This document shows, piece by piece, positions 1 through 64,000 of a DNA stretch of 64,000 bases. The notes beneath the pieces were generated by a model. It searched no databases. It was given only the letters and a program-made list of their open reading frames with translations, and was not told the origin of the DNA. A program made the position numbers and the translations under genes. This stretch comes from Adineta vaga (Eukaryota > Animalia > Rotifera), in the NCBI GenBank assembly GCA_021613535.1, contig CP075496.1, positions 7,130,001 to 7,194,000 of the forward strand. Direction: 5' to 3'. How positions within the stretch are numbered: position 1 is the first letter of the stretch; every line of letters starts with the position of its first letter.

Positions 1-280
1 AATAATAACGAATTTGACATCCAATAGTTGTCCATGATGCTGGATCAAAATCGAATCCTTCGGCTAATACGCGTAAAAAGAGAGCTACCAATAAATGAAT
101 AACATCAAATATACTAGATACAATAACAAATCGTGAACAAGGACTTTTTCGATAACGATGTCGAGTGAAAAGCCATAAATTCATCGATGATCCATAAAGA
201 CCAGCTAGTAGCATAAATGAACCAAGATAAATATTAAGACCTTTTCCGATTGCTGTAAGTTGTTCTATTGTCAGTGCCAT
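1..280 (-). CDS. Class A (rhodopsin-like) GPCR, N-terminal part (TM1 to start of TM3); continues beyond window start
   Basis: Manual translation from ATG at 280: MALTIEQLTAIGKGLNIYLGSFMLLAGLYGSSMNLWLFTRHRYRKSPCSRFVIVSSIFDVIHLLVALFLRVLAEGFDFDPASWTTIGCQIRYY. TM1 has GxxGxxxN, ICL1 is basic, TM2 has the Asp, and a Cys sits at the top of TM3. Not in the ORF track because it is open at the window edge. Confidence 0.8.
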   Translation of the reverse strand, partial: MALTIEQLTAIGKGLNIYLGSFMLLAGLYGSSMNLWLFTRHRYRKSPCSRFVIVSSIFDVIHLLVALFLRVLAEGFDFDPASWTTIGCQIRYY

Positions 281-3200
281 TCTACAAGAAAAAGAAGAAA
301 ATTTTCTTACTTATTACAAAATTTTATTGGATGTTTGTTGATTTTTTATTTAGGAACATTAGAATAAAGCACGCATAGAACAAAATACTCTATATGTAAA
401 GAAAATAATCAGAGCAAAAAATATTTCTTTTAGCAAACATTTTAGACGTTAGTGAACAAGATAAATTAGAATCTAAGAATCATAATAATTCAAGTAGATC
501 ATTCGATGATTAGATATGCTTTATCTTTTTCTCTATAGTTTAATAATGAGTGCATTTAAATTCATAGAGAAATTAATAGAGTAGAACACCTTCGTGTGGA
601 AATGTAGCATAAGAAGTATTCAAGAAAATTACGGGTTATGGTAAAATGATCATCTCAGGTTCTCTTCGTTCATTGTAAGATAGAAGTTGCGAGAAAAATA
701 AAGGAAAGAGTCTAATAATGTTTGTGCGAGATACTACTTGCATTCATGGGTTCCTGGTAGTTAGGCAGTAAAAAGTTTTGAAATAGATTTTTAATTTAAT
801 CTAAGAAGTACTCATTCTCTATTTTGCTCTTTACATCTGAACATACAAAAATAGACTACGATAAGAAATTTCGATGTCAGATGGCGAAAATTATTCAATT
901 ACAAGCAAATAACATGTATTATAAAATAATAATTTGAATAGATAAGAATAAATTATATGCAAAACTAGACGCTCTCAAATATCAATGAGAAATTAAATAT
1001 GTCATAACCTGTATATAAACAATGTCTTGAACAGATTATTTTCTTTATAGAACAAAACAGAATTATGTGTTTTCATTCGATCTTTGAAAAACATTCATGG
1101 ATAACATATCAGTCAAGCTGAAGAAATACTATAAGTTCAAAATTGAGAAAAGATTTTAATGTATAACATGTTTGAAAGAAAAACACATTAAAAATACCTA
1201 AGAACAGACAATACAAATTATTAACGGTAATAATTTTCTTACTGACACGTTCCTGATTTTTATTATGTTATTTAGTAAAAGAATTACTCACAGTTGAATA
1301 AATTCGGATAGATATTATATGAATATTTAACTATGGGATCTGTAGATCAGGATGTGGGTGTTATCTACGAAATACTACATTTAACATAAATACTTATGAT
1401 TTAATCATAGAAATAGTATGTTTTTATATTTTGTGACGTGATGCTTGCAAATAAGTTCTTTGATTACATGTTTGTCAGACTAAAAAGAAGTGAAAGAACT
1501 ATGATGATGACCTACTTTTTTTCAAAGAATATTCTGAACAGAACTATTCAAGCAAAGAATGTCTCTAATAAATACAATTTTATCATAGTAATTTACGGAA
1601 ACAACTAAAATAAATGTAATAATTCATAACTTATATATAGATTTTCTTCCGTCTATAATCTCACATTCATCATCTGACACCTATGTGTTTAAATCTTAGT
1701 TTCTATTTCAAAAGATCTGATCAGAGTACTCTTATAAATATATTTAATCATCTATTAGATCATATTCATAATCTTACATTAGACATGGTTGTATTTATGA
1801 TCAGTTTCGAGGCAAAAAACGAGGCAGGTTAATCTTTTCGCTTAATTCCATTTTAACTCTTATCACTATACACTGAATACTACCAAAGCAGATGTTCAAA
1901 TACTCAATAACATATGTCAATCATATATATATATATATAACAGACGATATATAATGTACATGTTTGAAAATTTTGAAAAAAGAATCTGTTATTCTGGTAA
2001 GTAGGTCAAATCAAATGATAGAAGAGAAAAGGCTCACTTGATAAATAAATTTGTATTACTTGACTATACTTGCAAGAGTGATGTATCCGTGTGTAATATA
2101 TAATTTTCTCTCTTCATATATCGTTGACATATAATGGATGTTAATTAAAAGAATACGAGAAGAAATATTCTGTGAGAACTTTGCCTCAAACTTTTACAAC
2201 GATTGAAAATTAAACATAGACTCTTTACGAAAGAATTCAAGTAGATAAATGTCATTATAAGAACAGAATTCTCCAACAATATGCTTTTTCTCTTTTTTTC
2301 AACAAAGTGTTACATAAAGATATTCAGTTGCATGGTTGAAAATCGACTTGAAATCATCGTTTCAAAATATTTATATATTTCTAACTACTAAAAAATATAC
2401 TAGTAACAACTATTCTAGTAATACACTGATATGTTCTATCTAATTTAGACGCAGGCAAGAAAAGAAAACTAGAAATACGTCATTAAACATGTTGACAGAC
2501 ATGGAACAATAGTATGTCTCTCTTGCTGAATAACCAATAATATAAAATAATCTTCGTTAATCATAGGTTTATTATGCAAAGCTGAAGAAATATTAGTTTT
2601 TCCAAATATTTAAATATAAGTGGTGATCTATTACCTGACAATATTAGCTAGGTCTATACATACATATTTATAGTGTATGTTCTTGGATAGAATATTCATA
2701 AACTTATATATAAAGAAGAACATATTTTTCATTTTTGGGAATTTCGTCTCTATAAGTGCTAGTGCAACCAAAATTTACCGAGCATATCCGTACGTTGGAG
2801 AAAAAGATAAGACGGGATCAATGCATTGAAAAGATGAAATCGATGAGCTGTCACCGATTCTGAAGAACTCAATGAACGAGGATGTAATCGAGTTTGGTAA
2901 GGAGCAATATCAAGGGAAGAGGATGTGTTAGAGAAACTTGAGTTAGTGAGTTCTTTATCTATACAGATGCTTCTTTTAACCTTTTCTTTTGTGTGTCACA
3001 AGTCTTGATTAATGGGAATAAGACGTTAGATGTGAGGGCGAGCGCTAACGAAAGAAAAACAAAAATGAGTAAGGAATTCTTTACTAAATCTTATCGCCTT
3101 TCCGAATTGCTTCAGAGATGTCCACGTCCTTCCTTTCATTCTTTAGCTTTTTCTCCTACGCAAGTAAGCATCTGGTCACAATGAACTCACATTGATATTT

Positions 3201-4951
3201 TTAAAGTTAGCGCTGTCACATCATTCCTGATGATTATGTTCTGAGTGTGGACGAAGGAAAATGTATCACCGAGTTGACGAGTGTCTGTATAGTAAAAGAC
3301 AAAAACGAGGCGACGCAGTGAGGGTTGGATGATGGATTACATTTTTCTTTTCACGCATTCTAGAGTCAACATTTTTTTGTATAGAAGGTACTCAACTTCG
3401 TCTAGGTCACCATTATATTATAAGTCACAGACTGAATATATGTATATATATATATTTCACGAAAAACATTCAATTGTTAATGTAAAGAAAAGATCTTTAT
3501 ATGTAAGGATGAATAAAGAGACGGTTCTTATTATAAATAAACTCTTTAGTAATAATTTATTGTACTTTCCTAGCGATTCGTCAGAAAAAATCTCGAATTT
3601 ATTTTAACAGTAGTCTAGACAGCAGCTTTGCGATTGAAGTTTTCTATTTTCATATGTATGGTGAAGGATTTATATTCTGATACAGATCATTCATCAAATA
3701 ACGAACTAAATGCAAATGAAGATTTTCTCAAATTAAATCTATGCTAAGTACAAGAGACAGAATTAGATGAAAATATTCGGACATGATTACACAACGCTGA
3801 TATTAACCATATATTTTGATTAGAATAAATATTTCGAACTCTTTCCTTTCTAGGACAGTTGCTATCATTAACTTTCTTGTAGGTTTCATGATATGTCATG
3901 GGATAATAGTAATATATTATTTCATTGATTATCTTTTCTCCATAGAGATAAAATGCATGTTTTGTATAAGTATTGCTCGCTAAATAAAACATTCCGCAAA
4001 AGACAAAACTCAATTTTAGTGATATGAGTAGTCAAATATGTTGACGTCAAAAAGACGTCTTCATTTAGCTTAGCGTGTATTAGTATCGAGAAAAGATAAA
4101 ATGAATTGTTTTTTAGAAGTTTATCTCACTCGTAGATGAAGAATATTACAAGATAATCTAAAAAACTAATATGACAGTAAAGCAAATCTATATTTGAACT
4201 AACAAGAAATGCTATCAGAATATGAAAGATCTTTTATCAGCAAAGGAAATTAAGTATTTATGAAAAGAAGCTCAAATTATTAGAATTAAATCAATAATAA
4301 ATATACTGTTTGCGATGACGTCATATAATATTCTTTCTTCTTAAGTTATACAAGATGCTTTAGCTTGCGAACATTGAATCTTATTCTTTTAATCCTTATA
4401 CTCTAATTATTTTCAGGATAACACGTAGGCTATTGCATAGCATGAGAATCGGTTCAAAATTTTCATAATACAAGACAACGTTTATAATCATTTAAATGAA
4501 ACTATTAAAAATTAAGGTATCTCTATAATCTTTTTATTGTATTCAAGTTGTTCATTAACAATAGTATAAAACATATTTTCCATTGAAAAAGATCATTCAT
4601 TATTAGCGTTTTTCATAATTATTCATCGAAGTGAATACACCCACAATTTTCTACTCATAAACACGATATTCTTTGACTTTTTACTCTATAGAATCTGTTC
4701 GCAATCTACTTCTCTCATGAAATATCAAAAGCTGTTATTATTCAAAATTCATTGAGCACATCCATTCTAGATATTTGACATAAAATATGTTTTTCTCCGC
4801 TGCGAATCCCGCTTGAATAAAATGTTCGATTAATTTCTTTTTCAAACATTCCAAAACACCAATGAAATAAAATAACAAAATAAAACAAAACAAAAACTAG
4901 TAATAACCATTGAAATTTAAAGAGATTAAATTAATTAATAATCTCGCAATA

Positions 4952-7078
4952 TTAATGCCGTTGTTGATGATTTCGAAAGTAAAAATTAATGCCACGCTGT
5001 TGTGTATGTTGTTGATTTTGAATCGATGTTCGACGATTATTAAACTACAATATCAAAAAGAAAAATCTAATCCAATAAATATATTTTGAAAATTTACTTG
5101 TTGATTCCATTGGGGAACAATGATCATTGGTCTAGGATAATTATTACCAAGTTCGACACCTGCTTCCTTAAGAATATGTGATGGTGCTAACCATGGGGTT
5201 TGAATATATTCATTCGGTAATCGAGTCAATTCTGGACACCATGTTCGAATGAACTCACCCTATAAGATAATTATATATATAAATATATACATGAAATTGT
5301 TCCTGTCAAGTTACTTTAGGATCATAATCAAATCCTTGTTTAACCATATTGAAATGACGATTTTCTCTTGGATCATTACCAATACCAGCAACATAGATCC
5401 AATTACCATAATTAGAACAAACATCATGATCAATCTAAATATATACGTAAAAAAGAATATATATTCAAATTTAATTCAAAAACAGCAAATATTAACTAGA
5501 ATCGATTCAAACCATACTGCTCCATATCTAAAATATTGACAAATACAATCAAAATTCATCTATCAATCCTTGAAATTTACCTCCAATCAATACCGAGATC
5601 TTTGGTAAGAAAACTGGCTACATTTTGTCTTCCTCGATTTGACATCCAACCCGTGGCCATGATTTCTCGCATATTTGCATCAACAAATGGAATACCCGTA
5701 TTACCCGCTATAAGAAAACAAAGATTATTTGGTCACTTTTTCCTTCTCAATATCATACTTCGCCAAACTTCATATTGTTCCATATTATGTTTCCAAACAT
5801 ATGGTTCTTGTCGAAGACCTCGACCATAAAACAATCGTGTACCATATTTCATAGCAATAAATTTGAAGAAATCACGCCAAAGTAATTCAAATATAATCCA
5901 ATATCCCACATCACGTAATCCTTGTTCATTTTCATATTTTTTTATTTCAAAAAAGATTTTACGTGGAGATAATGATCCATTGGATAACCTAATCGACAGA
6001 ATTGATTATCTTTATATGTATAAATGATGAAAGAAAATATCGCATTACGAACCATGCAGAAAATTTCGTCGTATTCTCTGGACCAATTAAACTATTTCGT
6101 GTTTGTTTATACGATTGAACTAAATTTTTCTCCCAAATATAACTTTGAAGATGAGCTAATCCTGATGATTCACCACCTTGTAATACAAACACACTCTTTG
6201 TATGTAAAGTTACATCTACAAACAAAATGAATATAACGATTAATGATTAATCAAAAGATCGACGATCGTTTACTTGAATATCCAAAATCAGATAGATTTG
6301 GTAGATTTGTTTTTGCCAGTCCATCGGGTAATGGTTTAAAAACATTTGGAATATTTACTAAACGTCGTACTTGAACACCTTGTTTTTCCAATGCTACTCG
6401 AAGTTGTGTATACACATCGGGAAAACTATTTGAGAAAGAAGAATGTTTCGGTTATCGAACAAAACATATTCGAAAAAGTATCTACGCTTTTGGATTATTG
6501 TATGGTAAATCATCTGGATGATATAATGTCGATGTCCAAAATTCTTTTATACGTATATTATTATCTTTAGCTAATTGACGAATTGCTTTTTCGACATCTG
6601 TTTCTTCTTGCGTAACTTCTTGATGAAAACCAATAGAAATTTCAAATTGGTTTTTAAATTGTTCGATCAATTGTCCAAGAATATTTTCTGGTATATCGCG
6701 ATAAATACGAAGATCACTAGAAAAGAAAAATTACCGTAAGATTCGTGAGTTTTTCTTGAAAGAATGCTTGCTAATAATCTTACCTTCCTTTATTGTTTAA
6801 TGATGTATTCAAATCTTCAATTGTTTCAAGAAGAAATTTCAATCGATACTTATCACATTTAACAAGATCACATTTATATGTTTTAGCTGTTATTTGTCTT
6901 GGATCAAAACAATACATATGAATAACATAATCGTTATTTGTATGTGCCCAGACAAGTAACTGAAGAGAAAGAGACACATGATATATTTCAATCAAACTCG
7001 AAATTGGTCAACAAAACCTACTTCATTATCATGTAATCGTAAATCATATCGAAAACATACAATGCCAAGTCGTTTCAT
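4952..7078 (-). CDS. cry-dash: Cryptochrome DASH (photolyase family), ~10 exons
   Basis: Spliced motifs: [128 protein letters not shown]. The C-terminal RGINFYF is typical of DASH. Stop TAA at 4952-4954. Confidence 0.93.
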
Positions 7079-7123
7079 TCTTAGTCTGCAAGAGAAAACT
7101 TTCTATGGTGAAATCGTTTTTTC

Positions 7124-7129
7124 TTTATT
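7124..7129 (-). promoter_or_regulatory. Putative polyadenylation signal (AATAAA) of the SOD gene
   Basis: The only AATAAA on the minus strand between the SOD stop (7249) and the CRY-DASH ATG (7078). Confidence 0.5.
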
Positions 7130-7248
7130 GGAAAGTTTTGATTTTATCAAAGATGTTAAAACAAAATAAATAAATAATAAAAAAAAAGAGAACAAAATCT
7201 AAAAATTAACTATCAACACCGGATTTTCGCATAGAAATCTTCGTTGAA

Positions 7249-8096
7249 TTAAAGATCAGCACGTTTGGTTGTACCTTCAGTATAGAGTTGAGCAATGAAA
7301 GACCAATTGACAATACGCCAAAAGTTATCAACATATTCGATACGACGGTTCTCATAAACTGGATAATAAGCTAAAAGAAAACAAAAAAAAATGAAATATT
7401 GAATACTGTTTTTTTCTTCTTATACGAACCATGTTCCCAAAGATCAATACCCATAAGAACAACATGATTTTTATCGAACATAATTCTAAAATGAATATGA
7501 CTAGTTTAGAGGAAACAATGTCGTATATTATCAACATACGGATTATCTTGATTAGCTGTAAAATTGAGAACAAGCTTTTGAGTTGGAGCATCGATATAAA
7601 GCCAAACCCATCCAGATCCGAAAAGATTAATTGATGCTGCACTAAACATTTCTTTGAATTTATCGAATGAACCAAAACTTTTTTCTAATGCGTCAAGTAA
7701 TGGACCTGTTGGTTTATTTTCTGCAGCTGTTGCAGTTGGTGCTTTTAACATTGAAAAGAAAAGTTTATGATTATAATAACCACCACCATTATGTCTTAAT
7801 GGAAATTGAATTAATTCAGGTAACTGTAAAACTTCATGGAGAATTTGTTCAATTGGTTTGGCAGCTAATTCTTTTAATTTATCATTAGCTTTGGAATCAG
7901 CCATGATTGATTTCAATGCTTCATTTGTTTTCTTTGTGTATGTTGCAAAATGTTTATCATGATGTAATCGCATTAAATGTTCAGAAAGAACAGGTTCAAG
8001 TGCATTATATGCATAGGGTAATGGTGTTACTGTAAGTTCAATTTGTGATTGAACACAAATAGCAGCAAGAACAAGGAGAATGACGGAAGTCAACAT
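7249..8096 (-). CDS. sod: Mn-type Fe/Mn superoxide dismutase with N-terminal signal peptide (244 aa, 3 exons)
   Basis: Exons 8096-7540, 7485-7430 and 7370-7249 total 735 nt in frame. Motifs LPYAYNALEP, LHHDKH, NGGGYYNH, FGSGWVWL, NQDNP and DLWEHAYY supply all four metal ligands; GGG and NQD point to Mn. Hydrophobic leader MLTSVILLVLAAICVQS; C-terminus ...TKRADL. Confidence 0.93.
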
Positions 8097-8292
8097 GATT
8101 TATCTAGAATAATAAATATATGTATGTCTATATATAAGCAAGATTAAGAAAACTTGTTCATTCAAGGAGAACTACAATGTTGAATACGAAGAAGGAAATG
8201 AAGAAGAATTGCACGCCTATACAGAATTTCAAGAAGAGCAAATTATCCGACTGAATAAAAAAAGGTGACCAAAAAACGACATTGTTCATGAG

Positions 8293-11200
8293 TTAACTAA
8301 GACTTTTCACTTGAGATTTTCGTCGTTCAATAAAATTAGTTAAATTAACTGTTGATATTTGATATTGACCAGCACGATGAAACCATTCATTCATTAAACA
8401 ATCACTTGCCGATGGGCGATTACTTAAAAAATTCAGTTATATAAATGCTTAGAAAAAAAACCAATCGTTTACTTCGGTTCACGAACAAATATTCGTTCGA
8501 TGAGTTCGATGGCTGATTGAAATGCACAAGGAAATAAACTTTCTGGAAAGTTAAAATCAATACTAAGTATATTTGCACATGTTTGTTCATCAGTTTCATC
8601 AAGAAATGGTGAAAGGCCCGACAATAATGTGTATAAAATAACTCCCACGGACCTGAAAAACAAAACGATAAGTACAAACATGAACAAAATTTATTCATCA
8701 TCATCTACCATATATCTGTTTTAAAATGTACAGGAATATTTCCATTAACTAATTCCGGCGCTGCAAATTCTATATTTCCCATTGTACGATGTGCATATCT
8801 CATATTTGATAAACGAATTGCATCACCAAAATCACATAGTTTTATTTGATCGTATTCTGTATTAATTAACAGATTTTCCGGCTAAAAAACGAACATTATT
8901 TCATTTAGAATCGTTCCAATAAAATAACATACTTGTATATCTAAATGAACAATTTTCGAATGATGTAAATAATTCAATCCATCTAATAATTGTCGAATAT
9001 ATTTAGCTATTTTTTGTTCGATAATTATAGATTGTAAACAGAGATAATCAAAAAGTCGTCCACCGGAAATTCTATACAAATTTTAGAATAAGAAATTTAT
9101 AAATGTTTCGTTTCAACTTACAATTCAGAAATAATGATTGAAAACGAATTGGTTTCTATGAATTGAAATACTCGTATAATTGAATTATGACGAATTGATG
9201 ATACAAGAGCATATTCATGTAAAGTTCTTTCATGAGAAATAAATTTTTTCGAGATTAATTTAACAGCACATATATCACCGGTTGATGTATGAATACATTG
9301 ACGAACAATGGAATGACGTCCTCTAGTAAAATTAAAATATTACAAAATACAATGCATGAAAATCAGCAAATATATTTTACCGTGCTATTTCATTTAATTC
9401 ACGATAATCATTTGGACTATATTTTGATGCCCATCGAACTTGTTCAAGTTTATGATAATCATTTGAATCTTAAATGAAATCATCATGTATACAAGAACTA
9501 TGATAAGATATTTATGGTCATGGATTTACCTTTAATTTGAACATGAATTTGTTGTGAAACTGTTCCTCGTGAACTTGCCGCTGTACATTCATATACACCA
9601 GCATCTTGTACTGCGACATTTAAAAGCTAGAATAAGAAATCAATCATTTGAGATTAATGTTTCGTAAATAAATACTTGTAAATAAATAATTCCATCTTCT
9701 CCATAGTGTGTATGGACATTAATACCGTCATCAATCAATGCATAACCACGTGGATGTTGCCAAATGATAGCTGGCCGTGGATTACCAATTACATGACCTT
9801 GAAGAAATAATGATTGACCAAGAAAAAGACTTCGTTCATGAACAGAAAGATTCAATTCAGGCCCACAATGACGTAGAACACCACTATGCCGCTAGAACGA
9901 AAAGAAAATAAATACGAATACAATGATAACTAAACTTATATCTATATATAAACACATGAAGAAGAAAGACAAGACACAACATCGAACGAACAAACGAATC
10001 TATACGCAGACAGTAGAAAGATAAATACAACATGAATGATTACATAACATAAAGATATATAGATGTATTCAAATATTCTCTTTATTTCTTTTAACTCCCT
10101 GGAAAGTGATCAAGGTCATTTGATTGTTGTTTGATGGCCATTGTTATTAGCAAATATATTCAATCTTATGAAATATTTATATTTTCTTTCGAAATATAAC
10201 TTCATTCAATCTCATAGTTTAATTGATCATCATTAATATTTTGTTGGAACAAAAATAACAGAGAAAAAAAATGAAGAAATAAAACAACATGTTTGTGTGA
10301 GCTGCTATAGAGAACGCAGAGCGAGCAGAAGAAAGAAAAACCGAAATAAAACAAAACCACACAATGACATACACATACATTATTGTTTTTTTTGCAAATT
10401 GAGAAAAATACACGCAGAAAAGGAAATATATGAACACAAAATACAAACAAAATATAGTATATAATACACAAAGAAAGATATAGCATATTTGATTGCTGCT
10501 CGCATAAAAATTCTAACAGAGATTCGTCTCCTCGTCTCGCATACACATTTGCACGCAAAAAAGAAGAATAAGAAAGCTTTCAGATGGATTTCTTTTCTAT
10601 ACCTTATCGCAAGTACTCGATTGTGGTTTAGGAGGTAAAGTTGATTCATAGGAGATGGTTGGATGATGAGATGTGGACGTAGTTGTACTTGTTAAACGAT
10701 GAAGACTATTAGCAGATAGAGATGAAGTCGGTTGTTGTTGTTGTTGTGATGATAATGATGATGTGGGAGATAGTGATGGTGATAAGTTATGGTATGTCGT
10801 TGAATTGGGATTTTTTAGACCAAGAACAAAACCTGGTATCCAACCTTCAGCAGCTGGTGATGTTCGATTAGCATCACGATGAACAAACCATCGATTATCT
10901 TGATTGGCGGCAACAATTTGTACATATTCACCTTTTTGTACACAGATTTCATCTTCTTTTATGGCAGTATAATTATATAAACAACGTGCTTGTTCAGGTA
11001 ATTGAGTATTCGTTGATGAAGATGAAGATGTTGGAGTGCCCAAGCGTTTTTGTGATGTTGATTCATGATGTGTTGATGTATTGATTGACAATGGTTTGGT
11101 TACTGAACGCTGTAAAATCGAATCAAATAAATTGAAATGTGATTTTTTATTTGAATTTTCTGATGTTGTTGTCTCTGAACTGGATAATGTTCGTGATGAT

Positions 11201-14200
11201 GATATGATCGAATTTGAAGCTTTTGGTGATGTTGATAAATGATGTGTTGGTGATAAAGATTCGGGAGATTTACCGGAACGATCAGACATAGATTTTTTTA
11301 TTTGATTGCGAGATGTTGTTGTAATAATTGTTGGTGTAAAAAATGACATGGATGAATCTTGCCTAGAAAAATCAAATCAATAAATTAATTTTCTATTTAA
11401 ATAAATGTTTTATAGTAATTGATTATTTAGTATTAATTTTAGAGCAGAGCGCATATAAGCTCAAATCACAAAAACATAACCAAAAGCTCTGGCATGAGTA
11501 TATTTTGTTTTTCTAAATTATCCTTGCTTTTCATGATATTTCTTTTGTTGAAATTTAGATCAAATATTTGCATGTGATGAAACAAATGCATGAGCACTAG
11601 TCGCAAAATGTCGTCGACCTGCTTGACGCCATTCAGGTAATTCCCATGTCAATAACCTAGGATTTAGATGTAACATACAGTACAAAAAAGAAAATAGACA
11701 AAAATCATAAAAAAAAGGAACAGGCAGGTTGAAATGAGATAATACACATAGAAATAAATACATGCGAACAAGACTAATCATACAAATGGAAAGCCCGGGA
11801 ACAGCATAATAAATGTTTCGGAATAAATATGACATAGATGTATTATCTTACGGAAAATATCATATAAATTTGTCCTTCTTAGTTTTTCTCTCTTATTGAT
11901 CTGTATGCGTGTATGGATAAATATATAGAAGATTATTAGTATTTACTTAGAACGAGGACTAAGAGATAAATAAGAAGAAGAAGAACAAATCATAAAGTTA
12001 GTTTGTTTTTGTAGATGATGTACTTACTCTTTTTGTAAAGCAGCTGTAGGATTAGTCAGCGCTAAAAGAACAGAAATTGTTGAATTGAAGTTCAATTTTT
12101 AATATACAAACAAAAATTCAATGAAAACGATTTTTTACCTATGATAAGATCCATCTGACGTTGAAGCACCTTGTCTACATTTGTTACCCACATTTCATAT
12201 TGTTCATCATCTTTACATTGACAAATAACACGACGTGTATTGCCTGCATCAACTTCGACTAAAGTAAATTGAAATGTATCTTTGTGACGCTTGAATTCTT
12301 TATGTTGTAATTTATTAATCTAGAAAGAAAAAAATAAAGTCTATTGTGAAAGATTCTTTCATAGTTTTCTTACTTTTAAATCATATTTATAGATATAATT
12401 TGGACTTGAATATTTATCTTTTGCTGGTATTTCTTCACAGAAAACCATGGCTTGTTGAAATAAAAAGACTCGACGTTCTTTTAATTTCTTTTCAACTTCT
12501 TTGGCATCTTTTGTATCTTTAGATATTGGTTCACTAACAGACAACATATCTTGCAATTTTAATTCACCTAATTGATGAACATTTGTTGGTAAATCTTTGA
12601 TACGTCCAACATTCATCATATCATTGGCTTGTCGAGGAACTTCAATCATTACTTGTAAAGCACTGCGTATAGCACGAGATTCATCACCCATTCGTTCAGT
12701 TGATTTAAGAATTTCTTTGAGCAATAATTGATAACGCATAATTCGTTGAACAGGTTTTATTAATAAATCTGATACAAGTAATTTTTGACCAAGTTTTTTA
12801 CGAATTTCCTAATGGAAATAGAAAATTAAATGATTGATGAAAGATGAAGACAATCAACGGAAATTAATTATGATCTTGTCGAATCGTCAAAAGCTTCTCA
12901 ATTGAACAAGATCATAAAAACGGAAGAGATATGAAAAAAGGAAAACGACAAAACTATATCGAATCTTTTACTAGTACTCATCAAATGTTTGTTTTATCAG
13001 ATGATCGAGAAATATACGTAGAAAATTTTAGTTTCTTTTTCGTCCTAATGCTTTTTTGAATATGATTAATAGCTTTATTGATGATATTTTCTGATATACA
13101 ACGATGAAATCGATCGATATAAGACAATATTATATTCATCTTTTGATCGATAATTCTCTTGAGTAGACATAACAAGTCCTTGATGTCTGTTTGTCCTACA
13201 TAGCAAGATACACAAAATTCATATCTCTATCTTTGAGCAATAAATCTTGTTAAATGTTCATCATAGTCATGTTCTTCTTTACTTCACTAATTCATTTGCT
13301 TGAACGATACTTGCCATTATCAATTTATGTTACCCTGAGGCGGATGAGTGTTTTTATTAATTCTCTTTGAAATTTCATGGTCAAAAAGCTAACATTAGAA
13401 TCTCATTTTAGCTGACTATTTGATAAAATATTTTTCGAAGAAACATGAATGAATTGATGCTATTGAATAGAAATCATCCACGGCTAACATTCCAAATTTG
13501 TTTTTATTTCTTCTATGTTGATACAAAGATTAGTTTTATTCCACTAGAATATTTCGAGAGAGAGACAGCAGATCGAATGAAAGGAAACATTCATATTTAG
13601 TAATCAGTAGAAAGAAAGAAAAATGGAAGGAAATTTTGATAAAATCCTAATTATATATCTATGACTAACTCGTTCAACTGAATAATCTTTAATTACATCT
13701 AGGGGTTAGAAGTTAAAATAGATAGATGACACTTACTTCAAAATAATCATGATATTCGGAAACGATATATTCTGAACGTGGTTTATTTTCACAATATCGT
13801 ACATAAGGACTAAATCGATTGGTCTATCAAGAGAAAAGAAAATAAGAGAATAATTTTTTTCAAGTTATTCATACAGTGAATAATCGACCGAGAATGTCAG
13901 GATTTTCAATACATTGTTCGAGTTGTGGCAAGAATGTACTAAGAAAAGAAATGAATCAAAATAGAATCGGATTATTCATGCATTGAAACCTACTCGCGAT
14001 GAAATTCGAATATTCTTTGAACATTTCCGAAAACAACACGTTCAAGGCCAATAAGACCTGTAGGTTTTTTTAAATCTTTATCATTTTCAGTAATATTCAT
14101 ATAGCTCTAAAGAAAAAAAGAAGATTAGTTTAGAAAGAAGAGAGGATTAAGATATTGTTTTACTTCAACAATTAATGCTAAATCTTTGACATATTCTTTT

Positions 14201-17200
14201 TCGGTTTCAATTAATTCAATGATATTATGTCTAAAAATATCATTTTAAAGATAGAAAGATGCAAAAGTCAATTTTTTGTTCTCTACCGTCGTTTTTCACC
14301 ATATTTTGTTCGGTCATCGACAGGTTCATCAGTTGTAGTCGTCGTCGTCGTTAGTGAACTTTGTGATTGATCGATATTAGTATCAATATCTTGTAGAGAT
14401 ATTTCATCAGTTTGTTCATGAAGATTATCATTTGGAATCACAGTTGTCGTTGATGAAGATAATATTGTATTGGCATTAGCTGTCGTTGTTATTGTTGATG
14501 GAGACGATGAAAGAGATGATGGTGTTGGTGTTGTTGACGAATATTGCTGTGGAATATTTGACGATAGTATAGAACTACTCGTTGTCGAACCGTCATTGAC
14601 GGACGGTGTCGTCACTGACAAGGCAGTTGGAATATTAAAGTCACTTGCTGATAATCCAGCAACCATATTGATAGGGGCCTAGAAAATGAAAAGAATTCTT
14701 CATTAATATATAGTTTGCTACTAATGATGATGATTTTCTTTTTTTATGTAATAGGGGGAAAAAAAGAAAGTCTATTGCTTACGACATGTTGAACAAGACG
14801 AGCAATGACCGAATCTTCTTCAAATGGACTGACAGTTGTTAAGGGCGGAACGCGTGCTTTACGTAAACGCGATGATGCATTAGCAGCACTATTATCTTTG
14901 GACGACTCCAGTGCAATTGTATTAACCAAGTTTCGTACAATGATATGAATCTTCGTAATTTCGTTCGAATCCTTTCACCGCTCTCTCAATCTTGTCTTCG
15001 TCTTTTCTTAACGATCTTTTTCTTGATAGAACTATGTCCTATCGAGCGGAAATGCACGCCCGTCAACTCTTCTCAAGTTAGGAGTAGTTGTAGTATTACT
15101 AATAGGATGTTGAAGACAAAATGAGAGGTTCTTTCTATTCTAATTTAATAGAAGAGATGCTCAAAACACAACAATGTGCACAGCTTGTCTTAGATGAAGT
15201 TGATGAAGATGAAGATGATGATGTTGCCGCTAGTAAGACTATTGTTGTCGGTTTTCCATTAAACGAAAATGTCATAAAAAGACAATGTTAGAATATTGTA
15301 GTCGTTGCCGATAGAAGACCGAAGACAATCTTTTTTTTTCATTCACCAACAAGGCAATAACGAAGCATAGTGGCAAAAAAGGAACTAAGAGTAGGAGAAT
15401 ATGTGAAAGAAAAAAATGCGAGAAGAAAAGGAAAAAACAAAGAAAGAAAGAAAAACAGCTACTATCGTTTGGTCCTGTTGTCGTTTGGCCTCGCCCGGTC
15501 GCCTAACATTATTATTGCGTTTATTCGAGAGTAAGCGCGAAAAAATGCGAACGCCCAACGTCATTTCTACTGTTCTTGCCTACACATACTTCTGTCTGTA
15601 TGCGCAGGCGTACGTTCCGACCGATGAAGTATCAGAAACAGAAGCAGTACTAGTAGCAGTGGCAAGACAATTAGATGACGAGAGAATTGAAAGAAAAGAC
15701 TCGAACGTTTTTGTTCGTATACTGAACGATCAAGTATTGTTGTTACACAATTTCATCTAAGTAATTGTCTGATTATCTATACTCTCAAACATGTACATAA
15801 ATAGTCGACAATAAAAAGAAATTTTTTTTTATTAATCAGAATATTTAATATATCCTATTTAGATTGAATATAATTGATCGAGGAAATTTTCTTATGTTAT
15901 TTCTGTTTTTTTTTCTCGATTTTTATTTCTTATTAACAACATTCGCTTGTTGTTGTCTTCATCTTCTTCGTCGATGTCTTCCTAAGTATATGTACGTGAT
16001 GAATATGTCGAGATAACGCTTGTTCTACTTAAAACAACGATATACATATAAAAAACGACAAGACGAACGAAAAAGAGAAAGAACAGTAAAGAGAAAGAAC
16101 AGTAAAGAGAAAAAAAAGAGTAGCTACTGTCGTTATTACTATTACTACTACTACTAATATAGATTCAGTTGATTTTCTTTTTTGACGTCACCTGATCCTG
16201 TATGAGACAGCAATACGATACATTATCAAACAAAGATAGGATGACGCATGTAGAAAGACAATAAAACTTTATAAAGGATTATCAATAACTTACAAGTGAT
16301 GAAGCTTCGTCTGTTGTGACTTTATCAACATTGGTATCAGCAGATAATTTTGGTTGAGCTTGAATATCCATTGGTGGTGGAACTTCAATTACATCATTTT
16401 CTAAATCATCACCGGCAAGTGTAGTTGAAGGAGAGCTAATTGTTGTGACACCTGATGGTGATGATGATTCAGTCAATTTATAACTACCATTTATACCACC
16501 ATTACCATCAATTGATCGACTTGCTGAATTCTAAGAAAAGAAATAGAAAAATAGAAATCGTTTAGTTTGATAGTAGAGAAAGAAAACAAGAAGGAGAAAA
16601 AAAATGTCTCCAACTGCTAACAAGATCGAAGAATTTTGTATATAAGAACGGCAAGCATCGTCAATTCATATATATGACTATACTCTGATCACCATTCTAT
16701 TTCTCGTCGACACAAGTAGCATCGAATTACGCTTTCACTTCCTCTTTCATTCTCTTGGGTCTGATGGCGACACCAATTTTCCTTTTTTCTGTCGTTTGAT
16801 GGGTGCCGAAAGCGAGCATCATCACTTTCCGAGAGTGAGTTTTCTGCTTCTTCTTCTTTTCATTCTTGTTCGACAACGTTTTTTTTTCTTATTTACTTCA
16901 ACCAATGTGCGTGCTTGTTGAGTGCTAACATAAAAAATATGTCAAAATAGAAAAACTTACATTATTTCGAATAGTCCATTTTTTTGATGATGGTAACAAT
17001 TTATATTTTTTTGTCCACGGAAGACGGGGCATAGTTAGTTCTTTTTTTCTTTTTTTTATTCTCTCGTATATACGTGTGTTTTTCTTTTAAGTTAAAGTCT
17101 ATATGCTCACAAGAAAAAAACCTATGGAGTATAGGCAAATAATCATTCAAATGACAGAATTGGCGACGTCGAACGAAAACATATGCGTCGTATAAAAGGA

Positions 17201-20200
17201 AAAAAACGACTCAGAACAGAAGGAGAAGAAGAAAGAGGTAAATTCGTTCGATTTTTTTTATATACGAAAGAAGAAGAAGCTGAATTTGGAGACTAAAACG
17301 AAAGAAAGAAGAGAAAAAAAGATGTGTATATGCTTATTGATGTGATGAGGACAACGACCAGTACTAGTAATAGTCATGCGAGAGAACACGATAAGGACTA
17401 CGTAACAGATATACACATCACATCAATCTGCTTGTGTTATTCTATTTTTGTTCGTTCTCATAATATGTTCACATAGATGCGATTCAAGGCACCCTCGGGC
17501 AAAGAATTGCATAAGAAAAGGAAAAGAAAGAATAATGTTACTACTACAACTAAACAAATCAATTAATAGTTCGAACATAGTTTTTCGACATAGAAGTACA
17601 TATATATATATCAAAATGGCATCAAGCTCTTTGTCTTTCATTTTTCTATTTGTTTGTCTGATGTTCTTGAGAGATAGTTGCCTTGAAAATTGGATATAAG
17701 CCTATATAATATTCAAACTTACTTTTCTTTTCTTACATCCTTTCTCTATTATTATTATTATTATTATTATTATTATGGCTTCTTTTTTTAACATGACAAA
17801 ACATAAAGGCGCGCTTTGTCAAGAAACACATACAAAACGGAAATTGCCTCATCGAAACAAAAGACACCATACCGTATCATCAGGAAATGACGTTAAATCT
17901 TCGGAATTTGTAAATGCGAATGCCTTGAAAAGCAAAAATAAAATGAAGAAAAGGTCTTAATTTTCTTTGATTCAGTTATTTTACTTTGAGTTTTGATGTT
18001 GCTGTGGAATTGGTTGAAATGGATGGTTTTTTTGTTGTACCATCAGCACTACCGATTGATGCAGTAGATGTTGACGTATTAGTTAAATCACGTGCTATAG
18101 GATTTTTAACATCTTTACTACTATTATCTTTTAAACTTAAGCGTCGAACGGGATTTTTCAGAATTCGTCTATGTTAACAAAAAGAAAAATATCAATAGAT
18201 GAATACTCTTTTCTTTTGTTTTTTGAAGCAAAGAATAAATTAATTACCTAAAACTAGCTTTTCGTTTACTAAAATGAGTTGCTGCTGATGATGATTGAGG
18301 TCGAAGTTGAGAATCGTCAGTATTATTATTTAGAAGATTATCTAAATAAAAGAAAAATAAACAATATTTGCTGTAAAAGATTGAGACAAGGAAGAATGGG
18401 AAAAAAGAAATATTCCTTTTTCTCGGAAAGAGAAGTCTTTAGTTATTTCCTTTTCTCATTTGGGAATAGTCATTCGATTCGAGAGAAAAAGAATGAGAGA
18501 GAGAGAGGGACAAAGAATAAGACAATTCCTCATTTTCTTATAATAACTAACAATATTTCATCAATATTTTGACTCAATCAAGAAGCCTAATCAGTAGAGA
18601 GACAGAGAGAAGATTTTTCTTTGTATTGTTTTTGTGATCTTACCTTGTTCATTTTTAATCCCTGTTGAAAGAGCTAATGGGGGTGGTGATAATGGATGTG
18701 TATTTGAAGCAGATGATTTTGTTGCTTTAAGAATCGCTGCTGGAACAAATCCTTCTGTATATTTTGATGATGGTGGTGGAGATGATAAATCGAATGAACC
18801 GGTTGTAACTGTGCTTGTTGATGAAGCCGCAAGTGACGGATTTGATTGATTATGATGATGATGGTGATCGTTTAATAATCGTATAAGACACCAATCAGGT
18901 GCATTAGGAAGTTGTTTTTGAATGATACGAACGTGCTGGCCTTTACTTACAGACAATTCTTGTGAACTACGTGCTATATAATCGTCTAAGACGGTTGTCA
19001 CGTTCGAATCCTATGACAAAAGAAAATGCAGACTTAGTTAGAAAATCAAACTAAAACATTCAAAAACAAAGAACACAAAATATAGTCAGTTTTTCGTTCA
19101 TAAAACTTATGCATCTATCGTAGTCGATCAATCATTTAAATAATAAATCAATCATGAACTTGTTTATTATCTATCAAATTTTATTAATTACCCAACGAAA
19201 TTTCATCTTGCGCCAGAATTCCATAAAAAGGGACGACAAATAGAATAACTATCTGTGAGATGACTCAATTCTTTAAGATAATGATGAATACAAACAATGT
19301 TGTTGAAAATGAAGATGGATAAGTGAATAGTTATGAAATTGAAGTGTTATCGGCTTTTCCATTCAGTCAAGTGTACGTCATCTCGAAAGTCACGTATGGT
19401 GCAAGATGCTGGTATAGCGAAGAAGAAAAAAATGAAATCAGCATCGACGATTATTTATTAAATAATACTCTTCTCCCGTTTTTTCTCTTGTGCGAGCGCG
19501 TGTGCGTTGTCGTCGGAATTGTCGTCGTCGTCGTCTACGCATGGGATTCAGTAAGTTTGACGTTATAAGTAGTATTTGTCGTCCTTCCTTCTCCTTGCCG
19601 TGTTTGCTACTGCGATAACTACTACTTTCTTCATCATCATCATCAACATCATCATCAAAACAACGTCATTATTTTATTAATCACAACAATTATTTTACTT
19701 TATCTTAAGAATTTTTTGTTTCTTCATCGTTACCGTCAGTGTCAATGAAAAGGAAACAACGGAGACTTCGAGGATATGATATTAAAATTTAATCAAACAT
19801 TATATGATTAAAATTATCATGAAAAATGAGGACAAGAGAATTTCTTTTATATCTCTCTTCATCTTTAAGTCTATTTGCTATTTAATAATTCTCTTGATTA
19901 TTGCAAGAATCAGATTTAATCTATTAAAGTTCTGTCTCTCTCATATTGCCATTCTTTTCTTCTTCATTTTTGTTACTTTCTAATATCAATGTTCTTTCTC
20001 AGTTTCTTGCTTTCATATATATATATATATATATATATGTAAAGACCGTGTTACATTCATTACTTTCTCATGAATGACGGCAATGAAGAATAAGAAAACC
20101 TGATGGGCGAACAACACATAAGTACGAGAAGAAAATATTGCTGAAAAAAGAAGAAGAAGGAGAAGAAGTAGACGAAGCGCAAATCTTGTTTTTGACGTTG

Positions 20201-23200
20201 CTCAAGACAAGAAAATCATAGACGAAGAATATTTTTTCTCATACAAGTTGACAACGCCGATGACAATGATGAAGAAGAAGAAGGTTTTCAATATGACACA
20301 CACGCATGCATAGATAATTCAATCGAAAAATATATCTTCACGTCTAAATAGAAAAACTAGACTCTTTTTCTTTCTCTACTATTTTTTGCATTTCGATTCT
20401 CTTGTCAGAAAACAAACGAACTTGGTCGGCATGCAATTCATTCAAATCAATTAACTGATCAGTTTCTTTTTATTAGACTGTTAGTTTTGCTTTTGATTGT
20501 ATTAAGTATACATATGTATGTATATATACATACACGCACACACAGATGTAAAAGAAGATGCAAAGAAAAGGTTGTTCTGGCATCAGCAGCAATAGTAATT
20601 ATAGCAAAGATCGTTTACTTGAATAAACAACAGAAAGCAATTCTTCTTATCCTATTCGTTTTTTTTAGTTAGTAGGGGTTATTTATTATATGGATATGTA
20701 TCTCTAATAGCTAAAGCATATTTAAGTCAAAAAAAACCTTGTAACTTGTCAAGCGGAAACATTCCATAAACATCTAATGAATATATTGTCATCTTATGTT
20801 AATAATCTGTCAATATTGCTTCTCAGAAATATCACTTGTATGTTGACTTTCCGGACCATCTTTATTTGAGATGCAAACAGAAATAATATATCTTGCTCAT
20901 CATTTCTCAAAGGTTTCATGTCACCTTTCGGAAACATCGATAAAATCAACCTGCTCTCGAGATAGATGAGAACTATCATATCCGTTTCTAATTAATTTCT
21001 TTTTCTTTACGAAATATGAATCTTTTCTTAGATATTTCATTTCGATACGAGAAGAAAAGAGAATCTTTTTCTTACTATAATTAGTAAAAAACAAAATTTT
21101 TTTATTCATACGCATTTTCCATTACTATTTCCGGAAAGAAAATTAATCAAAATGATATATACGAATGATTTCATTCGGTAGATCATTCAAGAGAAAAATA
21201 ACTAGATTCTTCTTCCTTTTCCTCGAAATTGAACAAATAATCATTACTTACTCTTATAAAATACTAAATCAGAATAATTTCTTCTTTCTTCGTCTTAATC
21301 AAATAAGAAGTGACTATATGATGTATTCGCACATACATGAAGCAATAACGACTGACGACTTGTCTAGTTAATCTCTTCACTGACTACTCTTATGCTGATG
21401 TGATGCATTGAGAACGTTAAAAGATGAAGAAAAAATATTTTTATATACTAGAGAGAAAAAACGCAGAGAGAAGCTTATGTTGATGACGTTTTGTTTCGCC
21501 TCCAGATAGATTTATCAGTGAATCAACATGCATATTACACACATAAATTTAAAGCAGACAAAAAAAACGTAAAGGATATGCTATACCTTGCTATGATGAT
21601 AAGCACGCAGGTAATGAAACATTGTCAGTTAAGAAAAACAATGTTGCGTGCACGGATTTTCCTTTCTCCACAATGTCGAATGAGTTTATGAAGATGCGAG
21701 TGTGTGTGCGTGTGCGCGCGCCCAGACAAACCGAGTAGGCAACAGATGTTGTTTTTTTCTTTTTTTTTCTTTATTCTACTCTCTTTCGTCGCTCTCTTTC
21801 TCTGTCTCTCTCTCTCCATTTCTTTCCACGTATATACTTATATATTGTGTTGTCGTCATCATTGTCATTAAAAACGCATACCCACCTCGGACAAACGACG
21901 AATATCTTTGAGACGTTTTTTCATGGCATATATTGACGTTTTTATAGAACGAAGAAGTGCTGTGGTTGATGGTGTTGACGTGACAGGAACTGTTTCAGGT
22001 GTTAAAGATAGTACAGTCATATCTGCGTGTAAAGGAAAAAGTGATGGTAGAAGATGTCTGGATTTTTTTTCTAAGAACGATTTTGTTGAATTTGAAATTG
22101 ATGATAATGTTGATGACGATGCCGATGGGGCTGATTTTGATCGACTATGTAAAGCAACGTAGGATGATAAAGAACGTTTGCGTCGACGATGATATGGTGA
22201 TAATAAACTATTTGCCAATGGTGGTAAACATAATGGTGGTGTTGATGCTGGTGAATTATACACAGGAGATGATCTTCGATTTTGACGTGATTCAAATTGA
22301 ACATACTGATAGATATTTTTATCTTCTTCATCTTCTTCATCGGATGGTATTTGACATGATATGTCACGAAATAATGATCGATCTATACTTCGACTACAAC
22401 GTCGGCAAGGAATAGGAATTGGTAATGGATCATAATAATGATGAGGAAGATTTTGAGGATAAGTCAAATTATCATATTGATGTTTTTGTTGTTCATCATC
22501 GTCGAATGGAAAGAAAAAATCGGAACCATACATTGCTGATATTGGTATTAGATTTGTATCTTGAGAAAATGATGCACGTCGTTGAAGTCTGTTCGTATTG
22601 ATTAAATTAATTAAAATCGGTTGTTGTTTGTCAGTACGTGAATATTTATGACGTAGCGAGGAAGAATGTGCTTTGGAATTGAACATTTTTTTCTATTAAT
22701 TTAATAGAATAAAATGTCAAATATAAGGTTTATTCGAGCAGAAGGAACAAGAATAAATGAACATGATTGATATAAATTTCAAATAATACATCGACAAGAT
22801 AGTTTTAGACAGATTCTCAATATCATGATTATTTTCTTTCGTGTTGAAAAATAATGATAAATAGAAGAAGAAAAAAGAACTCATTTTAGATAACTTGAAA
22901 AATTGTTGATGGATAAAGCCTGATATTCTAATTCTTTTTTTGAATTGAAAAGATAATTTAACTAATGGAAGTTAAACTAAATTATAAATCATTATAAGAA
23001 ATCATGACAGAAGACTTTTCCTTGTTTTTGTGATTAATAGATAATTACTAAAATTACACTAGAAAACATCAAACGAGCCATAATCGGTTTACATGAGTGC
23101 CTTGATTAGATATAGAGGCGTAAATTGAGAAATGAAAATTAAGTGTTTTCCTTCCGATACAAATGATGGAATATTATATTCTGGCAACAAAATAATAGCA

Positions 23201-26200
23201 AGACACTTATGACGTACCATTCAATTTGTATGTTGCTTATATACGGAATACTCATGGAGAACTTTTGTAAAAATCAAAAATATTGTGCAAAGAGAAAAAT
23301 CTCATGAGATTGACACTCAAGCATAATTTCTATTCGATAGGCTCAATATTTAGATTGGCTTTATTATCACTTAAGAAAGATCTTTATGTCTGAGTACATA
23401 TAGGTATTTTTATTATTACTTTTTATATCAATCATGTTCATTTTATCGATCAAATGAAATTGTGCTAGTTATATAGATATTCGATTAGGATTCTTTTCCA
23501 TCGATTACTTATATAACTAATTATATGAAGCATCGAAATGAGGGTGTTCTTCTTCTCACCTTTCTAGTCTGCCCTTCGCTTGGATAATTCTTATTGTCAT
23601 TGTTTACAAGACATGATGCAGTTGTCATTTGTGGTAATGATTTATCAGCATATGTCATCAATGATTGTGGTCGATACGCTGGTATTTGCTGACTATTAAT
23701 CGTATTTGGATTGTTATATGTTGATGAACAACATCGTTGTCGAAATGAATGAAATAATGATGATGATATTGGTTTTATAAAACTCGATTCATGCTGATAA
23801 CCTTGTCGAGGATTATCATAAACTGGTAGATTTGTTTTGTTGAAAGACATGTCTTGTAATGAGTCTTGTTGTATATCGTTATTATGATGTGTTGGTGTTG
23901 ACGAGACTTCATTTGTCCATGCATTAATTTTTCGTAGGACTCGTTCGATTTTTTTCGATATTTTTTCATTTGATGGTATCTGTGTTGCTTGTAAATCATC
24001 CGAAATGCTTTCCTCATCTTCATCAGTATGATAAAATTGACGTATTGTATTTTCCGTATGTTTTTGTTCTTCAGTTCTGATCGTTGTTGTTGTCGATTTC
24101 GAATTTGTTACGATATTTTCTTCGATTAACAAAGGACCATGTTTTCGTCGACGTCGTTTCTTCTCACCGCTCATTCATTGACAGTGTCCAGTATTTATTT
24201 TTTCAGTATTGAAAATATGTCAATGAAGATTCACTGGAGAGAAACAAACGTTTTTCTCTATTTGTACCATTCGCAATGAGAGAAAAAGAATTTCTCGGTT
24301 TCTATTTTCTCTGAGAGGATATGTTTTCTCTTTTTTCCTCTTGTTTCTTTTCAGCGTTATATACACCTAATAGATGATATGTATATGAGACACCAGGGAA
24401 AACCAGACAGAGAGACAGAGAGAGAAAGACCAGCAACCAGGCGCATATTCAAGAATGATAAATAAGTTAAGCACAAATGGCTACCACACCAATCATTAGA
24501 AGCATCGCAGGCTCTTATTTTCTCTCTGTCTCTTGTCTGTTGCATCTGTGTTATTACAACCAGTGAATTCGTAAGAGAAAGAAAGAAAAAAAGAAAGAAA
24601 GAGAAAGAAAAAACTGTCATTCGTTCGACTGAAAAAAGTCAAAATAAAAAACACGTACGAGAAAAGAATCGTATGTTGACTTATTATCTTTCTAGTCGAC
24701 TTTTAGATTAGTTTCATCATACGATATTCATATTTGTACTTCGTTTTTATCGGCTGCTGTTTCAGTTAATATAAATATACAGTACAAAAGCATATTGCCT
24801 TCATATTTGATACCTTAGGGAGTCTTTAACAGTCCATGTTTACTGTTTAGAAAAAGTATATTCAATATTGCATTTTGAATATGATCGTTTATTTACTGTG
24901 TCATCAACCGAACGTTTTTCATCCAAAGATTTCTGCACACTATTCGGATTAGATCTTTATCGTAAAGTCAACAAAAGTATATATATATATATGTACATCT
25001 CTATCTTAGTACAAAGACAGAACATTGTATAGTCAAGGTTATTGTGTTGATAGAACGCGTTCTATCTCAGACATGGAATAACATATGCAATTACTAGAGA
25101 CTATAATTGCGAAGATGGTCTTGCAAAAAACGAGAGGGGGAGAAAAAGAAAATAGAAACGGATATATATCTATCTATCGATAAAATATTAGCTGTAAATA
25201 TTTACATGTGGAGATACTCATAATGTTTTGATTAGTTTTTTTTTCGCTATACCTGTTGCATTTGATGATGTTGGCCACTACTAGAGAATGAACCTGTTGT
25301 CATACTTGATAATGAACCACCACGACTAATATGTTCATATTCATCAGAAATATTATCTGCTATTTCTTGTGATCGTCTAAAGAAAAATTGAAGATATTGT
25401 CAAAACTATTTTTTTTCATATTGATCAGGAATTTTTCATACCTATCTAATGAAGTATTATTACTATTATTGATAATAGGAGTAGAAACTTTATTCGGTAT
25501 TATTCCTGGCTTAGCATTGGTTTCATGCATTGTTAAATCATGATAAAGATCATTCTCTTGAATAAGTTCACGAATACGAATAACCCATTGTTGTTTAGTA
25601 TTCAAATCATTGGCCTAAAAATGAGAATTACAATTATAGAATTGAGTTTTTTCTATGTATGATTGTTATACTTTAAGTGTCACACGAAGATCAGCTGCAT
25701 GAGATGACATTGGACGGCCTGTATATAATGCAAATTTACACGGTTCACCAGCTTCTAAATGCTCTTTGACATCAAAGATTTCGGCAGTCTAGAAACGAAG
25801 GTAAAATAAACGTAAAATAAATTTTCTCGATAACTTACCATTAATTTGTATTTATAAATATATCGAATAGCTCCACGAGAAACTGGTTTAACAATTTTTG
25901 CAATAACAATACTTGTTTCAAAAAGAAAGACATGTCGTTCTTTGCCTTTTTTAATGAGTTGTTTGGAATCCCAAACTTGAAAGGAATTCTGTAATAGAAC
26001 ATCACCTAACGCTTCTTTTGTTAATCCAGACTAATAAATAACAGAAAAACGCATTTCAATTTGTCGAATATAAAAGAATTCGATGAATTCAATATTTTTT
26101 ATAACATACTTCAAGTTCATCGAGATAACTTAAATGCATTGCATCATTTGCTTTCTTTGGTACACTACACATCAAATCATAACCTTCTTTGACTTCACCT

Positions 26201-29200
26201 TTGGATTCTTCACAGCATGACATTAAACGTTGAAGTAATAGTTCATATTTTGTAATACGTTGAACAGGTTTAATTAAATATGAATTGATTGTATCAATTT
26301 GATATTTATGTTGAATAGTCTACGAGAGAACAAACAGATAATAATATTAAACATTTTCGATTACATATCCAATGAATTATGTACATATCAGTACTGATCT
26401 AATAGAGATTCGACTCAAAATATCAGCTAATCTGTATCAACTTACCATTGAAATGGTAAAAGACAGATGTGTGATAGAAATACTTGTATTACCACAAGGG
26501 ACAAGTATGAACAAACGTTATAACCTATTCTCGATACTTGCCAATTCACGTATTGAAATAAATCCATCAATACTTTCTCCATATACACTTCTAACATTCA
26601 TTACAGAATAACTCAAATGAATTACACTCAATCATTCTTTTATCGATTGTTAACTTCTACTATCATGTGACATTTAATACGACGTAAATCTGTCTATGTA
26701 TCCATATGAATTTAAATCAAATATTTACCTCAAAATACGGTCCACGATATTGTGATAATAATTTAATACATGTTTCATTATTTTTACAATATTCCACATA
26801 ATAAATATGAAATTGTTTTGCCTGAAAATCATTTTTTAGCGTCATTTTTCTTTTATATAAAAAAAATAAATTTCTTACCCATGTGACAAAACAATGACCA
26901 ACATCTTCTGGACTATCAGCATATCGTTCTAAATCTTTAATAAATAAACTAAAATAACAAATAAACAATCGTATTGATTTTTTTGGATAAAATATTTAAA
27001 TTTTGTTTTTTACTTCTTATGGAAATTATGAATTTCTTCAATGTTTAAAAATAAGACTGATTCTTTATTTCGAAAGATATCGGGAACATCTTCAGGATGT
27101 TGTCGCATTTCACCAAGATAATACTATGAAGAATAATATATAAAATCTTTCATAATATTCAATAAAAGTTACCTGAATACATTTATTTAAACTATCAACA
27201 TAGGCACGTTCAGTATTGAGTAATTCATTAAAAATAAGTCTAAATACAATCAAATAGATAAGACAAAACAGGACAAGACATTTGAAAACAATTCATTTAC
27301 TCGCGTTGTTTTGCAGCTTTTCGTTTGCCTTCATTTAATTCTTGTTGTTCTAATTTTTCTTCTAAACTTGAATCACTCTTTCGACCTGCTTCTTTATCAA
27401 TTTCCTTTAAAAAAAAGACAATTTGAAATAATCTATTCAAATAGAATTATAACAAACTTCTTTATTATTAATTCTCATAATTTTCTGAAAGAAATCATTA
27501 AAACCAGAATCAAGTCGATTACATGTATCTTTAATCAATGGTGCAAATGAATGTGAACGTTCCACTAAAACATCAGCACGTTCGACTAATTTTCGTACCA
27601 TTATTTTCTTTTCCTAAATAAGAATAAAAATAATAATCATAACTGTTATTTGAAATTCATCAGAAGGATTTCTTAAGATAAATAGTACCGAAAAAAATGT
27701 CATATTTTGTAAGACTTAATTTTTACAATTGAATCCTTTGAAGTATTTGTTGTCTTTTTGAAAAAAAGACGTAGACTTATCGATTACGATGTCATTTTAC
27801 AGATTTTGTTACAAAATAGGTATTAGACGAAAGCAAACACTTCACTATTGGTTTTTGACATTTATCAAATCAGTTGATGTATCCATAAAGAATTCCAATG
27901 CATATATTTCTACTAATCATCAAATTTCTTACTCATGTCGAACAATAAAAGTAATCAAAACGATATTTTTTTGATCAAATAAGGGAAAAGAGTATATTTA
28001 TGTTAACTAAGCGGTGATGGTGTATGAATTATTCTTGCCAATGAACGGCAACTTTGACAATGCATACTGTTTTTTGTCTACTTAATAGATACAACTATCT
28101 GCAAGATACTCAAATACGTATGTAATTAACTCTATTTTAAAAAGATTGTCTCCGAAATCTTTAATCATTGTTCTCAATATAACAAAAACAAAATCGTTCA
28201 AAATCTTTGTTAAATCAACATAAAAGTTATTCAATGAATGATAAAATGTCTACGATGATATTATTGTTTCTTAAATAAATATATATACTAAAAGTCATTG
28301 ACAAACAAACCTTAAGTGCTCGAACAAAATCCATGTATCCTTCATCATTTATATCCAATTCTTCGAGTTTTGAAACGAAACATTCGTCATGTTCATCAAT
28401 CCATACAAAAACTTTGTCGGTATTTCGTTTAAATGAAATATATTGTAAATATTCATCGATAATCTTTTTTCGATGATGCCATGCATTTAAAACTGAATCT
28501 TCTTTATTTTTTAATATGGCTGAGACATCTAAATAGAAAGAAGAGATTGTTGTTTTATTTCAGATCGAGAGACAAAGAAGATTTGTTACTTACTTTTAAT
28601 TTTTTGTTCAAGTGGTTTTAAATATGTATCAGGTTTGATTAAATTAGCAGCATTTCGAAGTGCATATTTATGAAATAAATCCGATTTCTGACGTGCTACT
28701 GTACATGCCTGGAAACAAATTTTGCTGTGAACACGAAGAAAATTTTAAATTCAATACATACTCGTAAGAAACTATGTTTATTTTCATCTAATTGTTCCAA
28801 ACGATCGACTAGAATCTTTTGTACTTCATCATCTGTATAAACTTTTAATTTCTCATGAATATCTTCAAGTGTTCGATATTCACGTTCGAGCGTATCCAAC
28901 ATTTGTGAAACCTAAAATAAACAGGTGTGTATGTGTTTTTTTCGTCATAGAATCAATCGAAGATTTTCATCAACAACTTACTTGTTCTGATGATTTATAG
29001 AATATAATTTGAGCATTGATTAATCGTAAACGATCTTCAAATTGTAATTGAACTTTTTGTCGAGCAGAAATTAATGTATTGATTAATTCAGTTGGACCAG
29101 CTGGTGGATCATTAGTTGATAATAATGTACATAATTTTTCTGTTTTACGTTGAAGAGTATCAATACGTTCGCATATTCTCTATAGAATGCATATCAAATA

Positions 29201-32200
29201 TAATTTTTTTGTTTACGTAAACGTTTTTTTTTCTTTTTATCAAATATCGAATCAATTAATAGATCAGTTATATGTACACTTCTGCTGATAGATTTTTATG
29301 ATGAAGAAGCAAAAAAAAAACATGTTTGAATGAGAGAATAAAATCATCTTCGATGAATCGACATGAAGAGAGTTTATATACCATGACTCATAGGTCTCGG
29401 TTTCTATTTCGATTGATTTCTGTCACAGTTAATTGGTATATCATTCATTTTTTCATTTGATCATTAAGATCAAGGTTCGAAGAAAAAACCAAGACCACAA
29501 ATGGGACTGAATTTAGTACATTATAAGATGGAATAGAAAGGTTATTTTTCTCAATAGATTTTTTAATTTACTTTGTCAGATTATTCAGACGAAATTAGAC
29601 ATGAGTAATGGAGATAAGAAACGGTGTTTTTCTTTTGCATGGATCATTGCAATTCATGCTTTTAATTGGATTGTACTTTATTGATCGTTAAAAGAACTAC
29701 TCACGATCTCAAATAATTTTAAAGAGAAAAAGGAAATGATAGATTAACTTTTGATAAAGATTCTTTTTTTTTGTAACTTTATAGTATTCGAACGAATAAA
29801 ACAAAATCTACTCAAAAAATATTTCTTCGCTGATCGATTCATTAGTATTCATTTTCAATATTAACTTACATCAACAAATGGTTTAATATCTTCATGATCA
29901 CGATGAAATTTCTCTGCATCACTTAAACTAATAGCTAATGTTAAATTTGATGCTATTTTTACTTCAAAATTATTAGTCATATTTTTGATCTAAAAGAAGA
30001 AATTTCTGTGAAAAGATTGATCGAATGTTTTCTCTTTACTTCATTCCATTCTCGTTCCAATCTTATAAATTGTACTCGCCATAAAATGAATTTCTGTTGT
30101 TGTGTAGCAAGTTCAGATAATTTTTGTTCACGATCACTCATTACAAGAAGTAAATTACGAATTTGATCAGCAGAAGGTATCGATGATTGTTGTTGAGATT
30201 GATTTAAAGTCTCTGATGTGTCAGTACTAGACAATAATTGTGGATCATTTTTAACTTTCAATTCATTTGATCGTTCCATTAACTATAATAAAAAGATATG
30301 TTCATAGGAAATGATAATTATTCGTAATTTTGTTTGTTAGAACTTACATTGAGTATATCTCTACCACGTTGTACAACCTGTGCAACACGAGTATGAATAT
30401 GTTCTTGTACTTGAGCCCAATCATCGACTTTTCCGGTCGTTCGATCGGTACTATGATGATGCGATCGATGTCGACTTGCTGCTGTTGCTGTTGTTGTTGA
30501 TGCACCGCCATTGATGAGTGTTTGTAAAGCTAATGGTAAAGATGGTGGAATAATAACCGAACTAACAGAATTGGGAGATTGTGGCTGTTGCTGTTGCGGT
30601 TGTTGCTGCTGCATTTTGACCAATTCGTGTGACCAAACGTCGAGCAGATGCGATACCTTGCGGATAGAAAGAGAGGAAAGAAAAATGAAAAAAAAATAGA
30701 TATATATCAATGCTAAAAAAAAATGCGATTTTTATTATTATCATCGATGTACAAGCATTGCGTACAGGAAAAGAACAAGCAAGGTGAATTGAATGTATGT
30801 ATATGTGTGAATGTACACGGTATGCAACTCACGTGGACATACAGAAGCAATCGTATTCGCTCGTTTCTCTCTTTCCCTTCTCTTTTTCTCTTCCGTATCT
30901 CAAAATTGGAATATATGTATATAGCAAACATCGTATATTTCGGGTTTTTCTCAGTCAATTCTGTTGTTTTTGCGAATGACGATTAGTGACAAGTACTAAC
31001 GTAATGCATACAATAACTCCATTTATCACTCGACTCTTTTGTATCTGACAACTGTCTGTCTGTTTTTTACCGAGTTAACAACTTGCCAAATTGATGATGA
31101 TGATACTTGCTTTTTTTCTCTCCTCGTTATCGACTATACTTTCTCCGTGTTTCTTTTACATATCCAGTTGACATTGCCTATGGTTTGGTAATGAATACTA
31201 TGAATTATTGTGATTATTTTTTTTTGTTCACATCCTTCTATCAAACTTGAATTATTAATTAGAAAGAAACTTCAAGATCTTTTTTGAAAACTGAATAGAA
31301 ATGAGATTAGACAGACTGACAGAAAGAAAAAACACACGAAGAATCATTTTGATATAAATAGAAGCAACTCTTTCATTTTATCACTGTCAGAAGATCTGTC
31401 GCATGTGTCGGGAATTTAGTAATTTAGATGAGAATAACAGAAAGAATATTATCGAACTGAATTCACGTGTCTATAAAAGTTGAAATTAGCAAAAATAGAT
31501 TTCTAGTCATTTATTCTAAATAATTTATTAAAATGTCAGTCGACTACCCTTGAATATCGTCATTTTGTCCTCTGTCTGAATTTCATCTATACATGCTTCA
31601 TTAATCTATTAACCTGACAGAATCCGACGTGATTAATGACATTAATTAAAACGTAATATTTACGTCAACTTACGTCGCGTGAATAGATTTCAAAATGTTT
31701 GATTTGTACACATAATTCGACACGTAAACGACGTTTTTCCCAAATCACTTCAAGTTCACTTGTTTTCTTTCGAATAGATTCGATTAAACTCAACAGATGA
31801 GTATATTGTGGTGATGGTATGGTATCGTCTGGTGTGATCATAGTTTGAACTTCACTGAAAAAGCAAAAGAACAAAAATCATATTTGTAATTTTTCTCGAT
31901 TTACAAATGAATATTATCAATCTATTTGACATTATTTTGAATTTCATATTCATTATATAAACAAAAAACGACACTTCTGTTCACTTAACTTACGTTAGAT
32001 AATCTAATAGAATTTGTCCTTCTTGTTCAATTGTTGCACATGCTTCCATTGCACCTTCATGTTGTTCTATTAAAGCCTCAAGCATTTCTTCACAATTGGC
32101 AGCAATAGTTTCATTGTCATCATCATCTCCAGCTGTTGTTGACCAAACAAGTTCAACTTGTGTTAACCAATCTGAATACTAATGAAACAAAATCCAAACT

Positions 32201-35200
32201 AGATTTTTCTTCAATTCGAATTTTTCTAACAAACCTCTTCACAATGAGTATGAAAATTTAAATTAACATCGAGAATATATCGACGACGAGCAACCCGTTC
32301 ATCGAATTCACGCATACGACGTTCGAGATCATGTGCTAATTGATAAATTTTTGTTCGACCTTGGTTTAATTGTTTATCAGCATTGTTTTCTTCACTGTTA
32401 GAATTCGTATTAATATTCATTTGTTGAGATTGTTTTTGTTGTTGAATTTGTTCATTGTACATGTTATCAGCAGCAGCAATCAAATTTTCTGCATTAGTTT
32501 TCGTATTCTACGAAGGAAAGCAAAAAAAACTATCGAAAACAATTAATTGAGAAAGATGATTTACTTTTATAGCCATTTCAAAATCAGTATGCATTTTATC
32601 AAGTTTTTTCGCTTGTCGAAATGATTTACCAATACCAACAGCTAAATTTTTCTGTAGAAATGCATCACCATGTTTTTCAATCCAATCGAGAATCTAGAGA
32701 ATGTATTCAAAAGAAACAAAAAGGAAGATTTCGTGAAAATACTTGTTGAACATCGTTTGCAAATGCAACAAAACTAAGTCGTTGTTGAAGAAATACTTTT
32801 CGTTGATTCCATTTAGCATCAAGATAACGATGATTAACCAAAATCTATTCGAATAGATAGGAATTTAGTGAATATTGGAAAAAAAAGTGTTTATTTACTT
32901 CTTGAACGATTTCAAGTATATGTTTAGCACCGGCACGAAAATCAAATTGATAATCAGTTGTATTTTGTTGTGATGGAGCAACAGAATCAATGATTGCTTT
33001 ACCATCATTACAAATCTATATCAGAAAAACAATGTATGATGCTAATTTTCATTACACATAAAGTCGAGAAATGAGCACGTCATTAAAATGAAAGTAAAGA
33101 ACATCTTTTACAAATACATTGTCGGTATAGATTCTATCAAATTGATTTTGGGAAGTATAAGAAATCTTTTCTGTTTGATTATAATCAAAATTCTCAAAAA
33201 ATTAATTATAAATAGTCGTTAACTGTCCAAAGTAGCCAATCAAATAGTACCTGAGCATATATCCTTGAAATATTTTCCGATAAGTTAAAGTGCTGTTGAA
33301 GTAAACGTTCAAGATGTTCCATACTTTCGATTGCTGTTAAATCGTCTGTCAACGAACAAAGATGTTTCCATGTAGGTACTTGCACCAAATACTAGAAATG
33401 GGTAAGTAAATATTAAGTTTCTCAAAGAAAAAGAAGACAAATAAAGTGTTTACTTCATCCGCTTTTTGATGAAATTGAAGTGAGGCAGTAAGAATATTGG
33501 TTCGATTATCTAGCAGTCGTGTTAAAGATAACCATTCATCATTTAAACGATTCATTTGAGTTTTAATCGCATTTGTAGCATAATGTCCACTTGATATAAG
33601 TCGATCACCAACATTTTGTGTTCGACGAATAACAGTTTCATTCCCCTTCAATGATGTGCATACATACAAAATCAACAAAATAATTATTATATTTACCAAA
33701 CACACTTTCGCGAATTGTTCATGTTCAGCTAATAATTGCATAGCTTCCGAACAACTCGAACCAATTTCAGTATATTTCGGACTAAGTATTGAACGACTAT
33801 TTTCGATCCATGAACATAACTAAAGAAATAGAAATATGATTCTCGATCAAGTCTATTTGATTGCTCATATCTTCTAAACTTACTCGGTCGCAATCTTGTT
33901 CAAATAATTTTAATTGTAAATTCTGTTCCAAACGATTCTTCTTCTGATGCCATAATTGAAAACATCGTTCTTTCGCTGAACGAAGATTATCCATCACCTA
34001 AAACAACCAATATTTCATCACTATCTACTTTGTATTAGAATTATCTTACTAGAGAAATTTTTCTTGCTTCATCAAAATAATCTAATGGGTAAGTTCGTTG
34101 TTGTTGAGATTTCATCGTAGAATTGTCATTATCTAAATTTCCTCTAAGCATATTTAATAGATGCTGTCCATCATTGATTAAAGGTTCAATGATAACACGA
34201 GATAATTGATCTTTAAAAACTGTCATATGTGTTTCAATCGCTTCTTGTGCTCGTGCAACATTATTCGATTGATCAATCTGTTGAAGTTCATTGTAAAGTA
34301 ATTCGTAAGCATGTAATGTTTCTTTGGAATTATAGACAAATGTTTCCAATTTCTACATTGAAATAAACAAAGGAAAACAGGTTCGATTTGAAGAAATTAA
34401 GATATTTGTTTTTTGTTACAACATACCAAACGAAAATCTAACCATCGATGATGATTGTATTGGAATGTTCCATTTAAATCTGGTGTTAATTGATTACGAT
34501 CAATCGCCTGAGATAAACTCTCAACCGATTCGACGGAATGCTTAAAAACAAAAGAAAATATTCAAGAAACAGTTTTCTAAAACAAACAAACAATTCATTT
34601 ACATCAAATGTATATTTAGACATTCCAAGAGAGATTTTATGTTTATCCCAAAATCCATCTGGTTTAACAATATATACATGTTCGATTTTATATGGAAATT
34701 GTTCCTAAATATATATTCAATTAAATTATTCATTCATATAAAAACTAACTAGAACGAACTTGTAGAACTTTGAAAATATGTTTACAATTTTCCCATGTTC
34801 GTTGACGCATATCAACAATAAATGTAAATCTTGGATCACCATTCGATGAGCTAGATGACACAGAATTTTTCGAAATTATACAAGAAAAGAAACTTCTTAA
34901 TCTATTTTTACTTTATCGATGCTAAATAGATAATCAATTTTTTCAATTCTTCAGCTGATAATTTTTCAATCGTTGTTGAATTTGGAAATGTAATGATTAA
35001 ATAACCTTTCTTATCAATAGCTCCTAAAAAAACAGGAAAAAGAAATCTCTTTGAATCAAGAAAAAGAAGTCAATAGACAGACGACTACATACCACTGAGA
35101 AATGCATATTTCTCTTCAAGATAAGATTTGATTTCCGCAGCTTTCATTTTTTTGACTTCAATACTTATCGAAATACACAAAGACACATTATGAATTAATT

Positions 35201-35261
35201 GAACATATTGAACAGATAGCTTCGATTCGATGCCATTGTTAATATCTTACGAGCGCCACAT
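8293..35261 (-). CDS. trio: Trio/Kalirin/UNC-73 family RhoGEF: Sec14 - spectrin repeats - DH1/PH1 - SH3 - DH2/PH2 - SH3 - Ig - Ser/Thr kinase
   Basis: Sec14 start [19 protein letters not shown] at 35147, probably preceded by a micro-exon MWRS at 35261. Spectrin exons ~27500-34350; DH1 ([26 protein letters not shown]) ~26100-27240; SH3 at 18650-19010; DH2 ([25 protein letters not shown]) 12600-14230; second SH3 10800-10990; Ig 9530-9890; kinase (AVK, HLDIQPEN, DFG, APE) 8293-9470. The exact start is less certain than the identity. Confidence 0.92.
11560..11656 (-). CDS. trio: Alternative terminal exon of trio (isoform ending after PH2)
   Basis: Acceptor ctag at 11660-11657 is phase 2, matching the upstream donor at ~12027. 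Reads [32 protein letters not shown]. The competing phase-2 acceptor at ~11362 leads on to SH3/Ig/kinase. Confidence 0.6.
16961..17032 (-). CDS. trio: Putative alternative first exon of trio ([24 protein letters not shown])
   Basis: ATG-initiated, 24 codons, ends at consensus gtaagt donor in phase 0, matching the phase-0 acceptor at 16530. Confidence 0.55.
17748..17775. repeat. (TTA)n microsatellite in a trio intron
   Basis: tattattattattattattattattatt. Confidence 0.9.
19192..19224 (-). CDS. trio: Putative alternative first exon of trio ([11 protein letters not shown])
   Basis: ATG-initiated, 11 codons, donor gtaatt in phase 0, compatible with the SH3 exon acceptor at 19010. Confidence 0.45.
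20016..20038. repeat. (AT)n microsatellite
   Basis: atatatatatatatatatatat run in a trio intron. Confidence 0.9.
21886..22686 (-). CDS. trio: Putative large alternative first exon of trio (267 aa, Ser/Pro/Arg-rich)
   Basis: Long intronic ORF on the trio strand ending RRLSE|gtgggt, a phase-0 donor compatible with the SH3 exon at 19010. Confidence 0.65.
23560..24174 (-). CDS. trio: Putative large alternative first exon of trio (205 aa)
   Basis: Long intronic [16 protein letters not shown]...GQTRK|gtgaga, a phase-0 donor compatible with the SH3 exon at 19010. Confidence 0.62.
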
Positions 35262-35556
35262 GCTTCCCGAAATGAAAATCGAATCTAGCGAACTCTTTTA
35301 ATCGGTGAATTATTGAACAGCCAACGAGATGTATGCATATGTATATGCTGTTGTGTTGTACTATTGTCTCGAGTTAAAGAAAGAGAAAGATGAGTTTCCT
35401 TCTCATCATTTCGAACATGTCTGTTGTCAATCAACAGAAGAGAAAAGAAAACGTTCTGATTATCATTTGATGATGTTATGTTAACTTTAGATGTCAAAAT
35501 AGTTTTATTGATGAAAGATGATCATCGAACAAAAAGAGAAAAAGGTTTTTTTTTCT

Positions 35557-37054
35557 TCATTCATATGTTCCAGAAGTTAGAGCACTTTCCATACTTCCTG
35601 CACTTCTTCGATTATTTGACATGGTTTTATTCTTTTTAAAAAAATAAAATATGACGAATGTAATAATCGATAGAAAGATAATTCCAGCAATGATTAGAGA
35701 GCCAATAAAGAGAATACTTTTCCAATTGATACTTGACTTTTCATCTTCTATAAAATCAAAAAGAAAGAAATAGATAATTGAACACAATTAATACGCATAC
35801 CATTCGATGAAAGTGCTTGAGGATTATTATAATCATTATAATTATCAATGATACCTAAATCGAAAAGATAATGATATTCTATTCTTAAATTTACTCTACC
35901 AACTTGTTTGTAAATTTGGATTTTGATTAGTATTTCCACCACTACTTACACCTAAATAAAAATCAACAAAGTTAGAAGTCGTACAATGAAAAGAGTAAGT
36001 TACTTGTGCATACCAAATACAGAACTTATAGCATTTGAAACTTGACCAACAGCATTAATTCCATTGACAGCAACATTCGCAGCATTATTGATGATAGCAT
36101 TAGGATTTCTTTTCGTTGTTACTTTAGTCACTCTCTTTGTTGTACGAGTAGTTTTAGGAGGTATTCGAAGAAGAGATTTCTCAAGCAATCGATTATTTGT
36201 TTTTGTTAAATTTCGAATTTTCCTCTCTTCACTTCCTTCTAAAACAAATCGTTTTCGACTTGGTACTAAATACAAGAATTAATTTCAACGTATTCTATTT
36301 TGCTTATTCAAGTCAAATCAACCTTCACATATATAATGTGCTTGTTTGAAACATAGTACAGATTGTAAACAGATCGTTTCTGTAATACTATTCAATCGTA
36401 TTTGTACACAATCTTTAGAATGATGTTTTTCCGTCTTATCACACCACATATCTGTTTCTGTCCATTCTAGAATGGATAAAAATGTATATAATGTAATGTA
36501 TTTCGTTTCCCAGAGGAAATTAATGTAATCATGCACAGAACTATGATTTACCATTATCAATCTGAATCCATATACCTTGATGAAAATTAACAGTAACAGT
36601 CAAAGAATCATCATCTCCATTTAATACATATTCAATTTGACGTTGTAATGCAATGAATTCCGCTAGAGTACTGATTAGGAAAGGTTGCGCAATCAATGAT
36701 CGACACGTTCTTTTCACTTCATTCCATGTTAGAATTGAAGAAGAATTTCTTGGAAATAGAAGACATTTATTTTGACTTAATTGTCTCCAATTAACTGGAC
36801 AATTCGAACACATTTGAGTATCATTATGCCAATAATATGGTTCAGGGCATGTGCAAATATTTCTATCTATATTGCAAAGAAGTCCATGATTACAATCATG
36901 ATTTGTTAAACATTTTTTATCATTTGTTTGTGAAACTATCTTAACATTGATATGCATATATATCTCAAATGTAAATGTTTATCGGTATGAAATATTTACC
37001 GGAGAAAGAGAGAATTGAAATGGTGGATAGAAATAAAAGTGAAGACATGAACAT
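35557..37054 (-). CDS. Type I membrane protein: signal peptide, EGF/EB-like Cys module, C-type lectin-like domain, Thr/Asn-rich stalk, TM helix
   Basis: Signal exon MFMSSLLFLSTISILSFS (37054); CLTNHDCNHGLLC..CTCPEPYYW; CPVNW..KC..TWNEVKRTC..WI..DCV..C..YICE (CTLD pattern); TM SILFIGSLIIAGIIFLSIITFVIFYFF followed by KK. Confidence 0.75.
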
Positions 37055-37629
37055 AGTTATAAAAGTTTATTATAATTGAAGATAAGTAGGAATAATCACG
37101 ATAATTGAGTAAATCATTTAGCAATTATAAACTAAATTTAATCAGAACTAATTTGGTTTCCTAGGAAGCATTAGTAAATTGAAATATAGAATGCATAGCA
37201 ATGTTTTCTGATTGATCATTACTGTATGAAAGATCTTTGTTCGTATTTTTAGAAGCTTTAGTATAATTTATTCGACACTATATTTATCGAAAACAAACTT
37301 CTTGCATTATAATTCTTGTTTATTTCGTCCAAGAATATCCTTCTTATTTTATTTGATTGACACAGATAACGACTGTTGTTGAAATATATAGATAAAAGTA
37401 ACAGACGATTATCTATTAGATTATATATATATATATATAAACATTAGAAATATCTAAATACCTAATCAACTATTCTATGCAATAGTATATAATGATCATG
37501 GATATGTACAAAAATTTTGTAAGTATAAATCGAAGATACGATAGTAAAGAAATGAGTATTGTCTTTATTTAGTTGATTTATTTTATGATATATGTATCAA
37601 ATGAGAATATTTATATTAAAAGTAGTCCA

Positions 37630-38352
37630 ATGGATACAACAACTTCAATTGATATTGTGACGATATCTTCGGATGAAAGGACTGAATCTCCAAAACAATT
37701 GAAGAATTCATCAGATGTTTTTGAAAATGAAAAGAGAATCATGGAAAAATATTTGAAAAATTCCGATGTAATTCAATTTAATGTTGGTGGTGAAATTATG
37801 TACACGAGTCGTGCTAGTCTTCTACATGCAGCTAATTCAACGATGACAAAAATGCTTTTGAATCAATCTGAACAGAAAGTCAGTATGGATAAGGATGGAA
37901 ATGTTTTTCTTGATTTCAATCCGAAACTCTTTCGTCATTTACTCGAACAATTACGATTATTTGAAGAAAATGAATATATTATTTTCTATCCTCCATCAAC
38001 CCCAGTATTAACTGTTCCATTCAATCTTATGCTTAGAAAACTTGGTCTTAAATCAGCACCGATATCAGATGATGATATCTTTACTTTCAACGTTGGCGAT
38101 GAAATTATTGCGACAAAACGTAAAACAATTAATCGTATATCCAATTCGAAATTATCGAAACTTCTTCTAATGAATAAACCATCGGATATGGATCAAAATG
38201 GAAGACCATTTCTTGATTATGATGCAAAATTATTTCGTCATTTACTTTCACAAATACAAACTGGACAAACAAAGAATTTCGAAGCACCATCCATTGAATC
38301 AAAAACAGCATTCAATGCTATGCTACAAGATTTAGGTCTTATCTCGAAATAA
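37630..38352 (+). CDS. Tandem BTB/POZ (T1/KCTD-type) domain protein
   Basis: Two repeats: IQFNVGGEIMYTSRASL...DKDGNVFLDFNPKLFRHLL and FTFNVGDEIIATKRKTI...DQNGRPFLDYDAKLFRHLL. The start is uncertain; a small upstream exon is possible near 37492-37518. Confidence 0.82.
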   Translation: MDTTTSIDIVTISSDERTESPKQLKNSSDVFENEKRIMEKYLKNSDVIQFNVGGEIMYTSRASLLHAANSTMTKMLLNQSEQKVSMDKDGNVFLDFNPKLFRHLLEQLRLFEENEYIIFYPPSTPVLTVPFNLMLRKLGLKSAPISDDDIFTFNVGDEIIATKRKTINRISNSKLSKLLLMNKPSDMDQNGRPFLDYDAKLFRHLLSQIQTGQTKNFEAPSIESKTAFNAMLQDLGLISK

Positions 38353-38472
38353 ATCGTAATTCTAATTGATGCATGTATGATATTCAACTTCTTTTTCTTT
38401 TAGTTGATATTTTAAGTAAATATAAAACAGAAAATGAATGATATTTCGAATAATTTTATTTGTAACTTTCTA

Positions 38473-40028
38473 TCATTTATATTTTACATGATCATATCCA
38501 TATTCATCGAACAGTTTTCGTTGTTCTGAATCAGACAAGATTGCATATGCTTGATTGATTAATTTAAATTGTTCTTCTATTTGTTGATTTCCTATATTTC
38601 GATCAGGATGAAATTCTTTCACTTTCAATAAATAGGCATGTTTTATATCACTACTCGATGCTACTCGCCTAACACCTAAGATTTCATATAAATCAGGTCC
38701 AATATCAAATGAAAATGTTGTTTTTCTAAAAACAAATCGAATTTTAAATCAAACTCAATTGATAGATAATCTTTACTTCGTTTCTTCCGTTCGTTGTCGA
38801 TGAAAAGTTGACTGAGAATCTTTTTGATCAAAACTTTTATCCGTAAATAAATATGGATTTTGTCTTTTGAAATCTAACCAGTCACGAATGTCTTGTTTAC
38901 CTCGATAAAGATGTGAATAATCTCGAATATATTTCGCTAATTGTAAAGCTGCTAATGAAACAACAGGTAATGTTAATCCAGTTGAAAGTAATGCAATTGG
39001 TACAATCAATATACGTTGAGTAAAGGCATAGAAAGCAAATGATACAAGAGATATAAATGACATCGCACATGCTGGATAAACAATTCCCATAATTAATGAA
39101 GTTATCTGAAGAAAAACAAAACACAATTGAATAAAAGTCGAATTTTTACGATTGAATTGAGTTTACTTTTAATCGAGAAAATTGTCGTAAACCAGCTACT
39201 TGTCCGGTACATCCATTGATTAAACATTGCAATTGTCTGTTACGATATTGATAATCAACAACATAAACGGGAAAATAGATCAATTCTTGAGTTTCTCGTT
39301 TAATTGGAAAACGAATTGAAGTTATACGATATTCATCCTTTTTCTGTTTATTTAATTCTTTTATACAGAGATCTTGAATTTTCGGTATGATTTGCAAATC
39401 CCAACCAATTTCAAATGCTGTCTCACGATCAACTGTCCATTCTTCAAGAATATCATTAGTTGTAGATGAAATATTAATAGGTTGTAATGAATCATCGATT
39501 TTCAAATCTATTTCAAGTATATGTTGTCGATCATGAGTATGAGCAGCATATACATTGACTTTCGACAGATTGATATTAGCTATAGATATTTGATCAGATA
39601 ATGGATGCCATTCAGTACCGCCCCATATCCAAGCACCACGTTTTACCTAGATATAAATATTGAATTTTTGTCGAATACATAGAATAAATGTAGTATTACG
39701 TAAGCTTCAGCATACACAGAACCTGTTAATGAAAATGACCAACAAGGTAAATAGCGTTGAGTGACAGTAACGGGTGTTCGTTGCCAATCACTGGGCGCCA
39801 ACCTCTTAGAAGAAAGATGGAATAGAGAATGAATGAATGAAAGAACTAATTGAAAAATTACCAAAATGATTTTTGCCATCGACGAAAATAATCGAGTGCT
39901 TTATTTTCATCAAATGAAAATGGTAAACCCATTCGAGAAGTTTTAGTTGAAGAATTTGTCTCATAAGTGACAGTACGAGAATGGATAATCGTAGATAATC
40001 GACAAGGAAGTTTGATAAATCGTTGCAT
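38473..40028 (-). CDS. Membrane protein with C-terminal DnaJ (J) domain and basic presequence-like N-terminus
   Basis: Last exon DLYEILGVRRVASSSDIKHAYLLKVKEFHPDRN...FKLINQAYAILSDSEQRKLFD has an intact HPD. Two hydrophobic helices at 38930-39105. N-terminus MQRFIKLPCRLSTIIHSR. About 6 exons. Confidence 0.82.
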
Positions 40029-40434
40029 ACTCTTGGTACGATGAAAAATTAAACTAACAATCAAATATAATATGTTAACATAAACTACAAGAGTACGAGC
40101 GATGTTTGATTGGTTACGATGATCTTATTACATTTGACAAATGGAAACTAGAGACATCTTTGAAAAATACTTTGTATCGACAGCTCCTTCATAATATTGA
40201 TATTTCTGAATTGTGCGTATGTGCATAGTTTTTGTTCACATATCAAATTTGAAATAAATGCTGTCAATGAAATATATTTATGGAAAAATAGAAAAAAAGC
40301 CGTAAGAAAAAGACAAATCCCGAAGAAGAAAAAGGAAAAAGATATACAATGAACAGATTTTCTTTTTCCTATCTGATTTCGATAATGCGAATACACACAT
40401 AATCACTGTTTAAAAACAACGAAGATTTTTTGAA

Positions 40435-43400
40435 TCAAACAAGTTCTGCTCTTATACAATCGTGTGTAATTGATGACCCACTAATTCCATCTTTAAAACT
40501 TCGATATGTAACAAGACCATTATCTACACTTGATGGCGAATAATGATGTAATCGAACATTATCATACGGAGAAAATCGACCTTTCTGAAAAAAACAATAA
40601 AGATATTTTTATGAAAATAATCCTTGTAAAAGAAGACGGGTAACGTAACGAACCTTAATCGCAGCATAGGGAGAACCAGCTTTAGTTCGAATACTTGTAT
40701 CTAATGCTAAATAAGATGAAATATCATCTAAATAAAGCAGAGAGAAAACAATTCATATATGAGATATACAAATGTAGAAGTGAGAAAGTACCTTGTGGCC
40801 ATAGTCGAGTATGGCTAGGTGTCATTCGAGTTAATGTTGCTGATGAATACGAAGGTACAAATGGCCGTTTTGCATCATCATCTTCATATTTTTGATAAGT
40901 ACTGAATGGATAAGCATTCGTTGTTGATGAATAGGGTCGTTCAAAGAAGAGATTCGATGGAATAGGTTGAAATATATCGACAGTATTTGCTTCTGTTTCA
41001 TTTGTTCCTGTTGTTGATGAATTATCACTATTGACATGTGCTCGTCGACGTTTCATAATAAACAATGATATTAGTACAATATTAATCAATAAAATAAATA
41101 AACCAAACACAGCAACAATAACAATAACAGTTAAAGAAAATCTTGATGATGAATTTGAACTTGAAAAAGAATAAAATGGTGAAGATGGTAGATATCGTGA
41201 TGTTGAAGCAAGAATTTCATCCGTCCAAATGCTTAAATGATATGAATTATTTGACCGTATACTAATGTAATATTCACTAGCTAATTGTAAATTTTTCAAA
41301 TCAAATGATTGATCACCAAATGGAACGTCTTCATATGAATAACGTGTATCCGATCCAAGACGATAACGAATTTGAAATGTTTGCCGTGCACCACCATCAA
41401 AACCTGGTAGCCAACTGATTATTAGTGATGAATGAGATGAATTTGTGACACGCACTTGGCTTGGTGCATCAGGGATAGCTGTAAAACCACGAAAATATAT
41501 TATATTAAACTTCATCCATAACTAGAACTTACTTAATCCAGTTAAAGTCACATCTGTACTGTCACTATTCAATGAATTTTCTGCTTTACATTGATATACA
41601 CCATAATCCGATTTAGTTACATTGGCTATATAAAGTATAGCATCAAATAGAAGATTTGGAGAAAATGTTGACGATGAATCAGTCCGTTCATTTAATACCG
41701 ATCGATATTTTGATGAAGATGATAATGGTTGATTATCCTATGAATAAAAATATCTTTGTGAATAATTCTCCACTCGAATTAAATAAAATAGAAGAATTGA
41801 TTTCCAACTGATTATGTGTGTGGTGAAACAAAAGATTAAAAACTAATATTTCATTTTTCATAAAATGTCAGACAAGTGCAATTAATAATGGAGATAAACT
41901 ACATATCATCTGTCGAGATTATCGTATCATTTTTAACTAACCTTCATCCATGTTACTGTCGGTCGTGGAACAGCAGATAAGTAACAATGTAATTCAGCTG
42001 TAAGTAAACGATCAGAATCAGCTGCTGCTTTACTTCGACTTGGATCAGTTCGATCAATTTCTGGTGCATCTAAACCGAATCAATAGTAAAAAAAGACATA
42101 AATAACTCATTTGAAAAAGATGAATAATTACATTGTACAACTAGTGGAATTGTTGCACGACTATTTCCATATGGATTATCAATTTCACATGCATACTGTC
42201 CAGCATCATCACGTCGTACAGATTTCCCGATTAATGATGCTTCTTGTCCTTCCACACGTCTTTCCCATTGTCCAGCATTTTTACTCGAAAATATTTCTTC
42301 ATTATTTTTAAACCATCGTACATTATTTAATTCAAGTGGTTTTGCATCAATAGCACATAGTAATGTTACAGTTGAACCTGGCGTTGCTGCATCCGATACA
42401 GAATAACCTCGAGTACGAGTTATAACTGGTCCATCTTTAGAAAAGAGAAAAAGAAAAGTGAAACTTTTTCCTTCTTGTTATTTTTACTTACAAAGAACAT
42501 TTAATGTAAAATTCACTTCAGCACTTCCATATGTATTCGCTGCTACACATCGATAATTGCCAAAATCACTTTTTTGAACACTTGTTAATGATAATTGTCC
42601 TTGATTGATAAATATCCTTGATTGATCAGTAAATAATTGTCGACCTGATGGATGAAACCATGTATAAGTTATTGGCATTGGATAAGCACTTGCTTCAAGT
42701 GTTATATTAAACGATTGATTTTCTTTCACATCAGCAAATGCATCAAAATCATGAAAATGTGGTTCATCTACAAATAAGATAATAGTCTTAGAATAGAACG
42801 AAATATTCTTGAATAAGATGCATACGATTAACATTGAGCACATATGTCACTTGTTTAGTTAATGGTGGTGTATCAATATCTAAAGTTGCTTCACATGTTA
42901 ATAAATTTCCATGTAGAGCAAGATCAATTTGAGGTAACTATAAAATACAACAAAAGGATTATAGATAATATTTGCTTTTTTTTCTAATTTATTTTTGATA
43001 TGAAATCAATCTGATTGATCGTCTACTTACCGCAAATTTAATTGAATTAATTCCATTCACATAGGTACTTGTACTTTTATAGTGAATATCCGAATGTTTA
43101 GTTCCATCGTTTGATTGTCTAATTATAGTTAAGATTGCCTGAGGATTAGATATGGATGTTCGACATTCAAATTCTCCTAAACTATCGTTTCCAACAGTTA
43201 AATTTGATAAAATACTACTATCAATAATCTTCATTTCAGATGGAAGAACTATGTAAAATAAAAACAATGAAAAATATTTCAATTCACTTTTGCAATATAC
43301 TTACAAGCAACATTTAATGAAAATGAAGCTACTCGTTCTGGAAAATTTTCTACTTGTCCTTTACATATCAACGGAAGATTATTATCCGATGATGATGCTA

Positions 43401-46142
43401 GAAATTCTACACGACTTAATGCATATTTTCCACTTGTTTCACTAACATATTCCGAACGAAGTATTTCATCACCTAGAAAAAAGAAAACCGAAGTTTAGTT
43501 CAAATCTATTATTGTTCCTTTTTTTGTATCATAACAAACCTTTTAACCAAGTAAGTTTTCCTAATGGATTGCCTCCGGTAAGAATACATTCAGCAACAAT
43601 TTTATCACCTGCTTTTATAATTTTATCTTTTGATACTCCATGCATTTCAATACTAGTAGCATCATCTATAACAGAAATAATATTGAAGATAAAGAAAAGT
43701 AATGTTCGAAAAACAAAAGCATTACAGATGATATTTAATCGTGTTGAATCGGTAACTTGATGTCCTGTTTCTGGATTTCTTGCTTCACAAGAAAGAATTT
43801 TTGTATGATAATCTCGTAATGGTTTATCTAAACCAATTGTTTTCACTAGTTGAATTGTTGTTCCAACGTATTCTCCTCGTTCTTCTAAAGGATCTACATC
43901 GCCCGTAATGATTTGTCCATCTAATTTCCAGACAACAATAGGTCGAGGATTCGATGATGTTGTTCGACAGATAAATTGTCGTGTAGTTCCTTCAACTAAT
44001 GTAGTTACACTCATACTTGAATTTGGTGTATTTCCACGAATTTGCACTGAAGATGGACCAACTAATAAGGAACAAAAAAATGAAACAGAAATTCTTCGCT
44101 AAATACAACGAAAATTCTTACATGCCACTTGTAAAGTAATATTTGTTTGTAATCTTTGTCCTAATGAGTAGAGATAGGCATTAATCACATGACATGAAAG
44201 TGTTGCATTATTATCTGCTGGTGTAATCAACATTGTAATATTATTTTCTGTTGCATTTTGTTGTGAAAGTACAACAAATGAATTATCAATTAACGTTGAT
44301 GTATCATTTCCACTTTCGATTCGATGCCATGAAAGTCGACCCAAAGGATTTCCACCACTTGTTTGACATGATAGAGTTAAACGTGATCCATTAATTAGAC
44401 GAAATGTTGATGGATAACCACGAATAATTGGAAGACTTGGTGGAGAAGTTATTTCAACATCGAATGATGTTTGAAGTTTCTGTGTATCACTTGGTAAAGT
44501 TTCATGACGAACTTCACATGTAAAACGAGTTTTATGTAAAGATATTGATGGTACCAAAGCAAGAGTACTGACGGTAGAGAAAAGTCGACCTAAAGAGATA
44601 ATATTATATGATACAAGATAATTTCTACTGATATGATCGATCATCTAATCAAGAATAATACGAAGAAAAATCAGCCCTTTGAAGAAAAGGTCATACGTAG
44701 CAAAGAAAACTTATCTGTTAACGAGCTTATTAAATAGAATATTTCGAATGATATTGACCAGAATTAATTACCGAAGTTTTCTTTGTTTTTTAGAATGTAC
44801 TTTAAGTATTAAGAGTACTCAAAAGAATATTTTATTGCTTCATTATCGTATGATTTATTGTCATAGAGAAAGACTTCTGTAATAAGTGAATTGTTTATAA
44901 GAACAGAAAGAAATAGTCAAGTTCTAGTTAATTATCATGATAATTACCTTGAGAAAATGTACGTGTTGTTGCGTTAAATTCATGTCCACTTTCATTGAAC
45001 CATTTTATTTGTGCAGCTGGTCGTGCTCCATCAACTCGACAATTAACTTGATGCATTGATTCATCATATCTCATTGTTACAACAGTCGTTTTATTTGATG
45101 GCGGTCGATCATTGATTTGTACACGTTCTGGCTGAACAAGAGTTCGAATTTGTGCAACTTGTTTCAATGCTGGTAATTCATTATAAGGTGAGACTTCACA
45201 AGCAAAGATTCCTTCATCTTCTAATTTCAATGATTCAATGAAGAAATTAAATTCGCCTCGATTTTCATCGCCAATTATAGACCAACTGGGAAAAGCAGGA
45301 AGTTGTCGATCATAACCTAGAGGAAACAAAAACACAAAAGGTCAATTGTCTTTCATGTCTTCCTAATGTTCATTAGTAGACAAAGATAGTTACACACGTG
45401 GTGAAGATAGTAGTGTTATTCTAAGTAATTCTTGTCGGCCGATAAAATATATGTGTGTCAATCAGCGGCTTTTATTCCTGCTATGATAACGAGAGTTAAT
45501 TGCTCCTCATGTTCGTTGATAGATAGACTCCACCTACTTTCTCACCAATAAGTATTCATAGTTAGTATCTAAGTAGTACCATTGTTCTTGGGGATTTTTA
45601 GCTTTTTCTTCTTCTTTTACATAGAGTGGGTGGATTATTTGTTCAAATTGAAGGGTTAATATTGCTTATCACTATCAAATAAGGCGGAGAGAACGAATCA
45701 TTCAAATACTTGCCAATGGGTAAAGAAAAAAAAGGCCGGTAATGGATGTTTATCATATGTATACACTTCACTTGTCTCACACATATATATATATATATAG
45801 TGATGATGATGATGTCAATTAGACAATTATGTTCAGTGTGCATTCATATATATATATATATACATTCGAATAGAAACTCACCCAATGCAAGTCCATCTTT
45901 TGTCCATTGAACATCACCATGAGGCGGTGCAATCACACATGGAATTGTAATATTTGAGCCAATTAATGTGGATATATCGTGAGGTTTTACCTCATAGAAT
46001 TGACCTTGACTATGGGATAAATCTAAGAGAACGAGAAAATGATAATGATGACATTTCTAATAATATAAAATAGATTCATTTAGAAAGACTTACATGGGAT
46101 TGAAAATAATACGAACAATTGAAGAAGTAGGCTTAGTGCCAT
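40435..46142 (-). CDS. nphs1-like: Nephrin/Sns/Hibris/SYG-2-like Ig-superfamily adhesion protein (~9 Ig + FN3 + TM + cytoplasmic tail)
   Basis: Signal MALSLLLQLFVLFSIP; Ig1 with VQWTKDGLALGYDR (nephrin/Neph signature); repeated GGNPLGxLxW, SNP and DDAGQYAC Ig motifs; FN3 ISWLPGFDGGARQTFQIRYR; TM LTVIVIVAVFGLFILLINIVLISLFI; C-terminus AELV* resembles a PDZ ligand. Confidence 0.88.
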
Positions 46143-46297
46143 TTCTGAAATAGACAACAATAGTATAATGGTCATGGAACGGTCAGACACGCTCGAGACA
46201 GACAATAATCAAGATGGATCGATCTATAGAGATGAGTCTGTTTCTCTATCTTCGCTATAAACATATAATTGCAATCTCTTCGATTCTAGCTGACCAT

Positions 46298-46328
<31 letters not shown>

Positions 46329-47994
46329 CATACAAATATACACTTGATGAGGCTTCTTTAACATCAACATGAACATCGGGGCATACAGGTGGTCTGAAAC
46401 CTTTCTTTGAGACATTTCACTTAACTTATCCCATCACTTTAAAAAAAATAATTTACTCTGTCTCTTTCGATTCTTTCTTTTTTTCATATGATATGATGAT
46501 ATATACATGCATGTACGTATGTATATATAGAAATGACTTAAGTCCTTCATGCCTATCCGATTTCTACACATTGCGCTCGAACAATTCTGTTGATATACAG
46601 AGGAAAAAAAGAACAGTAAATCACTTCCGCAAAGGACAACTGAATAACCTGCCAGAAGGAAGATCCTTGGTACCATCTGAATATATAGTGTTTCTCCCAT
46701 GAGACTCAAAACGACGGAAAAGTCTAGAAGTGCGTGACCATAAACTCACCTGATTGTGCAGATATATATATATATATAGATTCACTGTAGGCTACAACTA
46801 TTGTAACAGCTCGATAGAATGTTCCTTATGACATCGTTCGTCTGATGTACTACGACAGGGAATCATAATCATAACAATAATGTGCATCCTTCTCATACAA
46901 TATCGACTTCTTCTTCTTCTCCTTTGTTTCTCTCTTTTCTCTTCTCTCCACTGACTTGTTGAATATGTTCAGCATCTTTCTCTCTGTCTCTCTGTCTCTC
47001 TCTATGCATATTGAGTGTAGATGGCTCGACCCTCGTCTGTCGTATTGACGTAAGAGAATTGTAGAGATTGTGTACGTGCGCAACTATAAGTCGAACTGCT
47101 TAACTGTTCAATCGTCACTCGTGTTTGAACTGAACCGCTGCGTCACAAGAGAATTTCATGAACAAATGAATGCTAAGCTCGTTGATGAGCTTGAATCATC
47201 ATCATCTTTCTACACTCTCTACTTGCAATTAGTTGATTCTTTCACAAATAAAGAATTATAGGGGGAAAAAGCAAGAAAGAATAAGGGAATAAGTAAAAAC
47301 ACAGCAGGTAATGTCTGCTATACTTAATATGATCAATGTATGAAAGAGAAAAATACTATTACATATTATTTAAGAAAACGATGAAGAAATTTGTCTAGAA
47401 AAACAAATGTATGATTACTAGAACAACCACTTAACACTAAGACATCAATGTTCAGAAGAGTATCTATTTCATTTTATCAGCTTCTTGTATAAACATACAT
47501 AAAGTAGTGAACAACGGGAAAAGGCGTCGAGACTAGTATCAGCTGCCGAGACTCATGAAAATCAAGAAAAATGACGATGTAACCTATTTAATTTTTCACT
47601 TCTCATTGAACACGTCGCACTCAATCGTGAACATGGATCTTTAATTACAAAAGATGGTGTCATACATGTAGACTAACTAACATGAACAAGAAGCAATCAA
47701 TCTCATTTGAACACTCATCTAAACTTCTTATTCTGACATATGATCCTCCTAATACACATAAAATTAAAAAATATTTAATATTCTTTATTATGATCTTTCG
47801 AAGGACATTTTCTGTATGGTAGAATACCTCTCTAGATAATGATGATGATGATGATCTATTCTCTTAATACATACTAATCGTACATTTAGATCGTATTTTT
47901 TCAACTACATCATCTTATATATTTTCTCGAAAGAATGTTGAGTTTATCCAACCGACCATCGCTTTAGGGATCGATCATCCATCGGAAGTAACTT

Positions 47995-48016
47995 TCTCTC
48001 TCTCTCTCTCTCTCTC
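47995..48016. repeat. (CT)n microsatellite
   Basis: tctctctctctctctctctctc. Confidence 0.9.
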
Positions 48017-49024
48017 TTACTCTTCATCAAACTAGCTAACGTTGAAAAGCTCTGTCTTCGAAGCCTGTCTGTCATCAGTGTATAATGCCTTGACCTATTC
48101 TTTTCGATAGGACTTACGCAATATGCAGGTTACTTGTAATTAGCTATGAGTGTATGCAACTGCTTCTTTTTTTTCTCTTCGTTTCAAGAAACACGATCGT
48201 CATTCTTATCTATTTTCTGTATATTTGCCTATTCAATGTATACTTCCGTACTTTACACAAAAAACATACACACACACTTTTACCTTCAAGAACAAGACTG
48301 GAATCAAACAACAGAAAAAAAATCTGAATAGAAGGTCAACAATCAAAGACCAAATTGTTTCACTTTCTTTCTGTTCCTTCTTTCCTATCTATAATCAAAC
48401 TATAACAATTGTCTTCTCTCTTTTTTTCCTACTACGATCAAATCATTTATCACGACAAAAGTGTTTATATGTTCGTTCTCTCATCTAAGACGTAGAAAAA
48501 CGAGAAAGAACAGAGAAAAGAAAGGTGCCATTTCTTTCTCTCTCTCTCTTCTTTATTACACTTTCTCTCTCATCCATACTCTTGATCAGTGTTGACAAGA
48601 GAAAAGGTTTGTTTAGATTTGCCTCGTTGAACAAAACGGAATTCTCAAAGCAAATTAGACTCATGGGACACAAAAGACGTGACTTAGCAAACGTCAACAT
48701 CAGACCAGACAGCGTGTCTGTTGTGTCTCTCATCGTCAAGGTCGTCAATCACACCTACTCCTGACAGAATCAATTGAATATCTTCAAACGATAGAATACC
48801 GCTATGCTTACTTATACATACATATGCATATATACATCGAGATGAAGCGTTAATCTCAGTTCAGACGCGTGTTCATCGTTGATCTTTGATGTGAAATGCT
48901 TGTCTTTTGCTTTTTACCGTAAAATAAAACAAAAACAAATAGAACACACAAACCATCAAATGTTTAATCTCAAAAAATCATTTCATATTCATATGTTCAG
49001 TGATCAGTGATCACATAAAAAAGA

Positions 49025-50131
49025 ATGATGAAGAATATCTTGCTCGATTTCCTCAGGGGTAAAATAAAGAAGAGAAACTTTAGTAAGAATGTTCAAGTAG
49101 TAACAGCAGGTGATGAGCGAAAAAAAAACATACGAAGTTCACTGTTGGGCGCCAAATCGAAAGAGCAATTAGATACTTTATTTCCAATAATGGATATGGA
49201 TGAACAACAATCGAAAGTAACAAATGAGATTGTTAAACTTATACTTAATTCGAAATCATCATTATCAACCACTATGAATCCAATCGAAGTTGAAATTCAA
49301 ATGCCTGTTCAGTTACAAAAAGTATATATGTATGAAGCAGAAACTCAAACAACATCGAATGAAATTTCAGATTATTTAAGTAAAGAAGCAGGTGATGAAG
49401 CTCGTTTGACTGGCTCAAATAAATATGGTTTGTTATCGTTAGATGAATATCAAATAATACGTACAGGTGAAGAACATTGTTTAAAAAAATATTTTTCTGA
49501 TGACGATCTTAGTCTATCTGATGGTGGAGAAGAAGAAGAAGAGATAAGCATGGAACAACAAATGAAACAAATGACATTTGATGATAAAATAGATAAAACA
49601 GGTTAGTTCTAAGCATCGAAAGAGAAAAAAGTAATTATTGTTCAGTAATCTGGAAAGAAAATTTCTTTTCATTGACTTCCTTTTTTGTCCATTCACAAAT
49701 CTTCAGCTGTAATGGAAAATTTCAATAATAATGCTTCAACTATTCTACATACAACAAATTCAGAACTCTCCAATACATTCTTCATGAATGATACAACACA
49801 TCTATCTGCAACATTAGCACAATCAACATCATCACAAATATCACATAGTCGTTATATGCAAATTTCTAAAGATAGTTCACTGATTGAAGATACTTGTTCA
49901 AAATCTAAACGAAAAATGTCTTCTATTCGATTGTTTGTTCGTCAAGCAATTGATTCTTGTCGTGAAAATTTAACTCTAGTTAATCACTTACTTGAGCATA
50001 TTCCACAATCATCAACAAATCATGATCATCAACAACGAAATTGTCATGAACAAACCAACAGCATTCTAAATCTTTCGAATCCAATCAAAGGACTTCAATT
50101 TTATCCATCGTCTAGTGTTCAAACTGAATAA
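49025..50131 (+). CDS. Uncharacterised two-exon protein, likely disordered
   Basis: 193-aa ORF with donor g|gttagt at ~49601 joins acceptor cttcag at ~49705 into a second long ORF. Acidic and Ser-rich; no domain recognised. Confidence 0.6.
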
Positions 50132-50271
50132 TAGAAAATTCGAATGATTATATGACAGTTTTATCTTCTCCACCTTCTCAATCTCGATGAAATGTCCATC
50201 ATTTGAGGTATATCTACATGCCTACTAGCGGTCACGCTATGTGGAAAAAAGAATTCATTAGACAAAAAACA

Positions 50272-50292
50272 ACACACACACACACACACACA
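50272..50292. repeat. (CA)n microsatellite
   Basis: acacacacacacacacacac. Confidence 0.9.
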
Positions 50293-52608
50293 CCAAGATG
50301 AACGAGCACTTGAACATTTTTAATCACTAGATTATAATGACAAGTAACCATAAAAGTTTTTTTAAGATGAGATCAATCAATAGGAGGTAGTAATCATTAA
50401 CATGTAAGTCGACGTTGTCAACCTATTGTTTCTCTTTTCTACAATGTATATACGCATATATAAAGAGGTGAAAAAGAAGAAAAAAAGTGTTGCACTACGC
50501 TGTCAATGTGTCGTAGCGATCAGGAGGTCATTAAATAAATGTATGTTCATTCGGCGGAAAAGCCATCAGCATCAGCATGAATTGAGTATGTCGAAAGAAA
50601 GAATAAATGAGATGAACGATGACAATGTCATCTACACCGTACGTATACTACCTTTCAGTCGACAATGGGAGTGGCACTTCAATCAATTTTTCTCTTGAAG
50701 GACAAACATTATTGTTCGAATTAAAAATTATTCATTTATTTGACATATCCAACAGAGTCTGCCTTTGAAATTAGAAAGTATAACCACTGAGTTGATACTA
50801 TTATTAACTTTTTCTTCTAAGATAATTGCAAATTATGTAACAAAATCAGCTTAACTGTCTCTTGGACATCAAATTCTCTTAAGAAGAGATTTGTTTTTAA
50901 GTGGTCTTTTACGCTAGACGAGTAGATATAATAAAAAAAGAAATTATATTTAGAAAGTTATCGATCAAAAACGTCGAAGATATTGGTAGTTACATTCGAT
51001 TGAATATAGTATATTATACCTTTAGGCATTATTCATATCATCGAATTGATTTTCATTACTGATAACAAGTAAAAACAAAAAAAGAAAATTGATTGAAACA
51101 TAGTCATGCATGTTTTATGCTTTGATCAGAACAAGATTGTAAGAACTATATTCAATCAAATGATAAATATTTACCTTTTCTTTTTCGTTTAATTTCATAG
51201 CATAAGAAAGATTATGATACACTATCACTAATCTTTATAGATAGATGTCTGAATTTAAAAAAAAACAATCTCAGACATTCAGTAATGTTGAAATATTTCA
51301 AGGGTACTCTTATTATCGTTTGAATACTCATTGTTGATTGAGACCAATTACCCGACAGACTTGTTCATCTTTGCTACTTATCAACTGTTAAAATACATTT
51401 GAAAGTAATCTTATAATATGTACGATATTTTTCTCCTTTCATTCACTTATGTATTCATAACAAAGATTATAGGTAATATCTTGATAATCGAAGAATTTTG
51501 AATGTCAGATAATCATTCTTCCAAACTATTTGCTGCAATAAAATAATATAAAAAATTCAAAATGAATCTTTTTCTCTCTTACAAGATACTTTTTCTTTGA
51601 TAGAAGTTATTGTTAACGTTTCTGTTGATGGTAAATAATGAGACAAACTATTCATATTTCTTTGAATTTGATAGATTAATATTGATGAATTATTTACATA
51701 TGCATTGATGACAATTTCCATTGGTTATCATTGTTGATCCTGATAAACATATCATGAACTTCTCTTCACTCTGCCGAGTAATGTATTTCTAAAGGAGTTT
51801 TTATATTTGCAAATATTTTGGCACGTTTACTTTCGAATTAACACTTCCAATAGATGGTAATATATTATTTGCAATTCAACAGATTGATTCATAATTTAAA
51901 ATGAACTTTTATTATTGTTTTCAATCATGAATTAGAATGAAATTTCATTGAAGACATTTTTTCTCACTGACAAAATACTAGACTAAATTCTGAATTATTC
52001 TTTATCATGAAGTAAAATTAGCTTACTTCAAATACGTCAAGGTTAATACATTGCTCATTTATAAGGCTTTTGCCTATTAACACATTTGATTAACATGGAA
52101 TTGTCTTTTATTCTCGATGAAATATGTAACAGTAAAAATAAATTGTTTGAAATAAAATGAAAAGAAGATTGTAATGACCTTGTCGATAGATTACGATAGT
52201 TAATACTATGAACCAAGATGTGAATTAATTCATTTATATGAAATTAATTGAGTACAGCAGAAGCAAGTAATTTCCGTAGAAATCTAACATTGATTATAAT
52301 GACTTCAGATGTTTCGTTCAAAGCGTAACTAAAAGATTCTAATGAAGAAATTGATCTAGCTCAGATAGACTTCATATATACTTTTTTTCCAACTGAAAAT
52401 AGAGTGCTTATTCTTTATTTGCCATGGTTTATTAGTTTGGCGACATAATTAAATTGTAAAAACTTGTTGATATAAAGCGAATGTATTTCTTCACCTATTG
52501 TCGTCTATTACATTCATAATATTTCGTTGCTATGTAAAATACTGTTATTTATTATTATAATTATAATTTTAATAAACCGAGTGAAAGTTGTTCTGTTACG
52601 TTTTTATA

Positions 52609-52944
52609 ATGTTTGACGAATGTTGCAAAGCATCGTACTCTTTTAGGATTTATCTATTAATAATTTTAATGATTAGATTGGAGAGAAGTTTTGCTTTATC
52701 AAATTTATATGTGACGAATATTGACGATGGATATGCTAATGAAAATATACTGCCGTTGATATCTAACGAAGATCAAATACGAGTGAAGACAAGTTTCGGT
52801 AAAGATAAATTAAATGCTGCACATTTAAGAGACACACGTCAAAGTATGCTCAAATCGATCCCTCTGGTTGCTACTGGTGTTCTTATGCTAATTATGATTG
52901 GTGGTATTATTAGTGTTATAGTCTATCATATTAAAAAATGTTGA
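52609..52944 (+). CDS. Small orphan single-pass membrane protein
   Basis: 111-aa ORF with N-terminal hydrophobic stretch IYLLIILMI and C-terminal TM IPLVATGVLMLIMIGGIISVIVY followed by KK. Confidence 0.5.
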   Translation: MFDECCKASYSFRIYLLIILMIRLERSFALSNLYVTNIDDGYANENILPLISNEDQIRVKTSFGKDKLNAAHLRDTRQSMLKSIPLVATGVLMLIMIGGIISVIVYHIKKC

Positions 52945-53371
52945 AAAAAATGTTCTAATTTTATATGATCATGTCAATGAAACAAGTCCAGAATTGTTTA
53001 GAATAGTATTAACTGTACATGAAAGTAGAGGAGATAATACTTCCAAGACATAATAATACTTTTTGTGTATTTTAATGAAAAGATAAAACTATTCTAAACA
53101 TTAGTCATGTAAACATAAAAATATTTATCTCGAACTAATCTGATGTGAATGGTATAGCTGTAACATAAATAAAAATAGCATTTTTCTCAAGTAACAACAC
53201 CTTAAAATGTTTCATATTCACTAAGTTTTATTTATTAATACAGTACTCCGTGAAAAAAAAATTAATGAAATAAATTGTGTACAGAAAAAAATATTTATTG
53301 AGGAATGAGAAATTGTTAAGATTGCCATTACCACTACATACTACAGATTGTACACCGTTTTCGTGATCATC

Positions 53372-54385
53372 TTATTCAGATTGTTTATCACCTCGACGAT
53401 CACCTCTTCTGCCTGTTCCAGTATTTTGATTATCACCTGATCCGATGCGTTGACGATCACCGCTTCTGCTTGCTCCGGTATTTTGATTATCATCTGATCC
53501 GGTACGTTGACGATCACCGCTTCTGCTTGTTCCAGTATTTTGATTATCACCTGATCCGGTGCGTTGACGATTATCCGTTCCAGTTCCTTGAAAATCATCT
53601 TTTCGGACGCCTTGACGATCGTTTTTTCCAGTTCCTTGAAAGTCGTCTTTTCGAGTATCCTGACGATCAATTGTTCCAGTTCCACGAAAATCATCTTTTT
53701 TTGTACCTTGACGATCACCTTTTCTTGTGTCTTGGTGATTATCTGTTCCAGTACCTTGAAAATCATCTTTTCTTGTATCTTCGCGACCTTTTTGTCGTGA
53801 ATCACTGGGAAATCGATTATTAGGATTTAATCGGGAACCCTATAAAAACAATTGATTTCTATATCATCTATTACATAGTTTGAATTATCTCACCCATCTA
53901 TCACCACCTGAGCCAAATTCGTTATCGCGATCCTAACAAAATCAAAATTTTATTTAAATATCATTTGACATTCATAAAATAACTTGAAATAAGCTTTGAA
54001 GATTTTCTCATGTTCTTTCACGTTTTGATAGAGTATCTTATTTTTTCAAGTGTTTTCGTTATATAAAATGACTTACACGATCAAAACGACCAGATGGAAA
54101 ACCACGATCACGTTCATGGTTATGATGACGATGATGAGGTCGGAATGGAGAAGAATTAGAATTTCGACCTCTATCTGCACAACAAACGCCAAATCTATTC
54201 ACACAACAACCTCGTAATACACTCCATTGAAAGCAGCATTCTCTGGGAGAAAATGACTGTGATAGAATATCTAGTAGAATGAATAAACAAACAAACAGGT
54301 GGATGTTTATATCATGAACAAGTTGATAATACATACTTGGTAAGATAATAGCAATTAATACGAAGCAGAAGATAATCTTCATCAT
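53372..54385 (-). CDS. Secreted triple-CC protein A with hydrophilic R/D/G/Q/T repeat tail (4 exons)
   Basis: Signal MMKIIFCFVLIAIILPNILS; SFSPRECCFQWSVLRGCCVNRFGVCCAD; micro-exon DRDNEFGSGGDRW; last exon with RKDDFQGTG and GDRQRTGSGDNQNTGTSRS repeats ending GRRGDRRGDKQSE*. All splice phases are consistent. Confidence 0.8.
53390..53790 (-). repeat. Coding tandem repeats (about four ~48-nt units, then three 57-nt units)
   Basis: Recurrent aaagatgattttcaaggaactggaa and gatcgtcaacgcaccggatcaggtgataatcaaaatactgga on the minus strand. Confidence 0.85.
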
Positions 54386-55083
54386 TTCTTGAACACAATC
54401 AATGACTAGACAGAATGACATACTAGATTATACGATTACACACGTTTATATACTATGACGAAAAGGAGAAAAAAATGATATATTCACTGCGGACGGAATA
54501 GAATATCGAGTATGTGATCTAAGTATATATCTTTCTGTATGAATCAGCTAATTCAAATAAAGCAAGTTATAACATAATCTTCTATTCTGTTTTTATTTTT
54601 ACAGATGTACACTGAACGAAATTGGTATGATATAGTAAATTCTTTGTAAAAGACATAACATTAAAAGGCAATGCTGACTATTTCTTTTTTTTCTATTATG
54701 AATCGATTATTTCTATCGACTGTAACTAATATTCGATCATTGCAATGATTACTGAAGCCATTCGAGATTACTAGAAACAAATGTAGAAAAAAAAGCATAT
54801 TCTAAAAACAAGAAATCGAACCATTGATTGCAAGATGACGAATCGATTTCGTTAAAAAACTATTTATCGATAGATTAGTTCGATAAGTTTTATTTCAATT
54901 AATGTTTCACTAAATACAATCGTTCTTGCAATGTATATTTGAATATTGAGTTTGTTAAATAAATAAAACTAGAAGATTTTACATTTGAGTAAGCTTTATT
55001 TAAGAGGACATGATTATTACATTGAAATATGAAATATTAATTAGATTACAAGCGTACAATTAATTTGAAAGATACAAACATCT

Positions 55084-55656
55084 TTAACGGCCATGGCGTC
55101 TACCACCTCCACCACGATGTCCACCACCTCCACGGTGCCAGCCACCACCACCACGATGTCCACCACCTCCATGGTGCCAGCCGCCACCACCGCGACGCCA
55201 TCCACCACCACCATGACGCCATCCACCACCACCGTGACGCCAGCCACCGCCACCATGACCCCATACACCACCACCATGACGCCAGCCACCGCCACCCCAA
55301 TTCTAAGCAAACCATTCATTTTGTAAATAGCAATAAAATGACATATTACAACTTACTCTTCTCCATCCACCTCCGTAATATCCGCCACCATAATATCCAC
55401 CGCCTCCATAGTAATAATTATTTGAATAATAATTAATACCAATAGCAGTGTCATAACAACATTGGTAGTAACTATTCAGACAACAACTACCATCCTCACT
55501 CCACGTGATACAACATCCATCACCAGGAAATGATGCTCTGACAATATCTATCATCAAACAAAAGATAAAATTTGAAATTAATCGCTTATTTCTCATGAAA
55601 AACTTACTTGAAAGAATAATAGTGAGAAAAATAAAATACGTAATAGTTGAAGTCAT
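55084..55656 (-). CDS. Secreted triple-CC protein B with Tyr/Gly block and Gly/Trp/His/Arg repeat tail (3 exons)
   Basis: Signal MTSTITYFIFLTIILSNIVRA; SFPGDGCCITWSEDGSCCLNSYYQCCYD; YYSNNYYYGGGGYYGGGYYGGGWRR; last exon NWGGGGWRHGGGVWGHGGGGWRHGGGGWRHGGGGWRRGGGGWHHGGGGHRGGGGWHRGGGGHRGGGGRRHGR*. Confidence 0.8.
55090..55300 (-). repeat. GC-rich coding tandem repeat (~18-21 nt units encoding GGGGWRH/GGGGHR)
   Basis: Repeated ccaccaccaccatgacgcca-like units on the + strand; a locally GC-rich stretch. Confidence 0.85.
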
Positions 55657-55989
55657 TTCCTCTAATGTTTTGAAATGACTATGAACTTATTTCGAAGATA
55701 ACATTCGTTTATATTTCATGAAAATTGCGTAAGAATAAAGAAAAGTAAAAAGTCCATTCAGTCAGTACATTTGGTCTTTGTTTCAACCACATCGAGAACA
55801 TTCAAGACGAACAAACGATGGACGAGAGAATGAATATAGAATTTGAATCACGATATTTATAGTTTTACTTTTTCTATCAAAAGTATAAACCAATCATTCA
55901 TGGTTCTGTGTCTTTTTTTATTATCAGTGATTACGAATAGAGAATGGCGCAATAATTTAACTATCGACTTGCACAGGATTATTGCTTCT

Positions 55990-57051
55990 ATGTGTCATTT
56001 CATACTACTTTCATTACTTTATTCACATCATCAATTTATTATTCTCAGTTTCATCTCATTTTGTGATAGTTATCGTCGTTATTTTCAGCTTATCAATTGC
56101 GTAGATGGGGTAGATTTTCTTCTTTAATAAAATCTATATATTTTCGTAAAATTCTATTTTCAGACATTTTATATTACTAATCATACGGAAAAAATTACAT
56201 CAGAATTGAAAGCAAACGATGAAATAATCATTTTTGGTGTACTAATTGAACATATGTAAGTGAATATGTTGTCAATAATGTATTAGAAACATTATTTGAT
56301 CTTTCACAAAATCTTAAGTTTTCCGTGTACAGAAGAAGATAAAAAGAGCAATGTCTTTATTACGTAACTTATTTTAGAATTTATATTGATCTACTAGAAG
56401 ACAAAAACAACATTCCGTTTCATGTTCGATTTGCGAATAATATCGTTATATTTAATAATAAGAAAAAAGGTATTTGGTTAAATGAAATCAAATCACCATA
56501 CAGTCCCTTAGTAAACAATGCCACATTTGTAATCCTTATTCTTGTCAATGCACATGATAAATATAATGTAAATAATTCAATTTCTTATACTTTATCTTTT
56601 GATTCTTTCTGTCTACATACATTTACAGGTAACGTACAATAATCTAACACTTTTTAACATTGAAAAACGTGAATCATTAAGAAATGTTAATCAATTTCAT
56701 ATCTATGGTAATTTTACACTTAAATCAGTAAAAGTTATTCATATTAGTAAAGAAGGTGAATAAATTTTCTCTATGAAAACTAATGTTCTATTCTCATCTA
56801 TAGAAGATAACTCAACGAAAATTACAATCATTATTGGAATAGCAATTACATCAGTCTTAATTATTATTACAGGATTGGGAATATGTTGTATTCTACGACG
56901 ACATAAAGCGCATTCTAAATCTGAACATAGATCAAATAATGATCAAGATTCAATCATGGAAAGTGTAGGAAGTTTTCGAAGTGATCGAACAAGTCGATCA
57001 AATGTGAGACATACCCAGCAATCAATGCATTTTCCTTTCACAGAAGGTTAA
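55990..57051 (+). CDS. Galectin-domain type I membrane protein (5 exons)
   Basis: Spliced: hydrophobic leader; ELKANDEIIIFG..IYIDL..NIPFHVRF..NIVIFNNKKKGIWLNEIKSPYSPLVNNATFVILI..DKYNVTYNNLTLFNIEKR..VNQFHIYGNFTLKSV (galectin CRD strand pattern); TM ITIIIGIAITSVLIIITGLGICCIL, then RRHK and a cytosolic tail. Confidence 0.72.
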
Positions 57052-57544
57052 AATTTATATGAAAAGAAAAAAAGATTATGTTCGAAATTAATTATGATAG
57101 TGCATAATTTCTGATGAGAGAAATAAATCTTTCTATTACAAATCTATCAAATGTAAATGTAAATTGAAATGAAATGTTTTTTTTTTATTTACACATCAAA
57201 ATTCATGCGTCAACTTGATTGAGGTTGATTTTTTGTTAGTTTACTTCGAATTCTCCATCAGACAACAACCGTATTTTACGTAAGTTCAGAAGAAAAAGCA
57301 GCGACATAGAACAGCGCAAAAATTCCAAATGTTATCGATGCATTTCCTATCTATTTATTCAGCGCCATCTATCGAAGAACAGTCAAATAATTTCAATGGT
57401 ATTATCAGTTCTTCAATCAGCTTGCAGCTATAAGATCGGTCATTTATTCGTTCTTTCGTTCCGTTATTAGATACTATTAGACAGACATATTCTTCTATTG
57501 ATATCTTGAAATAAAAACTCAATGAATTGATATCAATTAAATCG

Positions 57545-60500
57545 ATGGATAAATTAAGTAAATCACTTGAGGTATTAAAACTACTTTCCAATACAGCATC
57601 AGAAACATTGGCAACAAGCAATGAAAAGTATGAAGAAGAACATTTTCTTCTATTTATTTATATCTATTTTATCTATTCTTTACATTTCTTTTTTTTACAT
57701 TCAACAGATCTCGACTAGATCCAATTTCGATAAGTAAAGAAAAGATTCATCATTTAAATAATATTACTGATCTACTATGTTCACCGACATTGACGAGGTA
57801 AATAGATTGATCTATTCAATGAATATTTTTCACTTTCGATCCTTGATTTTCCTCTAGAGGTAATAATGATAATTATTTTAAATTATTAACAGCAAGTGTC
57901 GAAACATTATTTACGCATTGTGATGAAAGTGATCATGATGTACGATTAGCTGCTGAAGAAAATATCAATAAACTTATTAAAGTAAGAGAAGAAAACATTT
58001 CTTTTGTAATCCAATACATTCGATCTTTTTTTCTTTCAATGAAAAAATAGAATCTAAAAGAAACACATTTAGCCAGAGTACAAGTTGAATTACATCGAAT
58101 TATTAAACGAAATCCTAATGTTGGACCACGAGCTTTGAAAGGTTGATTGTTTATTTAGTTTTAATAATATGAAGAATTTTGTTTGAATATTTATTCAGGT
58201 GCTTTATGGAGATTTGCAGAATTAGCAAATGTTATACATGCAAAAAAGATTCGACCTTTCTTCGAACATTTATCTGCAGCTTTTTGTTCGATTGCATCTC
58301 GATCAGAAGATATTGTTCATGAGAAATTACCTGATTATTATGAGTTAATCTTTCGTATTCTTGGTCAATCAATCAATGACAAAGAGATCAAAGTAAGTGA
58401 TTATAGAAAGTTTTGCAATATCAACAATGAAAATATCTGTTTCGATTTGATTTCTACACGCGAGAATATTCTTTTACATTAGGAACTTCTTTTGGCTTAT
58501 TTGGCAAATATGGCACATGAATCACCATTGATTCGTCGTTCATCAGCTGCATGTCTGGTTGTTATCTGTCGCCATGCACGTTATCCAATGGCTGTTGCTC
58601 GTTATTTAATGACATATGCAATTGGTAAGTCCTTTTTGAATTTGAATTCAAATGTGTGAATGAAATGTTTTCATCTAGATCAATTACTTGAACATCATAA
58701 TCAAAGTGAAAGTATCCGTTTACTCAATGGCTGTCTTGCTTTGATAAAAAATCTAATTCACTTACTTGGATTGAACATTGAAGATTTCCTTTCATCATCA
58801 AAAATAATTCAACAACCATTGAATACAAGTAAAAATCTTGACACGAATGAACAACATCTACCCATTAATATTCGACAAATCATCGAAGTAAATCGTTAAC
58901 ATATAATCAATTCATTTTCTTAACTTCTTAATTCTACTAGTGCGTTGATATGATATGTTATCTTTGTTTACAACATACGGATCATAATGTTGTATCAAGT
59001 TCATTGGAAACACTTGAAGTTATACTTAAATATTCAAATTTATTTGATTTCGATCAATTATTGATTTCAACTGAAAATCAATTGATCGAAGAATCACGCG
59101 TTTATCAGACATTAAAATCAAGTAGGAAATGTTCTTTTTTTGACAAAGAAAATATATCGATATGACTAGATTATCCAACGTATCAACGTTCTTTGATTGA
59201 TATTAATGATACTCAATTTCTATTAACAAATAAAAGTAATGATGAACTAGATTCAACATCAACGATTAATAATGAAAAACGAACATCAGCAGCTAAACTT
59301 GTTGAACAACTCATTTCTAAGTAAGTCAACACAAATGATTTCTTTCAATGAAACTTCTTTCGTTTTAAGATATATTCTCAATATGGATGGAACAATTAAA
59401 AGTGATGATGAATCACGTGTTAGTATTAAAAGTACTACACTAACATGTCTTTCATATTTATCAAACATTCATCCATTTGCATTTTTCGATTCATTCGAAT
59501 ATCCTACAGAAAGTATGTTCACAGTTTTTCATGAAAGTAACTAAGCTTGTTATTGTTTTAGTTATAACATATCTTTTATCTTTACGTGAACATGGTGATC
59601 CACATTTGCGAGGTGCATTTGCTAATTTACTTGCTAAATTAATTGAAACTACTGTTCGTCTTCTTACCATATCTCCACCAATCTCATCATTAACAAATTC
59701 ATTTAATAATTCTTTCATCAATCAATGTTCAATTGTTTCCATTGATTCACAAGAAAGTTCACGATTAGGTTTGAAAAGAGAAAGATTATAATCTTGTTTT
59801 AGTTCATTCATATATCTTTTATTAATAGATATGCAATTAGGTATTTTAGCAGAATTACTTTCGACATTTCGATCATGTTTGAATGATAACAATGCACGTG
59901 TGATACATGTTTCATTAAATGCTTTACGTACATTATTATCAGTTTTATTAACAAACAGTCATGCATTGACAACTATTGCTACTGAATTATTAGAAGATGC
60001 TATACAACATAGTTCAAGTACATATGTTCTTGCTAAAGTAGAATTTAACTAATCGATCATGATAGATAAGTTCTTTCTTTTTGTATTTTATAAATAGGTT
60101 GCTCTAGCTCAACTTATTGGAAATATTGATTTTCGAATATTAACTTATCTCGAACAACAACAGCAATTTAAAAAAACAGTCAGTTTTCTTTTGCAAATAT
60201 GAAAACGTGTGTAAATAACATTAGTATACATTCTAGAATCGTGCATGGTTAGATCGATGTATTGATATTATTTTCATATTTCTTGCGGATGATGATGCAC
60301 GTGTTCGTCAAGTAGCAGCTGTGACATTTGCAAAGTAAGTTTCTAAACTATCGCAATTTTGACGAAATAAATGTGACGATAGTGTGACACTTTACATCTA
60401 ATCTCTAAGAATGATATGTACGATCAGAAGCAATTCATATTTTCATTTTCTTTCAACCATAGATTTGTTGATCAAAGTTCATTTTTGCCATGTCAATGGC

Positions 60501-63500
60501 CAATACATTCCCTATTGAAATGGATCAATTCATCCTGTCAATGGATCTATACAGTTCATCATTCATTACAACAATCGAATCCATCTATAATTGTATCGAA
60601 TGCTGAAAGTCAATGTGAAGCTATTTCATGTCTATCGACATTAATATTCGATCGTTTAGCTCAAGCATCAACTCGAATACAAATTGTGCGTTGATTTTGT
60701 TTTCGAAAGATCTTCTCTTTTAATTTAAGTACATTTTTTTTGAAGGTCGGATGTTTCGAAGGTATATCTGCACTTGTCAACGTTCTTACACCAGTTACTA
60801 TTCGATCATTTTTTCACAATCAATATGATGAACTTCGCCTATTGATACATTTTTTCAAACATCCATTTGTTTTACATGATCTTAATAATCTACAATTATT
60901 GTTCGATATGCTCAATAGAATCTTTTTAAGTAAAGCCTTTATATTGACTATGATTAATTATTCACGTTTTTCGTCATTAGATCTATCGAATTCTACAACG
61001 GAATTTCTTGATATTCAATCGGCTGAAAAAGTGTTTCACTTTTTAATAAAGTAAAATTTATCGAAAACATGTTTTCTTCCATGATCATTTGTTTTTATCT
61101 TAGAATTCTATCTATCTTTGCTTGTGTTGTCGAAGATACTACACCACCAGTACCACCATCATCAAAAATCAATTTTCCTCAATTACCTGCATCACCTCAA
61201 CAATTAAAGAAACGTATTGAAAGTAATATTGACTCGAACAAAAACGATAAAGATATCATAAGTTCTGACAGCACAAATTCTTTGACAACAAGTAAAGATT
61301 CCACACTTACATCTAGTACAAGCAATACTGATAAAGATAAAAAAGTTAATCGAACACAATTAGGCGCTTTTGGAAATAATCCATCCATGATGAAATTATT
61401 TGATCTAATTCGACAATCCTATCAAACACATAAAAGTTTAATAAGTTCATCCGAAACCGATCGTTTTGGTCAATTACTTTCATCAACATTAATTTGTATT
61501 AAATCGGTTATAAATCTTATTTCAATACAAGATATATTAAAACATTTAGAAGAAACATTGACTTATCTTAAATCGACATTTAATATTGATAAGATTAATA
61601 CTATTCAATGTACACAAGAAGTAAGTTTTCTCATTAGAAATTTACATTGATATGTAAGAGATTTTCTTCGTCTAGTTTTTACAAAATCTTCATCAACTTG
61701 CAGTAAGTTCTGTAACACCAAATGAAATGAAATCTTCTAATCCTTCCGTACAAAACTCGACAAATAATTCGTTAACAAATATTCATACAATTACTATTCG
61801 ACATCCTATGATGTATCTATTTGGATCACGTCATACATCAAGTGTTGCAAGTGATCAATCGATTGAAAATACAAACATTCGAGAGTATTTCATTTGAAAG
61901 AATCCTTTGAAAAACTGATCTACTCTTTTCCTATTAGATTTTATTTAACTCTAAAACAACGAAAAACAATTGATCATCTTAAACGTCCACCCAATCGAAC
62001 TGAACGTGGAAAAATTGGAAGTTATATTCGTCTTTTCGAAGCCATTGTCATTCTTAGTTTAAAAAAATATGTCAATTCAAATGAAACCGAATTTCAAGCA
62101 TCCGTCCTAGATTTACTTGTTCAATTATTACTTCTTCGTGTTAATTATAGTTTATTAGATGCTGATGAAGTTTGTTTCTTTTATTTTTCAACCTTCATTT
62201 TCTTTTCATTTATCTATTTTAGCATTTTCTCACTCATATAACCAATCAACTTGAAATGATCGAAGAAACAATAGCAGGTTATGATGTTTCATCACATTTT
62301 ATCTATCGTATTGCTGAATTTCTCATGATGTTATCACATGATACACTTCATTCAAAACAAGTGATTAAAGTACAAGATTTAATCAAACATTGTGATTTAT
62401 TATTAGCAAGTGGACACGAACCAGAAACACATGGTAAAAAAAAGAAGAGGAAAATAAATTGATTTTTAAATCCAAAACAAATTGTTATTTAGCTTTAGCA
62501 GCATTAGAACCAGTTGTCTACGATCTTTTTCTCGTTCGATTAAAAACTGATAATAAAGAATTAGAAGCACAACGAATGGTAATCGTTCAAACATTGTTAA
62601 AACTTGTTCGATATAATAAAGTAAAATTTTCTCACCCAAAATAATTCATGAAATCTCTTGTAAATATCTTCTAGGCTTTACAATTGTTAACTGTTATACT
62701 CGATAGTGTTCGAAGTGAAGTCGATAAATGGAAACGACTTTCTCGACAAATTGTAGATGTCTTACTTGTTCATTTACAATCAAATATTTTCATCAATTCA
62801 TCGAAGGTTAGTTTTAATTTGTTCGAATTATGATTTTATTGAATGTTAATTCTTAGACTCAATCTTTATTGGATATTTATTCAACACAATTAGCATTATT
62901 CGATGTTGTATCATCAGTTGCATTACGTCCAATTGATCCATTTGTTGCTGCTTTTCAAACATTGGCAAATCGAACTGTTTGTTAATGTTTTCATTTGAAA
63001 AAAATTTGTTGAATGTTTTCTTTTCTCCAAAGGATTTGGATCGACATTCAATTAGTCGATGGTTAATGAATATTAATGTTGTCCTTCGATGTCTTATACA
63101 AAATTCTACAGAAGATGCAATATTAGTACGATGGAAAGATGCTTTAACATCGAATAGTGTCATACGAGACGAGAGTTTCAGCTCGTATGTATTAAAGAAG
63201 AATCTATACTAAGATAAAACAAACGAATAATTTTGTGTATTTTAGAGCATTACTTCGAATTTTACATGATGTTACTTTACGTCTGCTGACGACTACACGA
63301 CAATCACGTGGACAGATTGATATGATATTGGTCATTTTTGCTTCGGATTATCTTTATTTATTAATGTACATCGTTGAGAATGGTAAAGAATTTCAATGAT
63401 TGATTATATGTTAAACAGAAATGTCTAAATAGTTCTATAAACATCATTATAGCTAGAATCTGCATTTAGTAGTTCGCATGTTCATTTGTTGATTGCATTT

Positions 63501-64000
63501 CGTAGATTTTTTTTAGCAATTTATCCTTTCGTTTTAGCTAAACAATTCCGTACAATAGTAAACGATTTTCGTCAATTATTAATTCATGATGAAAGTGATG
63601 AAACAGTTCATCGTCTTGATTTATTTTCTTATTTAACAATTTTAAGTGAATATTTCAAACTTCTCTCATCATTTTATATTCCTTTATTACTTCAATGGAC
63701 TCATATACTCAATATTCTTGATTATACCCAAGAAGCTTGGTGGTCATCAATGTTATCGATTCCTACTCCTTCATCGTTAATTACACATTTATCAATGACT
63801 GGTCAATTACAATCTTATTGTGATTTAATTTGTCGTCATGAATTATATGTTGAACATTTGACATCAATTATAACACATCGTCATCTTTTATTTCTACTCT
63901 TCGAACAAAGTGATACATGTACATATGTTCATAATCTTTTTGGTTTAATACATCGTACATCGGTTGCCAGTCATCTCTTTGTAGAATCGATTTATACAAA
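57545..64000 (+). CDS. htt: Huntingtin, 5' part; continues beyond window end
   Basis: N17-like MDKLSKSLEVLKLL; CDESDHDVRLAAEENINKLIK; RVQVELHRIIKRN..GPRALKGALWRFAELA; DHNVVSSSLE; RVSIKS; HGDPHLRGA; YIRLFEAIVILSLKKY..QASVLDLLVQLLLLRVNYSLLD; ELEAQRMVIVQTLLKL; KWKRLSRQIVD. Confidence 0.95.

Follow-up and report, generated by a model that had tools for sequence, protein, structure and literature searches.

A tandem gene pair of Adineta encoding predicted secreted proteins with a conserved six-cysteine head and unrelated low-complexity tails

Interest in bdelloid rotifers comes from their desiccation tolerance, their ancient asexuality and their escape from fungal parasites, and to our knowledge very little molecular information exists on the effectors and adhesives that they secrete. 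Two neighbouring genes of Adineta vaga, here called A and B, lie in the 64,000-nucleotide stretch of DNA that was analysed (the window); both carry the same short cysteine-rich head on tails that bear no relation to each other. We asked whether the genes are real, what the head is and which roles the tails would suit.

Gene models of the tandem pair

The two genes share one orientation, on the minus strand at positions 53372-55656 of the window, and stand in tandem with B upstream and A downstream; all features given below are on this strand. A first-pass annotation had described two adjacent, co-oriented genes, each with a signal peptide split by a phase-1 intron past codon 16. Our gene models bear this out, with GT..AG borders in five of the five introns and AAT (Asn) as the split codon in both genes. 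Signal peptides were judged by eye, without a predictor, and the spliced products were represented by the database proteins P0006, P0008 and P0011.

Exon 1 of gene B (55608..55656) carries the start codon, 16 signal-peptide codons and the first base of the split Asn codon, and is followed by a phase-1 intron of 60 nt (55548..55607, GTAAGT..AG). The same layout of 16 codons and a phase-1 intron is seen in A. ricciae (P0008), A. steineri (P0011) and L056. Exon 2 (55357..55547) encodes the end of the signal peptide, the six-cysteine head, whose CC-x8-CC-x6-CC core is at 55456..55515, and a Tyr/Gly block that ends in WRR. After a phase-0 intron of 54 nt (55303..55356, again GTAAGT..AG), exon 3 (55084..55302) adds 72 residues of GGGG-W-(R/H)-H type repeats, which end in RRHGR before the stop codon. 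A TATA box (55708..55713) is located 57 nt upstream of the start codon, and an AATAAA signal (54995..55000) 84 nt past the stop. In L056, a TATATAAAC-type box stands at a distance like that of the gene B TATA box.

Gene A begins in the same manner, with 16 signal-peptide codons and the first base of the split Asn codon in exon 1 (54337..54385); its start was placed according to the orthologues, L056 and P0014 beginning at the same position. Intron 1 (54271..54336, 66 nt, GTATGT..AG) is in phase 1. The six-cysteine head (core CC-x8-CC-x6-CC at 54179..54238) and then a His/Arg-rich stretch are encoded by exon 2 (54077..54270; residues 30-93 of P0006). Introns 2 and 3 measure 144 nt and 54 nt and flank exon 3 (53894..53932), which contributes 13 residues (94-106 of P0006), while exon 4 (53372..53839) encodes a polyampholyte repeat tail of 155 residues and the stop codon. 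The TATA box (54447..54452) lies 67 nt upstream of the start codon and the AATAAA signal (53294..53299) 73 nt past the stop.

Gene A corresponds to the public A. vaga protein UJR31808.1 (P0006) with identical splice junctions, and the exon translations map onto it end to end. For gene B, the annotated orthologues of A. ricciae and of A. steineri are divided into exons in the same way. These observations support the view that A and B are real, spliced and paralogous genes, predicted to encode secreted proteins in which a conserved six-cysteine head is followed by unrelated low-complexity tails.

Gene B itself has no match among public proteins of 64-205 aa, and the tails are tandem repeats; both points would suit a non-functional origin, in which A and B are chance open reading frames or decaying pseudogenes in repeat-rich DNA. 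However, several species share the exon structure and the synteny, the dN/dS of the head is below 1, the frames are intact, and canonical signals are present for splicing, TATA box and poly(A). We regard a non-functional origin as very unlikely, with next to no probability left to it.

Family size and selection on the head

In both proteins the head follows the signal peptide, is about 26 residues in length and contains three Cys-Cys pairs; mature A and B have no cysteine outside these six. The ungapped motif that had been quoted as common to the two heads is present as quoted in both genes, and the spacing CC-x8-CC-x6-CC is identical in all 20 family members that were aligned. Comparison across species places the head under purifying selection, with dN/dS values of 0.34 (B-type) and 0.54 (A-type), and indicates that the tails differ from species to species through turnover of their repeat units. 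The six cysteines would be expected to form three internal disulfides, giving a small hairpin ladder.

As a DNA pattern, the three Cys pairs by themselves are uninformative in this genome (583 matches against 278 for the reversed control), with TGT/TGC repeats dominating the result, and addition of the Trp and the Asn made the search usable. The 100.8-Mb genome contains exactly two matches to the pattern CC-x2-W-x5-CC-x-N-x4-CC, both at this locus, and none to its reversed control. Searching 1.84 billion representative proteins with a profile of the head gave 14 matches, namely 13 family members and one low-complexity artefact. The named members belong to A. vaga, A. ricciae and A. steineri, and the others are on unassigned environmental contigs. 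A word search with A. ricciae P0008 returned that protein alone, the result being swamped by glycine-rich words, and its look-alikes in the ESM Atlas (scores of at most 0.82) were all bacterial hypothetical proteins, which gave no lead.

The family appears to be tiny, with two genes per haploid genome, and has so far been seen only in Adineta and on the unassigned environmental contigs. The order B then A is conserved, together with galectin and huntingtin genes as neighbours. Pattern and profile scans of this kind had been proposed in the first-pass annotation; they confirm that a family exists, but neither a large size (two copies per genome and 13 relatives) nor a diversity of tails was found, as the tails fall into two classes.

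No description of the head family was found in Pfam, among PDB sequences or in the literature searched. No paper found in the literature search mentions the accessions, and searches for Adineta with granulin and for rotifer glycine-rich antimicrobial peptides returned nothing relevant. The earlier suggestion of an undescribed family stands, and our verdict is that A and B represent an undescribed, lineage-restricted and putatively secreted family.

Comparison of the head with granulin

The motif, which the first-pass annotation did not recognise as a known domain, is not without precedent. The central three-Cys-pair spacing of the granulin module (PF00396) is exactly CC-x8-CC-x6-CC, as in the head, and the granulin modules of A. 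vaga itself have the same spacing; granulins are also secreted. In both window copies the likeness extends to the x-D after the third pair, although this Asp is not conserved across the family, which weighs against common descent. The full granulin framework, C-x5-6-C-x5-CC-x8-CC-x6-CC-x5-CC-x4-C-x5-6-C, has twelve cysteines, whereas the head has the central six only, with none upstream or downstream in mature A or B. Outside the cysteines there is little similarity, and the long tails of low complexity that follow the head have no counterpart in granulins.

It is possible, if doubtful, that the head descends from a granulin module by truncation and kept the central three Cys pairs only, and that A and B are divergent members of the granulin family; the alternative would be a convergent knot. 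Granulin is the sole Pfam family matched by any head, and the matches are weak. PF00396 matches three of 15 heads (best E 0.0021), and the matches stay below the gathering cut-off of 20.9 bits. The head of gene A scores 14.8 bits (E 0.034), which does not make A a granulin by Pfam, and the head of gene B has no Pfam match. A genome-wide scan with PF00396 found 23 places, and neither head was among them. In hhalign, the head aligned with A. vaga granulins with a probability of 71-74% and a score of 23.9, all three pairs being in register, and descent is further favoured by local matches, of which GVCC-x-DR in gene A is an example. When the alignment was permuted with the Cys columns fixed, the mean score was 17, and 16-20 of 300 trials (5-7%) reached the real score. 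Since the permuted mean of 17 compares with 23.9 observed, most of the signal lies in the cysteine frame. We infer that the granulin likeness of the head comes mainly from its cysteine framework, and these matches lend weak support to homology.

Profile searches, and less firmly structure searches, speak against granulin descent. A profile of A. vaga granulins, made for comparison, finds PDB granulins at 1e-14, whereas the head profile finds no granulin among the 1.84 billion proteins and no match among PDB sequences at E up to 10. Granulins fold as stacked beta-hairpins. With a model of the head (pLDDT 70.5, short bridges only), neither Foldseek (E up to 10) nor VIA (Z of at least 2) returned a match, and an ESM Atlas fold search gave nothing meaningful, which for 32 residues is a weak negative; a control model of an A. 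vaga granulin with equal confidence (pLDDT 68) found granulins at ranks 1-7 (Z 4.3). Of the domain and fold searches suggested earlier, the former thus gave the granulin match below the Pfam cut-off and the latter no match. Gene structure is not shared either, the small granulin gene of A. vaga being a single exon. On the other side, the solved N-terminal half-granulin peptides (1g26, 1qgm and 7jiy) demonstrate that short fragments can fold.

Tails and candidate roles of the pair

The tails of both genes are glycine-rich, of low complexity and derived from tandem repeats in the DNA, and the open reading frames listed over them are wrong-frame shadows, as the first-pass annotation had recognized. 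Its description of the tails as unrelated also holds, while their placement on separate phase-0 exons is correct in part, with the Tyr/Gly block in B and the His-rich stretch in A residing on the head exon. Gene A has two tail exons; exon 4 is made of 48/24-nt and 57-nt DNA tandem repeats and encodes 33 Lys and Arg residues against 27 Asp and Glu. Exon 3 of gene B encodes 57% Gly, 15% Arg, 14% His and 11% Trp, with a net charge of +11. A Pfam search with the tails returned a chance CofB match only (E 0.87). To call the tails interchangeable was an overstatement, since there are two tail classes only and each keeps to its paralogue across species. The grammar of the B-type tail is retained between species, GGGG(W/F)HH, GGGGGHR and YYGGRR repeat types recurring, with the environmental L064 tail consisting of (YYGGRR)n, and the C-terminal ends RRHGR, RHRG and RRG are conserved.

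In B, the Gly and basic residue at the C-terminus are suggestive of an amidation signal, and in A. vaga gene A units of the DDFQGTGT type are flanked by RK or KK. Both features could suggest that A and B are precursors of neuropeptides or peptide hormones, the repeats being cut at basic residues into small signalling peptides. Within a precursor, however, it is normally the signalling peptides that are conserved, and in the orthologous A-type tails of L056, L058 and L064 neither the dibasic sites nor the unit sequences are conserved. We give such precursors a slim chance.

Judged from sequence, the role of B narrows to one that is either cationic antimicrobial-like or adhesive/material-like. 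Shepherins, holotricin-3 and tenecin-3 are Gly-rich cationic antimicrobial peptides, to which armadillidin also belongs. Armadillidin has 47% Gly and a sixfold GGGF(H/N)(R/S) repeat, and is cationic and membranolytic (PMC5031766). The tail of B is likewise about half Gly, combines a Gly run with an aromatic residue and His/Arg in its repeat and is strongly cationic. Exon 3 of gene B falls within the composition of armadillidin-type peptides, with GGGG(W/F)HH and GGGGGHR in the orthologues, and B shares with such peptides a secretion signal (judged by eye) and a likely C-terminal amidation signal. This likeness is compositional and not one of homology; these peptides have no six-cysteine N-terminal head, and B adds the Tyr/Gly block.

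It seems plausible, as a tentative reading, that B is the precursor of a host-defence peptide. Its head, which is acidic (net -4) and would be locked by disulfides, could act as a conserved pro-piece or a folded cap, and the Tyr/Gly block together with the cationic Gly-aromatic-His/Arg repeats could bind and disturb anionic microbial surfaces, in the manner of armadillidin, shepherin and other Gly/His-rich peptides. Gene A would be a sister gene whose tail has turned into a hydrophilic polyampholyte. Cathelicidin-type precursors, penaeidins and type II crustins also join a conserved disulfide-bonded domain to a variable linear domain. In A and B the variable part is similarly, in part, on its own exon, and B pairs an acidic head with a cationic tail; those families have no sequence or fold relation to A and B, which have two tail classes and no conserved cleavage site. 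The NLP/CNC antifungal peptides of Caenorhabditis elegans are Gly/Tyr-rich, with YGG-type repeats containing Trp and Arg, and are secreted products of tandem, lineage-specific genes. They resemble A and B in secretion, in gene arrangement and, for B, in the Tyr/Gly repeats, but are much shorter, have no cysteine head and show no detectable homology.

Against host defence, gene A combines the same head with a tail that is not cationic, so that a head acting as pro-piece fails to account for the whole family, and no dibasic cleavage site between head and tail is conserved across the species compared. The Gly/Tyr/Arg/Trp/His composition is also in keeping with cationic proteins that adhere or bear load. 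Mussel foot protein 3 and the His-rich proteins of squid beak are adhesive or structural proteins of this cationic Gly/Tyr/Arg/Trp/His type. While host defence is our best guess, it is nearly as likely that A and B each supply one component of a secreted material, for instance an adhesive of the pedal glands, a mucus coat, an eggshell or a jaw matrix. The heads would then cross-link or oligomerise through disulfides, and the Gly-rich tails with their aromatic and Arg/His stickers would bring about coacervation and surface binding, B being the polycation and A its polyampholyte partner.

A role in such a material accounts for both genes, with their common head, adjacent and co-oriented arrangement and similar TATA promoters, and both tails are sticker-and-spacer sequences. 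The tails are also like mussel foot protein 3 and the squid-beak proteins, and the B-type tail of L064 is especially adhesive-like. The Tyr/Gly blocks and Arg/Trp/His/Gly tracts resemble the Nereis jaw protein Nvjp-1, a Gly/Tyr/His-type structural protein with which the composition of B was compared (PMC9465683). Like A and B, these three kinds of protein are secreted, disordered, small, basic, repetitive and Gly-rich, with aromatic and Arg/His stickers; the likeness comes from composition alone, as they have no homology to A and B and the head motif is absent. Other observations count against a material role. No tyrosinase or peroxidase gene is located nearby, the neighbours being galectin and huntingtin, each gene is present in a single copy per haploid genome, the products are small, and cysteines that are even in number and confined to about 26 residues would favour internal over intermolecular disulfides.

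A bolder proposal, which we consider rather unlikely as a whole, is that the head forms a three-disulfide ladder on its own, a 'mini-granulin' that would be a minimal and so far undescribed fold. In Adineta it would cap the N terminus of two tails that are secreted together and undergo phase separation. The pair would then represent either a new chimeric class of antifungal peptides in bdelloids or the first molecular components of a rotifer adhesive or coating.

The A/B pair offers an apparently genus-restricted, putatively secreted family as a clean and testable case. A minimal domain with its six cysteines spaced as in the core of granulin bears on the origin or shrinkage of small disulfide ladders, and the size of the head is within reach of chemical synthesis and NMR. 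The tails look like Gly/His-rich antifungal peptides or cationic bio-adhesives, and either outcome would provide a first point of entry to an extracellular function specific to rotifers.

Gene models and repeat tails

Two adjacent, co-oriented genes are located at 53372-55656, as the first-pass annotation had proposed. They lie on the minus strand of the window (G000:C4:7130001-7194000), which belongs to an assembly of six contigs (100.8 Mb, ~30% G+C). Gene B comprises exons at 55656-55608, 55547-55357 and 55302-55084, and gene A exons at 54385-54337, 54270-54077, 53932-53894 and 53839-53372, all on the minus strand. The first exon of each gene consists of 16 codons plus one base, so the early intron after codon 16 is borne out, and the codon split by it, AAT, is common to both genes. 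The introns of B and A measure 60, 54, 66, 144 and 54 nt, all five bounded by GT..AG, and the exon translations agree with those quoted previously. A TATA box lies 57 nt upstream of the start codon in one gene and 67 nt in the other, while AATAAA follows the stop codon at 84 nt in one and 73 nt in the other.

The protein encoded by gene A matches UJR31808.1 exactly (annotated as "hypothetical protein I4U23_019285 [Adineta vaga]"; P0006 in our protein set), which assigns the genome to the bdelloid rotifer Adineta vaga. Since the four exon translations map end to end on its residues 13-28, 30-93, 94-106 and 107-261, the public annotation has exactly these junctions. The public start lies 12 codons upstream, and these extra codons (54386-54421, minus strand) follow the TATA box and precede what is probably the real start codon; comparison with the orthologues favours the 16-codon first exon over the annotated start. 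Gene B (55084-55656, minus strand) has no match among public proteins of 64-205 aa and is therefore probably unannotated in A. vaga, while its orthologues in A. ricciae and A. steineri are annotated proteins. Gene B was analysed by its single exons, with the database proteins P0006, P0008 (A. ricciae) and P0011 (A. steineri, B-type) standing for spliced products.

The tails of both genes are tandem repeats at the DNA level, with 57-nt units (3.1 copies, 90% matches) and 48/24-nt units in A and 21/42/63-nt units in B. Across species the grammar of the tail is fixed for each paralogue while the repeat units change. B-type tails always carry a Tyr/Gly block followed by four to six glycines, an aromatic residue and His/Arg, and end in RRHGR, RHRG or RRG. 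A-type tails always carry a His-rich stretch and a short exon containing an RFD-like motif, followed by hydrophilic Gly/Gln/Asn/Arg/Asp repeats with scattered Phe. In the last exon of B, Gly makes up 57% of residues, Arg 15%, His 14% and Trp 11%, for a net charge of +11; the last exon of A has 33 basic versus 27 acidic residues. The tails thus form two stable classes, and their earlier description as interchangeable is too strong because each paralogue keeps its own class across species.

A two-gene family and its genomic setting

In the whole genome, the complete motif as a DNA pattern is present at two places, both in these genes, and the reversed control pattern at none; when either head was searched as protein against the genome, only the other head came back. 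The paired-gene observation is thereby confirmed as far beyond chance. A word search with the open frame of B found three relatives on metagenome contigs, and scanning JGI and ENA metagenomes by pattern gave twelve further loci. A head profile of 32 positions, built from six heads, gave 14 matches at E 0.001 or better among 1.84 billion representative proteins, namely 13 family members and one CC-repeat artefact, with no granulin among them. The family scan by pattern and profile suggested at first pass thus yielded two genomic places, 13 relatives and two tail types, with no third type at any relative found. Named members come only from A. vaga, A. ricciae (CAF1362451.1, CAF1043937.1, CAF1355061.1) and A. 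steineri (CAF3598132.1), and the annotated proteins of the latter two share the same junction of 16 residues, Asn and head. This is a previously undescribed two-gene family; its restriction to Adineta is judged from annotated proteins, which are weak evidence of absence elsewhere because even gene B of A. vaga is missing from public proteins.

At locus L056, one B-type and one A-type gene have the order, orientation and exon layout seen here, down to the short exon 3 of A, and tblastx shows this locus to be collinear with 57.7-52.5 kb of the window. B followed by A is also found on L064, L065, L066 and L069, and tblastx shows huntingtin and galectin neighbours common to the window and the A. 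steineri locus L072. Given this shared order and these shared neighbours, the duplication that gave rise to A and B is older than the divergence of these species.

Exons of the huntingtin homologue (Htt N-HEAT domains) lie at 58183-62900 on the plus strand and are syntenic with L072. The galectin-like gene (55930-57000, plus strand; PF00337, E 4e-7 for 56367-56579) is head-to-head with gene B, and this divergent layout is also present in L072 and the environmental contig L055. At 44099-44644 on the minus strand, an open frame encodes an immunoglobulin C2-set domain (PF08205, E 1.4e-10). A B-type gene of A. ricciae (L070:8001-8525) resides at another locus, flanked by a GPCR gene and NHL-repeat genes, and no A-type gene lies within 8 kb of it. 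The two A. ricciae copies differ by Trp-to-Phe changes spread over the repeats, which is suggestive of concerted evolution. An environmental relative, L062, has two copies of the B-type (49-144 and 2701-2796), separated by about 2.6 kb, whose heads are identical and whose repeat tails differ; they arose by recent tandem duplication, and their tails have turned over since.

The head and the granulin framework

All 20 members compared keep the six cysteines, and Gly-Asp-Gly ahead of the first pair is almost fully conserved, the most divergent head being that of gene A itself. Pairwise comparison of the heads gives a dN/dS of 0.34 among B-type and 0.54 among A-type members (mean dS ~0.7), and the head is therefore under purifying selection.

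The motif had not been recognised as a known domain at first pass. Its spacing, CC-x8-CC-x6-CC, is the centre of the granulin framework, and Granulin is the sole Pfam family matched (3 of 15 heads, best E 0.0021); the A head scores 14.8 bits (E 0.034) against a cut-off of 20.9 bits. A. vaga granulins, located by a genome scan with PF00396, have the same spacing and some local likeness. They include multi-module genes on C3 and C6 and a pair of single-module secreted granulins (G000:C5:10310376-10310498 and G000:C2:8585529-8585651), with 81% identity between the modules of the pair; the gene on C5 has a single exon. Alignment of the head profile with three A. vaga granulin modules by hhalign gave probabilities of 71-74%, in register. 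This signal is mostly the cysteine frame, because permuting the non-cysteine columns with the cysteines fixed still gave a mean of ~17 against the real 23.9, with 5-7% of permutations reaching the real value.

Up to E 10, the head profile matched nothing in PDB, while a profile of A. vaga granulin matched human granulins at 1e-14. In the fold check proposed earlier, the head as modelled by AlphaFold (pLDDT 70.5) found nothing meaningful by Foldseek, VIA-align or Atlas, a weak negative for 32 residues, whereas the model of an authentic A. vaga granulin module (pLDDT 68), run as a control, placed granulin entries at Foldseek ranks 1-7 and gave Z 4.3 against zebrafish granulin AaE. The core framework of granulins is present in the head, which does not qualify as a granulin. 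Descent from a granulin is doubtful, and the small granulin gene of A. vaga has one exon and no signal-peptide intron; the head resembles the granulin core in reduced form.

Possible roles of the two proteins

A and B are secreted proteins, with signal peptides called by eye, a constrained six-cysteine head and disordered tails built from repeats. The six cysteines of the head would pair internally, and pairing in the order 1-3, 2-5, 4-6 would correspond to the ends of the granulin ladder. That stacks this short can fold is shown by solved structures of half-granulin peptides.

Two readings fit B: host defence, which is tentatively preferred, and a role of A and B as material, which is nearly as likely. 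For the latter, the chemistry of B fits cationic adhesives such as mussel foot protein 3 and His-rich structural proteins. Nvjp-1 is a His-rich structural protein of this kind (PMC9465683). Such a role would also explain why A has the same head despite its non-cationic tail, and lies beside B with a similar promoter. On the preferred reading, B may be a host-defence protein. Armadillidin is a membranolytic peptide of 47% Gly with a sixfold GGGF(H/N)(R/S) repeat (PMC5031766). The acidic head of B (net -4, pI 4.1), its strongly cationic Gly-aromatic-His/Arg repeat and its terminal Gly and basic residue match that design. Other Gly/His-rich peptides, which B matches in composition, are mostly antifungal, and the main known enemies of bdelloids are fungi.
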